Under the pieces are notes generated by a model. It made no database searches. It worked only from the letters and a program-made list of their open reading frames with translations, and was not told the origin of the DNA. DNA of 62,251 nucleotides from positions 1-62,251 of the IMG/VR virus record IMGVR_UViG_3300035661_000066, one strand, 5' to 3'. The DNA comes from a virus. Its lineage: Duplodnaviria > Caudoviricetes. The translations under genes were made by a program, and so were the position numbers. Positions 1-62,251 of the stretch are shown in pieces. Each line of letters begins with the position of its first letter. Positions within the stretch are counted from its first letter, which is position 1.

Positions 1-213
1 GCAGATCGTGTTTAACCTTAACGTGACGAACTTCGTCGCCTAACCAGGAGCTGAGCAATGGCCAGTAACCCGCTTATCGCCCAGGGCACCCTGAACCGGC
101 TGCGTGCGAGCGTCAACATCCCGGGGTTCCCCGCTTTGAACGTCACCGCCCCATATCTGGGCAAGGCCGGCATCTCGCTGGCCCTTGAAGGTGACATCAC
201 GACGCGCATCCCG
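1..213. repeat. Terminal direct repeat, copy 1 (circular assembly overlap)
   Basis: 1-213 matches 62039-62251 except T127 vs G62165; it spans the sheath end and tube start. Confidence 0.97.
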
Positions 214-504
214 ACTATGACCGGCATCGTGAACTCTGGTGAGCCCTACCAGATGGTGTCGGTGACGATCAACCTGCTTCGCACGCAGAACCTGTCGGCG
301 CTGTACAAGCAACAGATTGAGACCAACTCGGTCATCGGCGACTTCAACGTCATCCCCGATGCCTCGACGCTGCCGTCTTACTACATCAACAATGGGTCGA
401 TTTTGAGTATCCGTGAGCTGCCAATGGCCGGTGAAGACGCTGGCTACGTGGTTGTGCTGACTGGTTACTACAACATCAACTCCAGCCTGTGGAACCTTGC
501 CTAA
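58..504 (+). CDS. Tail tube protein (contractile tail)
   Basis: 148 aa, RBS AGGAG; follows the sheath gene across the circular junction and precedes chaperone and tape measure. Confidence 0.8.
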   Translation: MASNPLIAQGTLNRLRASVNIPGFPALNVTAPYLGKAGISLALEGDITTRIPTMTGIVNSGEPYQMVSVTINLLRTQNLSALYKQQIETNSVIGDFNVIPDASTLPSYYINNGSILSIRELPMAGEDAGYVVVLTGYYNINSSLWNLA

Positions 505-506
505 CC

Positions 507-1088
507 ATGAAAATCAATAAGGCTTTGAATTTGGTCGTGGCCGTGCAGACAGAAGAGCAGGGCATGCTTTATGTCCACTCCACCCCCATTAGTCGGGAGG
601 TTTTCGAGGCGAACTTCATGCTCATCTCGAAGACCTTCGCGGCTCTGTACTCTGAAGGTTTGAATGTCGTAGCTGGCCCACGTGTGGCCATGCTGATGCT
701 CCGCAAGGTTGCAGAGGATCTCGGTATCTGGGAGATTGAGGGCACGCCGGGACCTGCTCAGAGCCTTGTTGACGAGATTCGCCGGCTGTCAAACGTGATC
801 ATGCCAGGTCCGGAAGGTTGGGTCACCATGCCGCTAGCTTCGGCCGTGGCGCGTGATCTGCTCCATCCGGATGACGTTTCCGAGATTGAGGGCATGATCG
901 CTTTTTTTACATGCGCCTCAGCGATGCACAGAAAATCCCAGGTACAGCCAATCCTCGACCAGGCTTGCCAACTGTGGAGCTCGCTACTGTCATTGCTGAA
1001 TGCTACGGAGTTCGCCAACTCATTGCCGATATCGATCGAGGGCGAGAGTTCTGGCGAGACGGTGAGCACCTCGTCAGTGCCATCCTAG
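507..1088 (+). CDS. Tail assembly chaperone
   Basis: Between tube and tape measure; ATG at 507 preferred; contains slippery T TTT TTT at 902-908. Confidence 0.75.
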   Translation: MKINKALNLVVAVQTEEQGMLYVHSTPISREVFEANFMLISKTFAALYSEGLNVVAGPRVAMLMLRKVAEDLGIWEIEGTPGPAQSLVDEIRRLSNVIMPGPEGWVTMPLASAVARDLLHPDDVSEIEGMIAFFTCASAMHRKSQVQPILDQACQLWSSLLSLLNATEFANSLPISIEGESSGETVSTSSVPS

Positions 1089-1216
1089 ATTGGATCGCTG
1101 ACGAGGGCTTTGAGGAGTTCATGGGGCGGTATGACATGCAGTACCGCTCCGCCCATGAGTTCCGTCAGCGGTACCTGATCCAGACGCTGAAGGAGATACT
1201 AAGCCGGGGGTTATAA
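902..1216 (+). CDS. -1 frame extension of tail assembly chaperone (G/GT-type)
   Basis: -1 frame is open from the T7 run to a stop overlapping the tape measure ATG. Confidence 0.6.
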   Translation, partial: FFYMRLSDAQKIPGTANPRPGLPTVELATVIAECYGVRQLIADIDRGREFWRDGEHLVSAILDWIADEGFEEFMGRYDMQYRSAHEFRQRYLIQTLKEILSRGL

Positions 1217-3126
1217 TGGCCGCAAAGAGCATCATCCAAATTGAGGTGGATGACAGTCAGTTTAAGAAGTTTCAAGATATCTTTCAAAAGCACCAGGACG
1301 CTGTCAAGAAGCTCCCGGGTCAGTGGGGCATGGTGGGCGGATCCGTCCAGGCAGCCATGTCCCCCTTCGCCAAGTTCTCCAAGCAGGTAGATGCCACCTC
1401 GGCATCGTTCAAGGCCGCCAAGACCAACACCGACAAGCTCGTGGTTGGTCTTAAGGCGGCTGACCGCACCGTCAGCAGCCTGGTGCGCGGCACCGCTAGC
1501 TTGGCGAAGAACATCTTCTCAGCTACTGAGTCGCTGCTCAAGTGGGCCTCCATCACGGGGGTTATCTCGGGGCTGGTGGGAGCTGGCGGCCTCTTCGGTA
1601 TTGAGCGCCTGGCTGGGGCCGCCGCTGCAGCGCGACGCGAGTCGCAGGGCTTTGGTGTTTCCAGTGGCCAGCTCAAGGCATTGCAGCTGAACTACGGCAA
1701 GGCTGTCGACGTAGAGGGTCTACTGGGCAAGATCAATGAGGCCAGGAACGACGTCACTAAACGGGCGGGCCTGTACGCCAACGGGATCACCGAGGCTGAC
1801 ATCGCCAAGAAGAACAATGCCGAGCTGCTGCGTCAGCTCATCCCCAACCTGCGCAAGCGCTATGAGCAGAACCCGGGCCAAGCAGCCAACGTCCCCTTCC
1901 TGACTGACTACGCGTCCATCGAAGAGCTGACCCGCCTGGGCAAGATGCGCAAGGAAGAGATTGAGGACATGCGCCGCCGTTCGATTCAGGACGAGAAGAC
2001 CCTGGCCATCGGTGACAACACGCAGCGACAGTGGCAGAACCTCTCCATCCAGTTGTCGCGCGCCGGCTTTGAGATTGAGAACGTCTTGGTCAAGAAGCTG
2101 GCCCCACTGGCTGGACCGATCAGCCACCTGTCAGATGCCGTGGCTAAGGCCATTGACACCCTGCTCGAAACCAAGACGGTGCACAAGTGGGTAGATGAGC
2201 TGGCTACCGGCATTGAGAAGTTGGCCAAGTACCTCAAGTCGGGGGACTTTGCCAAAGACTCGTCAGCGTTCCTCGAAGCCCTTGACCGAGCTGGTGGTGC
2301 CCTCTGGGGCTTTGCTGAGTCGGTTGGCAAGATGTTCGGTGGCAAGGAGAAAACCCTCAAGGCCAGCTCACTGGCTAAGATTGAGAGCATCCGTCAGAAT
2401 GACCCCAAGCTGGCCGGTGCCATCCAGTCCTTCCTGGAGAGCCCTAGCCGCCAGGCTACCAACGGCCAGTTGCTGCAGCGCTGGGTCGAGCTGCATCCGA
2501 ACCTGGTGCTGCGCACCGCCCAGCAGAAGATCCAGGCGCAGCGTGATATCTTGGCACGTTATGGCCTGACCAATGAGCTAGCGGGTGGACCTGGTGCCTT
2601 GAGCCCAGGTGCCGCTCCAGTCGCAGCTACCCAACCGCCACCCGCCCCGGCCAGAGCCTCGGTGCCGCCTGCACCTGCCAACAAGCGGGCAATCCAGGCG
2701 TATTTCTCTGAGCTGGAGCGCAAGCGTGGGTTGCCACGAGGGTTCCTCGACCACCTCTGGTATGCTGAGTCCAGCCGTGGAGCCAACATGCTGTCCCCAG
2801 CTGGCGCCAAGGGCCACTTCGGGTTCATGGACGCCACCGCTGCCCAGTACGGGCTCCGGGACCCTAATGACCTGCGTGCCTCAGCAGCCGCGGCCGCTCG
2901 CTACATGTCGGACCTGATGAAGCGCTTCCATGGGGACCTGGCACAGGCAGTGGGCGCCTACAACTGGCGCGAGGACCGAGTGCGCGCTGCCGTGGCGAAG
3001 TACGGCCCGCAGGGCTGGCTGTCGCATGCGCCGGCTGAGACCCAGCGCGAGGTCCGTGTTGTGCTGTCCCACACCCCTGGCTCAGACGTCATCGCAGCCA
3101 CGAACGCTGCAGGAGTAGCGCAATGA
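1216..3126 (+). CDS. Tape measure protein with C-terminal lytic transglycosylase domain
   Basis: 636 aa Ala/Lys-rich helical body, Pro-rich linker, SLT motifs AESS..GHFGFM..AYN. Confidence 0.9.
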   Translation: MAAKSIIQIEVDDSQFKKFQDIFQKHQDAVKKLPGQWGMVGGSVQAAMSPFAKFSKQVDATSASFKAAKTNTDKLVVGLKAADRTVSSLVRGTASLAKNIFSATESLLKWASITGVISGLVGAGGLFGIERLAGAAAAARRESQGFGVSSGQLKALQLNYGKAVDVEGLLGKINEARNDVTKRAGLYANGITEADIAKKNNAELLRQLIPNLRKRYEQNPGQAANVPFLTDYASIEELTRLGKMRKEEIEDMRRRSIQDEKTLAIGDNTQRQWQNLSIQLSRAGFEIENVLVKKLAPLAGPISHLSDAVAKAIDTLLETKTVHKWVDELATGIEKLAKYLKSGDFAKDSSAFLEALDRAGGALWGFAESVGKMFGGKEKTLKASSLAKIESIRQNDPKLAGAIQSFLESPSRQATNGQLLQRWVELHPNLVLRTAQQKIQAQRDILARYGLTNELAGGPGALSPGAAPVAATQPPPAPARASVPPAPANKRAIQAYFSELERKRGLPRGFLDHLWYAESSRGANMLSPAGAKGHFGFMDATAAQYGLRDPNDLRASAAAAARYMSDLMKRFHGDLAQAVGAYNWREDRVRAAVAKYGPQGWLSHAPAETQREVRVVLSHTPGSDVIAATNAAGVAQ

Positions 3127-3863
3127 GTAGCTTCTTGAGAATTGGGTATCAGCTTGGCTTTGAGCTGTCCCCCATCATCCTGACCAACGGGGTGGCTGAC
3201 TTGGTGCCGGGTCAGATGCTCCCCATTGTAGCCTTGACCGAGGCCTCCAACTTCGTGGGTGGCTTGCTTAGCGGCAACATCACGCTGTCAAACCCCGACG
3301 ATTACTTCGCCCACTTTGTACCGGCGCCGGGGGCCAGCCTGATGAGCAACCAGATTGGCCAGTACCCGTTTGCTAACCAGACCGTGGCAGCCAACGCAAT
3401 CATCGCCCAACCGCTGCCGGTCTCCATGCTGATGCACATCCCGGTTAACCGGTCAGGCGGGTACCTGTCGAAGTTTCTGACCATGTCAGCCCTGAAGAAA
3501 ACTCTGGACCTGCATGTGGCACGTGGCGGCACCTTCACGGTCGTCACCCCCACCTACATCTACACCAACTGTGTGCTGCTTGGCTTGCGCGACGCCACCA
3601 GCGGGGACTCGAAGCAGCGCCAGCAGACCTGGCAGTGGGACTTCGAGCAGCCGCTGCTTACCCAGGTGGCTGCCACCAACGCGCTCAACTCCCTAATGTC
3701 GAAGCTGGCCAGTGGGCTGCCTACCGGATCCACACCGACTTGGTCTGGTCCGTCGTCGCTGATTGGCGCGTCTCAAGGGGGTGTCTCCTCGGTAGTGGGA
3801 CCCATGGCTGGCACCACAGGCTCGCTGGCTGGCGTACCAGCCGGGTTGGGAACAGGAGGCTAA
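3123..3863 (+). CDS. Baseplate / tail tube initiator-like protein
   Basis: Position after tape measure, ATGA overlap. Confidence 0.55.
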   Translation: MSSFLRIGYQLGFELSPIILTNGVADLVPGQMLPIVALTEASNFVGGLLSGNITLSNPDDYFAHFVPAPGASLMSNQIGQYPFANQTVAANAIIAQPLPVSMLMHIPVNRSGGYLSKFLTMSALKKTLDLHVARGGTFTVVTPTYIYTNCVLLGLRDATSGDSKQRQQTWQWDFEQPLLTQVAATNALNSLMSKLASGLPTGSTPTWSGPSSLIGASQGGVSSVVGPMAGTTGSLAGVPAGLGTGG

Positions 3864-3865
3864 CC

Positions 3866-4135
3866 ATGACAACCTACATCGACTTCGCGCCCTCGACGAC
3901 GTCAAATTTCCAGTTTAATGCTACGCTTGATGGCCAGACCTACACGGTTACCGTGACCTGGAACGTCTTTGGGGCAAGATACTACGTCAACATCACGCAG
4001 GTGGATGGCACCCTGGTGCTAGCCATTCCGTTGATTGAGAGCCCCGACAGCTACGACATCTCCATGGTGGCTGGGTACTTTGCCAGCACGCTCGTCTATC
4101 GTGAGTCCACTGGCCAGTTCGAGGTCAACCCATGA
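3866..4135 (+). CDS. Small baseplate protein
   Basis: Start MTTYIDF after RBS GGAGG; gene order. Confidence 0.6.
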   Translation: MTTYIDFAPSTTSNFQFNATLDGQTYTVTVTWNVFGARYYVNITQVDGTLVLAIPLIESPDSYDISMVAGYFASTLVYRESTGQFEVNP

Positions 4136-5100
4136 GGTACTACGAGATTGTTATCACCAGCCCTGCTGGTACCAGTAACCAACCGGCGGTGACCAAGCGC
4201 TTCAGCAGCCTGAACCCAGACGGGACGACCAACCTGGGGGCGCTGCAGATCGAGTTTGACTTCCCGGTCTGGGCCATGGCAGAACCTGCAGGAACAGCCT
4301 TCCTGCGCGTCTGGGGCATCAGCATCGTAGATATCTCGCAAGCCAGAAACTACAACGGCAGCAAGATCCAGGTGTACGCCGGGATGGCTGCTGGGCTCCC
4401 CCTAGCCAACCCCGCCTACCGTGGGTTGATCATGGAGGGAACGGTTCAGCAGGCCTTCGGCAACTGGCAGGAGACCAATCAGTGCCTGGACTTCGTCATC
4501 CAGCCATACGTCGGTGCCCAAGACGCGCCGGCCAACATCGTGCTGGACTGGAAGGCCGGTACCCAGCTAGCTGCGGCGCTGGCCCAGACCTTGACCGCCG
4601 CCTTCCCAGGTTACCAGGCGCCAGTAATCAACATCAGCCCGAACCTGGTGCTTCCAGCTGATGAGGTGGCGTACTTCCAGACGGCTACCCAGCTGGCTCA
4701 GTACCTGAAGCAGGTCACCCAAGCCTTGATCCAGGGGAACTACCCCGGTGTAGACATGGTGATACGCAACAACCAAGTGGTCGTCTACGACGGCACCAGC
4801 CGGGGCAAGCCCCAGCAGCTAAAGTTTATCGACCTGATTGGCCAGCCCACCTGGCTGGATTTTGGCACCATCCAGTTCAAATGCGCGGTCAGGGCCGACC
4901 TGAACGTGAACGACTACGTGACGATGCCCCCATCCCCCATCGTGGTCACGGCGCAGACCTACTCGCAGTACAAGAACCAGGCTACCTTCAGGAGCACCTT
5001 CCAGGTGATCCGGGTGCGCCACGTGGGAAACTACCGCCAGCGTGATGCCTCTGCCTGGGTGACCATCTTCGACGCTGTCCAACTACCAGAGGGGTCGTGA
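4132..5100 (+). CDS. Baseplate hub protein
   Basis: 322 aa directly before the spike gene; size and gene order. Confidence 0.7.
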   Translation: MRYYEIVITSPAGTSNQPAVTKRFSSLNPDGTTNLGALQIEFDFPVWAMAEPAGTAFLRVWGISIVDISQARNYNGSKIQVYAGMAAGLPLANPAYRGLIMEGTVQQAFGNWQETNQCLDFVIQPYVGAQDAPANIVLDWKAGTQLAAALAQTLTAAFPGYQAPVINISPNLVLPADEVAYFQTATQLAQYLKQVTQALIQGNYPGVDMVIRNNQVVVYDGTSRGKPQQLKFIDLIGQPTWLDFGTIQFKCAVRADLNVNDYVTMPPSPIVVTAQTYSQYKNQATFRSTFQVIRVRHVGNYRQRDASAWVTIFDAVQLPEGS

Positions 5101-5104
5101 TATA

Positions 5105-5854
5105 ATGAGCAACAGTCAAAAAACCCCCTTCCAGCGGTCAATTAACGCAGTAGCTGAGAAGCGGGTAGGCGACGCTATCCAGCAACGCGGTAAGGGTTTG
5201 CCCTGCTCTGTGGTAAGCGTAGCCGGTGCTATTGTGACAGTGAAGTTTGAGGTCCAAAGCGGTTTCACCCTGCCACAAGTGACGATCCCCCTCTTCGGCC
5301 CGGAGTACATTCGCTACCCCATACAGGTCGGAGATAAGGGCGTGGTGGTCCCACTCGATGCACGCCTCGGGGGGATCAGTGGCCTGGGTGGAACCGTGGC
5401 GGATCTAACCGTGCCCTCCAATCTCGGGGCGTTAGTGTTCCTGCCGATTGGCAACGCCCTCTGGTCCAGCGTCGACCAGAACTCAGTCACCATCTACGGC
5501 CCCAATGGCGTAGTAATGCGTGACACGGGGTCGAATAGCGTGATCACGCTGACCCCGACTAGCATCAGCATGGTGAGTCCGACGCAGATCAAGGCTACTT
5601 GCGGGGGTTGCACGTTCACGCTCAATAGCTCGGGGGCGTATACCCTGTCAGGCTCAGCCTCAGGGGCTATCTCAGCACCGTCTCTGTCGTTGACTGATGG
5701 GTCGCATAACACAGGCCCCACTGTGATGGCAACGGCTTGGCAGGCGCTGGTCAACTGGGCCAACTCGCACCAGCACACCGCGCAAGGCGCCACGGCAGTG
5801 ACCACCACGCCTAATACCCCATTCACCGGCGGTAGCATCGCCCCGAGCAACTAA
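5105..5854 (+). CDS. Baseplate central spike
   Basis: N-terminal OB-like region (GDKG), beta-rich stretch, C-terminal HQH metal-binding HxH motif. Confidence 0.8.
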   Translation: MSNSQKTPFQRSINAVAEKRVGDAIQQRGKGLPCSVVSVAGAIVTVKFEVQSGFTLPQVTIPLFGPEYIRYPIQVGDKGVVVPLDARLGGISGLGGTVADLTVPSNLGALVFLPIGNALWSSVDQNSVTIYGPNGVVMRDTGSNSVITLTPTSISMVSPTQIKATCGGCTFTLNSSGAYTLSGSASGAISAPSLSLTDGSHNTGPTVMATAWQALVNWANSHQHTAQGATAVTTTPNTPFTGGSIAPSN

Positions 5855-5864
5855 GGAGAAACCC

Positions 5865-6209
5865 TTGAGGACCTATGGACGGACCTACGACAGCAACGGG
5901 AACCCCAAGTGGGTGGTGGTGCAGACTGACAGCACAGGTAGCGACGACTACGTTTGGCTGACGACGCTGTGTCAGAACCTGAAATTGAACCTGGGGGAGA
6001 GCCCGTTCTATGCCGACCGAGGTATCCCGGCGCAGCGGGCGGTCATTGAGCAGGTGTTTCCTGACTATTACGTCAACCTGAATCAGCAGTACTTCGCCAG
6101 CTACTTCGCCAGCTTGTCTATTGCCAAGCAGGCGAGCTCAACCCCGACCTACAACATCAACGCGGTGCTGAACAACGGCACTAAACTTCAGACAACGGTG
6201 GCCGTATGA
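5865..6209 (+). CDS. Baseplate wedge subunit (gp25-like)
   Basis: 114 aa, LGESPFYADRGIP motif, RBS AAGGAG, TTG start. Confidence 0.7.
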   Translation: MRTYGRTYDSNGNPKWVVVQTDSTGSDDYVWLTTLCQNLKLNLGESPFYADRGIPAQRAVIEQVFPDYYVNLNQQYFASYFASLSIAKQASSTPTYNINAVLNNGTKLQTTVAV

Positions 6210-7627
6210 CGACAAATACTCTGCCTACGGTGGTGACGAGCGCGGGTCTTCAGCCTCAGAACCCCAATGACTTGCTGGCCCAGCTGCTGAGCTACGTGGC
6301 AGCTACCAACCCAGGTTACACAGCTAACCTGCCGGGCTCCTTGATTGAGGACATCTCCAGCACGGACGTTGGGGCAATGGTGCTGATTGATTCTGCTCGA
6401 GTGGAGGCCGTGAACTCCCTCACCCCGTACGGGGCAAACAACTTCCTGCTGACCCAGCTGGGCAACATGTATGGAGTAGCTCAGGGGCAGACCACCAATA
6501 CCAGCGCTTATGTGGTTTTCACCGGCACCCCAGGCTTTCCCATCAATCCCGGCTTCATCGTGGCTGATAGCGGCCACCAGTACGTTGTGCAGACAGGCGG
6601 CATTGTAGGCGCCAGCGGTACCTCGGCGCCGATCTACGTGGTCGCCAACCAGACAGGTAGCTGGGCGGTACCGCCAAACACGATTACCACGGTCGTAACG
6701 TCGGTCCCCTCGACCATCACGCTCAAGGTGACCAACACCACCGCAGGTACGCCGTCGGCAGCTGCTCAGACCGTGGCGCAGTATCGTGCGCAGGTAATCC
6801 AGGCTGGCCAAGCTTCGGCCACCGGCATGCCGACGTTCCTGAAGACTCAGCTGCTTGGGGTGGCTGGGGTGCAGCCGAACCTGGTAGCTGTACGCCAGGT
6901 AGGCAGCAACTGGCAGGTGATCTGCGGTGGCGGTGACCCCTACCAAACAGCCTACGCGATTTACAAGGGGCTGTTTAACATCAACAACCTCCAAGGCTCG
7001 GCTCTGGCTGTTAGCGGCATCACCAACGCCAACCCCGGGGTGGTCACCACCAACCTGGCCCACGGGCTGGCGACGGGGCAGGTCATCACATTGTCAGGCG
7101 TGGTGGGAATGACCCAAATCAATGGTCAGGCACTGACGATCACGGTAACGTCCCCAACCACCTTCTCGACCGGGATTAATACCACGAGCTATGACACCTA
7201 CACCAGCGGGGGTCAGCTGTCGCCCCACCCACGTACCGTTACGGTAACCATCAACGACTTCCCCGACGCTTACCAGATCCCGTTTGTCAACCCGCCCCAG
7301 CAGCAGGTGGGGATGGTGGCAACGTGGAATACCACCCAGACGAACCTGGTGCTTAACTCTACGGTGCAGCAGCTGGCCACGCCGCCGATGATTAGCTACC
7401 TGAACAGCCTGTCGCCAGGGTACCCCATCAACATCCTGGATCTGCAAAGCATCTTCCAGGCTGCTGTGACCTCGGTGATCCCAGCCCAATACCTGTCGAA
7501 GCTGACCTTCTTGGTCACCATCAACGGGGTGGTGGTGAACCCGACGGCGGGTACTCAGCTGATCTACGGCGACCCCGAGTCCTACTTCTACGCGTCACCG
7601 ACTAGCATCTCGGTTATTAGGGGGTAA
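6206..7627 (+). CDS. Baseplate J-like protein with inserted beta domain
   Basis: 473 aa; gene order; insert ITNANPGVVTTNLAHGL..GVVGMTQING. Confidence 0.8.
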   Translation: MTTNTLPTVVTSAGLQPQNPNDLLAQLLSYVAATNPGYTANLPGSLIEDISSTDVGAMVLIDSARVEAVNSLTPYGANNFLLTQLGNMYGVAQGQTTNTSAYVVFTGTPGFPINPGFIVADSGHQYVVQTGGIVGASGTSAPIYVVANQTGSWAVPPNTITTVVTSVPSTITLKVTNTTAGTPSAAAQTVAQYRAQVIQAGQASATGMPTFLKTQLLGVAGVQPNLVAVRQVGSNWQVICGGGDPYQTAYAIYKGLFNINNLQGSALAVSGITNANPGVVTTNLAHGLATGQVITLSGVVGMTQINGQALTITVTSPTTFSTGINTTSYDTYTSGGQLSPHPRTVTVTINDFPDAYQIPFVNPPQQQVGMVATWNTTQTNLVLNSTVQQLATPPMISYLNSLSPGYPINILDLQSIFQAAVTSVIPAQYLSKLTFLVTINGVVVNPTAGTQLIYGDPESYFYASPTSISVIRG

Positions 7628-7630
7628 GCC

Positions 7631-8383
7631 ATGACCAAGCCGATCCCAGTGCCGATCAACACCATCACGGGCCCAACCACCGTTACGACCACGATCCCAT
7701 CGTACCTGTACCAGCAGTACAGTGATGACCAGGACCTGCAGGCCTTTGTAAGCAGCTACAACACCATGACCCAGCAGTATGTTTCCTGGTTCAACAGCAC
7801 CCTGCTACCGGTCTACACGGACGCCAGCATCACGGGAGGTCTGCTTGACTGGGTGGCGCTGGGGCTGTATGGCTTCACCAGGCCCATCCTGCCCTCTGGG
7901 CTGCCAACCACACGAGGGGCCTACGATACCTGGGCCTACAACACGGTAGCTTACAACCAGTTTAGTGTGTTGCCCGCCTCGTCGTACTACGTTACCAACG
8001 ACGACATCTTCAAGCGCGTGCTGACGTGGCACCTGTACAAGGGGGACGGCAAGCAGTTCAGCATCAAGTGGTTGAAGCGGCGGATCATCCGGTTCCTGAC
8101 TGGCACCAATGGGGCGGGCGGCGTGAATGACAACACCTACCAGGTCAGCGTCTCGTTCTCTGGTAGCCAGGTGAACATCACCATCCGGAACAGCATCCAC
8201 GTCATCACCGGCGGGGCCATTTATGGGGTCTTTGCATATGGATCCGTGGGGTATAATGTAGTCAGAGCCAAGACCGTCAACGCGGCCCCACTGACCAACT
8301 CGGCGGTGCTCCAGGCAGCCATCAATTCTGGTGTCCTCGAGCTACCCTTCCAGTACACCTACACGGTGAGTATTCTCAACTAG
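7631..8383 (+). CDS. Baseplate wedge protein (DUF2612-like)
   Basis: LLDWVALGLYG and DDIFKR motifs; follows baseplate J. Confidence 0.7.
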   Translation: MTKPIPVPINTITGPTTVTTTIPSYLYQQYSDDQDLQAFVSSYNTMTQQYVSWFNSTLLPVYTDASITGGLLDWVALGLYGFTRPILPSGLPTTRGAYDTWAYNTVAYNQFSVLPASSYYVTNDDIFKRVLTWHLYKGDGKQFSIKWLKRRIIRFLTGTNGAGGVNDNTYQVSVSFSGSQVNITIRNSIHVITGGAIYGVFAYGSVGYNVVRAKTVNAAPLTNSAVLQAAINSGVLELPFQYTYTVSILN

Positions 8384-8392
8384 GAGTGGACA

Positions 8393-8599
8393 ATGCCTGT
8401 CAAAAGTGAGAAGCAGCGCAGATTCTTCGAGGCTGTAAAGCACAATCCTGAATTTGCTGGGAAAGCCGGTGTCCCGCAGCACGTCGCCGAGGAGTTCCTC
8501 GGCAAGAGTGATGAGGATCCGGTGAAGGCATATATGGACGCAGTAAAAAGTGGCGACAGCCAGCGTATGGCTGAACTTCAACATCAATTCCGGAACTGA
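8393..8599 (+). CDS. Small hypothetical phage protein
   Basis: 68 aa, RBS AGGAG, fills the intergenic gap. Confidence 0.7.
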   Translation: MPVKSEKQRRFFEAVKHNPEFAGKAGVPQHVAEEFLGKSDEDPVKAYMDAVKSGDSQRMAELQHQFRN

Positions 8600-8604
8600 C
8601 CACC

Positions 8605-10458
8605 ATGGCAATTTTGCTCGCAGCGAATAACGCCCAGTCGACGTTGGCAACAGCCATCTCGAACACGGTGCTTACCATCCCGCTGACCCCTGGCTCGGGG
8701 GTGCTCTTCCCCCAGCCCACCACGGGCCAGTACTTTAAAATGACCCTGACGGACGCAGCTACCCAGACGCTGCGTGAGATCGTCCATGTCACGGCCGTGA
8801 CTGGTGACTCGCTGACCGTGGTGCGTGGGCAGGAGGGTACCACGGCGCTGGCCTGGAACGCCGGTGACTTCGCCATCAACATGTTTACCGCGGGCACCTT
8901 CCAGGCGCTGGCCCAGCAGCAGCAGGCGCAAGCTGGCCAGTTCAACTACGCCATGGACACCGGCACGCCTAACGCCTACGTCATCACGCTGGCCCCAGCG
9001 CCGCTCAGCGACATCCAGGCGGGGATGCCGATCATGTTCACGGCCAACAACCCCAACCCGGCTGGCGACTCAACCCTGACGGTCAACGGCAACACGGCAC
9101 CGCTGATCAATCAAGGGGGCGGCGCGCTGTACCCCAACCAGATCACGGCGGGAGCCATCGTTGAGGTGTACTACGTCGCCGCGAGCTCGGCCTACGTGCT
9201 GGCCTGGTCCTCGACGAACTTGCCCTACGTGGCAGCCGACAGCCAGACGGGGTCCGGTATCCTGCCGGCGGGCACGACCGCCCAACGCTCGGCAAGTCCG
9301 GCTGGTGGCTTCATCCGCTACAACACCACCCTGCAGACCTACGAGGCTTACTTTCCAAGTACCACGAGCTGGGGGTCCTTGTCGAATGCCCAACCGCTGC
9401 TTGCCGCCACCCCAACGTCATTCAAGAATCTGATCGTGAACGGCGCGATGCGCGTAGCGCAGCAGTACGGGAACGCGGCGCAGAATGCCGTTGCAAATGG
9501 CACTTGGGTGATTGACCAGTGGAAATATGCGGCATCTGTCGCCGGTCTATTCAACGCGCAACAGGTAGCCGGCCCTGCCGCTTTGGGGTTTGATTCGTAC
9601 CTTCAATTCACGTCCGCGAGCGCCTATACTCCCGCAAGTGGTGATAACAATTATCTGCATCAGATCATCGAGGCGCAGAACATCACGGCACTTGCATGGG
9701 GAACGCCAAACGCCAAGCCGATTAGCCTGCAATTTGTCGTAAACGTATCCGTTGCTGGCACCTATAGCGGCAGCATTCGAAATATCGCTGGCACGAGAAG
9801 CTACCCGTTTTCGTTCTCTGTGCCGCAGGCAAACACAGACACGCTGATTACGATTCCGAACATTCCGGGAGACCAGACGGGCACATGGACGCTGACTGGT
9901 ACGGCTGGCGCGCTGGTTGTTAGCTTCTCGCTTGGCTGTGGGGCAAACTTCCTTGGTGCGGCTGGGGTATGGTCGTCTGGCAATCTTATCGGGGCGACTG
10001 ACGCGACGCAGATCAGCGCAACGAACGGCGCTACCTTCAAGATTACCGGCGTGCAGCTTGAAGCAGCACCGTTTTGCACGGCGTTCGAGCGGCCGACGCC
10101 GGAGGCGGAGCTGCTGCGTTGCCAGCGGTACCTGCCGAGCTGGGTTGCGCCGTCATCCTATGATCAGCTTGGATCAGGGTTTGTATATTCGGCTACCCGA
10201 TTTGTGTTCTCTGTCAATTTCGTGGCACCTGCTCGTGTGCCGCCGACGGGGGTGGCTGTTTCCGCGCTGAGTCACCTTAGCGTAAACTACGGCGGCACTT
10301 ACGTTTCACCTTCCGCCGTCGCGTTTAACCTCGCAGGTACGCGAGGTGGCCGGGTTTATGCGACGGTTTCTGGCGCCACAGTTGGTTATGGTGGCGACGT
10401 TTATTTGTATGGCAGCGGCAGCACCGCACGCTTTCTCTTTACGGGGGCACAGCTATGA
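8605..10458 (+). CDS. Tail fibre protein
   Basis: 617 aa; LTVVRGQEGT N-terminal module, KNLIVNGAM..DQW, GVQLE..FE..ELLRCQRY fibre motifs. Confidence 0.85.
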   Translation: MAILLAANNAQSTLATAISNTVLTIPLTPGSGVLFPQPTTGQYFKMTLTDAATQTLREIVHVTAVTGDSLTVVRGQEGTTALAWNAGDFAINMFTAGTFQALAQQQQAQAGQFNYAMDTGTPNAYVITLAPAPLSDIQAGMPIMFTANNPNPAGDSTLTVNGNTAPLINQGGGALYPNQITAGAIVEVYYVAASSAYVLAWSSTNLPYVAADSQTGSGILPAGTTAQRSASPAGGFIRYNTTLQTYEAYFPSTTSWGSLSNAQPLLAATPTSFKNLIVNGAMRVAQQYGNAAQNAVANGTWVIDQWKYAASVAGLFNAQQVAGPAALGFDSYLQFTSASAYTPASGDNNYLHQIIEAQNITALAWGTPNAKPISLQFVVNVSVAGTYSGSIRNIAGTRSYPFSFSVPQANTDTLITIPNIPGDQTGTWTLTGTAGALVVSFSLGCGANFLGAAGVWSSGNLIGATDATQISATNGATFKITGVQLEAAPFCTAFERPTPEAELLRCQRYLPSWVAPSSYDQLGSGFVYSATRFVFSVNFVAPARVPPTGVAVSALSHLSVNYGGTYVSPSAVAFNLAGTRGGRVYATVSGATVGYGGDVYLYGSGSTARFLFTGAQL

Positions 10459-10631
10459 TGCAAGGCACACCTACTGCGTGGCAGTACACTGACGACAAGA
10501 AGAGCGTGGTTACGCGCACCTACCCCGACGGCTCGATGGAGTCGTGCGTGGCCACCCGCGACGACGTTGTGGCCTGGGTGGCAGCCGGCAACACGATTCA
10601 ACCGGCACCGGACCTAGCAGCAAAGCAGTAA
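10455..10631 (+). CDS. Tail fibre assembly/chaperone-like small protein (58 aa, absent from the ORF track)
   Basis: ATGA overlap with the fibre stop; MMQGTP...AWVAAGNTIQPA. Confidence 0.65.
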   Translation: MMQGTPTAWQYTDDKKSVVTRTYPDGSMESCVATRDDVVAWVAAGNTIQPAPDLAAKQ

Positions 10632-10742
10632 TGTAGCACCATAGCTCAGTCGTCCCAGGGCCGAGCGAGCACAGGTCCCAGCCGGCCACAAGCTGGCTGG
10701 GGTCACCAACCAAGCCGAGCCCGAGGACAAGAGGCGAGCATT

Positions 10743-11048
10743 ATGGAATCTTTCAAAATCTTCATGGATATTGCAATGCCCATCGCTACGGGGCTGCTGA
10801 CCATCGTTATCACGATGATGTACCACTGGATGAAGGTGCAGGACAACGCGGATCGCGATAACGCTAGAGACATCCGGGACGTCAAGGACGCCCTGTACAA
10901 CCACCGTGAGCACGTGGCCACGTACTACGTGACCCGTGACGCGCTGGAGCGCACCGAGGCTAAATTCGAAACGGAGCTCAAGGATCTCGGTCAGAAGGTA
11001 GACCGCGTGCTGGAGCTGCTTCACAACAAGGCAGACCGGGACCACTAA
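10743..11048 (+). CDS. Single-TM coiled-coil membrane protein (holin-, antiholin- or i-spanin-like)
   Basis: N-terminal hydrophobic helix then charged helix; directly upstream of endolysin. Confidence 0.6.
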   Translation: MESFKIFMDIAMPIATGLLTIVITMMYHWMKVQDNADRDNARDIRDVKDALYNHREHVATYYVTRDALERTEAKFETELKDLGQKVDRVLELLHNKADRDH

Positions 11049-11059
11049 GGAGATATCGC

Positions 11060-11557
11060 ATGGCCACCATCACTGCAGCCCAGGCCGGTAGTCAGAACGT
11101 CGTTGCCTTTCTGGACATGATCGCCATTAGTGAGCTGGGGCCAGCCCTGCTCAAGGCCTCGGATGACGGGTACAACGTGATCGTCGGGTCTACCGCGTCT
11201 AAACCCATCCTGTTCCACAGCTACGCGTCCCATCCCAACCGGCTGATCAAGCCACCCTTGATCCCGGTGCCTAGCTCGGCTGCCGGCCGCTACCAGTTGC
11301 TGGCCCACTACTTCGACACCTACAAGGTGCAGTTGCGGCTTCCCGACTTCGGGCCGCTGAGCCAAGACCGTATCGCCATCCAGCAGATCCGGGAGCGCCG
11401 CGCGTTGCCCCTGCTGCTGGCGGGGGACTTTAAGGGGGCGGTCGAGGCGTGCAATACCATCTGGGCCAGCCTGACCGGCAGCCCGTACAAGCAGCACACC
11501 CACCCCATCGACTACCTGGCTCAGGCTTACACCAAGGCCGGTGGGATCATTGTGTAA
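11060..11557 (+). CDS. Endolysin, lambda R-like transglycosylase
   Basis: AFLDMIAISE, SSAAGRYQLL, DFGPLSQD, IWASLTGSPYKQ motifs. Confidence 0.93.
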   Translation: MATITAAQAGSQNVVAFLDMIAISELGPALLKASDDGYNVIVGSTASKPILFHSYASHPNRLIKPPLIPVPSSAAGRYQLLAHYFDTYKVQLRLPDFGPLSQDRIAIQQIRERRALPLLLAGDFKGAVEACNTIWASLTGSPYKQHTHPIDYLAQAYTKAGGIIV

Positions 11558-11577
11558 CCAGAGGAGAGAACAAGGCA

Positions 11578-12189
11578 ATGCAACAAACCCTTCAGACATT
11601 CACGCTAGGCGATCTGGCGCAGTACACGGCGGAGGGCCAATACTCCGCCAACGCGTCCCGAGACTTCCAGCTGTTCTTCGTCGGCCGTGACGACGTCCAT
11701 GATGTGCTTAAACATGTGTTAAGACGAGTCTCGTCCAGCCTGTACCTGAGCATGTTCGGCTACGACGATGACGAGCTTAATGACCTGATCATGGGCATCG
11801 TCCACAATCCCAGCATCACCTGCCTGATCACGCTGGACAAGAGCCAGGCGGGCGGCGTGCACGAGAAGCGCCTGCTGGACTCGGATGCCGCCAAGGACCC
11901 GATCGGCTTCAACACCCACTTCGTGATCGGCCAGTCATCGACCCACCAGATCAACCACACCAAGGGCTTTGTCGCCGATGGCCTGGTGGGTGGGGAAGGT
12001 TCCACCAACTGGTCGACCAGCGGCGAGGGTACCTTTGTCGTGACTGGACAGGCTGGCGGCAAGGGCTACAAGGCGCAGAACAACACCCAAACCATCTTCA
12101 CCTGCCCGGATGCGGTGCGTCGCTTTCAGGCGCAGCTCATCGCTGAGCACATGGCAGCTCAACACCAGGCTAAAGGAGCTACGAAATGA
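11578..12189 (+). CDS. Phospholipase D / Nuc-family protein (single HKD)
   Basis: HTKGFVAD (HxKxxxxD) and GSTNWS; ATG 11578 after GAGGAG. Confidence 0.85.
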   Translation: MQQTLQTFTLGDLAQYTAEGQYSANASRDFQLFFVGRDDVHDVLKHVLRRVSSSLYLSMFGYDDDELNDLIMGIVHNPSITCLITLDKSQAGGVHEKRLLDSDAAKDPIGFNTHFVIGQSSTHQINHTKGFVADGLVGGEGSTNWSTSGEGTFVVTGQAGGKGYKAQNNTQTIFTCPDAVRRFQAQLIAEHMAAQHQAKGATK

Positions 12190-12419
12190 ATCTCCCCCAA
12201 CTTTCGGATAACACCCGTAAGACCCTGAACATCGCTGGGCTGCTCGCTATCTGGGGTGGCATGGTGATCTCGGGTCACGCCTCGACCCCAGCCGAGGTGC
12301 AGTTTCTCAACGTGATCCAGGCAATGCTCGCTGGGCTGAGTGTCCATGCGTCCTACGTGGCTGGCGTCGCTACCGTGCAGGTCCAGGTGGCCCAGCCGCA
12401 ACCCAACAAGGAGAGCTAA
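12186..12419 (+). CDS. Putative holin (two TM segments)
   Basis: 77 aa with two hydrophobic helices, in lysis cluster. Confidence 0.55.
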   Translation: MNLPQLSDNTRKTLNIAGLLAIWGGMVISGHASTPAEVQFLNVIQAMLAGLSVHASYVAGVATVQVQVAQPQPNKES

Positions 12420-12420
12420 C

Positions 12421-12873
12421 ATGATTGATAAAGACCACCGTGGCATCATTACCACGCTGACCGCCGCCGGCTTCATGTCCGCCATCTGCCTGTCAATTAG
12501 CTTGCTGACCGCCTGCGTCACCGTCCCGCAACCCCAACCGGTGCCGGTGAGCCAGCTGCTCCAGCAAGGTTGCCCTTCGGTGCAGGCCGTGAACCAGGTG
12601 CTCCTGGTACCCGGCACCCTGTCGCCGCAGGGGCTGGCTATGCTTCAGCAGATCGCTCCGGTCGTGGATCTGGTGTGCCGCACCGGCTCCCAGCTTAAGC
12701 CCGAGGACACGGCCCAGCTAGCTCGCCAGATTCCGGAGCTGGTCAGGTTGATCCAGGAGTCGACCCTGCCTGAGGAGCGCAAGACGCGCGACACGGTGGC
12801 GCTGACCCTGCTAGCGGCTGCATTGAATCAGCAGGTGCCTCCGCTGCAACCCACCGCGAGTCAAGCCAAATGA
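12421..12873 (+). CDS. Lipoprotein (possible spanin-type function)
   Basis: Hydrophobic signal ending in lipobox LTAC; RBS AAGGAG. Confidence 0.65.
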   Translation: MIDKDHRGIITTLTAAGFMSAICLSISLLTACVTVPQPQPVPVSQLLQQGCPSVQAVNQVLLVPGTLSPQGLAMLQQIAPVVDLVCRTGSQLKPEDTAQLARQIPELVRLIQESTLPEERKTRDTVALTLLAAALNQQVPPLQPTASQAK

Positions 12874-13670
12874 AGCCACTTCGCCTAGCCTTTAGCGGCT
12901 CCGGCTTCCGCCTGGGCGCCCACGTGGGTGCCTTGGAGGCGGCGCTCCAGGTTGGATTTACACCGGTCGAGCTGGCAGGCACGTCCGGGGGCGCCATCGT
13001 TGCGTCCCTGTATGCCTGCGGGATGGGCGCTAAGGAGCTTGAGACCCTATTCCTTGCAACTGACTGGGGCAAGTTCCTGACGCTTGATCTATGGTCGGGG
13101 GTGCGCCGCGGCGGCTACTGCGCTGGGGATGCCTTGCTGGAGCTGCTGCTGGACAAGACGCAGGGCAAGACCTTCAAAGACCTGCAGGTGGAGCTGAAGG
13201 TGGTAGCAGCGGACCTGGTCACCAACTCGGAGGTCATCCTCAGCCGTGAGACCACCCCTGACATGCCGGTGGGCCTGGCAGCTCGTGCCTCGGCGTCCAT
13301 CCCGTTCGTCTTCGTGCCGGTGACCTACAAGGACTGGCTGCTGGTAGATGGTGGCTGCTGTGATAACATCCCGGCGGATCACTTGATCGCGGACGAGGTG
13401 CCGCGGGTGGGGATCCAGCTGACGGAGCCGGCGGCGCGACTGGACGCTGGCAGCTACAGCGTGCTGGACATGGCTGGTCGTGTGCTAGATCTGGTGCTAG
13501 CCTCCAGCGAGGCGGGGCGCGCGCTGGCAGCGCAGCGTAACCAAGCTCATATCGTGGAGGTGCCAACCAGCTACGCCTCTAGTCTAGACACCAAGATGAC
13601 CTTCGCCACCCGCCAGCGCCTGTTGGCTGACGGCTACCGGCTAAGCGCCAAGCTCCTCAAGACGCTGTAA
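12870..13670 (+). CDS. Patatin-like phospholipase
   Basis: SGSGFR Gly loop, GTSGG nucleophile, ASASIP, DGG catalytic motif. Confidence 0.93.
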   Translation: MKPLRLAFSGSGFRLGAHVGALEAALQVGFTPVELAGTSGGAIVASLYACGMGAKELETLFLATDWGKFLTLDLWSGVRRGGYCAGDALLELLLDKTQGKTFKDLQVELKVVAADLVTNSEVILSRETTPDMPVGLAARASASIPFVFVPVTYKDWLLVDGGCCDNIPADHLIADEVPRVGIQLTEPAARLDAGSYSVLDMAGRVLDLVLASSEAGRALAAQRNQAHIVEVPTSYASSLDTKMTFATRQRLLADGYRLSAKLLKTL

Positions 13671-13681
13671 CCAGGGCCGCC

Positions 13682-13954
13682 CTAGCGGCGGCCTCTCCTG
13701 TCCCCATCTGCCTCTCGCACCCAATTGAGCCTAGCCTCCTCAGCCTGTGCCTTAGCCGCCAGCAGCGCCGCCCCCAGCTCAGGATCGCCTGGGCAGTCCT
13801 GCAGACGCTGCGCCAGCAGCTCCTGCAGCGCGAGCGCTTCCCGGTAGGCCAGCCACGCCTTGGCGCGCCGCTGCACCTTGGGCAGATGGGCGAGCAGCAG
13901 GATCAGCAAGCCTAGGCTGGTTAGCAGCCACAGCGACAGCATGATGTAGGCCAT
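13682..13954 (-). CDS. Hypothetical membrane protein
   Basis: N-terminal TM helix, RBS GGAGGAG; last gene of the minus arm. Confidence 0.7.
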   Translation of the reverse strand: MAYIMLSLWLLTSLGLLILLLAHLPKVQRRAKAWLAYREALALQELLAQRLQDCPGDPELGAALLAAKAQAEEARLNWVREADGDRRGRR

Positions 13955-13978
13955 GTCAGTTCTCCTCCGTAGATGCGT

Positions 13979-14128
13979 CTAGCGCCGAGGCTTCAGCGCG
14001 TGCTTCGAGGGCTTCAGGCTGGCGACGAGCTCTAGACACCGCTCCCGGTGGCTCTTGCAGGGGGGCTTCTCGTCGTCCCGGTCCCAGGTCAGCCCGCAGC
14101 GGCGACAGTGGTACTGGTTGCTGCTCAT
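13979..14128 (-). CDS. Small Cys-rich hypothetical protein
   Basis: CRRCGLTWD..PPC; start uncertain. Confidence 0.55.
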   Translation of the reverse strand: MSSNQYHCRRCGLTWDRDDEKPPCKSHRERCLELVASLKPSKHALKPRR

Positions 14129-14144
14129 CAGCCGCGCCTGGCAG

Positions 14145-14750
14145 TCAGTCGTGCCCATGCTGCAGTGGCTCCCGTGGTTGGTGGAAGCTGTCAGGTGGGG
14201 CTTGCAGGCAGAGCACCCCGTTGGCCAGCCACATGTCGACCACCCGCTGGCGGTCCTCAAAGGCAGCTGCTAGGCGGCAGCGCTTGGTTGGAGCCAGGGA
14301 GTCAAGCCAGCCCTCCTTGAGCCGGTAGTCCGGCGTGAAGTCACCACGCTGCCGCATGGTTATCATACGGCACAGTTGGTCACGTCCCAGCTGCGTGTGA
14401 TGCCGCAACCAGTCAAGCGTCTGGCTGTAGACCTCGTCCGAGCGCCCGGTCCAGATCTCTACCTCCGCACCGCTAAGCAGCAGGGACCTAAGCAGCTGGA
14501 TCATTGGCCAGATGGGGCTGTCATGCACGCAGGCCTGGTAAAAGGCGCGGTAGTTCTTCTTGAAGTCAGGATCTTGACCGGTCACGCCGCACACGGGGCA
14601 GGTGGCACCCAGCGCCACCCCGGCCGGGTTGTCGGCCCGCACCTCACCCAGGCAGTGCGGGCAAGGCGGCGTGGTGATCCAGGCCAGTCGGTGCCGGCAA
14701 TCGGCCAGCGTGCCGTCGAGGTCGAAGATGTAGAGCGGTTGGTTAGTCAC
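14145..14750 (-). CDS. HAD-family phosphatase (PNKP 3'-phosphatase-like) with CxxC-CxxC insert
   Basis: IFDLDGTLAD, WTGR, FEDR motifs; GTG start near 14750. Confidence 0.85.
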   Translation of the reverse strand: MTNQPLYIFDLDGTLADCRHRLAWITTPPCPHCLGEVRADNPAGVALGATCPVCGVTGQDPDFKKNYRAFYQACVHDSPIWPMIQLLRSLLLSGAEVEIWTGRSDEVYSQTLDWLRHHTQLGRDQLCRMITMRQRGDFTPDYRLKEGWLDSLAPTKRCRLAAAFEDRQRVVDMWLANGVLCLQAPPDSFHQPREPLQHGHD

Positions 14751-15039
14751 AGTGCTTCTCCGTGATGGCATTAGGTGTGATAGTTGCGGCCACCCGCACC
14801 GAGCAGACGTGTACGTTGCAAAGCGGACCATCCACGTACGCGCAGCCCACGGCGCGGTAGACCTGGCATTGTTGGCGGGCTTGGCTAACAGTCGGTTGCT
14901 GCTCCAACCGCGCGCGAAGCTCGGCCGCTGCGCGCTCAGCCAGTTGGAGGGCCTCGCCAAAGTTAGCATGCGCCACAGCTAGGCGGGTCACGGTCTGGTT
15001 GATCTGATCCAACAGCTCAGAAAGTTGCTCCATGGTCAC
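14743..15039 (-). CDS. Hypothetical protein, coiled coil plus Cys cluster
   Basis: Overlaps both neighbours; GCAYVDGPLC. Confidence 0.65.
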   Translation of the reverse strand: MTMEQLSELLDQINQTVTRLAVAHANFGEALQLAERAAAELRARLEQQPTVSQARQQCQVYRAVGCAYVDGPLCNVHVCSVRVAATITPNAITEKHCD

Positions 15040-15260
15040 AGCTCCTCGTCATTTAGAAAGTCGTCCTGCCGCTCCTGGCGCAGTCGCTTGGCCTCAGCCC
15101 GGTCCTCGATTTTACGCCGCGCCTCGCAGCGCCGCTTGTCAGCTGGGGTGGCCCTGGTGGACGACACCTCCAGGCGGCCCCACAGCTCCTCCTTGCGCAG
15201 CCGCCGCTTGTTGCCGTACTGCAGGCGGTAGGCGGCGCGCAGCACATGCTGGCTTGTCAT
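15036..15260 (-). CDS. Hypothetical basic protein
   Basis: ATGA-coupled to the deaminase gene. Confidence 0.6.
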   Translation of the reverse strand: MTSQHVLRAAYRLQYGNKRRLRKEELWGRLEVSSTRATPADKRRCEARRKIEDRAEAKRLRQERQDDFLNDEEL

Positions 15261-15874
15261 GGTTGGCTCCAGTCCCGCACCCACAACTTCTCAGGCGCGT
15301 GCTGCACCCACAGCCGGCCGGCGCTCTCCCACAGCTCGCGGGCTGCCGAGTGCGGGTACTCGTCCAGGTAGACGATCCGCACGCAGCTGGTGTTGAGCAG
15401 CAGCTTGGTACAGGTCATGCAGGGGCTGGCTGTGACGTAGCAAGCACTGATAGCGTGGATATCAGGGCACTGGAGTAAGGCATTCTGCTCGGCGTGGATC
15501 GCCTGACAGGCGTCCAGGCTCTGGCCGCTCGGTGCTTCGGCCCCAGCGCAGGCATGTGGGTAGTGGTCGTCGAAGCCGACGCACTGGCGGGCACCCCCGG
15601 TATAGAGCTTAGCGGCGTACTTGATTACCGACTGACTGCCGCTCACCTGCCAGTAGTCCCCCAGGTCAGCGACTCTCGGATCGTCGTGGTAGATGGGTGA
15701 CTGCGCACGTTCATTGCAATGAGGCTGGCCAGCTGCTACGCCGTTGTAGCCGGTGGCCAGCACGTGACCCCGGGCATTGAGCAGCACGGCGCCAACGGCG
15801 CGGCGCTTGCAAGTGGTTCGCTGGGCGGTGATCAAGGCCAGCTGCATGGCCCACTCGTCTCTTGATGGTCGCAT
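15257..15874 (-). CDS. dCMP deaminase
   Basis: TGYNG, HAEQNA, SPCMTC zinc motifs. Confidence 0.92.
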   Translation of the reverse strand: MRPSRDEWAMQLALITAQRTTCKRRAVGAVLLNARGHVLATGYNGVAAGQPHCNERAQSPIYHDDPRVADLGDYWQVSGSQSVIKYAAKLYTGGARQCVGFDDHYPHACAGAEAPSGQSLDACQAIHAEQNALLQCPDIHAISACYVTASPCMTCTKLLLNTSCVRIVYLDEYPHSAARELWESAGRLWVQHAPEKLWVRDWSQP

Positions 15875-15884
15875 TGTTGTCTCC

Positions 15885-16588
15885 CTAGGAGGTTAAGCGG
15901 TGGTGGTTCGCGGTCTCAACTGGCCGATGCAGGGACTCGCCGGCGCCAGCTTCCAGCCCGGCTTCCACACCAGAGCTGTAGAACCGAGACTGACGGGTAA
16001 TGGCCGGCACGATCGGCCCGTAACGGCGCTCGATAAATTGGTTTGTGCTGGCTACCAGCTCCGCTGGCTTAGCAAAAGCTACTACGGTCCTGCTGATCGC
16101 CTCAATCCAACCGATGCAGAAGCCGTTGGCCTCAGTTGTCTTGGCGGTACGCGGCCAGTGGCTGGGCAGCTGCTGCACGTGGGCGGCGCGCGCGCCTTCG
16201 TCAGCTTGCGGAGCAGCACCTGGGCCGTGTATTGTGCGATGGGCAGCTGCGAGCTGGGGCCGACCAGGCGCCAGCTGCCGAACAGCTCCTTGGCCGTGCG
16301 TCCGTGGCTGTTGCCACGCATCCACAGCAGGTGGCAGCCAAAAGCCTCAGCGACAAGACGCATTAGCTTGAGCTCCCAGGCGGGTACCTTGGTAGAGCCA
16401 GCCGTGGAGCGGACGTCGGTCTCGTTAATCTCGCTGACGGCCACGTCCATCGTGGTCAGCCCATGCTTCTCCATGAGCTTCTGCGCTTGGCGCAAGGCGG
16501 CAGCGGCCTCATTAGGCTCGCTTGAGCTGCTGAGCGCCAGGCACTTCTTGATCTTGCGCATGATGTCGTCGCTAGGTCCGGCCATCAC
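15885..16588 (-). pseudogene. DUF2786-family gene split by a frameshift at a (GC)5 tract
   Basis: KIKKCLALS..NEAAAALRQAQKLM N-terminus; reading continues in another frame after 16186-16195. Confidence 0.75.
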
Positions 16589-16603
16589 AGGTTCCTTAGT
16601 GTC

Positions 16604-16649
16604 AGTTGCTCAATGCAAGCCGGCCCAGGCCGGCTTGCATTGAGCAACT
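16604..16649. repeat. Perfect inverted repeat, 22-bp arms with 2-nt centre
   Basis: AGTTGCTCAATGCAAGCCGGCC-CA-GGCCGGCTTGCATTGAGCAACT. Confidence 0.95.
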
Positions 16650-16867
16650 TATTCAGCGTTAAGACGGACTTCGTGCTGCACGTGGGCAATCAGCTTCTCA
16701 ACAGTCGTATCAAGAAGTTTAGCCAGCACCTTTGCATGCTTGATGGCGCTGTTATACACGCCACCCAGTGCCCCGTAGGTCAGAGCTTGACCATACTCAC
16801 TAATGAGGTACTCAGTATACAAGGTGGTGTCGAAGCGGGATTTTACCACGTCGGTGTAGGTTGTCAT
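16649..16867 (-). CDS. Hypothetical early protein
   Basis: Directly downstream of a consensus promoter and RBS GAGGAG. Confidence 0.75.
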   Translation of the reverse strand: MTTYTDVVKSRFDTTLYTEYLISEYGQALTYGALGGVYNSAIKHAKVLAKLLDTTVEKLIAHVQHEVRLNAE

Positions 16868-16871
16868 GGCG

Positions 16872-16948
16872 TGAGCTCCTCAGCAGTTGCTCGTTGATCA
16901 TGAGTCTATTATAGCCAGCTAAACCATGCTTGTAAACCATTATTTTCA
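16872..16948 (-). promoter_or_regulatory. Sigma70 promoter cassette
   Basis: TTTACA(16931-36)-N17-TATAAT(16908-13), AT-rich UP element, conserved leader. Confidence 0.9.
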
Positions 16949-16959
16949 ATTTGTGCACT

Positions 16960-16982
16960 AAAAAGCCCACTTGCGTGGGCTT
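16960..16982 (-). terminator. Intrinsic terminator
   Basis: AAGCCCAC-GCAA-GTGGGCTT then T run, after the thymidylate synthase-like gene. Confidence 0.8.
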
Positions 16983-16989
16983 GCTCAGG

Positions 16990-17793
16990 CTAGTCGTAGA
17001 TCTCCCACCAGCGCCCGAGGTCACCTGGCGCGGAGTCGCGTACCAGCTTCAGGGCGTCCATCAGGTACTGCTCGCTGTGGTACATCAGCATCGGGGTAAT
17101 GCCCTGCACAGGGTCCCCCATCGGGGGCTGCTTCAGCAGTGCCAGGGCCGGCTCGAAGTGCTGCTCGTACAGGTGGCTGCTGGCAGCCGTCAGGTACAGG
17201 ACCCCTGGTATCGCCAGTGGCTCAGCCAGCGGGGACTGGGTCACGTTCAGCCGGCTGCAGATCAGATGGGCCAGCATGCTGAAGTTGAAGACGTCATACG
17301 GCAGCCCCAGCCAGACGTCAGATGAGCGCATGAACACATGCAGGTTCAGCTGGCCGCCCCGTAGGTTGGCGAAGATGGCCACCGTGCATGGCACGTCCTT
17401 GGTGGCTGGCGGGTTCTCGCGCCAGATGGTCAGCCCCGCTTGGCGGGAGTCCGGGTCTGCCAGCAGCTTCGCCACCACGTAGTCCAGCTGGCCGCGGATC
17501 TTGGGGCCGTAGGCCCCAAAGAACGTCTCACCGTTGTCGCTGAACTGGGAGATGTGCTTGTTCCACGGGGCGATCCCTGCCACCGTGTCGTCGCCTGACA
17601 GGATCCAGTAGGCCTCAGCTGCCATGAACTTGTAGCTGAGCTTGCGCGCCGGCACCGTCAGGACCGGCGAGCGCATGCTCACGCAGACCGTGTGCTGGGG
17701 CAGCTCCATGGTTAGTTGACCGCGCGGGCTGACTTGAGTGCCGTAGGTAAACAGCTGCTGGAGGGTCTGCAGCCAAACTTCATTCATTGACAT
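16990..17793 (-). CDS. Thymidylate synthase-family enzyme, predicted dCMP-specific
   Basis: DVPCT catalytic Cys; MRSSD..GLPYDVFNF has Asp at the specificity site; SSHLY. Confidence 0.85.
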   Translation of the reverse strand: MSMNEVWLQTLQQLFTYGTQVSPRGQLTMELPQHTVCVSMRSPVLTVPARKLSYKFMAAEAYWILSGDDTVAGIAPWNKHISQFSDNGETFFGAYGPKIRGQLDYVVAKLLADPDSRQAGLTIWRENPPATKDVPCTVAIFANLRGGQLNLHVFMRSSDVWLGLPYDVFNFSMLAHLICSRLNVTQSPLAEPLAIPGVLYLTAASSHLYEQHFEPALALLKQPPMGDPVQGITPMLMYHSEQYLMDALKLVRDSAPGDLGRWWEIYD

Positions 17794-18742
17794 GGGTAAG
17801 TCCTTTTAAGATGGCGGTCAGCGGGTAGGCCCGGCCGCTGTTAAACCGCTTGGCGTGCTGCGGGTGCGGCACCTTCAGCAGCTGGCGACCGGGCACCAGC
17901 GGCCGTAGTCGCTCGGTAGCCTCGTTCCCCAGCGCGATGACGAAGGTCTCGCCAGCCACGAGCTGGGTAAACAGCTCAGAGCCGATGAACGGGTCGTCGC
18001 TATTTACCCACAGCAGCTGGCGCTCGGTGACGTCGCCCAGCTGGCGGGCCAGCCACTGGCTGCAGCCGCTGTGGCTGAACGAGGCGAAGGGCCACTGGTA
18101 CCAGGGGTCCTGGTCCTTGCGCTCGGCGAAGTCCAGCCCGACGAGCATTAGGCGTGCCTGCAAGTTGCCAGCGGTGCGGTAGGCCAGCGGGTGCCGCGGC
18201 GTGCGGATGCTGTCGACCACCTCCGGGCTGAGCGCACCAAACAGGTCAAAGTCCTGGGTGTAGTCGTACATGTACCGCGGCAGCGCGGTGGTGAGGTCCG
18301 TGTAGTGACCGTAGACCGACAGCAGCTGCGCCTCCGACTCCAAGTACTCCTCCCCACGCCGACCCCGGAAGGTAGCCAGGCAAGCAGCAGCTGGCGGGTG
18401 GCAGTGCACCACCACGGCCCCGCAGCGCAGCGCCAGGCGCTCCAGCATGCGGCGGCTAGCGTCCCCCAGGCGGTCCTGGCCGCCGCGGTAGGCCAGCCCA
18501 TACGGCACCTCGCTTAGCCAGCAGCGGTCGAAGACCACATCCTGGTAGCCCAGCAGCGCGGGCAGCATCGCCTCAACGTACAGCCGCGCCAGCCCCTCGG
18601 TGACCAACGGCAGGGCTGGGAAGTGGACGTAGACGGCGCCGGTCAGCTCGGCAAATCGCCTAGCTGCGGTGGACTTGCCGCTGCCGTCGCAGCCCTCGAA
18701 GATCGTCAGCCGCTTACAGCTGGGTGGTATGCTCAGGGTCAT
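17780..18742 (-). CDS. dNMP kinase fused to a UDG-superfamily-like domain
   Basis: EGCDGSGKST P-loop and FDR motif; C-terminal MLVG..WPF..SG, IALG, PHPQ. Confidence 0.8.
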   Translation of the reverse strand: MTLSIPPSCKRLTIFEGCDGSGKSTAARRFAELTGAVYVHFPALPLVTEGLARLYVEAMLPALLGYQDVVFDRCWLSEVPYGLAYRGGQDRLGDASRRMLERLALRCGAVVVHCHPPAAACLATFRGRRGEEYLESEAQLLSVYGHYTDLTTALPRYMYDYTQDFDLFGALSPEVVDSIRTPRHPLAYRTAGNLQARLMLVGLDFAERKDQDPWYQWPFASFSHSGCSQWLARQLGDVTERQLLWVNSDDPFIGSELFTQLVAGETFVIALGNEATERLRPLVPGRQLLKVPHPQHAKRFNSGRAYPLTAILKGLTHVNE

Positions 18743-19175
18743 CGATGCACCTCCGTTCGTCTACCAGGTTGTCCACCGGATCTAGCCACCTAACCTGCAC
18801 GTAGCCAGCCTCCTCGAGGAGCTTCAAGGTCTTCGGCCCCACCCACCCGGCTGGCTTGATGCAGTCGACCTTGTTGCCGCGCTTGCCCACCCCACGCTCC
18901 TTGGTCATGTTGGCACGCTGCACGTCGTCCCACAGCTCCTTCCAGGGCAGCCCCAGTTGCACCGCGGTACCCTTGGCTACGTAGACCAGGTCAACCAGCG
19001 CATCGGCGATCTCAGCCAGGTCCTGTGTCAAGATGCCGTGCTCCAGCTCAGCCAGCTCCTCACGCAGGAAGTTAAGTCGCTCGAGCAGCTTGCGCTTGGT
19101 CAGGTGCACCGGCTTATCGTGCACCAGCATCCCGAACTTTTGGTGGAACAGCTTTACGTCGTTGAACTCGCTCAT
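18714..19175 (-). CDS. MazG-like (all-alpha) NTP pyrophosphatase
   Basis: EELAEL..DALVDLVYVAKG..VQRANMTK..KPAGW. Confidence 0.85.
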   Translation of the reverse strand: MSEFNDVKLFHQKFGMLVHDKPVHLTKRKLLERLNFLREELAELEHGILTQDLAEIADALVDLVYVAKGTAVQLGLPWKELWDDVQRANMTKERGVGKRGNKVDCIKPAGWVGPKTLKLLEEAGYVQVRWLDPVDNLVDERRCIDDPEHTTQL

Positions 19176-19176
19176 G

Positions 19177-19947
19177 TCACTTCTCCACGACCCACAGGTT
19201 GTTGCGGGCATTGTCGGGGTACAAGCAGCCAAAGATGTTGCTGATGGCATCGTTGTCGAAGTACTGCTCCAGCCCTTGGCGGGTCAGCTTGATGGCCTCC
19301 AGCAGCTTCTTGTTGTCCATGCCGGGCACCTGAGGCTCCACCTTGCCGATGTGCTTGATGTCCATGAACGTGCCGAAGCGGCGGGCTACCTTCAGCCTGC
19401 CCTTCTCGATGTGGGCCTGCAGGGTGGGGACGTCCATCTCGTTAATGTGATTCGCTGCCATGCGCTTGCCATCGTAGACCGGCGTCGAGAGCAGCAGCTT
19501 GCCACCAGGCTTCAAGCACGCGCTGACCGCCTTGATGAAGGCGGGCATGAAGCGGCTGTGGAAGTGCTCGATTACCTCCATGCAGACGATCACGTCATAG
19601 CCCTCGGGATGCAGCTTCAGCAGCTCCTTAAAGCGCTCGATGAAGTTGAACTCCCCGATGAAGGTCAGTCGCTGGCTGCTCGAGGGCTTCAACTTGTTCA
19701 GGTCGACACCCACGTACTTGCCCACGCTAGCGGCCGCGCCACCAGTGAGGATCTTTGACAGCGGCTTGTCCTGCCCGCAGCCGATCTCGAGCACGGTGTC
19801 GGTGGCTTTGATGTAGCGACGGGCGAAGCTCCAGCGGAAGAAGTGCGCCGAGTAGTCCCGGTGCAGGGTGCGGCCGTGGCCAGCCTCGTGCAGCTGGGTG
19901 GTATCGAAGTCGCGCGCGTCGCGCTCTACTACTTTGGTCTTTGCCAT
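19177..19947 (-). CDS. Class I SAM-dependent methyltransferase
   Basis: VLEIGCG, GVDL, YDVIVCMEVIEH, LKPGGKLLLSTP. Confidence 0.88.
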   Translation of the reverse strand: MAKTKVVERDARDFDTTQLHEAGHGRTLHRDYSAHFFRWSFARRYIKATDTVLEIGCGQDKPLSKILTGGAAASVGKYVGVDLNKLKPSSSQRLTFIGEFNFIERFKELLKLHPEGYDVIVCMEVIEHFHSRFMPAFIKAVSACLKPGGKLLLSTPVYDGKRMAANHINEMDVPTLQAHIEKGRLKVARRFGTFMDIKHIGKVEPQVPGMDNKKLLEAIKLTRQGLEQYFDNDAISNIFGCLYPDNARNNLWVVEK

Positions 19948-19979
19948 TTGAATCTCCAGGTTGTGGACGGTTGTGGGTG

Positions 19980-21083
19980 TTACTTGGGCTCGGGCGGGTT
20001 AAGCCCTTGCTTGGTCAGGTAGTTGCGGTACCAGCGAACGTAGCTCCGCTTCTTGTTGCTCAGGTTGAACTTGAGCTGGACGCGCTCAAAGATCTGGTCG
20101 TCGGTCAGCTGCCCCTCCATGATGAGCTTCTGGAACATGCCGGCGGCTGACGAGTCGTTGAACACGCCCGGGTTCTTCAGTGGCCGTACCTCCTTCTTCG
20201 GCTTCTTGGGGCGGTGGATGTGGTCAGACTCGCCCATCAGCTGAGTAGCCTTGGCCGACATTTTGTTGATGGAGGCCCGGTTGACCAGCTTGACCCCAGC
20301 TTCATTGGCGTCGTCGTGGGTGTCCGTATCCTCCCACGGGGTAGACGTGTCCTTGGTGGGCGAGCGTCGCTTGGCTGAGGTCTTGGCTACTGGGGAGGCC
20401 TCGTACTTCTTGCGGTTCTCCACAGCAGCGATAGCCAGCTCCCGCTCGCTGTTAAGCATCTTGCACATCTTGCCCAGCGCGTCCATGGCCTCAGCCGTGG
20501 CTCCCAGGTGCTGGGAGAACTCGACGTAGAGCCGAGCTGCCTTGTCGACCGGGTAGTCAGGCATCGGCTTGTAGCGCTCGTCAAAGACCGCCTCAGAGAT
20601 GACTGCCACCACCAGGCCATCGCTGGCAGACAGCGGGATGTGGTGCACCTGGCCCTTCTCACGGAACAGCTCGATGCAGGTACGGCGCTGGTGGTCAGCG
20701 CAGGGACGGGCTTTCGGGTAGCCCTTGGGTGAGCTCATCTTCGGAACCTCCAGTCTAGTTTTGAGGATGTCTTCCAGCAGCTTAAGCTGCTGGGAGGTTG
20801 ATTTTAAGAGTACCTTGAAGTTGTTGCGCAGCTGCGCCGCCGTCTGGTGGCGCGACTGGTCAAGCCTAGGTAGGAACTGCCGCCAGAAATCGACATGGGC
20901 CAACTCAAGCAGCTGGGCGGTGTAGAGGTTATGCGTCAACACGGTCACAGCGGTCGACGTGACGGCTACCACCAAGGCCTGCTCGCCAGCAATGATGTTA
21001 CCGCCCCCGTAGTTATAGGGGCACCGCTGGAAGCTGACGCCGAGCAGCGCCGAGTCCAGGGCCTTTGGCTTGGTTGAAGCCAT
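19980..21083 (-). CDS. Hypothetical protein with C-terminal 'WYRN' domain
   Basis: 367 aa; possible second start at 20738 after GGAGG. Confidence 0.75.
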   Translation of the reverse strand: MASTKPKALDSALLGVSFQRCPYNYGGGNIIAGEQALVVAVTSTAVTVLTHNLYTAQLLELAHVDFWRQFLPRLDQSRHQTAAQLRNNFKVLLKSTSQQLKLLEDILKTRLEVPKMSSPKGYPKARPCADHQRRTCIELFREKGQVHHIPLSASDGLVVAVISEAVFDERYKPMPDYPVDKAARLYVEFSQHLGATAEAMDALGKMCKMLNSERELAIAAVENRKKYEASPVAKTSAKRRSPTKDTSTPWEDTDTHDDANEAGVKLVNRASINKMSAKATQLMGESDHIHRPKKPKKEVRPLKNPGVFNDSSAAGMFQKLIMEGQLTDDQIFERVQLKFNLSNKKRSYVRWYRNYLTKQGLNPPEPK

Positions 21084-21149
21084 GGTAAATCCTCAGCAGT
21101 TGATCCACGGAAACCGGCCTGGGCCGGCTTGCATTGAGCAACTTGGTCA

Positions 21150-21179
21150 ATTATAGCTTAGGTAGGCCGCTACCGTAAA
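21150..21179 (-). promoter_or_regulatory. Sigma70-like promoter for the nucleotide-metabolism operon
   Basis: TTTACG-N18-TATAAT; leader ends CAACTGCTGAGGA like the other cassettes. Confidence 0.65.
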
Positions 21180-21182
21180 CTA

Positions 21183-22685
21183 CTATTTACGAGCTCGGCG
21201 TCGCTTGGCTAGCTCAAGCAGCCCCTTGAACAGCGCTTGCTGGGTCCGGTCCTTGAAGCGCAACGAGTCCAAGATGGCCTCATCCACCGTGTCCTCCGCC
21301 ACCAGGTGGTGGACGAACACCCGCTTCGACTTGTTGCCCTGGCGCAGCACCCGGCGGATGAACTGGTCATACAGCTCAAAGTCAGGGTTCAGCGCGTACC
21401 AGCACACGTGATGGCCAGCCTGCTGCAGGTTCAGACCGTGGCCCATAGCCGCTGGGTGGCCAGCCAGGATCGGCAGCTCCCCATGGTTCCACGCCGCCTC
21501 CAGCTCCTTCAAGCGCCGAGTGGGGAGGCCACCACCGATGTAGGGTAGGTCCTGACCGAACTGCGCCCGCAGGCGGTCAAGGTCATGCTCGAAGTCGTAC
21601 GCCACCAGCAGGGGTGAGCCCTGGAGCTCGTCTACCAGGTCAGCCAGCGCCTCGGTCTTAGCATCATGCAGGTGCAGCCACTCCCGCCGCTCCTTAGGCA
21701 CCTTGAAGCCAGGGATGCTGGTCAGGTCTGGTGTCAGGTAGATCCCACCATTGGCCACCTGGCGGCACTTGCCGTACAACACCCCCTGCGAGACGGCGGT
21801 GAAGACCTGATCATCCAGCATAGCAAACAGCTCCTCCTCCAGCCCATCGTAGAAGGCGCGGACCTTCGCGGGCAGCTCAACCTTGATGTTGTTGACCACC
21901 AGCTGGGGCATCTCCAGGTAGTCCTCGGCCGCCATGCGCAGGGCCAGGGGCGACAAGCGCTCGTAGATCTGCTCCTCCGCCCCATCCTTGGGGGTCCAGT
22001 TAAAGCCATTCCATGACGGGTTGAAGTACCTCGACCGGTAGTGGGTGATGTACGGACCCAGTGAGCGGCCCTGGTCCAGTACGTAGGCCTGGCCAAACAG
22101 GTCCAGCAGCCCATTGGCCGCCGGGGAGCCGGTCAGGCCATAACGGCGGTCGAACGTGCCGTGGATCTGCTTCATCAGCTTGAAACGCAGGCTGGTCGAG
22201 TTCTTAAAGTTAGACAGCTCATCGATGACCAGCGTGTCGAAGCCCAAGCGCTTCCAGCGGCGCAGGTCTACCGTGACGGCTGTCTTGCCGCTGGGGCCCT
22301 TAGCCTTGGTGGCCTGGGTCAACCACTCAAGCCCAGCTGGGTTGATCACGAAGATGTCAGCGTCGCTGCTCTCCAGCACCTCGTCCTTGTCCTTGCCGTG
22401 CAGCACGGCCACCTTGAGGCCGTGGAAGTCCTTCCACTTCTCGACCTCGCGTGGCCATACGAGGTGGCAGACGCGCAATGGGGCAATCAGCAGCACCTTC
22501 TTAATCAGGCCCTTGCTCTTGAGAATCTTGAGGGCTGCTAGCGTGATGGACGTTTTACCCAGTCCGGGGTCCAGGAAGAGGGCTGCGCAGGCGCGTTCAA
22601 GCATGAACTTGACGGCCTTTTTCTGATAGCCGTGAGGCTTCCAGGCTACAGCTTTCTCGACCCTGCGAGGGGTCTCCTTAACCAT
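21183..22685 (-). CDS. SNF2-family helicase
   Basis: DPGLGKT, VIDELS, LTGSP, GHGLNLQ, RVLRQG; start MVKETP. Confidence 0.92.
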   Translation of the reverse strand: MVKETPRRVEKAVAWKPHGYQKKAVKFMLERACAALFLDPGLGKTSITLAALKILKSKGLIKKVLLIAPLRVCHLVWPREVEKWKDFHGLKVAVLHGKDKDEVLESSDADIFVINPAGLEWLTQATKAKGPSGKTAVTVDLRRWKRLGFDTLVIDELSNFKNSTSLRFKLMKQIHGTFDRRYGLTGSPAANGLLDLFGQAYVLDQGRSLGPYITHYRSRYFNPSWNGFNWTPKDGAEEQIYERLSPLALRMAAEDYLEMPQLVVNNIKVELPAKVRAFYDGLEEELFAMLDDQVFTAVSQGVLYGKCRQVANGGIYLTPDLTSIPGFKVPKERREWLHLHDAKTEALADLVDELQGSPLLVAYDFEHDLDRLRAQFGQDLPYIGGGLPTRRLKELEAAWNHGELPILAGHPAAMGHGLNLQQAGHHVCWYALNPDFELYDQFIRRVLRQGNKSKRVFVHHLVAEDTVDEAILDSLRFKDRTQQALFKGLLELAKRRRARK

Positions 22686-22971
22686 GTGATTGTTCCTTGT
22701 GTGTTTTGATCGCCGCCACGGCACCCGCGACCGTGTCATGCACCTCCACCGCGTAACCCAGCTTCCGCAGCTGCTCGTGGATGTACAGCTGTAGCTTGCG
22801 CGGTTTGGCGCCCGGCGCCTTGAACTCAATCATGAGGGGTCGGCCACCAGGCACCAGGAACAGCCGGTCGGGAAACCCGGCTGCGTCCTTCAACTTGATG
22901 TTAGGCACGCCCAGCTCCATCGACGCGCGTCGGCAGACCTCCCGCTCAATCGTGGCTTCCGGCCCGGCCAT
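22678..22971 (-). CDS. VRR-NUC domain nuclease
   Basis: GFPDRL..IEFKAPGAKPRKLQ. Confidence 0.9.
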   Translation of the reverse strand: MAGPEATIEREVCRRASMELGVPNIKLKDAAGFPDRLFLVPGGRPLMIEFKAPGAKPRKLQLYIHEQLRKLGYAVEVHDTVAGAVAAIKTHKEQSHG

Positions 22972-23509
22972 TCAAAGCTCCGTAGATCAGCAGCGCGTGC
23001 TTGGCCTGGGTGATCGCGTCGTCCAGGGCATTGTGGTACGTGCCCTCCCGCTCGACCTTGAGACCACGTGCCGGAGGCAGCGACTTCAGCGTGCGGAAGC
23101 AGCGGTTGTTCCAGAACTTCCACGGCAGCTCCAAGCCTGCCTTGTGGTAGGCCACCGCCAGGATCGCATTGTCGAAGTCCGACCCATTGCCCCACACGCG
23201 GGCCCCGCCACCGGATTGGGCAATGAACTTGCCAAACTCGGTCAGGGCCTTGGCCAGCTCCAGGGTGCCCTTCTTCTGCAGGGCTTGGTCCACCACAGCC
23301 CTGGCCTCCGGCGCTTGCTGGGCCCACCAGGTCTGGGTGGCCTCGTCGATGGCCAGGCCAGCATCCAGGCACGACTGAGTACGCACCACCTTGTAGAACT
23401 TCTTGCCCAGCTTCCCGGTCTTGGGGTCGAACTGCACCGCCCCAATGCTGAGGATCACGCACCCGGGGCGCTGCCCCAGGGTCTCCAGGTCTACCATAAT
23501 GTCAAGCAT
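22946..23509 (-). CDS. DEDDh 3'-5' exonuclease
   Basis: MVDLETL, WGNGSDFD, HNALDDA. Confidence 0.9.
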   Translation of the reverse strand: MLDIMVDLETLGQRPGCVILSIGAVQFDPKTGKLGKKFYKVVRTQSCLDAGLAIDEATQTWWAQQAPEARAVVDQALQKKGTLELAKALTEFGKFIAQSGGGARVWGNGSDFDNAILAVAYHKAGLELPWKFWNNRCFRTLKSLPPARGLKVEREGTYHNALDDAITQAKHALLIYGALNGRAGSHD

Positions 23510-23519
23510 CTTGTCTTCC

Positions 23520-23789
23520 TTAGTTGGTGCCCAGCAGGCGGGCGCGCTCGTAGGCGAGCAAGGAGGTTTGGGTGCCGATCAGCTTCATGCTGATGGGCTT
23601 CCCGTTCAGCCAGGCCTGCAACCCAGCCATCGTAAGCCGCTGCTCAGCTGCCCAGGCCATGGCATCCGTAGCCTCAACCACCACCCCGTCCGAGGTGGCG
23701 ATGCGGGCGTTGGCGGTGATGTTGCGGCCGCGGTCAGTGCCGTCGTACCAGTAGAGCACGTAGATCATATGCACCTCGCTAGAATTCAC
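23520..23789 (-). CDS. Hypothetical protein
   Basis: Fills the gap in the operon; start uncertain. Confidence 0.55.
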   Translation of the reverse strand: MNSSEVHMIYVLYWYDGTDRGRNITANARIATSDGVVVEATDAMAWAAEQRLTMAGLQAWLNGKPISMKLIGTQTSLLAYERARLLGTN

Positions 23790-24510
23790 ACTGGCCGCCG
23801 CCGTTGGTCTTATTGGCGGCGCGGTAGTGGCACCACCGGCACTTGTTGTTGGGGCGCGGCGCGAATACCTTGTCCTTGAACATCGGCGCTACCCGCTTCT
23901 CCCACAGCTTCTTCAGGCGAGCCACGTCCTTTTGGGTGTAGACCAGCGGCTCGTCCTCGAATGGGTAGATCATGCTGGCATCCAGGTAGACCAGGCGCGG
24001 GCGCACCTCCTTCAACCACGGCTTCAGCAGGAGGGCTGACAGGGCGTAGAGCTCCAGCTGCTCCACGTAGGCCTCATTCATCTCCTCACGGAACTTGCCC
24101 GTCTTCCAGTCGGTTACCACCAGGACGCCGTCCTGCTCCAGGTGGGCGCAGTCCAGCTTGATACGCACCCAGCAATGGGCCCAGTTGTCCCACTGGGTTT
24201 CATCCCAGGTCTTGGTGAAGGCCCAGTTGTCCTCCACGTGCATCGCATTGACCTTGGACTTGTAGAGCTGCTTGAGCTTTTTGAACTCAGTCTCAAAAGT
24301 CTTGAGCTCCTTGGGGATGCGGGCGATCTTCCCCTTGAGATAGTTCTCAGCCAGCTCGTGGATCGCCGCACCGCGGTCCAAGGCCTCGGAACCAGGTTCC
24401 TTGATGCGGTCGATGTGCTTCAGCTTGAACTTGCGCGGGCACTGCTTGTAGTCCTGGTACCGGCTGAACGACCAGCTGGTCAGGGGCTTGATGGGGATGG
24501 TACGCGCCAT
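23779..24510 (-). CDS. Cas4-like PD-(D/E)XK exonuclease
   Basis: WSFSR..CP, KLD..DWKTG, QLELY, CRWC..C (possible Fe-S ligands). Confidence 0.88.
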   Translation of the reverse strand: MARTIPIKPLTSWSFSRYQDYKQCPRKFKLKHIDRIKEPGSEALDRGAAIHELAENYLKGKIARIPKELKTFETEFKKLKQLYKSKVNAMHVEDNWAFTKTWDETQWDNWAHCWVRIKLDCAHLEQDGVLVVTDWKTGKFREEMNEAYVEQLELYALSALLLKPWLKEVRPRLVYLDASMIYPFEDEPLVYTQKDVARLKKLWEKRVAPMFKDKVFAPRPNNKCRWCHYRAANKTNGGGQCEF

Positions 24511-24532
24511 TACGTTCTCCAGGTATTAAAGA

Positions 24533-26461
24533 TCACAGGATGCGACCTTTTTTGTCGTAGTCTTTCAATTCATTCCAGTTGGTGTCGGAGACAGCGCCCT
24601 CACTCAAAATCGGCACATCAAACTCTACCGACTCCATGGCCTTGCGCAGCACCTCCATCTCAGGCTTCATGAACTTCTTGGGGACGCTGGCGGTAATTTG
24701 ATCGTGGACGTTCAGCACGATCTTGGCATCTGGTCGCTTGGTCTTGTGGTAGCGGATAATCGCTTCCTTGGTGCAGTCGGCAGCCGATCCCTGGATCAGG
24801 ATGTTCACGAGCTTGTAGTCGAACTTGCGAAGCCGCCCGTCCACCAGCTTAGGCGGCTCGCAGAAGTACTCGCGGCCACCCCAGGTGCGAATGGGCAAGC
24901 CATTGTCGGCACGGAGCTTCATGTCCTTGTACATGTCCTTAAGGCCCGGGTAAAGCTCCAGAATTGCCTTCTTCAGGTCACCGGCCTCCTGCACGGTCAT
25001 GTTGTTCTTCTCGGCCAGCTTGCCCACGCCCATGCCGTAAATGAGGCCCAGGTTCGTGTTCTTCACCGGCTTCCGATCGTAGAACTTGCCCATCAGCTCC
25101 AGCTCAGCCTTGGCGTAGTCGTGGAAGTCCACCCACGGATTTTCCAGGTACTTGGCCTGCAGTGCCCCACCATCAAAGTGGGCCAGGATGCGCGGCTCCT
25201 GCTGGGAGTAGTCGCGGTCGATGAAGACGTCACCTTTAAACGGGGTAATGTACCCGCGGCACTGTGGCAGTGGTGGCAGCCCGGCCAGCGCCGTCGGCAG
25301 TTTGGGTAGCTTCTTAGCCTCCTTGGGGTCACTGGTCTCGTGGGCGAAGATCGCCTTGAACTCCTTCGGCAGGTTCTGGAAGTTCGGTGTGGATGACAGC
25401 CGGCCCGTGCGGGTACCGCCACCCTCCTGGCTCTTGGTCTGATTCCAGGTGGTGAAGATCAACCCACCTGATAGCTCAGCGATCAGCAACCATGGGCGCA
25501 TGAAGGTGCCCAGGCAGGTCTTGAGCTGGGTGCGGTACTTGAGCACGGCTAGTAGAGACTTGTCCGTCACGCCCAGCAGCAGCGCCTCCTTGTTCGTCTG
25601 ATACTTGCCAGTTGGCGTTAGCGGCATCAGGTCGGGATCTGCCTTGCCAGCCTCGATCATGGCGTGGATCAGCTGCTCGCCCGAGTCCAGGTTCAGGTCA
25701 GCTGGGGCCTTAATGGTCTTAAGCACCCAGGCATCGAGCTTTGCCTGCCAGCTGGTATAGAGCTCCACGTCAGCCCGCAGCCTGGCCAAGTCCACCGGGA
25801 CCCCCTGGCGCTCCATCTCCAGCAGGATCGGCATCAGCTCCCGCTCACGGTCGTAGGCACGGAGCATCCCCCGGTCGCGGGTTCTAGGCCACAGCAGCTT
25901 GAAGATGCCCTCAGTGCGGTCCGTGTCGCCCTCCGCGTAGCGACCTACGAGGTCCGCTGGGGCGTAAGGCAGGTACTTCATGGCGTAATGGGGCGACTGA
26001 CGGGACTTGCTGAGCTTGACCCCGGGCACCGGCTGGTGGGCCAGCAGCCAGTCGACCACCTCGTCCTTCTCCTCCGGTGGCTCACCCAGCAGACGCTCGG
26101 CGGCCGGTTTCAGGCCCAGCTCCGTCTGATGCGGGTCGTCGAGGTAGAGCAGGAAGAGCGTGTCGTGGACCTGGCGCCAGTCGGGCACGGGCAGCCCAAA
26201 CTCGGTTTCGGCCACGTCCAGGTCGAACTTGCCATTCTGAAAGAGCACCCCATCTACGTGCGCGTACGCCTTGACCAAGGCCTCACGGGCCTCCGGCCAG
26301 GTGCAGTTGTTGCCCTCCAGGTGCCCCCAGGAGTAGTAGCGTGACTTCTTGCCAGGCCACTTGATGGAGACCCCAACTGGGACCGGTGGGTACTTTGGTC
26401 TCCCCTCAATGCCGAACGACTCGAAGTCGATTACCACCGGTTTTGGTTGCTTTTCTGCCAT
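24533..26461 (-). CDS. polA: Family A DNA polymerase with 3'-5' exonuclease
   Basis: IDFES exonuclease, TGRLSS, DYSQQEPR (motif A), RKPVKNTNLGLIYG (B), VHDQ (C). Confidence 0.95.
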   Translation of the reverse strand: MAEKQPKPVVIDFESFGIEGRPKYPPVPVGVSIKWPGKKSRYYSWGHLEGNNCTWPEAREALVKAYAHVDGVLFQNGKFDLDVAETEFGLPVPDWRQVHDTLFLLYLDDPHQTELGLKPAAERLLGEPPEEKDEVVDWLLAHQPVPGVKLSKSRQSPHYAMKYLPYAPADLVGRYAEGDTDRTEGIFKLLWPRTRDRGMLRAYDRERELMPILLEMERQGVPVDLARLRADVELYTSWQAKLDAWVLKTIKAPADLNLDSGEQLIHAMIEAGKADPDLMPLTPTGKYQTNKEALLLGVTDKSLLAVLKYRTQLKTCLGTFMRPWLLIAELSGGLIFTTWNQTKSQEGGGTRTGRLSSTPNFQNLPKEFKAIFAHETSDPKEAKKLPKLPTALAGLPPLPQCRGYITPFKGDVFIDRDYSQQEPRILAHFDGGALQAKYLENPWVDFHDYAKAELELMGKFYDRKPVKNTNLGLIYGMGVGKLAEKNNMTVQEAGDLKKAILELYPGLKDMYKDMKLRADNGLPIRTWGGREYFCEPPKLVDGRLRKFDYKLVNILIQGSAADCTKEAIIRYHKTKRPDAKIVLNVHDQITASVPKKFMKPEMEVLRKAMESVEFDVPILSEGAVSDTNWNELKDYDKKGRIL

Positions 26462-26472
26462 GTCACCACCCC

Positions 26473-26694
26473 TCAGCTAGAGGCGAGTTGAGCGCGCTCG
26501 CGATGATAGCGCAGATAGCTGATCCGGCTGTGAATCCGGGTCAGGAAGGTTTTACGGGCGCGTCCAGCCCGCTCCTCCTCCATGAGCTTAGCCAGCACGT
26601 CCTCGTCCTGACAAGCCATGATGAAGGTGTTGAGGCCAGACCAGGTCTTTAGAACCGGGTTCTTAACCGCCACTTTTACCTTACTCATTCTCAT
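26473..26694 (-). CDS. Hypothetical protein
   Basis: 73 aa, RBS GGAG, within operon. Confidence 0.65.
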   Translation of the reverse strand: MRMSKVKVAVKNPVLKTWSGLNTFIMACQDEDVLAKLMEEERAGRARKTFLTRIHSRISYLRYHRERAQLASS

Positions 26695-26731
26695 CTCCAG
26701 TTAGTAGGCCGGGTTGCCCCGGCCTTGGTTG

Positions 26732-27571
26732 TTAGTACTTGCGGGCGCGAGCCTTGGACGGGGCCTTGCCAGCCACCTTGCCACGCGCCGGCTTCTGCTC
26801 TTGCTCCTCAGCCGGCTGATACGGGAAATCGATCAGCTGCTTGGTTTCCTCGTGTCGGGCGATCAAGGTCTCGATCAGCTCATCCGGCACCTCCTCCAAC
26901 GCCTCGAAGACCACCTTGAACTGGCTCTTGGCATCCGGTACCACCGAGACGCGGGTGAAGACGGCGAACGGTGGACGTTTCATGGTGGCCTCGACCTGCT
27001 TCACGTAGGCAGCATAGCCCTTCACGCTGGTCACCGGCAGCTTCATATAGGCCAGCTCAGCCTCAGCGAAGTGCTCGACGCCGTCAGCCTGGATGAATTC
27101 GCCCTGCTTGTTGAAGCTACCGGCCGAGATCATGGCCACGCGGCGGGTGTTGCGGCAGGCCTTGCCCTTGCCCGTGTCAGCCGAGCCGAACTCGTTCATG
27201 GGGCAGCCATGGCACTGCTCGCACTGGTTGGTACCGGCTTCGACCACGAGCTTATGCGGCTCCATGGTCTTGTCGTCGCGGCCGAAGGCAAAACAAATCG
27301 GCGCCTGCGGGGTATCCGGGTCGTAGCGGCCCTCGTAGTAGACGTTCTCCAGCACGGAGTCGATGACGATGACCGCCATCTCGTTGTTGGGCATCGGGTT
27401 GCCATTGAAGGTCAGAACACCGCTCTTCAGACCGAAGAACTGACCACCAGCGACGGCGGCTTCCTGTGCCGAGGCATCGGTGGCGTACTGGGCGAGCTTG
27501 TCCTGCCAGCTGGTGACGGCAGTAGACTTGGCTTTGGCGACAGCGGTGCCAGCGGGTTTGCGGGTTGCCAT
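26732..27571 (-). CDS. Replication accessory protein (putative ssDNA-binding)
   Basis: CHGCPMNEFGS..GKACRN motif; adjacent to polymerase. Confidence 0.6.
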   Translation of the reverse strand: MATRKPAGTAVAKAKSTAVTSWQDKLAQYATDASAQEAAVAGGQFFGLKSGVLTFNGNPMPNNEMAVIVIDSVLENVYYEGRYDPDTPQAPICFAFGRDDKTMEPHKLVVEAGTNQCEQCHGCPMNEFGSADTGKGKACRNTRRVAMISAGSFNKQGEFIQADGVEHFAEAELAYMKLPVTSVKGYAAYVKQVEATMKRPPFAVFTRVSVVPDAKSQFKVVFEALEEVPDELIETLIARHEETKQLIDFPYQPAEEQEQKPARGKVAGKAPSKARARKY

Positions 27572-27583
27572 AGGTAATGCTCC

Positions 27584-28030
27584 TTAGTTGATGGTGGTGT
27601 TGCCCGGCACGTGCTGGGCGGAATTTACTTCGGCCGACTGCTCAGCCAGCTTGATCAGATCAGGCAGGCAGTCATTGACCAGACTACGGCCGTGCAACTT
27701 CTGAGTCAGGTAGATGGCGGCCGAGGCGAACTGATTACCAGCACCGAAATCGAAGTGCTGGATACCAGTTCTCGACTCAGACTCAATCTTGCGGGCGATG
27801 TTGATGCGCAGCCCCACGACGTCCTGGCCGGTGCCGGCCTTGAGCTCAGCTACCAGCTGCTCGAGCTCGCTGATCAGCATCTGGCGGTCGTTGTCGGTAA
27901 TGCTAGACGAGGATGTGATAACAGTGTTATCCTTGCCGTGGGTGTTGAAGCACAGGTCCCACAGCATCTTGACCATCGTCTTCTCAACCGCCACCTCGAC
28001 GTCCGGGGAGTTGAAGTCGATATTTTCCAT
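27584..28030 (-). CDS. Hypothetical protein
   Basis: Start MENIDF; within operon. Confidence 0.7.
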   Translation of the reverse strand: MENIDFNSPDVEVAVEKTMVKMLWDLCFNTHGKDNTVITSSSSITDNDRQMLISELEQLVAELKAGTGQDVVGLRINIARKIESESRTGIQHFDFGAGNQFASAAIYLTQKLHGRSLVNDCLPDLIKLAEQSAEVNSAQHVPGNTTIN

Positions 28031-28034
28031 AGTG

Positions 28035-28496
28035 CTATACCTTGTTGAGTGAGATAGAGACGGCTTCAAAGGCCTTGACACCGGGAACGTCCTTCTTGTT
28101 TTCCCAGCGTTCCTTAATGGCAGCCGCGCTGATGCTGCGGCTCATCAGGTCGAAGCTGCCGGTTTTCTTGACGTAGGCATAGAACTTGTCCCAGTCCTCG
28201 ACCTGCGGCACCTGCTTGGTGACGACCGTGACGCGCGCCAACTTGCCGGCGACGCCAGTGGCCTCAGACTTGGGCAGGTTGTTGATGACATACTCCTGGA
28301 TCGCCTTGCGCTCCTCATCGAGGGCGTCACTGGCCTTACGCAGGTCACTGATCTGCGCCTTGAGCTCGTACAGGCGATCGGCACAAGCACCGATGGTCTT
28401 CGGAATCTTGAACTTCGGCTTGGCAGCCGTCGCTCGTGAGGTGGGCGTCGCAGGTGCTGCGGCGGGGGTCGCAGCAGGCTTCTTGGATATTGCCAT
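28035..28496 (-). CDS. Hypothetical phage protein, coiled coil
   Basis: VEDWDKFYAYV..VPGV; RBS GAGGA. Confidence 0.75.
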   Translation of the reverse strand: MAISKKPAATPAAAPATPTSRATAAKPKFKIPKTIGACADRLYELKAQISDLRKASDALDEERKAIQEYVINNLPKSEATGVAGKLARVTVVTKQVPQVEDWDKFYAYVKKTGSFDLMSRSISAAAIKERWENKKDVPGVKAFEAVSISLNKV

Positions 28497-28568
28497 AGTA
28501 GAGATCCTCAGCTTGGGTTGAAAGGGGTACCGCAAGTAGATTGTATAACGCAATCTGTAAATAATAAA

Positions 28569-28925
28569 TTACTGGAAGACAAATTTATCAAGCTTAAGTT
28601 TAGCGAGCTCCTGGCGGGCTTTGTGGACAGCGGCGTTGGCGAGCTTCAGCAGCCCTTGCAGCTGGTAGCGGCTGTTATGGTCCAGGCAGCCATGGACCTC
28701 GCCCAGCTGCACGATCGTGAGCAGCTGGCGCCAGCTGAGCCTGAGCTGCGCGGTGCCGGAGCCCTTATCGGCTAACCGCTGCCAAGCCATCAGCAGCCCG
28801 TCGGGGTAGGCTAGCTCGCGGCAGCTCTCAGCATAGTGGTGATCGGCGAGCTGCAGCAGCAGCTGGATCTCGTCAGCTGTCAGCTCAATGTCGAAAGCGG
28901 GGCTTACCGCCAGGCAAATGCGCAT
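28569..28925 (-). CDS. Hypothetical protein
   Basis: Start MRICL after GGAGG. Confidence 0.6.
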   Translation of the reverse strand: MRICLAVSPAFDIELTADEIQLLLQLADHHYAESCRELAYPDGLLMAWQRLADKGSGTAQLRLSWRQLLTIVQLGEVHGCLDHNSRYQLQGLLKLANAAVHKARQELAKLKLDKFVFQ

Positions 28926-29002
28926 TGCGTCTTCCTCCAAAGCCGAACCAGGTGTTAACGTCTCCACCGAAGCTGTCAGTGACAGCTTGAGTTGAACCGC
29001 TC

Positions 29003-29422
29003 TTACTTGGCCAGCAAGCCCTTCCGACGCAGCTGGTTGCGGTACCAGTTGGGGTAGTGCTTCTTGCTGTCGTCCAGCTGGAACTCGGCTTGGATGGCCG
29101 CCCAAACCTCGGCGTTGGTCTTGCCAGCCAGCAGGAGCTCAGTGGCAGCACTGGTGACGGTGCGCCTGGTGGGTTTGGCGGCCAGTTTAGCGGGCGCCGG
29201 CTTGGCTGCTTTGGCCGCCGACTTAGCGGTGGGCGCCGGCTTGGTAGGTACCTCCGCCAGCTGCTTGAGCTGAGCGGCATGCGCCTCAGCGGCAGTCAGG
29301 TTCAGCTCCACCCCGCCATCCACCTTGGTGATGAAGGCCTCGTAGTCGCGGGCGTGGATGCCCAGCTTGCGCAGCACGGTGGTGGCGGAATCGCGACGGG
29401 CGTAGAACTTGGTCTGAGACAT
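29003..29422 (-). CDS. Basic protein with Ala/Lys/Pro linker and 'WYRN' domain
   Basis: C-terminus paralogous to 29512-29898. Confidence 0.8.
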   Translation of the reverse strand: MSQTKFYARRDSATTVLRKLGIHARDYEAFITKVDGGVELNLTAAEAHAAQLKQLAEVPTKPAPTAKSAAKAAKPAPAKLAAKPTRRTVTSAATELLLAGKTNAEVWAAIQAEFQLDDSKKHYPNWYRNQLRRKGLLAK

Positions 29423-29511
29423 GATGGCTCCAGTGGGCAAAAGTAGGCAACATTGCCACGACAGCTGCCGCGTGAGCAGCAGCTGGCATTGCAAGTCGAC
29501 ACAGTGGCTGC

Positions 29512-29898
29512 TTACAGCAGACCTTTCTTCTTCAATTGATTGCGATACCAGCTTGGGTAGCCTTTCTTGCCATCGTCAAGCTGGAACTGGGGTTGAATTA
29601 CTGCCCATACCTCCGCATTGGTCTTCCCAGCCAGCAGCAACTTGGTGGCGACGCTGGTGATGGTTTCAGACTTTGTGGCAGCGGCAGTGGCAGCTTTAGG
29701 AGCAGCTTTAAGCTCCACAAAGATGGCGCTGGTGGTCGGAATGCCGTGGCTGCTGTGCTTCTTCACGAAGGCTTTGGCAGCTGCCTCAGTATCGAACTGC
29801 TGAGCTGCATTGATGTCCTTGGTCACGTCACAGTTCTTAAACTTTGCATCATACTGCTTGATGTAGAACTTGCTCAGCTTATTTTGAATGACGAACAT
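29512..29898 (-). CDS. Early basic protein with 'WYRN' domain
   Basis: First gene after a consensus promoter cassette. Confidence 0.8.
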   Translation of the reverse strand: MFVIQNKLSKFYIKQYDAKFKNCDVTKDINAAQQFDTEAAAKAFVKKHSSHGIPTTSAIFVELKAAPKAATAAATKSETITSVATKLLLAGKTNAEVWAVIQPQFQLDDGKKGYPSWYRNQLKKKGLL

Positions 29899-29901
29899 GG
29901 T

Positions 29902-29979
29902 GTGAGCTCCTCAGCAGTGGCTCGTTGATCATGAGTCTATTATAGTGGGTACCACCACGATTGTAAACTATTATTTTCA
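29902..29979 (-). promoter_or_regulatory. Sigma70 promoter cassette
   Basis: TTTACA(29962-67)-N17-TATAAT(29939-44); leader nearly identical to 16872-16913. Confidence 0.9.
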
Positions 29980-29987
29980 CTAAATTG

Positions 29988-30015
29988 AAAATTTTTGGCG
30001 GCCTAGGCCGCCAAA
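29988..30015 (-). terminator. Probable terminator
   Basis: TTTGGCGGCCTAGGCCGCCAAA palindrome followed by a T-rich tail. Confidence 0.6.
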
Positions 30016-30018
30016 TGA

Positions 30019-30210
30019 TCAACGCGGGGCGTTGGCCAGGAAGAAGTTAATTGGCCAGAACTTCATCGCCATGTCCGGCGCCAGCAGACTGCAGACCAGG
30101 AAAACCCCGATGTAGATGCCCACGCCCCAGATGATCAGCTCCGCCAGCGTCTGCACGGGCGTCTCATCCCAGCTGTCCCGACGCTCCTTCTTGTCCTTGC
30201 GCTTGCCCAT
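30019..30210 (-). CDS. Small membrane protein
   Basis: Basic N-terminus plus one TM helix. Confidence 0.65.
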   Translation of the reverse strand: MGKRKDKKERRDSWDETPVQTLAELIIWGVGIYIGVFLVCSLLAPDMAMKFWPINFFLANAPR

Positions 30211-30221
30211 GGTGGATCTCC

Positions 30222-31103
30222 TTACAGGTCAATCGGGTCCCTGAAGCCGAGGAACACTGGGAACCGCGGCTTGTCCTTGCTGCCGGTGGGGAAGTACTTG
30301 TACTTCACCAGTTGGCCCACCAGCTGGTCACGACGGGCCCACAGCTCATCACGCAGCTCTTGGTTAAACCCGGTGCCGATGTCAAACTCCACCCCGGTCT
30401 TGGCATCCCGCACGTGGAGCCCACCCAAGCAACCTCGCCCCACCTTGTTGGCCTTGTGGCTGGACCGCTCCAGCTGTCCCAGCGCGTTGCGTCTGGCCTC
30501 GTTGGCGTTGTGCAGCAGCTCGTAGCAGCCCGTGATCTCAGCCTCGCTGTCCAGGAGGCGCTTGAGCTTCAGCAGCGCTGCCTCATTCACCGTCGAGCGG
30601 CCCTGCTTGTACAGCGACAGCGGGCTGCGCAGCATGGCGCCTTCGAACCCAGCTGCCAGGTAGCCCTCCTCCGCCGCCTCCAGGGTGGCATGGTCACCCA
30701 CCTGGGCCTGCTGCACCGGTATCACCGGCAGCTTGAGGCTGCGCACCAGCTTGACGGCGGTCAGCATTGCCTGCTGCCGCTGGGTGAACACCCCTGGGGC
30801 GTCCCACTTATCGAAGACCCAGAGCTGCACGTCGGGCTTACCTTTCTCTGCCATGACACCGCTGACCGTGTCGCGGTAGACGGTGGGCGAGGTGGCGGCG
30901 CCGACGATCAGCTCCCCGTCAAAGCCGTTCAGCTCCGGGCGGCCGAACAGCGCCTGCACGTGGCGGTTGGGGATCGGCTTCAGGTTACGGCTAACCACCA
31001 CCGCGTCGATAACGAGGGCGCGCACCCCGTCGAGCTTGGGGCTGACCAGCATGGGGAACTTCAGCTTCTTGAGGTCGGCGGCGACGCCGAGCATGGGTTT
31101 CAT
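30222..31103 (-). CDS. ATP-dependent DNA ligase
   Basis: KPML, SPKLDGVR, FDGEL, EGAMLR, LLKLK, IGTGF, PRFPVF. Confidence 0.95.
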   Translation of the reverse strand: MKPMLGVAADLKKLKFPMLVSPKLDGVRALVIDAVVVSRNLKPIPNRHVQALFGRPELNGFDGELIVGAATSPTVYRDTVSGVMAEKGKPDVQLWVFDKWDAPGVFTQRQQAMLTAVKLVRSLKLPVIPVQQAQVGDHATLEAAEEGYLAAGFEGAMLRSPLSLYKQGRSTVNEAALLKLKRLLDSEAEITGCYELLHNANEARRNALGQLERSSHKANKVGRGCLGGLHVRDAKTGVEFDIGTGFNQELRDELWARRDQLVGQLVKYKYFPTGSKDKPRFPVFLGFRDPIDL

Positions 31104-31107
31104 GATA

Positions 31108-31425
31108 TTAGTCCTTTTGAACGCCGCTACCGCGGCAGGTTTTACAAAGGCGGGTGACGGTACGAAAGCCCTGTGGCTCCTGCACCTTACCACGTCCCCG
31201 GCAATCGGGGCAGGGTGTCGGGTCACGCTCGGTGGGCGCCAGCCGGTAGGCGGTCTCGTAGGCCAGCCGCAGCTGGTGGAAGGTGGTGGCATCCCCACCG
31301 GCATCTGGGTGGTGGAGCTTGGCAAGACGCCGCCAGGCTTGCTTTACCTCATCCTTGGTGGCGTCCGTGGGCAGGCCCAGCTGGATCAGAGCATCCATCA
31401 GCGAGCCCCCTTGGCCAACGCCCAC
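31108..31425 (-). CDS. Minimal DnaJ-like protein (J domain plus zinc finger)
   Basis: LAKLHHPD motif; CPDCRGRG and CKTCRGSG. Confidence 0.85.
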   Translation of the reverse strand: MGVGQGGSLMDALIQLGLPTDATKDEVKQAWRRLAKLHHPDAGGDATTFHQLRLAYETAYRLAPTERDPTPCPDCRGRGKVQEPQGFRTVTRLCKTCRGSGVQKD

Positions 31426-31587
31426 ATCAGCAACAGGCTAGCGCCCATAGCCAACAGGGTTAGCCCCAGGCAGGTAACCAGCAGCAGCACGAGCAGCACC
31501 GCCCCGATCAGCGACCAGCTGGCACGCGCCACTTGATGGCACCTCCTAGCCGCCGCTTGCAGACATAGCTTCAGGGGGCTCATGGGA

Positions 31588-31932
31588 TCAGGCCTCCGGG
31601 AACTGGCGATGCTGGAGCAGCGCCATGGCCAGGTAGTTGATGGCGCCCAGCAGCTCGCGCTCGTAGGCCTCATCATCCAGGTCATCGATGCGGCGGCGCC
31701 CCACCGCCTCCGTCAGCTTCTTGCTGGCTTGGCCGGTCAGGAACCCGCTGCCATGCACCTTAGCCTGGAAGACCCACTGCTGCTTGTAGAACGGCACCGC
31801 GTCACCACCATGACGCTCACCCTTGCCGCCGGTGGCCTGGGCCACGGCGTCCTTGAAGATCAGCTCAAGCGGATGCACCGCCAGCGACACAGCACCGGAA
31901 CCAGCCCTTTTCGTGTTGACGGCCATGGTCAA
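31588..31932 (-). CDS. Hypothetical phage protein
   Basis: QATGGKGERH..GQASKK..ELLGAINYLA. Confidence 0.75.
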   Translation of the reverse strand: MTMAVNTKRAGSGAVSLAVHPLELIFKDAVAQATGGKGERHGGDAVPFYKQQWVFQAKVHGSGFLTGQASKKLTEAVGRRRIDDLDDEAYERELLGAINYLAMALLQHRQFPEA

Positions 31933-32132
31933 GCCTCCTCGTGGCGGGTAAGTAGCTCGTTGATGGCCGCGAGCAGATCCGACTTGCCGGTGGGCAGCTC
32001 ATGCTCGGCGATTGCCACGTCCTTCTTCTTGAAGTCATACTTGGCCACCAGCTCGTCACGCTTGGCACGCGCGTCAGCTTGAGTACCTGCCAGCACCAGA
32101 TGCACACCAGCTTCAACCTTGTAAACTCTCAT
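31929..32132 (-). CDS. Hypothetical protein
   Basis: RBS GAGGA, ATGA overlap downstream. Confidence 0.7.
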   Translation of the reverse strand: MRVYKVEAGVHLVLAGTQADARAKRDELVAKYDFKKKDVAIAEHELPTGKSDLLAAINELLTRHEEA

Positions 32133-32153
32133 TTTTCGATCCTCAGTGTGTGA

Positions 32154-32179
32154 AAAAGAGCCCGGCTTGTAACCGGGCT
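32154..32179 (-). terminator. Intrinsic terminator
   Basis: AGCCCGG stem, loop, CCGGGCT then CTTTT. Confidence 0.75.
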
Positions 32180-32345
32180 AACAGCGTCCACGGGGCAAGG
32201 CCCTGGCTGGGTATGGGGAACCCAACCGGGGGTGGCACTCAGGCTAGGGGAAACGCGTCCTAGGGTCCCAGTCTAGCACGCACCTGAATGCTCCCCCCGG
32301 TTGGGGCTGCGCTGTCTGCCGGACACGCAACCCGCCCCGGAGGGT
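32180..32345 (-). ncRNA. Candidate structured RNA
   Basis: 12-bp perfect outer stem 32221-32232/32294-32305 with nested inner stems; second hairpin 32308-32329. Confidence 0.4.
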
Positions 32346-32346
32346 C

Positions 32347-32577
32347 TTACTCGCTAGCCTTCTCGGCCAGGGCCTTCAGCTCAGCCAGGGTTTCAACCTG
32401 AGCGGCCTTGACGGCGGCGAGCTCGGCCTTGGCGCCGGCTTCCTTGTGGGTGGTTTGGTGTTGGGTCAGGATTTCCTTGACCTTGGCCGTTACGGCCTTG
32501 TGGTGGGCCTTGATGGCCTTGGCAACTTCCTTGGAAACCAGTTCAGCAACTTTCGGGTCATCGATCAGCTTAGCCAT
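32347..32577 (-). CDS. Small Ala/Lys-rich protein
   Basis: 76 aa, RBS AGGAG. Confidence 0.8.
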   Translation of the reverse strand: MAKLIDDPKVAELVSKEVAKAIKAHHKAVTAKVKEILTQHQTTHKEAGAKAELAAVKAAQVETLAELKALAEKASE

Positions 32578-32661
32578 TGTGTAGCTCCTGTGGGTTAAAT
32601 AAAGCTGGGAAGAAGTATCCTCAGCAGATTTAATTCTACTACTCTTTTTACGCGCGGTACA

Positions 32662-32922
32662 TCAAAGTCGATACCAAACTGAAAAATTTTTGCACATTCT
32701 TTTCTCAGCCTTCTTCGCCTCGCGCAACTTGGCAAGCGAGCTGAAAACCACCGCGTAGCTGAAACCAGTGAGGCTCATCAGCTCACTGATGGACTTCGGC
32801 TGCGAGGGCGACAGGGAGGCGTAGACCTGATCAGCCTTGGTGTTGAACTTGGCCTGGTGGGCCGCCCGCTTCTTGGCCGCCGCATTGGCGCGCAGCACCT
32901 GCTGCACGAGATCTTGGAACAT
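32662..32922 (-). CDS. Winged-HTH DNA-binding protein
   Basis: KSISELMSLTGFSYAVVFSSLAKL. Confidence 0.6.
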   Translation of the reverse strand: MFQDLVQQVLRANAAAKKRAAHQAKFNTKADQVYASLSPSQPKSISELMSLTGFSYAVVFSSLAKLREAKKAEKRMCKNFSVWYRL

Positions 32923-35900
32923 GTCAGCCTCCCACTAGGTAAATGTCGGTTAGCCAAGCCAGCAGCGTGCCAACGACAAAGGTCAGCGCCAGCAGCCAGC
33001 AGCTGATTGACCCATGCTTACGCACGCGCTCGATGCGGGTGGCGCCAGGCATGGCCTCACGCAGAAACCCGGCGCTCGGGGCCTCAAGGATGTAGCGACG
33101 ACCGTCGGGCAGCCAGACACGGAAGCGACGGCGCTTGTTGGTGAAGATTCTGGTGTTCAAGGTACTCTCCCATTTATGGCGTGCTTGGTCGGTCACGGTG
33201 ATTAATGGTTCAGCAGCACGCCATACGCAATCGCCAGCAGCGATGCAAACACTACACAGCAAGATAAAGCAAATACCTTACCCCGCTAACAGTTAGTTTC
33301 CTTCGCCTTATTGGCCTGCTCGTTCAAGACAAACTCAATGAGCCGTCCCACGTGGTAAGCAAGCAACGCGTGGTTTTCAATGACGTCATCTAGCTTCAAA
33401 ATCTCGTTTCTAACAGGATCAAATTGTTGCTTGGTATTCACTGTTTGTTCTCCTACTTTTTGAGCCATTCGACATAGGCTTTGCAACGAAAATACGAAGC
33501 GATGCCGAAAGCAACGAAGAGAAGCCCGAGAATCGCTCCCTGCCAAAAGTCCGTCATTTGATGCCCTTCCATTGACACCCGGCACACGCCGGGTCGTCGT
33601 TTTCCAGTTGATACCGGCACTCGGGCGGCAGCCAACCTGTGGATTGGATCGGCGGCCTGTTGTGGCAAGAGTGTCGGTATCGGTCTACGGTCACACGCTG
33701 ACCATTGATGACGAGTTCAACCGGCATTGTTGGCGCCTTTCAGTCTGGCCTCGATGGCGCGGGCAAATAGCAAATCGAAATCGTCTCCGCCCATTCCATC
33801 TGTAATCTCGATTGAATCTCGAACGTCAAAAATGTCCGCATCCGTCAGCGCCTGCGCCGGTTGCTGCAATCCGTAAGCATTCAATGCGAAACAGACCCAT
33901 TTAGCCAATTGATCATCAGCCAGTGCGTTTCCCTCACCGTCCTCATATGTGCCGCACCAAATGTCATGCTTGTGGTCGGCATCGTGAACCTCGCCTAGTC
34001 CGGGTGCATGGAACTTCTGCGCCGGTTGCTCCGGCTGCGGCGCGGCGGCGAGCATGTCACGCAACGCATTGCCCGCTTCATGCATGTCAAGCAGTGACGA
34101 AAAGCTCAGAACAACGCGGTGTGACATGCCACCACCAGCGGTCACGCTTTCCATCGACACCGCGCCCTTTTTCAGACACTCCGGAACGGCCACCGGCTCG
34201 GGCGGGATGGCGGCGAGGATATGACGAACCTTAGCTTTGAAGTCGTCTTTACCCTTTTCAGGCATGTATTCCCACGGGTAGTCGAACGATTCGGCCAGCC
34301 ATTTGGCCGCCTCGGCGATCTTCATGTCTCGGTCTTGGCTCATTTCTTCACCGCTTCCATAACGTTGTCGCCAGCGGCCTTCAGTAGCGCGGCGGTCTTG
34401 TCGAAAGGCCAGCGCCGGTAGTCTTCCGCGCTGGCCGGTAGCGTCACAACATCAGCAACCACGGCGACCGGCGTCAGCACGACAGCAACAGCCGCCTTTA
34501 GCAGATTTGCAATCATTTCCCTGCCTCCCTCAGTGCGGCGCGGCCTGCTTGCCATGCAGCCCATGACATCAGTTCCAGCGCCGACGAATACTGCTTAGGG
34601 TTACTTCCGGCGTCATAGTCAAGGGTGTAACCCTGTCGTGTCGCCCACGCTTCAAACTCTTCCCGCTCCCCCGCCTCGTCATGCGCTGGCAGCACGGGGG
34701 CGGCGTAGAGTGGTTCGTTGGTAAGCCCGGTTACCTCGTGGAATGGGCCGCATGCGCTGACGTAACCACATTCGTCAGCGTTGCCATATTGCGGTGCATA
34801 GGCCCGGTACATGACCGGCACCGCCTCGCACTTGGCCAGCAGGGCGGCGAGGTCGACATCCATGATGGCTTCCCGCTGGCTCATGGCGTCATTTTCGCTA
34901 TGCAGCCAACGGGCGTAGATCTCGTTTCTCACCATCTCGCCGAATTTCTTTGCGTCAGTCAGCATGGCTCAGTCCTCGTAGATGCCGTGGAGCGTCTTGA
35001 ACATGCGCAGCAGACGGTCTGCGCCAATTTCACATATCGCAGCTTTTGCTTGAGATGCCGTCTGGAAGCACGGAGATATTCCGCCGATAGCTTCAATGGC
35101 AGCCAAGTGATCAACACACACTGCTTCGCTATGCACAAACCGGATAACAAACGGGCTGTCCCCAGCAAAGCATTCTTGCGTCCCCGGCTGATGGCGCAGC
35201 AACAGCAACGTGTCGATGGCGTCGGCGTAGGCGCGCGCCACCTCTGCTGATTGGAAGAAGTTGCCGTGGTTGTATAGCTCGGGGTTGCCGTGGCGCATCA
35301 TGCCGTTGAAAACCGTAAGACGGCCATTAAGGCTATGCAGCCACCAGAACCTCTTCGCCTTAGTCAGCAGCGACGGCGCGCGCTCGGGCGCTTCGATGAT
35401 GGCGCGCAAGGCTGCGGCCTCGGCTTCCAGCGCGGTCAGGCGCTGCAGGGCTTGGTTCTTGTCCATGTTACTCGCTCCTATTTAGCAGTTGCTAAGAATG
35501 GCGTAAGCCTTGCAGCAACCGAGCAGCTCCTTAGCGGTGGCATCGGCTTCCTCGAAAGTCGTGAACGGGAAAGCTCCTCGAACATTACTGTCGTAGAGAA
35601 TCACCTGCGGCGTGCGCGGGACGTTGATCACGTCGGCAACAAAACCCTCTCGGGTATTAATGAAGTAAAGCGCCATTTCGGTTCCCCTGTTATCAGTTTG
35701 GCAACATCGCCACGACAGCCGCCTTGTTAAAAGCGACTGTCGTGGCGGGGTTGTCAGTTATGCATAATCTTCGGCATCGAATTGCGTCAAAAGAGTACCA
35801 AACCCGTCTGCGTCATCTTTCGCGTAATACCAATCGCAGATGATATCGATGCCGTTCCCCAGAACGAGATAAACGCAGTGGTGAGATTTCCCCTTGGCGA

Positions 35901-36443
35901 AGTACAAGCCGGCCTCGTCGAGATTAAAAATAAGTTCCATGGCCGCTTTCATGTCATTAACCTTGGCATATACATCTCCGTCATGTACGCCGGCCACCTT
36001 CCAATCATTCTGATCCATGTAGGCGATCAGATTTGCGACGATGCGTCGCTCAAGCTTTCCGTTGGCGCTGACCTTCCGCCCATATCGATTGAGCATAAGA
36101 GCATCAATATCGAGCGCCGGCGCTTGAATGATTTCTTTCTCCACCGCTATCTCCTTTTCTGTGTTCGGCAACATCGCCAGCGAAAGCCACTCCGGGGAAT
36201 GGCTTTGACTTGCGGGGTTGTTAGGCGGCGGTCTTCGTCATTTCGCATTCTGCAAAGAAATCTTGCGAGTAACGGATATAGTCGCCGACCTGAACCTGGC
36301 GAGCGTACCCGCCCTTGGTCCAGCTAAACGGGGTCTTGCTGTCCATCGCTTCGTAGGCGGCCATGGTCTGCAGGTTGATCAGTGCAACGGTGTGGTTGGA
36401 TTGGTTCATTTCGTTCCCCTGCATTCGTTGTGTTGATGTAGTT

Positions 36444-36483
36444 ACTATAACCCGCCGCGCCAGTTTGTAAACCATTATTTTCA
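36444..36483 (-). promoter_or_regulatory. Sigma70-like promoter
   Basis: TGAAAATAATGG-TTTACA-N16-TATAGT; same UP element as other copies. Confidence 0.75.
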
Positions 36484-36496
36484 AAATTTTGGCAAC

Positions 36497-36817
36497 TTAT
36501 AGCTGATCCACTGGGCGGCTTGAGATGCGGTAGTACCGCGTCCGCCCGATGGTCATGGTCTGCAGGCCTGGGACCTGCTGCCACGCCAGGTAGCGCCCCA
36601 TCGTCACGTGCATGGAGTTGAACCGCACCCCAGTCGCCTGCGCCAGCCGCTTGGTCGAGAACCACTGGTGGCGGTGGCTGCGCAGGAAGTGCTCAATGGC
36701 GTCACGGTGCGTGGGGCGACGACCTGGCTCGCCGGCGCGCCGTCGCTTGGGCACGGCCGGCTTAGGTACCACCGGCGACGGGAGCAGCTGCACGAGCTGA
36801 GCCAGGGCCAGGTTCAT
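36497..36817 (-). CDS. Putative HTH DNA-binding protein
   Basis: WFSTKRLAQATGVRFNSMHVTMGRY. Confidence 0.5.
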   Translation of the reverse strand: MNLALAQLVQLLPSPVVPKPAVPKRRRAGEPGRRPTHRDAIEHFLRSHRHQWFSTKRLAQATGVRFNSMHVTMGRYLAWQQVPGLQTMTIGRTRYYRISSRPVDQL

Positions 36818-38600
36818 CGACCGGCCCCAGCCGGCAGCGGCCACCAGCGGACCGGCACGCTGCGCACGGCGTTGTCGTGCTCGTAATACTGGCTCGTAGT
36901 TTCACAAAGCACGGTGTGGTCCCAGCTCACCAAGAACAGCTGGTCAGCAGGGCTGAACTGGGCAACCACCACACCACCGTCATCCAGCTCCACCAGGAGC
37001 TTCGTGCCGTCCTTGGGTGCCAGGGCCATGGGCCGCGCCTGGTCGTCGTAAGCTGCCTGCTGGCCAGCGTGCCACGCCCGGTTCGCCAGCTTGTCAAGCG
37101 CCGTAACCAGGTTCCGCCCATCGTGGACGACCAGCTCGTTGATGGGGTTGCCATCGTAGTCGTGCATCACGCCCGTCTGGAACCCGGCCTCGCGGGCCCA
37201 TCGCAGCAAGCTCTCAGCGTTCATGTTCGTCCTCCAGCTGATCGACCCCGTCACGGATGGCGAGCCGGGCATCCACCAGATATCCACTGACGGCGTGCCG
37301 GATCGGCGTTTCCGCTACCCAGTCGTTCAGCTTTTCGAGCTCGTCAAGTCGGCGAAGAAGTTTCTTGCGCAGGTTAGCATCTGCGACCCCGTGCTTAGTT
37401 TCCATAGTGATCTCCAATTGATTGGTGAAGGCAGGTAGTGGTAACGGGTTGCGTTAGGCTGGCGACCAGCCACAGTGCCTCAAGGGTCAGCACCCACGTG
37501 AGCACCAGGACAGCCACCGCTGTCAGCGTCTGCTTAGACGGCAGACCTAGCTTGGGCGCCCAGTCAGTTGTGAGCGCCAGCATCGCTGCCCTCCTTGCGC
37601 AAGGTTGCCTCGTAGTCATCCAAGGCGAGGGTCCAACTGCGTAGGTGGTCGCGCAGCTCGTCACGGCAAGCCGCTGAATCGAGCAGGTCACTGGAGAAGA
37701 TGCAGGCATCCAGCGCGTCCATAGCCTTTAGGTGGTGGTAGTCCATAGGTCAATCCTTTCTCGCACGTCGTTGCTTGATCTCGCGCAGCAGCTCCCGCTG
37801 CAGCTCAGCCTCCTGCAGCTGCTGGCGGCGCGTCTTGGCCAGGCAGCCGTAGATGCCGAAGGGCAGGCCCAGCACCGGGACAAACAGCACCAGCAGGCCA
37901 CAGAGCCAATGGCCCCGGGCAGCGGCCACCAGGCCCATCACGAGGCCCACCAAGGCGAACAGGAGGATCATGGCTGCACCTCCGGTCGGGTTTCCAGGGT
38001 GGCGGTCCAGCGCACGCAGGGCTCACACCGCCCGCTGTTCTGGCGCCACTCGCCGTGGCTGGGGCTGGCGGTAGGCTTGCACTCGAACCACAGCCACATG
38101 CCGTTGCGGTCCATGGCCAGGTAGCGGGCCCAGGTCGGGGCGTCTTGCCAAGAGGGCTTGTTCACTGCTTGTCTCCTTTCATGATCTCGTTGTACTGCTC
38201 CAGGGTGATGGTCGCGCCGTGCTTAGCTGGGTCCTCGCTCAGCTGATCGGGATCCGGCCCCGCCACCGCTTGGCTAGCGGCACGCAGCACCTGCTTGACC
38301 TGGCTGGCGGCCTCAGGCGCCAGGTGGGCCTGGAGCTCGACCCGCAGCAGCGGTTGTGGCGCCACCTGCTCGAGATAGAGCTGGTAGCCCATGAGCCGCA
38401 GCACAGCGAGGCTGATCAGCAAGAGGGCTAGGATAAACTTGCTCATGGTCGATCTCCTCGGCCTTGGCGTGGCTCAGGTGGCGGGTAGGCTTGGTCAACC
38501 AGGTACGGGAAGCAGAGGCGGATCAGCCGGCCCTGCACGTACCAGGCCAGGTCGACCCACTTGCAGATCAGGTCGGCGAAGGTAGGCATGGTGAGCGCTC

Positions 38601-39083
38601 CTAAAGAAAGACCGCGTTGGTAAAGTCGGTGTGGGCATTCACCACCGCCCACTCCAGGTCAACCTCACGGAAGTCGGCGTGGCGGACCGTGGCGCTTTGC
38701 AGGTTGGCGAACTTCAGGCTCGCCCGGTAGAACGAGGCCCCCGAGGCCGTGGCTTGCCGCAGGTCCGCGTGGTCCAGCGTGGCCCCGATGAACCGCACCC
38801 CCGTGAGCTCGGCCTGCGTCAGGTCCGCGTAGCTCAGGTCGCTACCCGCCAAGTCAGCCCCGATCAGCGTCGCCTGGCTGAGGTTCGTGCCCAGCAGGTG
38901 GCAGCCCCGCAGCTTAGCTCCGATGAGCACGACGCCGGCCAGGTCGAGGCCTGACAGGTCCTGACCCGACAGGTCCACCTCCGTCGTGTGCAGCTGCGCC
39001 AGGCTCTGCTTCAAGATGCTGGCTGGGCAGGTGACGTAAATGCCCCCGTCTAAGTCCTTGATTTGTATGAAGTTTTGTGCCAT
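38601..39083 (-). CDS. Pentapeptide repeat protein
   Basis: Tandem A(D/N)Lxx pentapeptides over about 110 aa. Confidence 0.92.
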   Translation of the reverse strand: MAQNFIQIKDLDGGIYVTCPASILKQSLAQLHTTEVDLSGQDLSGLDLAGVVLIGAKLRGCHLLGTNLSQATLIGADLAGSDLSYADLTQAELTGVRFIGATLDHADLRQATASGASFYRASLKFANLQSATVRHADFREVDLEWAVVNAHTDFTNAVFL

Positions 39084-39099
39084 GGTGCTCCCCCTAGCG

Positions 39100-39621
39100 T
39101 CAGGTTGGTAGCAAGCAGCTGTCGTCGAAGCGCTCCGCCTCGGCCAGCTTCGCCTGCAGGAACTCGGGCACCGGCCTGAGGCGGTACCGCAGCACCCACG
39201 CCGGCTTGGTCTGGTAGTAGGCCTGGTACGCAGCCACGGTGCTGCTGAGCCGCTGGCACTCAGGCGGCATTACCTGGGGCGGCGGCATGAAGGGCAGGTC
39301 TGGGCCCGGCCAGCTCAGCCAGAAGCCGGTGAACAGCGTCAGCAGCTGCTCGCACCTGTGGGTCTTCTGGTAGCGGTGCTTGTACTCGTAGCACAGCGCC
39401 TGGAAGTGGCGCAGCAGCCAGCGGTAGTGCGCGCTGCTGGCACGGACCCACAGGGCCGAGGGGTGGTTGACGTGCGTGGGCCGGTACGGCGCCGCGACCC
39501 CAAAGCAGCTCATGGTCGTCGACAGCAGCTGCGCCGACTCCAGCGTCATCTTGACCACGTGCTTGTCGCACAGCAGCTGCGCCGCCTCCATGGGGTCGGC
39601 CGACAGGTAGAAGATGTTCAT
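39100..39621 (-). CDS. Pyrimidine dimer DNA glycosylase-like protein
   Basis: MNIFYL..DKHVVKMTLESAQLLST..HVNHPSALW..AYQAYY. Confidence 0.8.
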   Translation of the reverse strand: MNIFYLSADPMEAAQLLCDKHVVKMTLESAQLLSTTMSCFGVAAPYRPTHVNHPSALWVRASSAHYRWLLRHFQALCYEYKHRYQKTHRCEQLLTLFTGFWLSWPGPDLPFMPPPQVMPPECQRLSSTVAAYQAYYQTKPAWVLRYRLRPVPEFLQAKLAEAERFDDSCLLPT

Positions 39622-39884
39622 GACCAGTCTCCCAGGAGCCAGGCGCCGCCCAGCTCGCGCAGCGTGCGCTTGAACATGACGGGACGGCAGGCATCGGCAT
39701 GGAGCCGGCTGATGAGCACGCGTGGGCGCAGCTTGAGGCGGTAGGCCTCAGCCAGGCCCTGGGCCCGCCACCAGGCGTTGGAGGTGGGGTTCGTGCACCA
39801 GGCGCGGTTGGCGTGGTCGACCGGCCAGCGAGGCGCCTGTGATGCACGCGGCCGACTGGTCTTGAAGAGCTGGAGCAGCTTCAT
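39618..39884 (-). CDS. Hypothetical early protein
   Basis: First gene after a promoter cassette; ATGA overlap downstream. Confidence 0.65.
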   Translation of the reverse strand: MKLLQLFKTSRPRASQAPRWPVDHANRAWCTNPTSNAWWRAQGLAEAYRLKLRPRVLISRLHADACRPVMFKRTLRELGGAWLLGDWS

Positions 39885-39891
39885 GGTGATG

Positions 39892-39964
39892 ATCCTCAGC
39901 AGTAACTCGTTGATCGTAAATCTATTGTAGCTACCTGACCGCTAGTTGTAAACCATTATTTTCA
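39892..39964 (-). promoter_or_regulatory. Sigma70 promoter cassette
   Basis: TTTACA(39947-52)-N17-TACAAT(39924-29) plus conserved leader. Confidence 0.85.
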
Positions 39965-42094
39965 ATATTTCGCCACTTTTTTGCTTGGTGCCCGTCCCTT
40001 GGCAACGTCGCCCCGCAGGTGCTGCGCCAGCTCAGCTGCTGTGGCGTTGGCCCACCGGTCGACGTGGCGGATGATGTAGTAGCGGCCCTGCGTGCCATCC
40101 GCCAAGCGCAGCGGCGCCCCCTGCAGCGCCTGCAGCACCCCAGCGCGGCGCAGCTCGCGGCCCAGGCCGTTGGCGGTCGTGCGGGTGCGGCCCTCGGGGT
40201 CGTACAGCGCCAGCAGCTCCTTGCCGGTGTAGAGGTCCGGCTTCAGCTTCACGCCGCCCACCATCAGCACGGCGTCGGGCGTGGCCAGCAGGTTCCGGAC
40301 CCAAGCCCCGAGGTCGGACTGCCCGTCCGCGATCATTCGCTCCTTGGCGTGCGTCTTCAAGGCGCGGGCGGCTGGGTTGAAGCCGGTCAGGTCGAGCTTC
40401 AGGAGGTAGTCAAACACGTGGGACGCCCCGCCTGCCTTCAGCCACTGGTCATACATCTGATAGAAGGCCTCGCTCAGGGGCGGGGCCACCACCTCATGGA
40501 TGAAGAAGCGGCGGTCGTCGTCCTCTAGGAAGAAGGCGTCTGGCTGGTTGCTGGTGAAGTAGTAGTTGATGCAGTCCGGCACCACGTAGGTGGGGACGTA
40601 CTTTGCGTTCACCCGCAGCTCCCGCTGGGTAATCAGCTTCTTCAGGAAGTCGGCCTCCTGCCGCTTGTCCGACCCGGTGACGTCGTCCCCCATCACGAAC
40701 TGCTTGCTCTCAGCCCACTCGTTGAAGGAGCCGTGCAGGTCCTGCTGCGTGATCTCGGTGAAGTTCTGCCCGTAGATGTTCGCCAGCGTGTAGCCGATCA
40801 GGGACTTGCCGGTACCGTGCCGGATGCCGTAGATGACAGCTGACGAGTAGAGCTTCGTGCCCGGGTGCTGCAAGGGGTACGCGCACCACTGCAGGAACCA
40901 CTTAAGCGCCTCGGGCTCGGCCCCTTGGAACAGGTGCTCCAGCAGCTCGATGAAGGGCTTGTGGTTGCCCGGCACGGCCTCGCAGCCCCAACCCGGCCAC
41001 AGGTTCAAGCGGCTGCCGCCCGTGGGGCTGTCCACCAGGGCCCCGGCCCCTGGCTGGTAGGTCAGGGCCTCGGCCTCCTTGCGCAGGGGCCAGCTAAGCC
41101 AGGCGGCCGCGGCGGAGACGGGCTTGTAGCTGATGGAGCCGTCTGGCTTGAGCTGGCGCTCCTGGTAGCGCTTCGCCGCCTCCGCGTGCTCCTTGAAGGC
41201 GCCAGGCGGCAGCTTCTGCTTGGTGACCGTGTTGAAGATGAGGCCCGGGCTCTGGATGTACGTGTACTTGTCGTTCAGGCTGAAGAGCACGCTGCTCAGC
41301 CCCAGGGGCTCGGCCTCATGAAGCAGCTGGTGCAGCTGGTCGACCGCGTTGGGGCCGGCATGGACGAGGAAGTCGTCCAGCCCCACCTTGTCCAGGTCCT
41401 CGAGCGTGGGCAGCAGCACGAGGTAGACGAACGCGCCCCGCTGCACGAGGGCCTCGGCCAGCTCGCGGAGGGCGTGGGCGATCATGACGTTCGTGCTGAG
41501 GTCAGAGTCGAAGCAGATGTAGACGCAGCGCCGGGCCCACAGCACGAGGTCGAGGCTGGGCAGCCACTCAAGGCCCAGCTTGTGGCTGCGCCAGTTGTAG
41601 ACGCCGCCCAGGCCGATGGTGGGGAAGCCCTCCTTGCAGGCCTTGGCGGCCTTCAGCTCGCCCTCGGTGAGGATGATGGGGATGCCGACGTCGACGGCGA
41701 TCTCGGCCCAGTTCTCGTTCCGCGGGTAGTAGGCGACGGGGGCCGTGTTGGGCTCCTGGGTGTAGCGCTGCTGCTTGCCCCGGGCCTGCTCCTCGAAGCC
41801 CTGCGGCTGCTCCAGGTAGCGCAACCGGTAGAACGGCGGGCACCCCGGCCAGTCTGACAGGGGGTTACCCAGAATGTCATGATAGGGGATGCGCATAGCC
41901 ACAACAGGCTTAAATGATTTGTGGAGTTCCTGGGCCATTCCTGTGTCAAGAACTGACATGTTTAGGGTACTTGCGTCGTCCAGGTCCAACCCGGAGGTGG
42001 CTAGCTTGGCCTCGAATAGGTCCTGGGCCCGTTGGCTGATGGCCCGCCGGGCGGTGGCTGGTTTGGTGGCAGTGGTGGATTTTTTAGCAGGCAT
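39962..42094 (-). CDS. Primase-helicase (Toprim-like plus SF3/D5-like NTPase)
   Basis: LTEGELKA, FDSD, GLDDFL; GIRHGTGKS Walker A, FTSN, DDRRF. Confidence 0.9.
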   Translation of the reverse strand: MPAKKSTTATKPATARRAISQRAQDLFEAKLATSGLDLDDASTLNMSVLDTGMAQELHKSFKPVVAMRIPYHDILGNPLSDWPGCPPFYRLRYLEQPQGFEEQARGKQQRYTQEPNTAPVAYYPRNENWAEIAVDVGIPIILTEGELKAAKACKEGFPTIGLGGVYNWRSHKLGLEWLPSLDLVLWARRCVYICFDSDLSTNVMIAHALRELAEALVQRGAFVYLVLLPTLEDLDKVGLDDFLVHAGPNAVDQLHQLLHEAEPLGLSSVLFSLNDKYTYIQSPGLIFNTVTKQKLPPGAFKEHAEAAKRYQERQLKPDGSISYKPVSAAAAWLSWPLRKEAEALTYQPGAGALVDSPTGGSRLNLWPGWGCEAVPGNHKPFIELLEHLFQGAEPEALKWFLQWCAYPLQHPGTKLYSSAVIYGIRHGTGKSLIGYTLANIYGQNFTEITQQDLHGSFNEWAESKQFVMGDDVTGSDKRQEADFLKKLITQRELRVNAKYVPTYVVPDCINYYFTSNQPDAFFLEDDDRRFFIHEVVAPPLSEAFYQMYDQWLKAGGASHVFDYLLKLDLTGFNPAARALKTHAKERMIADGQSDLGAWVRNLLATPDAVLMVGGVKLKPDLYTGKELLALYDPEGRTRTTANGLGRELRRAGVLQALQGAPLRLADGTQGRYYIIRHVDRWANATAAELAQHLRGDVAKGRAPSKKVAKY

Positions 42095-42298
42095 AACGGG
42101 ACCTCACGCGGGGCGTGATTAACAGGTGGAGGTGGAGCGATGCAGCAAGCAGGAAGGGGACCGGCGCCAACACGACTTGCTGAGGATCGTTGACACCACG
42201 GGAGACGGCCTGGCAAGAAGGCCTGAGAGGTGCCGCGAGGCGCCGGTCAAGGGCATCATAGCAAGGCTGGTTGCAGGTGTACATGGCGAAGGTCCCCA

Positions 42299-42742
42299 TC
42301 ACAGCTTGGGCAACTTGGTGGCGAACTTGGCCAGGACGCTGGGGCTGGCCTTCCAGATGGTGGCAATGTCGCCGTCCTCGAGCAAGATGGCGTAGTGGCG
42401 GCCACCCAGCACGCGCCGCCGCAAGGGGGTCAGCTCCAGCTTGACCAGCTGCAGGGCCTCCTCAGCGGTCAGCAGGCAGGCGGTATCGCTCTCGCGGTAG
42501 TGCACCAAGAACTCGTGCCGGCCCTTGACCGTGGCGTAGGCGCCGCCACCCGGGTGCCAGTTCGTGGCGCGCCGGTCAGCCAGCAGGTCCTCAGCCGCCA
42601 TGCCCAAGGCCTGCTGCATGGCTTTGATCTTTTCGCCCACCGCTTGGCGCTTGGCGCGGGGCATCTGGTAGACAATGTCGCGAAAGATCTGCTTCAGATT
42701 TTCGGAAATTTCCACAAAACTCTCCTGTAAGATAGAACACAA
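42299..42742 (-). CDS. Hypothetical protein, first gene of the minus arm
   Basis: ORF downstream of a promoter; likely GTG start near 42715 after AGGAG. Confidence 0.65.
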   Translation of the reverse strand: MCSILQESFVEISENLKQIFRDIVYQMPRAKRQAVGEKIKAMQQALGMAAEDLLADRRATNWHPGGGAYATVKGRHEFLVHYRESDTACLLTAEEALQLVKLELTPLRRRVLGGRHYAILLEDGDIATIWKASPSVLAKFATKLPKL

Positions 42743-42744
42743 TT

Positions 42745-42773
42745 ATTATAGTTATTTCAAGCACGCCTGTACA
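42745..42773 (-). promoter_or_regulatory. Sigma70-like promoter
   Basis: TGTACA-N17-TATAAT. Confidence 0.7.
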
Positions 42774-42846
42774 TGGTGGAAACTTGGCTGCTTGGGGCTT
42801 GGGGCTTGGCTCTCAGTGGGGTGGCGAAAACGACCAAAAATGGGTC

Positions 42847-42988
42847 CCGCTACACATTTTGCTACAGCTTCACATTTTTCCTTTTATTCTTCTATCCCTC
42901 TCTGTAGTCTCTATATATTTAACTTACACTACCGTTAGCCGACCATCAATATAGAAAAAATGTGAAGCTGTAGCAAAATGTGTAGCGG
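42847..42988. repeat. Inverted-repeat element, copy 1 (33-bp perfect arms, 76-nt AT-rich core)
   Basis: Arms 42847-42879 and 42956-42988; close copy at 54165-54304. Confidence 0.95.
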
Positions 42989-43429
42989 AGCCAAAAATGA
43001 CCGAAAGCCTTATCAGGTAATGCTTGCGGGCCCATTTTGGCCTCTTTTTCAGCTGCTACACAATTTCTGGAGGCCGTCTTTTGTCCCCCCAAAAAGCCCG
43101 AAAATGAGCGCCAAAATGAGGTACTTTTTGGCTCACTTTCGGCTCAAAAATGGCGAAAAACAGGCAAAATTCGGCCCCAAAAGCCCAAAATTGACCTCTT
43201 TTTCGCCTGCTTTAGCCCCACCTTGGCGGCTCCACCGACCCTGCTTCACCGACCAAAAAGCGGCATTTTGCAGTACAATGAACCTCAATGCTGAGGTAAT
43301 TTCGGCCTGATGCCGCCCCACCACCGGCCTCACCAACGAGCCGTGAAACAGCTCAAATCAGCGCCGAAATAAAACTCTTTGTTTACAAACTCCGCAAATG
43401 TGTAGCGGAATTTTTGGGGTCTAACTACC

Positions 43430-44053
43430 ATGACGACTGCTGCTCCGAAGCGCGACGCTGCCGCGATCAAGCGCGTAAAAGCGGACAAGGGCGATTCGCC
43501 CACCAAGCAAAAACGTGAAAAACGCGTGGTTCTACCAACTGGCGACGAATGGCGCTCGGTGCGCGCTGAGTTCGAGGCTGGCGCCACCGTGCAGAACCTT
43601 TCGCTCAAGTACAACATCTCCGCTACAGCCATTAACAGGCGCCGAAGCATTGAAGGGTGGCGCCAAGATGCTGAAGCGGCGATTAAAATGCGGACTCAAG
43701 AGCGCCTTGCGAAAATTCAAAAATCGCAAGATCCCGTCAAAAGGGATGAGGCCATCGAGAATGAAGCGCAAGCCCGCGCGAACGTCATTCACCGCCATCG
43801 ACGTGAGTGGGACACCCACGCGGTGCTGCTCGACGAGACCTTTGCCCGACGCGATTTCAACCTCGCCAAGCTCACCAAAATCACCGCCGAGATTCTAATG
43901 ATCCGTCAGTCGGGCGAGCGCAAGGCCTGGAACATCGATACCGTAACGCAAAACATCAACATCAACGCCACCGGGGTTGGTGACGCTGTGAACCTGAAAG
44001 GACTATCTGACGATGAGCTCGCCGTTATCATTCGTGGCGAAGGCCAGAGCTGA
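43430..44053 (+). CDS. terS: Terminase small subunit
   Basis: HTH-like N-terminus (W..VRAEFEAG..LSLKYNIS..EGW), DLSDDEL-type tail, upstream of terL. Confidence 0.8.
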   Translation: MTTAAPKRDAAAIKRVKADKGDSPTKQKREKRVVLPTGDEWRSVRAEFEAGATVQNLSLKYNISATAINRRRSIEGWRQDAEAAIKMRTQERLAKIQKSQDPVKRDEAIENEAQARANVIHRHRREWDTHAVLLDETFARRDFNLAKLTKITAEILMIRQSGERKAWNIDTVTQNININATGVGDAVNLKGLSDDELAVIIRGEGQS

Positions 44054-45569
44054 GGCTGCCAAGGAGCTGCTGATCCGGCGCCGGGCACGCGCCGACGTGC
44101 TGGACTACTGCAACGCCATCGACATCCCTGGTAAACCAGCCACCGACGACCCCGACACCGAGTTCTTCAAGCCCATTGAATCGACCATGGCGCTTCACCA
44201 CCGGTTGATCATGCAAGCCCTTGAAAAGACAAGCAAAACTCCCTTCGGCCGGCTTATGCTGTTCATGCCACCGGGCTCCGCCAAGTCCACCTACGCCTCG
44301 GTGGTTTACCCCTCACGGTACCTCGGAGAGGAGGCCAACCGCCGCCTGATCCTCGCCAGCTACGGGGACGACCTCGCCAAGAAGATGGGTCGCCGTACCA
44401 GGTCCGTCATCAAGCAGCCCCGCTACCGCGGTATCTATAATGCCGAGCTGACGCGGGACTCCAACGCCGTGAACCAGTTCGCGCTGACCAACGGCAGCGA
44501 GTACATGGCCACCGGGCTCTTGGGTGGCATCACCGGGAACCGGGCTGGTGGCGTGATCATCGACGACCCCATCAAGGGCCGCGAGCAAGCTGACTCCCCC
44601 ACCATCCGCCAGAAGACCTACGACGCCTACGAGGATGACCTCAAGACACGTTTGATTCCTGGTGGCTGGATCTGCCTGATCCAGACGCGATGGCATGAGG
44701 ACGACCTCGCTGGCCGCATCCTGCCTGAGGACTGGGCAGGTCAGTCCGGTGATATCCTGTGCCGTGACGGCAACATCTGGCGGGTGATCTCGCTCCAAGC
44801 GCGCTGTGAGCTGCCCAACGACCCGCTTAACCGCCAGGTGGGTGAGTACCTCTGGCCTGAGTGGTTCAATGAGAAGCACTGGGCGCAGTTCGAGCGCAAC
44901 CCACGCACGTGGGCCAGCTTGTTCCAGCAGCTGCCCCGCTCGATTGAGGGCACGCTGTTCCAGGAGGAAAGCTTGCTCATCTTCGGTCACCCCCACCCCG
45001 ACCCCACGCAGGTGGACTACGTCTACGCCGTCATCGACACCGCCTTCAAGGGTGGCGACAAGAACGACGGCACGGCCGTCACCTTCTTCGCCCGCAACCG
45101 CTTTGCCGGCGTCCCGCTGCTGGTTGTGGACTGGGACATCGTGAAGATTGACGGGGCCTTGCTTGAGGACTGGGTGCCAGGCATCATCCGCCAGCTGGAC
45201 CACCTGGCCAAGGCCCTGGGGGCACGCCTGGGCTCCGGTGGGCTCTACATCGAGGACAAGGCAGCTGGGACGATCCTGCTCCAGAAGGCCGCTGTCAAGG
45301 GCTGGGCCGCGCAAGCCATCGACTCGAAGCTGGTGGAGCTGGGCAAGGACAGCCGGGGCCTGGGTGTGTCGGACTACGTGGCGCGAGGCGACGTGAAGAT
45401 TACTGAAAGCGCCTACCGCAAGAAGAAGGCATATAATGACCGCGAGCAAAACCACTTCATCTCCCAGGTAACCGGTTACCGCCTGGGGCTTCCCAACCAA
45501 GCCGATGACCTCTACGATACGTTCTGCTACGGGATCTCAATCGGCATCGGCACAGAGGACGGCTACTAA
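44013..45569 (+). CDS. terL: Terminase large subunit
   Basis: MPPGSAKS Walker A, IIDDP Walker B, QTRWHEDD, IDTA, IEDKA, DDLYD. Confidence 0.95.
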   Translation: MSSPLSFVAKARAEAAKELLIRRRARADVLDYCNAIDIPGKPATDDPDTEFFKPIESTMALHHRLIMQALEKTSKTPFGRLMLFMPPGSAKSTYASVVYPSRYLGEEANRRLILASYGDDLAKKMGRRTRSVIKQPRYRGIYNAELTRDSNAVNQFALTNGSEYMATGLLGGITGNRAGGVIIDDPIKGREQADSPTIRQKTYDAYEDDLKTRLIPGGWICLIQTRWHEDDLAGRILPEDWAGQSGDILCRDGNIWRVISLQARCELPNDPLNRQVGEYLWPEWFNEKHWAQFERNPRTWASLFQQLPRSIEGTLFQEESLLIFGHPHPDPTQVDYVYAVIDTAFKGGDKNDGTAVTFFARNRFAGVPLLVVDWDIVKIDGALLEDWVPGIIRQLDHLAKALGARLGSGGLYIEDKAAGTILLQKAAVKGWAAQAIDSKLVELGKDSRGLGVSDYVARGDVKITESAYRKKKAYNDREQNHFISQVTGYRLGLPNQADDLYDTFCYGISIGIGTEDGY

Positions 45570-47017
45570 TGTTCGGAAATGACAACGCCACCACCGGCCA
45601 GGGGTACGGCACCATCAATGTTGAGGGCACGGGCCTTGGCTCACCGCTGCAGCAGGTGCTAATGGCTGACAGCATCGAGCCGGGCTCTGACCCCAGCTAC
45701 GAGCTCTGCAAGATCATCTACACCTACCACCCGCTGGGTGCCAAGATGGTCGACCGCCCCATCAAGATGGCCATGAGCCAGAAGCGCACGATCACCGTGC
45801 AAGGCAGCCCGGAGGAGATGGTCAAAGATGCCTTCAACCGTGAGTGGGAGAACCTGGGCTGCGACCAGCTGATCGCTAACACCATGCGGCTGAGCCGTAT
45901 CTACGGCATCGCCTCGCTGGTGTACGGCGTAGAGGGCGAGGAGACCGATCGGCCGGCTGAGCTCAAGGACCTGTACGCCAAGAAGATCTACTTCAACGTC
46001 CTGGACCCCCTCAACACGGCCGGCTCCCTGGTACTGAACCAGAACCCCACTGCCGTGGACTTCCAGAAGCGAGGTGACATCACGGTGGCTGGTAAGACCT
46101 TCCACCGCTCCAGGGCCTGCGTGATCATGAACGAGGAACCAATCTACATCGAGTTCACCACCTCCGCCTTTGGCTTCGTGGGTCGCTCGGTCTACCAGCG
46201 TGCCCTCTTCCCGCTCAAGACCTTCGTGCAGTCCATGCAGACGGACGACATGGTGACGCGCAAGGCGGGGCTCCTGATCGCCAAGATGAAGCAGGTGGGC
46301 TCCATCACGGACAAGCTCATGTACGCCATGGGCGGGGTCAAGCGCCGGTTGCTCCAGCAGGCCAAGACGGACAACGTGCTCAGCATCTCAACTGAGGAGT
46401 CCGTTGAGACGTTGAACCTGCAGAACGCCGATACCGCCATGGTCGTAGCGCGCAAGAACGTGCTGGAGAACATCGCGGCAGCTGCCGACATGCCGGCCCA
46501 GATCCTGAACAACGAGACGTTTGCTGAGGGTTTTGGGGAAGGCACCGAGGACGCCAAGGAGGTGGTACGCTACTGCCACGGCGTGCGGAACGACATGCAG
46601 CCGCTCTACGACTTCCTGGACAAGCTGGTGCGCTACCGCGCCTGGAACCGGGACTTCTATGCCCGCGTGCAGGCCGAGTTCCCCGAGTACAAGGAGGTCG
46701 AGTACGAGACCGCCTTCTTCCAGTGGTACAACAACTTCGAGACCACGTGGCCCAGCCTGATGGAGGAGCCGGAGTCCAAGAAGCTGGAAAGCCAGGAGAA
46801 GAAGCTCAAGGCGCTGACCGAGCTGCTGGTCGTGCTCATGCCCACCGTGGACCCGGGCAACAAGGCCAGGCTCATCGAGTGGGCGATGGACAATTACAAC
46901 GAGCTGAAGCTCCTGTTTCCGCAGCCCATGCTCCTGGACCTCGAGGAGCTGCAGGAGTACCTAGCCAACCTGCCCCAGGACGAGGCTGTCGGTGACCCGA
47001 AGGACCTGCGCCTATGA
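45569..47017 (+). CDS. Portal protein (DUF1073-like)
   Basis: 482 aa after terL; SRIYG and FHRSR motifs. Confidence 0.85.
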   Translation: MFGNDNATTGQGYGTINVEGTGLGSPLQQVLMADSIEPGSDPSYELCKIIYTYHPLGAKMVDRPIKMAMSQKRTITVQGSPEEMVKDAFNREWENLGCDQLIANTMRLSRIYGIASLVYGVEGEETDRPAELKDLYAKKIYFNVLDPLNTAGSLVLNQNPTAVDFQKRGDITVAGKTFHRSRACVIMNEEPIYIEFTTSAFGFVGRSVYQRALFPLKTFVQSMQTDDMVTRKAGLLIAKMKQVGSITDKLMYAMGGVKRRLLQQAKTDNVLSISTEESVETLNLQNADTAMVVARKNVLENIAAAADMPAQILNNETFAEGFGEGTEDAKEVVRYCHGVRNDMQPLYDFLDKLVRYRAWNRDFYARVQAEFPEYKEVEYETAFFQWYNNFETTWPSLMEEPESKKLESQEKKLKALTELLVVLMPTVDPGNKARLIEWAMDNYNELKLLFPQPMLLDLEELQEYLANLPQDEAVGDPKDLRL

Positions 47018-47826
47018 GCCAGCTGCGGAAGGTCATGCAAGCCGCCATCCAGGACCTGCTGGCCCATGGCTTCGACAGCGAGGCGCGCATGGAGCACTGG
47101 GTCAGCCAGCTAAGGACGGCCATCCGGGCGGACCTGGTGCCTGAGAGCCAGGTCAACGCCAAGCTCACGCGCCTGTTCGGGCAGCTCTTTGCCCAGCAGG
47201 TCGGTAAGGGGCGGGTGCTGAAGCTGCACCAGGGACTGAGCCGCTTCACGCTGGACCAGCTGGCCCCGCGGCTGCACCACGAGCTGGACCGGCGCATCCT
47301 GGCCAGCGCCAACCTGATCAAGCTCAACCGGGCTCGAATGATGGAGGAGACGGTCCAGCGCTTCGCCGGCTGGTCCACCTCCATCCCACCCGGAGGCACC
47401 CGCGCCATCAAGCTCAAGGACGTGACACCTAACTTGTTGAAACCGTTCAACAAATTGCCCTTCGAGGAGCGCCGGGTGCACATTGATCAGGGGCACAAGC
47501 TGATCAGCGACATCAACGACATCATCGCCAGCGACAAGGGGGCCATCGCGCAAGTTTGGCACTCCCATTGGCGCCGACCGGGTTATAATTACCGCGTCGA
47601 CCACAAGGAGCGTGACGGCCTGGTGTACCTGATTCGGGGGAGTTGGGCGCACCAGGAGGGCTTGGTCAAGGCAGGGCAGGCAGGTTACAGCGACCAGGTA
47701 ACCAAGCCGGCAGAGGAGGTTTTCTGCTCGTGCTACGTCAGCTACATCTACAACCTCCGCGACCTCCCGGCGGATATGTTGACAGCGAAGGGGCGCGCCA
47801 AGCTCCAGGAGGTCAAAGCGCGCTAA
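47014..47826 (+). CDS. Head morphogenesis protein (SPP1 gp7-like)
   Basis: DQGHK, R.DHKERDG, PAEEVFCSC. Confidence 0.8.
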   Translation: MSQLRKVMQAAIQDLLAHGFDSEARMEHWVSQLRTAIRADLVPESQVNAKLTRLFGQLFAQQVGKGRVLKLHQGLSRFTLDQLAPRLHHELDRRILASANLIKLNRARMMEETVQRFAGWSTSIPPGGTRAIKLKDVTPNLLKPFNKLPFEERRVHIDQGHKLISDINDIIASDKGAIAQVWHSHWRRPGYNYRVDHKERDGLVYLIRGSWAHQEGLVKAGQAGYSDQVTKPAEEVFCSCYVSYIYNLRDLPADMLTAKGRAKLQEVKAR

Positions 47827-47872
47827 GCAGCACCTACAACTTAACCGATCAACCGCATAAAAGGTCCCAGTT

Positions 47873-48343
47873 ATGCCGATCCCAAATGACCCGTCCAACC
47901 CGGCGTCAGCCGTGCCCGTGTACCTGGCACAAGGCGGCGCCGTGGTCTCCCCGGTGAACCCCTTACCCGTGAGCGGTGGCAACAGCACGCCGCCCGTGGT
48001 GCAGACGTTTACCCTCCTTACCACCAACACCCCGGGCACCGCTGGCACGCCCGTCACGATCACTGAGATTGGCAAGTCCTTCTCGGTGGTGGGTGCGCCG
48101 ACTGGCGCCACCCCAGTGACCGCGACCATTGCCATCAAGTGGGCACCGAACGGCAACCAGTCAACTGGTGGCACCACCATTGGCACGCTGACGCTGCCCT
48201 CAACCAGCCAGATCCCGGGCTCCAACACCAACGTGGACTACTCCCAGTTCCTGCAGTACGCAGGCGGCATCACCTGGGCCGTCGCCACGGCAGTCGCCAA
48301 TGGCTCCGTGACCGTGACCTGCGCTGCTGTCACCACCTACTAG
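47873..48343 (+). CDS. Thr/Pro-rich putative virion protein
   Basis: 156 aa, beta-rich composition. Confidence 0.65.
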   Translation: MPIPNDPSNPASAVPVYLAQGGAVVSPVNPLPVSGGNSTPPVVQTFTLLTTNTPGTAGTPVTITEIGKSFSVVGAPTGATPVTATIAIKWAPNGNQSTGGTTIGTLTLPSTSQIPGSNTNVDYSQFLQYAGGITWAVATAVANGSVTVTCAAVTTY

Positions 48344-48352
48344 GAGCTGGCT

Positions 48353-51300
48353 ATGTCGAACTTTGATCCGCGTACCTACGCGAATGGCATTACCTACACG
48401 GGTCGCCAGACTGTCATTGCCTCTGGCCAGCCATTTACCACCTTTGCTGCTATGGATGCCTGGAGCCAAACCCACGCCTCCGAGCTGCTGAACAACCCAG
48501 TCTTCGTGACCTTGGCCACGGTTACCGCGGACCCGGATACCACGAAGATAGGAACCTACGAGTGGGCCGGCCCGGATCTGACCTACACAGCCGGCGGCTG
48601 GGTGTTCTTCACCGGGCTTGACGCTAGCGATATCAAGCGGCTGTATGAGTCGAACCCGAACACCAATGCCTTCACCAACCCGGACAACGCGACCGTCGGC
48701 AGCGTGCAGGCGCTGGCAGCTGGGGTAATCCCGCAGGCGAGCAGCGGCGCCCTCACCCCGTCAGGGCTGACCCGCACCCCAGGTGGCCAGATGCTCGGGG
48801 CCTCGATGGACATGATCACGTCTGACATTCCCATGCAGCTGCCTGACGGCGGTGCCTTGCAGGTGGGGAACTGGGACTTCAGCAACGGTGGCTCCATCAT
48901 CATTTCGACTGAGCTAGCATCTGGCCGAAAGTTCTACCCGGTAGGCTACGAGCTGACCAGCAGCGGGGCTTCCACCGCGTGGCGTGAGAAGTTTGGCCCA
49001 TTCACCACGGCGCCATCCCCGGTAGCGGCCACGCAGGTCTTCAGCGGCCAGACGCTGCAGTTCAGCATCACCTCCACGGACCGCGGGAACCGCAACCGCT
49101 ACACGTTCAAGGTGGCACCGAACGCCACCGCGGCCACCAGCTGCAACCTGCAGGTCCGTGTGACCTCGTTCACCCACGACCCGCCCATCTTCGACTACAT
49201 GCGATCCACCGGCGGGGTAGGCTTTGACATCCCGGCGAACCCGACTGGGAGCCCAGTTAACCTACAAGTTAACCTGCCCGTGCCAGCCTTCTTCACCGAC
49301 GGCCAGGTGCTGTTCGTTACCCTGACCGCTGGGACGGGAACGCTGTCCTTGATGGGTGACGTGCTGGCTGGGCAGAACGTGCCCTACTTCGAGATCTTCG
49401 GCCAGCAGTCGGTGCTGACGACCATCGCAGACCTGGCTGACATACCAGCAGCGCAGGTACAGGCCGATTGGACGCAGGCAAACAACGCGCTGCCAAGTTT
49501 TATCCAGCACAAGCCCACGGCCTTGTCTGCGTTTACCAACGACAGCGTGGTGGGCAGCATCCAAGCTGGGACCAACGTGACGGTGGACACCACCAACCCG
49601 CGCAGCCCGATCATTAGCGCAACTGGCGGCGGCTCCACGCTGGCCATCCGCTTCTTCACCGACGCCAGCAGCACCTTGACCGCGTCCGCTGTCAAAGCGG
49701 CCTTGCCCACGGCCAACACAGTCAATACTTGGGACGCCAGCCAGCTCAACACGTTGACCACGGACTTTACCTCGGTGTCAGGCGCCCGCTTTGTCTGGTT
49801 CGCCATCCCCTCAGCAGAGCAGATCACCACGCTAGGCATCTCGTCAGATGGTGGCACGATCTTCACCGGGTTGGGGCCGGCGTTTAAGTTTGCCATCGAC
49901 TACAGCGGCGTGAACTTCAACGTCTACTGCACAACCAGCTCATTCAACTTCCCAGTTGGCCCCTACCGCATTCGGTTCACGACGGCGCAGTTCGTCGGTA
50001 CAGGCGGCCTGACCTACGTGTCCACGCCAGCGTCCCAAGAGCTGACCATCGGCACGGGTGATAGCCGCACCATCACGAAGTCTGGCTTGACGCTTGTCGG
50101 GGGCAAGGTGCCATCTACGTTCGTTGGCGTGAACCTGCAAGCCTTCACGGGCCAGGTGGACCTTAAGACGCAAGCGAACTGGCAGCAGTACCGGTTCCAG
50201 CGCCTGCAGTTCTCGGGCAGCGACGGTGCCTTGCGCGGGATCTATACCCTGCCGGACATCAGCGCGGGGTCGTCGTGGCTCAACGTCGGTGACTGGGTCG
50301 AGGTCATCAACATCGGACCCGGCAACTACAACTGCCAGATCGCGACATACAACGTCAGCCAGGGCTTTACCGGGGCGCTTAGCTCCGGCGGCAACATCCT
50401 GCTTGGCGTCAGCACGACGCGGGTGTATCGCTTCACCTACACCGGCAACGCTACCAACTGGAACGTGACGCAACTCACGGTAAGCGGCCTTGGTGGCCCG
50501 GCCGAGAGCAACACGCCGCCGTGGGAAAACCCGCTGCCGTCGCAGAACTACTGGCTGCCGAAGCCGATCGGCCAGGGGTTGATCACCCCGTACGACGTGT
50601 GGCTGACTGGCGGCCCGTGCGTCGTGAACGTGCCGTTCGTGGATGTGGGGAATGGCGTCATCCCGTCCAGCCCCGCCAGCGCGGTTAAGTGGACGTTCAA
50701 CGACAACGTCGGGGCATGTGTGTTCTACCGCCAGCACTCGGGTGACCAGAACTTCCCGTACGTCGTGATTGATCAATATGGCCTGACGGTGGACGACACG
50801 GCGGCGCTGGCCTACCTGACTGGGGTGGTGGCGGTGCCAGGCTACCAAGGGCAGGTGCAAGCGCCAGGCGTCAGCTACAACGTGCTGGCCATCCGCTCCA
50901 TTGCACCTGGCATCACGTCCGAGGTCTGGCTGGACCAGGCCACATCCACGACGAACTTGGTTGTAGGCGGCTACCTGATCATTCAAGGCGCTGCCTTTAG
51001 CGGCAACAACGGGTTGTTCCAGATTGAGGCGCTTGGTGTGGACAGCGGGTTCCTGAAGGTGCAGTACGTCAACCCGAGCTCCGACCCAGCCATCGATGAG
51101 GGCGACGGCACGACCGCCATTTGCCAAACCGGCGTGCAGCTGTTCTGGACCACCGTGGCAGATCAGGTGACATCCAGCAGCGTGGCCATCGGGATGCAGT
51201 ACTACATCGACAGCGGCCGAACCACGCTGTACAGCGGCATCAACACCAGTGCGATCAACACGTGGCTCAGCTATACCTACACGACCGTGCAGGCGGGTGC

Positions 51301-52111
51301 GGGCAACGCGTACGTCAGCGGGCAGCTGCAGGCCGCACAAACCTACCTGGGCAGCAAGCCATGGGCGCAGTCGGCAGCCCCAGCCACGTTGGGGGACGCG
51401 CCGTACTACGACCCGGTTAACGGCGTGTGGGCCGTGGGTGCACCCAGGGTTGGTGGCCTGCCGGTACCACAAAGCACCTTGGCTTCCCCAGCCGATGACT
51501 GGAAGGTGCTGACGTACTTCAACGGGCTGCTGACGATGGGCTACCCGACGATCAAGGGCGCCCCAATCAGCGTAGACGGCATCATCGACCAGGACACGCT
51601 GGAGTACAACGCCGGCACGGGTACCTGGTACCGCAACACGGCGCGGGGTTCGGTATTTGCTCAGTACTCCAGCGCTGGCTTTAGCGTACCAGATTCTACG
51701 GATACGCTTGTTATCTATGACACTGCCGACGAGCTGTATAACTTCAACGCGGCTGCCACCGGCATTGCGTACTCGCCCTACACGTATGGCTTCTACAACA
51801 ACACCCAGCAACGAATCACCATCACCGTTTCCTACCTGATCAGCTACGAAACCAACTCAGCTGGGCATCGATTTGGCTGGATCAGCTTCAATGGCTCAGG
51901 TGCGGAACGGCTGGCATACAGCACGATCAATGCCTGCTCCGGTGACATCACGACCGTAGCCGGGAGCGCGACCATGACCCTAGGCGTGGGTCAGTACTTC
52001 CAAGTCTATACCTGGCAGACCAGCGGCACCACCTTGACCGCTAACGCGGGTGGCGCTGGTGGGCTCTCTGCCGGGTACGGTGGCAACATCCAGATCACGA
52101 GGATCAAATAA
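48353..52111 (+). CDS. Large multidomain fibre/appendage protein
   Basis: 1252 aa, Thr/Gly/Ser-rich; QADWTQ..FIQHKP motif; C1q/BclA-like C-terminus. Confidence 0.7.
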   Translation: MSNFDPRTYANGITYTGRQTVIASGQPFTTFAAMDAWSQTHASELLNNPVFVTLATVTADPDTTKIGTYEWAGPDLTYTAGGWVFFTGLDASDIKRLYESNPNTNAFTNPDNATVGSVQALAAGVIPQASSGALTPSGLTRTPGGQMLGASMDMITSDIPMQLPDGGALQVGNWDFSNGGSIIISTELASGRKFYPVGYELTSSGASTAWREKFGPFTTAPSPVAATQVFSGQTLQFSITSTDRGNRNRYTFKVAPNATAATSCNLQVRVTSFTHDPPIFDYMRSTGGVGFDIPANPTGSPVNLQVNLPVPAFFTDGQVLFVTLTAGTGTLSLMGDVLAGQNVPYFEIFGQQSVLTTIADLADIPAAQVQADWTQANNALPSFIQHKPTALSAFTNDSVVGSIQAGTNVTVDTTNPRSPIISATGGGSTLAIRFFTDASSTLTASAVKAALPTANTVNTWDASQLNTLTTDFTSVSGARFVWFAIPSAEQITTLGISSDGGTIFTGLGPAFKFAIDYSGVNFNVYCTTSSFNFPVGPYRIRFTTAQFVGTGGLTYVSTPASQELTIGTGDSRTITKSGLTLVGGKVPSTFVGVNLQAFTGQVDLKTQANWQQYRFQRLQFSGSDGALRGIYTLPDISAGSSWLNVGDWVEVINIGPGNYNCQIATYNVSQGFTGALSSGGNILLGVSTTRVYRFTYTGNATNWNVTQLTVSGLGGPAESNTPPWENPLPSQNYWLPKPIGQGLITPYDVWLTGGPCVVNVPFVDVGNGVIPSSPASAVKWTFNDNVGACVFYRQHSGDQNFPYVVIDQYGLTVDDTAALAYLTGVVAVPGYQGQVQAPGVSYNVLAIRSIAPGITSEVWLDQATSTTNLVVGGYLIIQGAAFSGNNGLFQIEALGVDSGFLKVQYVNPSSDPAIDEGDGTTAICQTGVQLFWTTVADQVTSSSVAIGMQYYIDSGRTTLYSGINTSAINTWLSYTYTTVQAGAGNAYVSGQLQAAQTYLGSKPWAQSAAPATLGDAPYYDPVNGVWAVGAPRVGGLPVPQSTLASPADDWKVLTYFNGLLTMGYPTIKGAPISVDGIIDQDTLEYNAGTGTWYRNTARGSVFAQYSSAGFSVPDSTDTLVIYDTADELYNFNAAATGIAYSPYTYGFYNNTQQRITITVSYLISYETNSAGHRFGWISFNGSGAERLAYSTINACSGDITTVAGSATMTLGVGQYFQVYTWQTSGTTLTANAGGAGGLSAGYGGNIQITRIK

Positions 52112-52725
52112 TGACGACCATCAAATACGCGGCGATCACCACGGACAACAACTCCGTGGGGCTTGTGTCGTACTACAACACAGCTGCCGGGCCATTCACC
52201 GACTTCCAGGCTGCCTACCACGCAACCAACCCCAACCAGCAGCTGGTCGACATCGGCCAGTCCAAGTTCCCTGAGGGCCAGGGTTGGTCGGAAACCGTTG
52301 TTGCTTCTCAAGGTTCCGGTGTCAAGCAGTATCGGCCAAAGGGGAACATCTTCCAGACCATCGACACTGTTCGAACAAAGGTGGTCCAGCTAGTCATCAA
52401 CAAGATGCCGTACTTCGAGTACTCGGGAACCGTGACGTTCAAGGGTAAAACATTTGCGCGTGACCATGAGACCCGTGACGACATTGTGCTGCTGGCGAAT
52501 ACCGTGTCCATCTCCAACTCATTTGCCACCGAGTTGCTGCCCTTGCGCGTGCTGGCGGATGACAACACCGAGGTCAGCATCGACACCATCCATGAGGCGC
52601 AAGACTTCGCGCTGTCGATGCTGTCCCCACTTAAGGGGGTCTACGCAGCTGAGGCCGACCAGGTAGCCGCTATCATGGCTATGACCACCATTACGCAACT
52701 GGTCCAGTACATCGACCCACGCTAA
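52111..52725 (+). CDS. Fibre-associated protein (DUF4376-like), paralogue 1
   Basis: Ends AMTTITQLVQYIDPR; ADDNTEV motif. Confidence 0.65.
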   Translation: MTTIKYAAITTDNNSVGLVSYYNTAAGPFTDFQAAYHATNPNQQLVDIGQSKFPEGQGWSETVVASQGSGVKQYRPKGNIFQTIDTVRTKVVQLVINKMPYFEYSGTVTFKGKTFARDHETRDDIVLLANTVSISNSFATELLPLRVLADDNTEVSIDTIHEAQDFALSMLSPLKGVYAAEADQVAAIMAMTTITQLVQYIDPR

Positions 52726-52736
52726 GGAGAGGCACC

Positions 52737-53333
52737 ATGACCAAGTACGCAGTTGTTTCAACCGACGGGACGAATCTCGCCATTGGCGCCGGGATCTACA
52801 CGGGCACTAGCTTCAGCGACTTCGCCAGTGGGTACGCCGACGCCCACCCGAACCAGCTTCCCATCGACATCGGGACCAGCCTCTTTCCGGCTGGTCAGGG
52901 CTGGATGCAAAGCACCGATACCAACGGGCGCGTGACCTGGGCGCCGCCCGGGAACCAACCCTACACCATGGCCCAGGTCCGGGCGGGTCTGCTGGCCAGC
53001 ATCATCGCCAAGACCCAGCAGCTCCTGAACAACGGGACGATCACTTACAATAGTCACCCGTTCCCGACGGACGCTGGCTCCCGGGCTGAGTTCGGGGTGC
53101 TGGCAGCGCTGGTGGGCACTAGCTCCACCGCAGCTTCAGCGCTGCTCCCCTATGCCATCACGTCACTAGATGGCACGGAGATGAGCTTGGCCACCACCGA
53201 CGAAGCGATGGCCTTTGCGGTGCCACTGGCGGCCCTGGCCAAGACCTACGACGCCGCGGAGGACGTGCAGGTGGCTGCAGTAACGGCCATGACCACCATC
53301 AACCAGCTGGTGAGCTACATCGACCCACGGTGA
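52737..53333 (+). CDS. Fibre-associated protein (DUF4376-like), paralogue 2
   Basis: Ends AMTTINQLVSYIDPR. Confidence 0.65.
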   Translation: MTKYAVVSTDGTNLAIGAGIYTGTSFSDFASGYADAHPNQLPIDIGTSLFPAGQGWMQSTDTNGRVTWAPPGNQPYTMAQVRAGLLASIIAKTQQLLNNGTITYNSHPFPTDAGSRAEFGVLAALVGTSSTAASALLPYAITSLDGTEMSLATTDEAMAFAVPLAALAKTYDAAEDVQVAAVTAMTTINQLVSYIDPR

Positions 53334-53358
53334 TTTGGTGCCAGAGGGACGTGGTACA

Positions 53359-53397
53359 ATAAAGCCGGCCGGGTATGTTTGCCGGCTTTATCTTTTC
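53359..53397 (+). terminator. Probable intrinsic terminator
   Basis: ATAAAGCCGGC...GCCGGCTTTAT followed by CTTTT. Confidence 0.65.
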
Positions 53398-53414
53398 AAT
53401 CAAAGGAGTACGGC

Positions 53415-53687
53415 ATGAATATCTCCATGACGTCGAACGTGACCAACGCGGCGATCATCAAGGGGCAGGGCACCGTCATGAGCCTGGTGGTGGGGGTGCC
53501 CGGCACCGCCAGCCAGGTGGCCATCTACGACGGGTTGTCGCCGGTGGGCCAGCCGATGATCACGCTCAACACCACCAGCCAGCTGGCCATCACCAACTGG
53601 GACCTGCGCTTCACCACGGGGCTGACAATTGTGACGGCTGGCACGGCACCGGCCAACCTGTTGGTGATCGCCCACAAGGGGTTCTGA
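53415..53687 (+). CDS. Small beta-rich putative virion protein
   Basis: RBS AAGGAG; resembles 60305-60664. Confidence 0.65.
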   Translation: MNISMTSNVTNAAIIKGQGTVMSLVVGVPGTASQVAIYDGLSPVGQPMITLNTTSQLAITNWDLRFTTGLTIVTAGTAPANLLVIAHKGF

Positions 53688-53689
53688 TC

Positions 53690-54076
53690 ATGAGCGCGAC
53701 CACGGACTGGACACAGGCAGCAGGTATCTGCTTTGTGGCTGACGGCAAGGTGCTGCTGATGCGACGCGGCAACGGTGGCGACCACCCGCTGGAGTGGGCC
53801 TTCCCTGGTGGTCACCACGAGCCAGGTGAGACCATCGAGGAGACTGCTCGGAGGGAGGCATTTGAGGAGACTGGGTTCCGTTATGAGGGCCCGCTGCAGC
53901 TGATCAGCCGCACCCGCATCGAGAGCACGGAGTTCACGACGTACCTGGCCCACGTGCAGCCGTTCCCGGTGGTGATGTGCCCCGAAAGCATCGATTACCG
54001 GTGGGTGGCACTGGAGGAGGTGCTGGACATGGCAAGGGCACAGCTGCCGACGGACCCAGAAGCGCTAGCTGGTTAA
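53690..54076 (+). CDS. NUDIX hydrolase
   Basis: Nudix box GGHHEPGETIEETARREAFEETG. Confidence 0.92.
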   Translation: MSATTDWTQAAGICFVADGKVLLMRRGNGGDHPLEWAFPGGHHEPGETIEETARREAFEETGFRYEGPLQLISRTRIESTEFTTYLAHVQPFPVVMCPESIDYRWVALEEVLDMARAQLPTDPEALAG

Positions 54077-54164
54077 ACAGGAAGGCATCAGGAAACTTAC
54101 GGAATAAGTTAGGGCCAATGTATCTACACCCTACCTGAACTCAAGTTTCCTGCGCGTTTTAGGT

Positions 54165-54304
54165 TGCTACACATTTTGCTACAGCTTCACATTTTTCCTC
54201 TATTTCTCTTATCCCTCTCTGTAGTCTCAGTATATTTTACTTACACTACCGTTAGCCGACCAACAATATAGAGAAAATGTGAAGCTGTAGCAAAATGTGT
54301 AGCA
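54165..54304. repeat. Inverted-repeat element, copy 2 (31-bp perfect arms)
   Basis: Arms 54165-54195 and 54274-54304; same orientation as copy 1. Confidence 0.95.
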
Positions 54305-54331
54305 GTGAGATTAACTTGCAGAGGTCAATAA

Positions 54332-55870
54332 ATGGACAATTTCACCCTCCATCCGGGGCTGGTCCGCTGCGTGCTGGGGCCAAAATTTGCCCAGTCCACG
54401 TTGGGCCCCAACGTGACGGAGCTGGAGGTGGCCCAAGCCATCAGGGATGGCAAGTTGCCGTCTCCCCAACGGTTCCACAACGTCTGGCTCTTTAACCTGC
54501 GCATCACTGGCACGGGCACCGCCTATCGCCGGGCACTTGATGAGTTCGTCTATCGGCCACCGGAGAACTACCTGACTGATGAGTTCCTAGCTCGGTGCAA
54601 TGGGCTGACCGTCATCGTGGAGCATCCAGAGGAGAACTTGCTCAACAGTGAGCAATTCAAAAAACGCAACATCGGGGCTATAATGCTGCCGTACATCTCA
54701 GGTGACGAGGTGTGGGGCATCAGCCGGGTCTATGATGACGAAGCTGCTGAAATTATGGCCAAACACCAACTTTCTACGTCGCCCAGTGTCTACTTCACCA
54801 ACACCGATGACAACACTAAGCTTGACCTGGCTGACGGACGGTCGATCCTGATTGAAGGGAAGCCCGGGCTTCTTGACCACCTGGCAGTCTGCCTCCAGGG
54901 GGTTTGGGACAAGGGTGGCCCTCCAACCGGTGTCGATTCCGCCCACGCCAGCAGTGGCCAGGTGGACCAAGCGGGGGAGCTCCCCCAGTCTGAACGTACT
55001 ACATACGCATTGAAGGACAGTGCCATGCCAACTGAAAATGAGTCCAAGAAGGACAATCTGGAAGAAGTTGCCCGCAAGGACAGCGGCGATGGTGAGAGCT
55101 GGATGAAGCACCTGGAGAAGATCTCCTCGGCTTTTGAATCCCTCGCCAACCGCATTACCAAGCTGGAGGACGAACGCACCCGCGCCGATTCCGCCAAGAA
55201 GGATGAGGGCTCGATGCCGGGTGAAGCTCTACCGACCGCCGCCTCGATGGACGCCGACAAGGCCAAGAAGGACACCGAGGAGGGCAAAACCATGGCTGAC
55301 AAGGCTAAGAAGGATGCCGAGAAGGCGGCCGAGGAGGAAGCCAAGGCTAAGAAGGACGCTGAGGAAGAAGCCAAGCGCAAGGAAGAGGAGGAGGAGAAGG
55401 CTCGCAAGGACGCTGATGAGCGCATCGCTCGTCTCGAGTCCGCGGTGACCCACATCCCGAAGTCTTGCTTCGATGATGACTACAGCGAGATGGCCAAGCA
55501 CCAGGCGAAAGCTGATAGCGTGTACGCCGCCTTCGGAGACTCGGCCCCGGGTCCGCTGCGTGGTGAGACGCTGCAAGCCTACCGCACGCGACTGGCTAGC
55601 GGCCTGAAGAACCACAGCGAGGCCTGGAAGGGCGTCGACCTGTCCCGAGTGGACAGCTCGGTGCTGAGCATCGCTGAGGAGCAGATCTACGCGGATGCCG
55701 CCAAGTCGGCCATGAACCCGACGGATATTCCGGAGGACATGCTGATTGAGCGCACCCGCAAGGATGAGACCGGCCGCGTCATCAAGACCTTTATCGGCAA
55801 GCCGAGCGCCTGGACCAATCAATTCAAGGCGCCGCGCATGATTCAGCGCCAAATCAACAAGGGGGCCTAA
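54332..55870 (+). CDS. Prohead protease-scaffold (DUF2213-like)
   Basis: EHP, STSP, DHLAVC..GVWD; charged KKD-repeat C-terminal half; upstream of capsid genes. Confidence 0.85.
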   Translation: MDNFTLHPGLVRCVLGPKFAQSTLGPNVTELEVAQAIRDGKLPSPQRFHNVWLFNLRITGTGTAYRRALDEFVYRPPENYLTDEFLARCNGLTVIVEHPEENLLNSEQFKKRNIGAIMLPYISGDEVWGISRVYDDEAAEIMAKHQLSTSPSVYFTNTDDNTKLDLADGRSILIEGKPGLLDHLAVCLQGVWDKGGPPTGVDSAHASSGQVDQAGELPQSERTTYALKDSAMPTENESKKDNLEEVARKDSGDGESWMKHLEKISSAFESLANRITKLEDERTRADSAKKDEGSMPGEALPTAASMDADKAKKDTEEGKTMADKAKKDAEKAAEEEAKAKKDAEEEAKRKEEEEEKARKDADERIARLESAVTHIPKSCFDDDYSEMAKHQAKADSVYAAFGDSAPGPLRGETLQAYRTRLASGLKNHSEAWKGVDLSRVDSSVLSIAEEQIYADAAKSAMNPTDIPEDMLIERTRKDETGRVIKTFIGKPSAWTNQFKAPRMIQRQINKGA

Positions 55871-55873
55871 ACC

Positions 55874-56749
55874 ATGGCTAGCAACATCTCCTTCAACCCG
55901 TATCTCACCACCAACGGGGCTGGTAGCTTCTCGGTTCAGTCCGATGGCTACGTCCAAGGCTCGGCGCTGGATGATCCGACCATCCGCAACCGCCTGGCTG
56001 GTGGCTGGCTGAACAGCACCGAAACCCTGCCGATGTGGGGTGGCATCGCCATCTACGAGAACGTCCCACCGGCTGGCTACGACGGCACCTATGGGGGCCC
56101 GGTAGGTCGCGCCACCAGCCTGGCTAACCTGACCGGCTTCTCGGTGTTGAACCAGGCCCATAACTGGGTGACCTCGCCGCAGTCGCAGGCTCCGTCGGCT
56201 GGTTCCGGCATGACCGTGCCGTTCTACCGCATGGGCTCGGGTGCCCGTATCGTGGTCGGTTGCGACGCGAGCCTGATCGCGGCTGTCCAGGGTGGCCTGA
56301 TCACCCAGAACGTGTCCTGGGACTTCAACAACCAGGTGCTGCAGGCCTACAACTCGACCGCCACCGTGGCCCTGACCAGCATGACCGCTACCTACGCCAA
56401 CGGCGTGTACACCATCGCTTGCGTGGCCTCGGCTGCTACCTTGGTGGGTGCGGTCGGTGACTACATCACCATCTCCGGGGCGACCAACGCCGGTACCGGT
56501 GGTAATGCCCTGGTCAACGGCAACTTCCAGGTGACTGCGTTCACCAACAGCCAGAACTTCAGCTTCCAGGTCGTCGCGGCTTCCGGCGCCATTGGCGTCA
56601 TTGCCGGTTCCCCGGTGCTGAACGAAGGTACTGGTGCCCTGCCGGTGAAGATCCTCGGGGTCAACACCAACAGCAAGGTGATCAAGTACGACCCGATCAA
56701 CAACTACGTGAACTGGACCGTCGGCAATGCGGCCCTGATCCAGATCTAA
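55874..56749 (+). CDS. Capsid decoration / minor capsid protein
   Basis: Between protease and major capsid; PMWGGIAIYE. Confidence 0.7.
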   Translation: MASNISFNPYLTTNGAGSFSVQSDGYVQGSALDDPTIRNRLAGGWLNSTETLPMWGGIAIYENVPPAGYDGTYGGPVGRATSLANLTGFSVLNQAHNWVTSPQSQAPSAGSGMTVPFYRMGSGARIVVGCDASLIAAVQGGLITQNVSWDFNNQVLQAYNSTATVALTSMTATYANGVYTIACVASAATLVGAVGDYITISGATNAGTGGNALVNGNFQVTAFTNSQNFSFQVVAASGAIGVIAGSPVLNEGTGALPVKILGVNTNSKVIKYDPINNYVNWTVGNAALIQI

Positions 56750-56764
56750 CAAGGACCGCGAACT

Positions 56765-57784
56765 ATGGCTAACGCAACCCCCTCTTTCGTAATGGTCAAC
56801 CCGTCGTATGTGATGCCGGAAATCCTGCTGCAGTACCAGCAGGCATCCGGTGCCTTCGATACCCTGGCTACCGGTGATCCGCTGGTACGCCTGGGTGAGG
56901 GTGACCTGGCTGTCTACATGAAGCGTCTCGACGTCCGTACCAAGGTAGCTGCTGGCCAGTCGGCCTACAACCAGCTGCCGTCGGCCACCGTGACCGCCAA
57001 CATGATCAGCACCCCGACCTACCTGCTTCGCACCCGCGCCGAGTATGACCACCACGATACGGCCGCCTTCGGCCGCTGGGGCGCCTCGATTGTGGATGCA
57101 CAGCGTCTGGCTATGCGCCAGGGCATCTTCCAACAGATGCGTAACGGCCTGCTGTATGGCTTCAACCCGGTGAACGGTGAGGGCCTGCTGAACACCAACG
57201 GCGCCACTGCCGTGAACCTGCCGGCTGACTCGAACGGCAATACCACCATCAGCACCTATGACAACGGCCAGCTGGCCACGTTCCTGCTGCAGCAGATCGG
57301 CGCTGCCAAGACCCGCACCATGCAGGTCGGCATCCCGGTCCGCGTCACCATCCTGACCACCCAGCGGATCCTGGCCGCCATCAGCTACCAAGGCATCGTG
57401 CAGCTGACCCAGTACCAGCGGATCGGCGGCGGTGTGAACACCACGGCTGGGACGGTAGCCAACGTGGCAGAGTGGAATGACGATGAGGTAATGTGGGTAG
57501 CCGACGACACCCTGATCGGCAAGGGCGCCGGCGGTACCGACGTGATCGTCGTCACCATCCCGGAGGTAAAGAAGCCGGCCTCGGGTCGCATCAACACCAA
57601 CGAGTTCGCCAAGCTGGCACCCGGATTCGAGGGCTGCAACGTACAGCTGTGCGACATGCCGGCACCGCGTGAGATCCCGACTCCGCTGCCTGGTGGTGCC
57701 ATCGACGTGCTGTCCGAGCTCCGTGTGACCTCGGGCTGGGCAGTCCGTCCGGAAGCTACCACCATCATTTCGGCCGGCTTCTAA
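56765..57784 (+). CDS. Major capsid protein
   Basis: 339 aa, LYG..GEGLLN motif, gene order, followed by a hairpin. Confidence 0.85.
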   Translation: MANATPSFVMVNPSYVMPEILLQYQQASGAFDTLATGDPLVRLGEGDLAVYMKRLDVRTKVAAGQSAYNQLPSATVTANMISTPTYLLRTRAEYDHHDTAAFGRWGASIVDAQRLAMRQGIFQQMRNGLLYGFNPVNGEGLLNTNGATAVNLPADSNGNTTISTYDNGQLATFLLQQIGAAKTRTMQVGIPVRVTILTTQRILAAISYQGIVQLTQYQRIGGGVNTTAGTVANVAEWNDDEVMWVADDTLIGKGAGGTDVIVVTIPEVKKPASGRINTNEFAKLAPGFEGCNVQLCDMPAPREIPTPLPGGAIDVLSELRVTSGWAVRPEATTIISAGF

Positions 57785-57797
57785 GCTGGCTCAAGGT

Positions 57798-57817
57798 CCC
57801 GGGGCTTCGGCCCCGGG
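57798..57817 (+). terminator. Stable hairpin after the capsid gene
   Basis: CCCGGGGC-TTCG-GCCCCGGG without a U tract. Confidence 0.55.
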
Positions 57818-57840
57818 CGCTGACACCTAAGGAGACACAA

Positions 57841-58341
57841 ATGGCTAAGTTGTTCGTCGCCAACGCATCCAAGCAAGTGCAGGAGTTCCACTACTGGGCA
57901 CCCGATTCCCGCCGTCCGCTGATTCAGAACATCCAACCGGGTACCCAGCAGCAGATCTGGCAGGAAGCGCCGCGTGATCAGCTGGAAATGATCGTTCACC
58001 AACACGAGATGTATGGCATCAAACCGGCCTCTGAGCTTGATCGCAACCCGGGCTACGCTGGGCTGGTCTACGCCTTCGACAAGCCGATCACCACCAGCCG
58101 CATCGAGGCTGCCATCGAGCAGAACAACGACGCGCTGGACCGCAATGCCCAGGAGCGTCGCAAAGAGGCCGCCCTTGCCACCGACGCTGCCATGGACCAG
58201 CTGGGTGAAGAAACTGGCCTCCACCACTCCAGCCTGGAGGTAGAGATTGTGGAAGAGCGCCGCCCGGACGCCGATACCACGGTTAACGAAACTGTGGCCG
58301 TCGAGAAGCCTGGCTCCCGCAGCCGCCGCGCGCGAGGCTAA
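57841..58341 (+). CDS. Hypothetical head-associated protein
   Basis: RBS AAGGAG; gene order. Confidence 0.7.
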   Translation: MAKLFVANASKQVQEFHYWAPDSRRPLIQNIQPGTQQQIWQEAPRDQLEMIVHQHEMYGIKPASELDRNPGYAGLVYAFDKPITTSRIEAAIEQNNDALDRNAQERRKEAALATDAAMDQLGEETGLHHSSLEVEIVEERRPDADTTVNETVAVEKPGSRSRRARG

Positions 58342-58343
58342 TC

Positions 58344-58784
58344 ATGAATCCGACGTTGGCTGACTTCCAGCTGTTCATCCGGAACATCATGGGGGTGCCG
58401 ACGTCGGCCCTCCCTGATACGTCGCCGGTCATCACCGACGCCTTCAACTACGCGTTGGAGATCGTGCTGCCGGTCATTCAAACCGTCTCCCCCACCCTAT
58501 ACAACCAAGCGGTCTACAACCTGGGTGGCGACTACCTGCTTAACTGGGCACCTGACCAGACAGGTTCGTCCTACTTCGCGAACTTGCGCAAGACGATGAA
58601 CCTCAACTCCTTCACCGCCGGTGTAATTCAGGCCAGCGCGGACAGCTCCACATCGGAGTCCAAGCTGACCCCGGAGTTTATGAAGGAGCTGACGCTGGCT
58701 AATCTGCAGCAGCTGAAGACCCCGTACGGCCGCTGGTACATCCAGATTGCCCAAGCCTACGGTACCAACTGGGGGCTGACATGA
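58344..58784 (+). CDS. Head-tail adaptor (DUF4054-like)
   Basis: QQLKTPYGRWY motif. Confidence 0.7.
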   Translation: MNPTLADFQLFIRNIMGVPTSALPDTSPVITDAFNYALEIVLPVIQTVSPTLYNQAVYNLGGDYLLNWAPDQTGSSYFANLRKTMNLNSFTAGVIQASADSSTSESKLTPEFMKELTLANLQQLKTPYGRWYIQIAQAYGTNWGLT

Positions 58785-59269
58785 TCATCAACCTCGGGGT
58801 TATCGACCTGCCTTACCGCGTCTACAGCGAGCCGAGTCCCCCGAAGAAGATCACCAAGCGCAAGAAGCCACCAAAACCTGCTGAGCCCACCCTGGCTACC
58901 ACGACCACTGGGAGCGTGGCGGAGGAGCTTGAGAGCCAATATGGCATCATGGCGGTTTTTGCTGACAAATATAGTGCTAAAATAGCGGCTGAGCTGGAAA
59001 ATGCCGCCGCCGGCGCCATGGAGACCTTCCTGATGGGAGGATCACCGGATCTTGACCTACGCACGGCCTTTGACCAGCTTGAAAGCGACTTCAGGGGGTT
59101 CCTGGATCGCGAGGAGATAGCCCAGGCTGGCGTGGCAGGGGTCCCGACTAAGGCAGCTTTGGAAGGCATCAACCACCGCCTGAAGGACCCAAGGACTGGC
59201 CAGCGACGCCCCTCCTTCATCGACACGGGGCAGTACCAGGCCAGCTTTAAGATGTGGAAGAGTAAATAG
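58781..59269 (+). CDS. Neck / tail completion protein
   Basis: RPSFIDTGQY motif. Confidence 0.65.
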   Translation: MIINLGVIDLPYRVYSEPSPPKKITKRKKPPKPAEPTLATTTTGSVAEELESQYGIMAVFADKYSAKIAAELENAAAGAMETFLMGGSPDLDLRTAFDQLESDFRGFLDREEIAQAGVAGVPTKAALEGINHRLKDPRTGQRRPSFIDTGQYQASFKMWKSK

Positions 59270-59286
59270 GACCAGGAGCAGATGAT

Positions 59287-60276
59287 ATGCCAGGCTTGAA
59301 CGAGCAGTTTCCAACGGAGTTGAACGCGGGGCTTGAGGCCGGGCTTGAGACCCTGTCCTACAACCAGGTCCTGACGTTCACCAAGTACGAGCAGGTCGTG
59401 CTGCCGCTGGATGGCTTCGTGTTCTGGGTGGCCTCCTCACTGCTCAGCAGCTCAGCTACCTTTGGTGCCAGCGCCTTCGATACCTCGTCCTATGACCAAG
59501 AGGCTACGATCGCAGCTCCGCCCTTCACCGTTCAGGTCAAGGGTAGCTTCCACTACTCCACTGAGTTCTTGCAAACGGCTGAGGAGAACTATGGCTGGAA
59601 CCGTGCTATCTTCACGGCGCAGTCTCCAATTGATGAGTTCAACGTCATTTCTGACACGGTGCTCTACCTGACGGAGGTGGATGGCATCAAGTTTGCCTTC
59701 TCTTCGCGTGACGCGTACTATCGTCAGGCAGATCTTCACCACTACCGTGGCGAGGCCATCTACCCCACGATGCTGAGCCAGATCATCGATGACCCACGCC
59801 AGCTGGACACCAAGACCCTGGTGGTGTCCAACAGCTTACCCATCTGGCTGAGCTTTAGCGGTGCCGTGCCAATCTACCCGTCGTTCGCCATGCCCTCGAA
59901 CGTCCGACCGCCCTACATCGCGGCGCATATCGAGCCCAGCAAGACGCAGGCCATCCAAATGGCGCCCAGCTTTGACCAGTTGTCCAACCACTACCAGCTG
60001 GTAGAGGACACGGTGCGGCTGACGATGTTTGGCCTACGCAACAATCAAGCGCTGGACCTGCAAGATCGCATCTTCCAGGCATCGCTAGATGGGGACCTGT
60101 TCGGCATCATGAACATGCCGATCATCCAAGAGGAGAAGAGACCTCAGAATGAGATCAACGCACTGGCCAACTGCAAGGTCCTCGAGCTGCGTGTAAACTA
60201 CTACCAAACCCGTGTTCAAAATTTGGCGCGGCAGCTGATTGCGAAGGCTGTCCCGTCGTACTTCCCGACCGAGTAG
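59287..60276 (+). CDS. Head closure / tail terminator-like protein
   Basis: 329 aa in the neck region before the sheath. Confidence 0.55.
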   Translation: MPGLNEQFPTELNAGLEAGLETLSYNQVLTFTKYEQVVLPLDGFVFWVASSLLSSSATFGASAFDTSSYDQEATIAAPPFTVQVKGSFHYSTEFLQTAEENYGWNRAIFTAQSPIDEFNVISDTVLYLTEVDGIKFAFSSRDAYYRQADLHHYRGEAIYPTMLSQIIDDPRQLDTKTLVVSNSLPIWLSFSGAVPIYPSFAMPSNVRPPYIAAHIEPSKTQAIQMAPSFDQLSNHYQLVEDTVRLTMFGLRNNQALDLQDRIFQASLDGDLFGIMNMPIIQEEKRPQNEINALANCKVLELRVNYYQTRVQNLARQLIAKAVPSYFPTE

Positions 60277-60304
60277 GTCGATTGTCAACCTGTGGAGACG
60301 CACC

Positions 60305-60664
60305 ATGCCTCAAGTAAACCAGTTCCTTAATTTCCGCAACGCCGTCACCCGCGCGCTGCAACCGGCCAACCTGGACCAGACCGGCGCTCAGCTGGTCGGT
60401 AAGGGTCTGACCGTTACCTTTAACGTGACCGCGGCTACCGTGATCAAAAACAGCTTCGGCCGTGTGGCCAAGATCTCGGTCATTACCGCCGGCTCTACCG
60501 CCGGCAGCGTGAACGACGCTGCTACCACGGGCGCCGCTGCTGTAGGCAACCAGCTGGCTGCAATTCCGAATGCTGTCAGCGTCATCGACCTCGATATGCC
60601 CTTTGCCAACGGCCTCGTGGTCACCCCGGGCACCGGTCAGGTGCTGGCTGTCAGCTTCCAGTAA
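60305..60664 (+). CDS. Small putative virion protein
   Basis: Start MPQVNQ after GGAG. Confidence 0.7.
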   Translation: MPQVNQFLNFRNAVTRALQPANLDQTGAQLVGKGLTVTFNVTAATVIKNSFGRVAKISVITAGSTAGSVNDAATTGAAAVGNQLAAIPNAVSVIDLDMPFANGLVVTPGTGQVLAVSFQ

Positions 60665-60674
60665 GGGGTAAGCC

Positions 60675-62081
60675 ATGACCCAACCGAACATCGTCATTCT
60701 TAACGTCAGTCAGACCACGCCGCCGGCACCTAGCACGCTGCAGCGGACGGGGGCGCTGGTGACGCAGGGTGGGACCAACCTGGCAGCAGGCAGCACCTCG
60801 CTGCTGACCCAGAAGTCGGACCTGACCCCGCTGTTGCCTACGGCCGCCGCCATCTCTAGCGCTGCCTGGTTGACTGGCGTGGTAACCATCACAACCACCA
60901 ACCCGCATGGCCTGGCCAATGGCTCGACGGTGAGCCTGACCATCGCCGGGTTCACGCCCACCGGCTACAATGGTACCTTCACCTGCACCGTGACCGGCGC
61001 CAACACCTTCACCTACCCGCTGACCACCAACCCCGGTGCTGCGACGGTGCAAGGCACGTGGGTACCGTACGCCTCCATCATGCTGCAGCAGATGGCCAAC
61101 ACGTTCTTCGCCCAAGGGTCGAACACCAGCGTCTACGTGCTGGAGCTGGGTGCCGGCACCACGGCGCAGGGCGTAACCGCGCTGGCGGCTTACGACACGG
61201 CAAACCCGAACCAGTTTTACTCGTACCTGGTGCCGCGTGGCTGGGATGCCGAGCCGACGTACGTGCAGCTGATGGCGACCTACACCGGTTTGACAGCGAA
61301 GAAGTACTTCTTCACCACGGTGACCCTGTCGACCTACAGCAGCTTCGTAACAAACGGGACCAGCACGCCGCTGAAATGCGTGTTCATGATGATTGAGGCC
61401 CCGGCTGTCACGAGCAACGTTAGCAGCCCGTTGACGGAATTTACCTTGGCCTCGGTCTTCCAACGCACGCTGAACTACAACCCGAGCCCCTCGAATCAGG
61501 TTACCCCGCTGTGCTTCAGCTACCTGACCGGTGTTACCGTCTATCCGGCTACCGGTCCGCAGGCCGCCGCTTTCAAGACCAACAATGTCAACTACGTCGT
61601 TACGGGTGCTGAGGGCGGGATCAGCAACACCATGCTGGTCTGGGGCCACATGTGCGACGGCAACCCGTTCAACTACTGGTACTCGGTAGACTGGACCCAG
61701 ATCAATCTGGAGCTTGACATCTCCAACGAGATCATCAACGGCTCGAACAACCCGCTGGCGCCGCTGTACTACAACCAGCAGGGCATCAACCGGCTGCAGG
61801 TGCGCGCGCAGAAAACCTTCACCCGAGGCATCGCCTACGGGCTGGTCCTGGGCAATGTCACGGCCAGTCAGTTGTCCGGGGCCGACTTCGCCACGGCGCT
61901 GGGCAATGGTGCTTATGCCGGCCAGTGCGCAGTCAACGCGATCCCGTTCGCCAACTACAACTCGCTCAACCCGTCCGACTACGCCATCGGGAAGTACGCC
62001 GGCCTTGCGGCAGTCTACACGCCGCTGCGCGGGTTCGAGCAGATCGTGTTTAACCTTAACGTGACGAACTTCGTCGCCTAA
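60675..62081 (+). CDS. Tail sheath protein (DUF3383-like)
   Basis: 468 aa; YWYSVDW and PLYYNQQGINRL motifs; precedes the tube gene. Confidence 0.85.
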   Translation: MTQPNIVILNVSQTTPPAPSTLQRTGALVTQGGTNLAAGSTSLLTQKSDLTPLLPTAAAISSAAWLTGVVTITTTNPHGLANGSTVSLTIAGFTPTGYNGTFTCTVTGANTFTYPLTTNPGAATVQGTWVPYASIMLQQMANTFFAQGSNTSVYVLELGAGTTAQGVTALAAYDTANPNQFYSYLVPRGWDAEPTYVQLMATYTGLTAKKYFFTTVTLSTYSSFVTNGTSTPLKCVFMMIEAPAVTSNVSSPLTEFTLASVFQRTLNYNPSPSNQVTPLCFSYLTGVTVYPATGPQAAAFKTNNVNYVVTGAEGGISNTMLVWGHMCDGNPFNYWYSVDWTQINLELDISNEIINGSNNPLAPLYYNQQGINRLQVRAQKTFTRGIAYGLVLGNVTASQLSGADFATALGNGAYAGQCAVNAIPFANYNSLNPSDYAIGKYAGLAAVYTPLRGFEQIVFNLNVTNFVA

Positions 62082-62251
62082 CCAGGAGCTGAGCAATGGC
62101 CAGTAACCCGCTTATCGCCCAGGGCACCCTGAACCGGCTGCGTGCGAGCGTCAACATCCCGGGGGTCCCCGCTTTGAACGTCACCGCCCCATATCTGGGC
62201 AAGGCCGGCATCTCGCTGGCCCTTGAAGGTGACATCACGACGCGCATCCCG
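62039..62251. repeat. Terminal direct repeat, copy 2
   Basis: Matches 1-213 with one mismatch. Confidence 0.97.

What the first reader, a model, noticed from the sequence alone, without database searches (positions are those of the whole stretch)
16990..19947. Predicted cytosine-modification pathway with an extra SAM methyltransferase
Seen: operon of methyltransferase, MazG-like pyrophosphatase, dNMP kinase-UDG fusion and TS homologue, with dCMP deaminase nearby. The TS reads GLPYD where E. coli ThyA has GLPFN. Known: Asn at this site selects dUMP and Asp selects dCMP (T4 dCMP hydroxymethylase); phage Xp12 replaces C with 5mC. Inference: the genome carries 5-methyl- or 5-hydroxymethyl-C, the pyrophosphatase removes dCTP, and the small-molecule-type methyltransferase might add a further, possibly undescribed, modification. 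No glycosyltransferase is evident.
Basis: partly seen in the sequence, partly recalled or inferred. Interest (0 to 1): 0.75.

Follow-up and report, generated by a model that had tools for sequence, protein, structure and literature searches.

The report
Phage hydroxymethylcytosine pathway with dedicated methyltransferase
This phage carries a gene block that should replace the C in its DNA with a 5-hydroxymethyl-C-type base, and the block begins with a phage-only methyltransferase that probably decorates that base further, perhaps giving a DNA base nobody has described.

Summary
The window is a complete 62-kb phage genome. On its minus strand, four tightly packed genes at 16990-19947 encode a class I SAM methyltransferase (MT), a MazG-type pyrophosphatase, a dNMP kinase fused to a UDG-fold domain, and a thymidylate-synthase (TS) homologue. 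A dCMP deaminase lies 1.1 kb downstream.

At E. coli ThyA positions 143/146/147/165/169/177 the TS reads D-C-T-M-D-D. That is the signature of T4 dCMP hydroxymethylase. XP12's dCMP methylase reads N-C-P-L-D-D, and RB69's 5-hydroxy-dCMP synthase has N169. The predicted base is therefore 5hmC-type rather than 5mC.

Stenotrophomonas phage AXL3 carries the same cassette. Its DNA was cut by only 2 of 37 restriction enzymes, the two with A/T-only sites.

The MT family is nearly phage-only. In 66 of 66 assessable IMG/VR loci it sits just upstream of this TS type. It occupies the slot that holds a 5hmC O-carbamoyltransferase in Xp15-type cassettes. Its closest relatives are O-methyltransferases (UbiG by sequence, CmoM by fold).

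O-methylation to 5-methoxymethyl-C is the leading guess and is unproven.

Verdict: a new variant of a known kind. Interest 0.6.

The parts
21150..21179 (-). sigma-70-like promoter match (10 of 12) in the gap between the SNF2 helicase gene and the first gene of the block
   Evidence: Three such sites were found in 9.5 kb against 1.7 +/- 1.3 expected, so the match is suggestive only.
19980..21083 (-). conserved gene of unknown function (367 aa), always found between the SNF2 helicase gene and the methyltransferase in relatives
   Evidence: No Pfam or PHROG hit. tblastn finds it upstream of the MT in most related loci.
19177..19947 (-). phage-specific class I SAM-dependent methyltransferase of small-molecule type, proposed to decorate the modified cytosine
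   Evidence: Pfam Methyltransf_23 E 2.8e-16. No DNA-methylase family hit. Model pLDDT 83. Best fold match is CmoM 8joz, Z 20.0. hhalign to UbiG gives 96.8 %. Linked to the TS in 66 of 66 loci.
18714..19250 (-). MazG-like all-alpha NTP pyrophosphohydrolase; the true start is probably the ATG at 19175, one base after the MT stop codon
   Evidence: Pfam PRA-PH E 6.5e-15. phrog_671 E 1.7e-23. PDB DR2231 E 1.4e-7.
18203..18742 (-). dNMP-kinase domain (about residues 1-180) of the fusion protein
   Evidence: P-loop hits to Thymidylate_kin and AAA_33 fall below the cut-off. phrog_761 thymidylate kinase E 9.2e-13. Fold: YorR 2axp Z 14.2, 163 aligned; TMP kinases Z 12-13.
17780..18190 (-). UDG-fold domain (about residues 185-320) of the fusion protein
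   Evidence: VIA-align: 1l9g Z 9.5 (133 aligned), 2d3y Z 9.5 (134), 6ail Z 9.0 (136). Pfam UDG E 0.0011 for the same domain of relative L018. Conserved motifs in 40 sequences.
16990..17793 (-). thymidylate-synthase homologue, predicted dCMP hydroxymethylase (Cys136 catalytic, Asp133, Thr137, Asp159, Asp167)
   Evidence: PF00303 E 9.8e-22. Best PDB hit is the CMP hydroxymethylase MilA. Signature table. Tree.
16908..16936 (-). sigma-70-like promoter match (11 of 12) just downstream of the TS gene, marking the end of the block
15257..15874 (-). dCMP deaminase with an insertion of about 65 residues
   Evidence: PF00383 E 1e-16, with residues 4-170 covering profile positions 2-101. phrog_174 E 6.8e-35. 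Found downstream of the TS in 52 of 56 related loci.
14145..14969 (-). HAD/PNKP-type phosphatase, possibly a nucleotide phosphatase; not conserved in relatives
   Evidence: PF25109 E 5.2e-17. No tblastn hit in the 56 related loci. XP12 and Xoo-sp2 have a HAD hydrolase next to their TS.

Best explanation
The block is a pre-replicative cytosine-replacement pathway of the T4 type, and it carries one extra, dedicated enzyme.

Inferred steps:
- The MazG-like pyrophosphatase turns dCTP into dCMP. This keeps dCTP out of the phage DNA and feeds the next step.
- The TS homologue adds a one-carbon unit from methylene-tetrahydrofolate to C5 of dCMP and lets water attack the intermediate, giving 5-hydroxymethyl-dCMP.
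- The kinase domain makes the diphosphate, and host NDP kinase makes the triphosphate.
- The phage family-A polymerase incorporates the modified nucleotide in place of dC.
- The dCMP deaminase supplies dUMP for host thymidylate synthesis. The phage has no second TS, no ThyX and no DHFR.

The methyltransferase belongs to this pathway. It most probably methylates the new hydroxyl group to give 5-methoxymethyl-cytosine, either on the mononucleotide or on DNA. That would cap 5hmC much as glucosylation does in T4 and carbamoylation does in Xp15-type phages.

The UDG-fold domain fused to the kinase is an optional add-on. It probably binds a flipped pyrimidine or excises one (uracil, or 5hmU arising by deamination).

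What is shown: gene content, active-site residues, folds, gene linkage, and the restriction resistance of a relative's DNA. What is inferred: every substrate and product.
For: TS active site. At E. coli positions 143/146/147/165/169/177 the window reads D C T M D D. T4 gp42 and the Xp15 TS (which sits in a carbamoyltransferase cluster) read the same. XP12 and Xoo-sp2 read N C P L D D. RB69 gp48 reads E C T M N D. The dUMP hydroxymethylases of SPO1, M6 and PhiW-14 have N177. ThyA reads L C H Q D N.

Published diagnostics (PMC13326640, sections 24 and 28): N177D selects dCMP, an acidic residue at 143 goes with hydroxymethyl products, and D169N marks 5-hydroxy-dCMP synthases. PMC8670742 passages also name positions 177 and 147 as the top discriminators of modified contigs.

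Other TS evidence. The best PDB sequence hit is the CMP hydroxymethylase MilA, E 7e-15. In the tree, XP12 and Xoo-sp2 group with canonical TS at 95/96 support, and the window clade lies outside that group. The genome has no DHFR and no ThyX, whereas XP12 and Xoo-sp2 have a DHFR beside their TS.

Wet evidence from a relative. AXL3 has the same MT-NTPase-kinase-TS-deaminase order. Its DNA was cut by 2 of 37 enzymes, both with A/T-only sites (PMC7504290 passages).

Linkage of the MT.
- 74 IMG/VR loci encode an MT relative. Of the 66 with at least 3 kb downstream, 66 have this TS, 63 the MazG gene and 42 the kinase.
- 69 of 69 TS ORFs in the MT-seeded loci carry D C T M D D.
- 42 of 56 kinase-seeded loci have the MT.
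- The MT family is almost wholly viral in the ESM Atlas.
- In GenBank phages it occurs only in AXL3, PW916 and two metagenomic phages.

Slot analogy. In Xp15 the gene upstream of PRA-PH and TS is a carbamoyltransferase, the enzyme class shown to carbamoylate 5hmC (PMC8670742 passages). In other relatives the same slot holds a 5-hmdU-DNA-kinase domain (L070), a PLP enzyme (L044) or C5-DNA-methylase homologues.

O-methyltransferase leanings. NCBIfam hits are led by UbiG, with Hen1, Mtf2, CmoB and BioC among the rest. hhalign to UbiG gives 96.8 %. The top fold match is CmoM, which methylates the C5 side chain of a tRNA uridine: Z 20.0, 212 aligned.
Against: No nucleoside analysis exists for this phage or for any phage with the cassette.

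The methyl-versus-hydroxymethyl call rests on a handful of characterised enzymes. XP12 has Asn at position 143, not a bulky hydrophobic residue, so the rule is loose. The GLPYDV motif is identical in XP12. Deep forks of the TS tree are unresolved (47/34), and T4 gp42 and RB69 gp48 sit on very long branches.

The MT matches are generic class I cores. The fold rows below CmoM are only about 1 Z lower and include N-, C- and O-methyltransferases. hhalign to CmoM itself gives only 54 %.

Fourteen of the 56 kinase-seeded loci lack the MT, and two of those are cut off upstream, so the core works without it. Twenty-four of the 66 MT loci show no kinase of this family within 6 kb.

Nine related loci carry C5-DNA-methylase homologues in the block. 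That is hard to square with a C5 position that is already occupied.

The specificity of the MazG protein is unknown; its nearest solved relative is DR2231 of Deinococcus.
Confidence: 0.6

Rival explanations
1. Plain 5hmC genome, with the methyltransferase having another job. The TS, MazG, kinase and deaminase replace C by 5-hydroxymethyl-C as above. The methyltransferase acts on something else: another position of the nucleotide such as N4, an RNA, a protein, a host metabolite, or SAM itself as an anti-defence measure.
For: The core cassette exists without the MT in 14 of 56 kinase-seeded loci, though 2 of these are cut off upstream. The MT has no DNA-methylase family hit. Its fold neighbours include N- and C-methyltransferases and cap N7 methyltransferases. 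The PDB sequence search also lists the Ecm1 cap methyltransferase at E 0.0013.
Against: Linkage to this TS type is strict, 66 of 66 loci, and the MT is immediately upstream of the MazG gene. The MT stop codon lies one base from the likely MazG start. The family is nearly restricted to viruses. The same slot holds known or likely base-decorating enzymes in relatives.
Confidence: 0.2
2. XP12-type 5-methylcytosine genome. The TS homologue is a dCMP methylase, and the DNA carries 5mC in place of C.
For: Asp at position 177, and a GLPYDV motif identical to that of XP12. The restriction pattern of AXL3 DNA would also fit complete 5mC replacement.
Against: Positions 143, 147 and 165 read D, T, M as in T4 gp42, not N, P, L as in XP12 and Xoo-sp2. 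XP12 groups with canonical TS at 95/96 support, away from the window clade. The genome has no DHFR, whereas XP12 and Xoo-sp2 have one beside the TS. One relative, L062, does have a canonical-like TS with L143, H147 and D177, and that locus lacks the MT.
Confidence: 0.1
3. 5-hydroxycytosine route. The TS homologue is a flavin-dependent 5-hydroxy-dCMP synthase as in RB69 and DLP3, and the UbiG-like methyltransferase makes 5-methoxycytosine.
For: TS homologues with Asp177 and an acidic residue at 143 can be 5hodCMP synthases (PMC13326640). The nearest sequence relative of the MT, UbiG, methylates ring hydroxyls.
Against: The paper reports Asn at position 169 in every 5hodCMP synthase it tested. 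The window and all 69 TS ORFs of MT-linked loci keep Asp169. RB69 gp48 also differs at 173 (V) and 209 (F), where the window keeps G and Y.
Confidence: 0.07
4. Ordinary thymidylate supply, as annotated in the AXL3 and PW916 papers: the deaminase makes dUMP, the TS makes dTMP and the kinase makes dTDP.
For: This is the published annotation (PMC7504290 and PMC9414467 passages). All four families are common nucleotide-metabolism families.
Against: Asp replaces Asn177, and positions 143, 147 and 165 all depart from canonical TS. NCBIfam TS equivalog scores are 46-50 bits against cut-offs of 108-405. AXL3 also carries a ThyX, and its DNA resists all 35 tested enzymes that have G/C in their sites.
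Confidence: 0.03

Closest known systems
T4 hydroxymethylcytosine pathway (gp56 dCTPase/dUTPase, gp42 dCMP hydroxymethylase, gp1 dNMP kinase, Cd dCMP deaminase, alpha/beta-glucosyltransferases). The pathway outline is recalled; gp42 was aligned here.
   Same: Same logic and the same enzyme classes: a pyrophosphatase, a TS-family enzyme, a kinase and a deaminase. The six-position active-site signature of the TS homologue is identical to that of gp42.
   Different: Only 25 % identity to gp42. The pyrophosphatase is MazG-type. The kinase carries a UDG-fold domain. No glycosyltransferase is present; instead a small-molecule-type SAM methyltransferase heads the block. The host is probably a Xanthomonas-like bacterium, and the phage is not T4-like.
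Xp15-type / MetaGPA 5-carbamoyloxymethylcytosine cassettes (carbamoyltransferase, PRA-PH, TS, dCMP deaminase; PMC8670742)
   Same: Same architecture of decorating enzyme, PRA-PH pyrophosphatase, TS with D C T M D D, and deaminase. The paper's passages report co-occurrence of exactly these Pfam domains on modified contigs.
   Different: The decorating enzyme here is a methyltransferase, not a carbamoyltransferase. The Xp15 TS is only 32 % identical.
Stenotrophomonas phage AXL3 (gp27-gp31) and Pseudoxanthomonas phage PW916
   Same: Same five genes in the same order. The MT is 66 % identical and the TS 56-57 %. AXL3 DNA is resistant to enzymes with G/C in their sites.
   Different: Those genomes are 47.5 kb, share almost no nucleotide identity with the window, and were annotated as thymidylate synthesis. 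AXL3 has a ThyX and the window does not.
Xanthomonas phage XP12 (5-methylcytosine)
   Same: Asp177 and the GLPYDV motif in the TS homologue, with a dCMP deaminase and a HAD hydrolase nearby.
   Different: XP12 has N143, P147 and L165, pairs the TS with a DHFR, and has no gene annotated as a methyltransferase, MazG protein or kinase in the 18 kb I looked at.
CmoM and UbiG (cellular O-methyltransferases)
   Same: Closest solved fold (CmoM, Z 20.0) and closest sequence relative (UbiG, hhalign 96.8 %) of the methyltransferase. CmoM methylates an oxygen on the C5 side chain of a pyrimidine.
   Different: 14-18 % identity, covering the SAM-binding core only. The conserved N-terminal 45 residues and the C-terminal 90 residues of the phage family have no counterpart I could align.

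Membership tests
Thymidylate synthase superfamily (PF00303) | Sequence match over the family cut-off, with the catalytic Cys146, Arg166, Ser167, Asp169, His207 and Tyr209 present | tested here: met
   77.8 bits against 24.3. All six residues are conserved in the alignment with E. coli ThyA.
dCMP hydroxymethylase (T4 gp42 type) | Asp at ThyA position 177 (dCMP rather than dUMP) | tested here: met
   Asp167 of the window protein. The same holds in 56 of 56 related loci.
dCMP hydroxymethylase (T4 gp42 type) | Acidic residue at ThyA position 143, three residues before the catalytic Cys | tested here: met
   The motif is TKDVPC, so Asp133. Found in 69 of 69 TS ORFs of MT-linked loci. The rule is taken from PMC13326640 section 24.
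dCMP hydroxymethylase (T4 gp42 type) | The enzyme produces 5-hydroxymethyl-dCMP and tetrahydrofolate | not testable with these tools
   Needs an enzyme assay or nucleoside LC-MS.
dCMP methylase (XP12 type) | Active site like XP12/Xoo-sp2 (N143, P147, L165) or like canonical TS (L143, H147), usually with a DHFR partner | tested here: not met
   The window has D, T, M. No DHFR in the genome. The window lies outside the XP12-plus-canonical-TS clade, which has 95/96 support.
5-hydroxy-dCMP synthase (RB69 gp48 type) | Asn at ThyA position 169 | tested here: not met
   Asp159 is retained. The diagnostic comes from PMC13326640 section 28.
MazG / all-alpha NTP pyrophosphohydrolase | PRA-PH/MazG domain over the cut-off | tested here: met
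   55.8 bits against 21.3. phrog_671 E 1.7e-23.
MazG / all-alpha NTP pyrophosphohydrolase | Specificity for dCTP (T4 gp56-like role) | not testable with these tools
   No sequence rule is known to me. This is inferred from the pathway logic only.
dNMP (thymidylate-type) kinase | P-loop kinase fold of the TMPK/dNK class | tested here: met
   Model pLDDT 90.8. YorR Z 14.2 and TMP kinases Z 12-13. Foldseek E 9.5e-7. Pfam hits reach only the P-loop and fall below the cut-off.
Uracil-DNA glycosylase superfamily | UDG alpha/beta fold with the two motif regions (GE..-type loop, and HP(S/Q) near the C-terminus) | tested here: inconclusive
   Z 9.0-9.5 to three UDG families, but ranked 39-50 behind the kinases, with ranges spanning the whole model. 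Pfam UDG gives E 0.0011 (19.5 bits against 24.3) for one relative and nothing for the window's own domain. His293-Pro-Gln and Asn247 are invariant in 40 sequences; their mapping onto UDG motifs is my reading, not a computed alignment.
Class I SAM-dependent methyltransferase | Rossmann-like SAM-binding domain over the family cut-off | tested here: met
   Methyltransf_23 at 60.1 bits against 27, plus Methyltransf_12, _11, _25 and _31 over their cut-offs. Fold Z 17-20 to many class I enzymes.
DNA methyltransferases (PF00145, PF01555, PF02086) | Match to a DNA methylase family | tested here: not met
   No such family at E <= 0.01 for the window MT. The same scan finds these families readily in neighbouring genes of relatives.
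CmoA (carboxy-SAM synthase) | Match to CmoA models or to the E. coli cmoA gene | tested here: not met
   No CmoA model among the 12 NCBIfam hits at E <= 0.01. A profile search of the E. coli K-12 chromosome finds ubiG (E 2.9e-5) and one weak site, not cmoA.

The most novel reading that the evidence does not exclude
The phage, together with AXL3, PW916 and several hundred uncultured relatives, replaces cytosine with 5-methoxymethylcytosine. That base has not been described in any DNA. It would be made by a dedicated O-methyltransferase acting on 5-hydroxymethyl-dC nucleotides or on 5hmC in DNA. This would be a minimal, sugar-free cap that hides 5hmC from restriction systems that depend on the modification. 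In the same reading, the kinase-UDG fusion couples synthesis of the modified nucleotide to removal of deaminated or unmodified pyrimidines from phage DNA.
Probability: 0.3. Interest if true: 0.8.

Novelty: new variant of a known kind. Interest (0 to 1): 0.6.

Why it matters
TS-based cytosine replacement is well known. Every described follow-up on 5hmC adds a sugar or a carbamoyl group; a methyl ether would be a new natural DNA base and a new enzyme activity.

The family is large. There are hundreds of 90 %-identity clusters (618 proteins at E <= 0.001), spread over soil, mat, sediment and marine phages. Two cultured phages carry it, so a single LC-MS run on AXL3 or PW916 DNA could settle the question.

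It would also correct the published annotation of these genes as thymidylate synthesis. It bears on phage therapy candidates against Stenotrophomonas as well, because modified DNA affects restriction escape, sequencing and engineering.

The kinase-UDG fusion is an undescribed domain architecture with over 500 relatives.

Tried and rejected
- **UDG domain by sequence.** I looked for the UDG domain by sequence in the window's own protein. Pfam at E <= 10, phmmer against PDB, and a 40-sequence profile against PDB all found nothing for the C-terminal half. Only the fold search and one relative's weak Pfam hit support it.
- **Fold searches of the fusion model.** Foldseek on the whole fusion model returned kinases only. 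The UDG rows appeared only in the Foldseek-independent search.
- **Substrate of the MT.** Foldseek gave a flat list of class I small-molecule methyltransferases. The VIA-align re-ranking put CmoM first by about 1 Z, but hhalign to CmoM gives only 54 %. I treat CmoM as a lead, not a finding.
- **CmoA / carboxy-SAM idea.** This was prompted by the C5-DNA-methylase homologues next to the MT in relatives and by PMC12783734. It was rejected for lack of any CmoA similarity.
- **5-hydroxycytosine / 5-methoxycytosine idea.** Rejected because Asp169 is retained.
- **Nucleotide search of GenBank phages.** It found only a 739-nt match, in the MT gene of PW916.
- **Literature searches.**
  - For methoxymethyl-cytosine or -uracil terms: 11 papers, and none of the 10 listed is about nucleic acids.
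  - For MazG, dCMP deaminase, methyltransferase and modified cytosine together: 0 papers.
  - For 5hmC, bacteriophage, O-methyltransferase and TS homolog: 17 papers, 15 listed. PMC13229309 only lists O-methyltransferase domains as co-occurring with phage dioxygenases.
  - These searches cover open PMC and bioRxiv only.
- **Sequencing runs.** Three runs hold the DNA, all kept as contigs only, so there is no read-level signal of modification. I did not lay them.
- **Earlier findings of this scan.** Nothing for this genome or for the kinase fusion. There is one note for an MT relative.
- **Supplements.** I opened none. The AXL3 gel figure S2, the MetaGPA domain tables and Dataset S10 of PMC13229309 could bear on the claims.

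Full report
**What the window is.** The 62,251-base window is a complete virus record of IMG/VR, 100 % complete by CheckV. G+C is about 60 %. It has a terminase, a portal protein and a baseplate-J-like protein on the plus strand, and a long minus-strand replication module: primase-helicase-like protein, ligase, family-A DNA polymerase, PD-(D/E)XK nuclease, exonuclease and SNF2 helicase. At the nucleotide level it matches only a 739-nt stretch of Pseudoxanthomonas phage PW916, inside the methyltransferase gene.

**The observation.** Four minus-strand ORFs fill 16990-19947 exactly.
- 19177-19947 (256 aa) is a class I SAM methyltransferase. Methyltransf_23 scores 60.1 bits against a cut-off of 27, and no DNA-methylase family is hit.
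- 18714-19250 (178 aa) is a PRA-PH/MazG pyrophosphohydrolase, at 55.8 bits against 21.3.
- 17780-18742 (320 aa) has only a P-loop signal by Pfam, but matches PHROG 761 'thymidylate kinase' at E 9.2e-13.
- 16990-17793 (267 aa) is a thymidylate synthase family member, at 77.8 bits against 24.3.

The genes overlap or abut. The methyltransferase stop codon lies one base from an in-frame ATG of the MazG ORF. A dCMP deaminase (205 aa, with an insertion of about 65 residues) is at 15257-15874, and a HAD/PNKP-type phosphatase is at 14145-14969. Promoter-like hexamers lie in the gaps upstream of the conserved unknown gene 19980-21083 and just downstream of the TS gene. The scan as a whole is not above chance: 3 sites against 1.7 +/- 1.3 expected. 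GLPYD is residues 163-167 of the TS homologue. Pfam finds no glycosyltransferase among the 77 ORFs of the window.

**The TS homologue.** I fetched the TS-family genes of reference phages and of E. coli and aligned them. At E. coli ThyA positions 143/146/147/165/169/177 the residues are:

| Protein | Residues |
|---|---|
| Window, MW202621, PW916, AXL3 | D C T M D D |
| T4 gp42 (dCMP hydroxymethylase) | D C T M D D |
| Xp15 TS | D C T M D D |
| XP12 (a 5-methylcytosine phage, recalled) and Xoo-sp2 | N C P L D D |
| RB69 gp48 (5-hydroxy-dCMP synthase) | E C T M N D |
| dUMP hydroxymethylases of SPO1, M6, PhiW-14 | D C N N/Q D N |
| E. coli ThyA and RB69 td | L C H Q D N |

A 2026 paper that I read in sections 24 and 28 (PMC13326640) gives the rules. 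N177D selects dCMP. An acidic residue at 143 accompanies hydroxymethyl products, as in T4-like enzymes and MilA. D169N marks 5-hydroxy-dCMP synthases. Passages of the MetaGPA paper (PMC8670742) name positions 177 and 147 as the two residues that best separate modified from unmodified contigs.

The best PDB sequence match of the window protein is the CMP hydroxymethylase MilA, at E 7e-15, ahead of all canonical TS entries. In a maximum-likelihood tree of 25 proteins, XP12 and Xoo-sp2 join canonical TS with 95/96 support and the window clade lies outside. Deeper forks are unresolved, and T4 gp42 and RB69 gp48 are very long branches. The genome has no DHFR and no ThyX, whereas XP12 and Xoo-sp2 have a DHFR two genes from their TS. 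This matters because a methylating TS oxidises its folate and a hydroxymethylase does not (established enzymology, recalled). I conclude that dCMP hydroxymethylase is the best reading, that a methylase is unlikely, and that a hydroxylase is unlikely.

**The kinase fusion.** The protein has over 500 relatives of similar length at E <= 0.001; the 120 listed are 51-63 % identical, apart from the window's own protein at 100 %. With a 40-sequence alignment AlphaFold gives pLDDT 90.8 and pTM 0.90.

Residues of about 1-180 are a dNMP/TMP-kinase fold: SPbeta YorR Z 14.2 with rmsd 2.9 over 163 residues, and TMP kinases Z 12-13. The C-terminal 135 residues align with three UDG families:
- family-4 UDG 1l9g: Z 9.5, rmsd 3.5, 133 aligned;
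- family-5 UDG 2d3y: Z 9.5, rmsd 3.1, 134 aligned;
- UdgX 6ail: Z 9.0, rmsd 4.6, 136 aligned.

By sequence, only one relative's domain reaches Pfam UDG, at E 0.0011 and below the cut-off.

The domain keeps an invariant His-Pro-Gln near its end and an invariant Asn in a W-x-N-A-D strand end. I read these as the counterparts of the HPS motif and the uracil-reading Asn of family-4 UDGs. That mapping is mine, from recall of those families, and was not computed. The domain is separable. Four MT-linked loci have the kinase domain without it, and 24 of 66 have no kinase of this family within 6 kb.

**Relatives and the only wet evidence.** The order MT, NTP pyrophosphatase, kinase, TS, deaminase recurs in Stenotrophomonas phage AXL3 (gp31-gp27), in PW916 and in a Manatee Spring phage. 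The AXL3 paper (passages read) reports that 37 restriction enzymes with sites in the genome were tried and only TasI and Tru1I cut. Both have A/T-only sites. The authors suspected altered G/C but annotated the genes as thymidylate synthesis. AXL3 also has a ThyX.

**Is the methyltransferase part of the pathway?** I ran two searches of IMG/VR.
- Seeded with the kinase fusion (53 loci, plus the three GenBank relatives): the TS is present in 56 of 56, the deaminase in 52, the MazG gene in 51 and the MT in 42. Two of the 14 loci without the MT are cut off upstream. Fifty-four of the 56 share the window's TS residues. The exceptions are L066 (H147) and L062, which has a canonical-like TS with Asp177 and no MT.
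- Seeded with the MT (74 loci): of the 66 with at least 3 kb downstream, 66 have the TS, 63 the MazG gene and 42 the kinase. Sixty-nine of 69 TS ORFs read D C T M D D when position 143 is taken as the third residue before the catalytic Cys. An automatic alignment had shifted that column by one.

The MT is the most conserved protein of the block, with 69 % mean column identity against 56 % for the kinase. Its Atlas clusters are 88-100 % viral, except for one cyanobacterial cluster. In GenBank phages it occurs only in AXL3, PW916 and two metagenomic phages. The MT thus appears committed to this TS type, though the core can do without it.

**What does it methylate?** This step is inferred.
- *By position.* In Xp15 the gene ahead of PRA-PH and a D C T M D D TS is a carbamoyltransferase, the class shown to carbamoylate the hydroxyl of 5hmC (PMC8670742 passages). 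In other relatives the same slot holds a 5-hmdU DNA kinase helical domain (L070), a PLP-dependent enzyme (L044) or C5-DNA-methylase homologues (9 loci).
- *By similarity.* NCBIfam hits are led by UbiG, with Hen1, fatty-acid and phthiotriol O-methyltransferases, CmoB and BioC among the rest; all are far below their cut-offs. hhalign gives 96.8 % to UbiG over the SAM core and 54 % to CmoM. The model (pLDDT 83) is closest to CmoM, the enzyme that methylates the C5 side chain of tRNA cmo5U: Z 20.0, rmsd 3.9, 212 aligned. Dozens of class I enzymes of all chemistries follow at Z 17-19.
- *Ruled out.* It is not CmoA-like.
- *Unexplained regions.* The conserved, Arg-rich N-terminal 45 residues are predicted disordered and may close over a phosphorylated substrate. 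This is my speculation.

O-methylation of the hydroxymethyl group is therefore the leading guess, at about 0.3-0.4. It is not a result.

**Literature.** I found no paper describing a methoxymethyl pyrimidine in DNA (11 papers held the terms and none of the 10 listed concerns nucleic acids). I found none that discusses this cassette beyond the two phage descriptions. PMC13229309 lists O-methyltransferase domains among the neighbours of phage dioxygenases without characterising them. These searches cover open PMC and bioRxiv only, and I opened no supplements.

An earlier AI note of this scan on another genome (e1-3267152) reached the same reading of an MT-MazG pair. It is not independent evidence. 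I tested the linkage and the TS signature myself.

**Open puzzles.**
- C5-DNA-methylase homologues sit inside the block of nine relatives, although C5 should already be substituted.
- A third of the MT-bearing loci show no nearby kinase.
- The function of the UDG-fold domain is unknown.

**Verdict.** The refinement is that the base is of the 5-hydroxymethyl type. The methyltransferase is a pathway member whose chemistry is open. This is a new variant of a known kind. Interest 0.6.

Noticed in passing
L040:2282-3352, L041:4444-5553, L043:4132-5478, L045:4237-5559, L051:4077-5432, L066:3834-5264, L067:3161-5612, L069:4363-5472, L070:4038-5540: In nine related loci, one or two C5-cytosine DNA-methylase homologues (PF00145) sit between the methyltransferase and the MazG gene. 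These are genomes whose TS predicts that C5 of cytosine is already substituted. They might act on 5hmC, on host DNA or on a partly replaced genome.
   Followed up: partly
L070:3131-8432: A relative carries a 5-hmdU DNA kinase helical domain (PF18723). Its kinase fusion has a longer N-terminus, and its TS gene is interrupted by an intein with an HNH endonuclease.
   Followed up: no
L044:2400-5451: In a relative without the methyltransferase, the slot holds three other genes, including a 512-aa protein with a weak PLP-dependent enzyme match (E 4.7e-6, below the cut-off).
   Followed up: no
L062 (TS near 6953-7780): One relative has a canonical-like TS (W80, L143, H147) with Asp177. This is the signature expected of a dCMP methylase. 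It has no methyltransferase gene.
   Followed up: partly
window 53375-54076 (+): A NUDIX hydrolase (E 2.2e-19) is encoded among the structural genes. It could be a second nucleotide-sanitising enzyme.
   Followed up: no
window 38601-39083 (-): A 160-aa pentapeptide-repeat protein (E 6e-37) lies in the early/replication region. Proteins of this kind can mimic DNA.
   Followed up: no
window 12870-13670 (+): A patatin-like phospholipase (E 9.6e-28) lies next to the lysis/tail region.
   Followed up: no
window 6206-7627 (+): A baseplate-J-like protein carries a ubiquitin-E1 FCCH domain match (E 2.3e-15).
   Followed up: no
window 16082-16588 (-) and 16649-16867 (-): A DUF2786/DUF7168 protein and a 72-aa ORF separate the TS gene from the deaminase here. 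They are absent from that position in the 56 related loci; two loci (L030, L056) have a DUF2786 homologue upstream of the methyltransferase instead.
   Followed up: partly
L146:3490-4774 (Pelagibacter phage HTVC119P): A marine podovirus has a short kinase (157 aa, no UDG domain) directly upstream of a D C T M D D TS homologue that is annotated as thymidylate synthase. It may also carry modified cytosine.
   Followed up: partly
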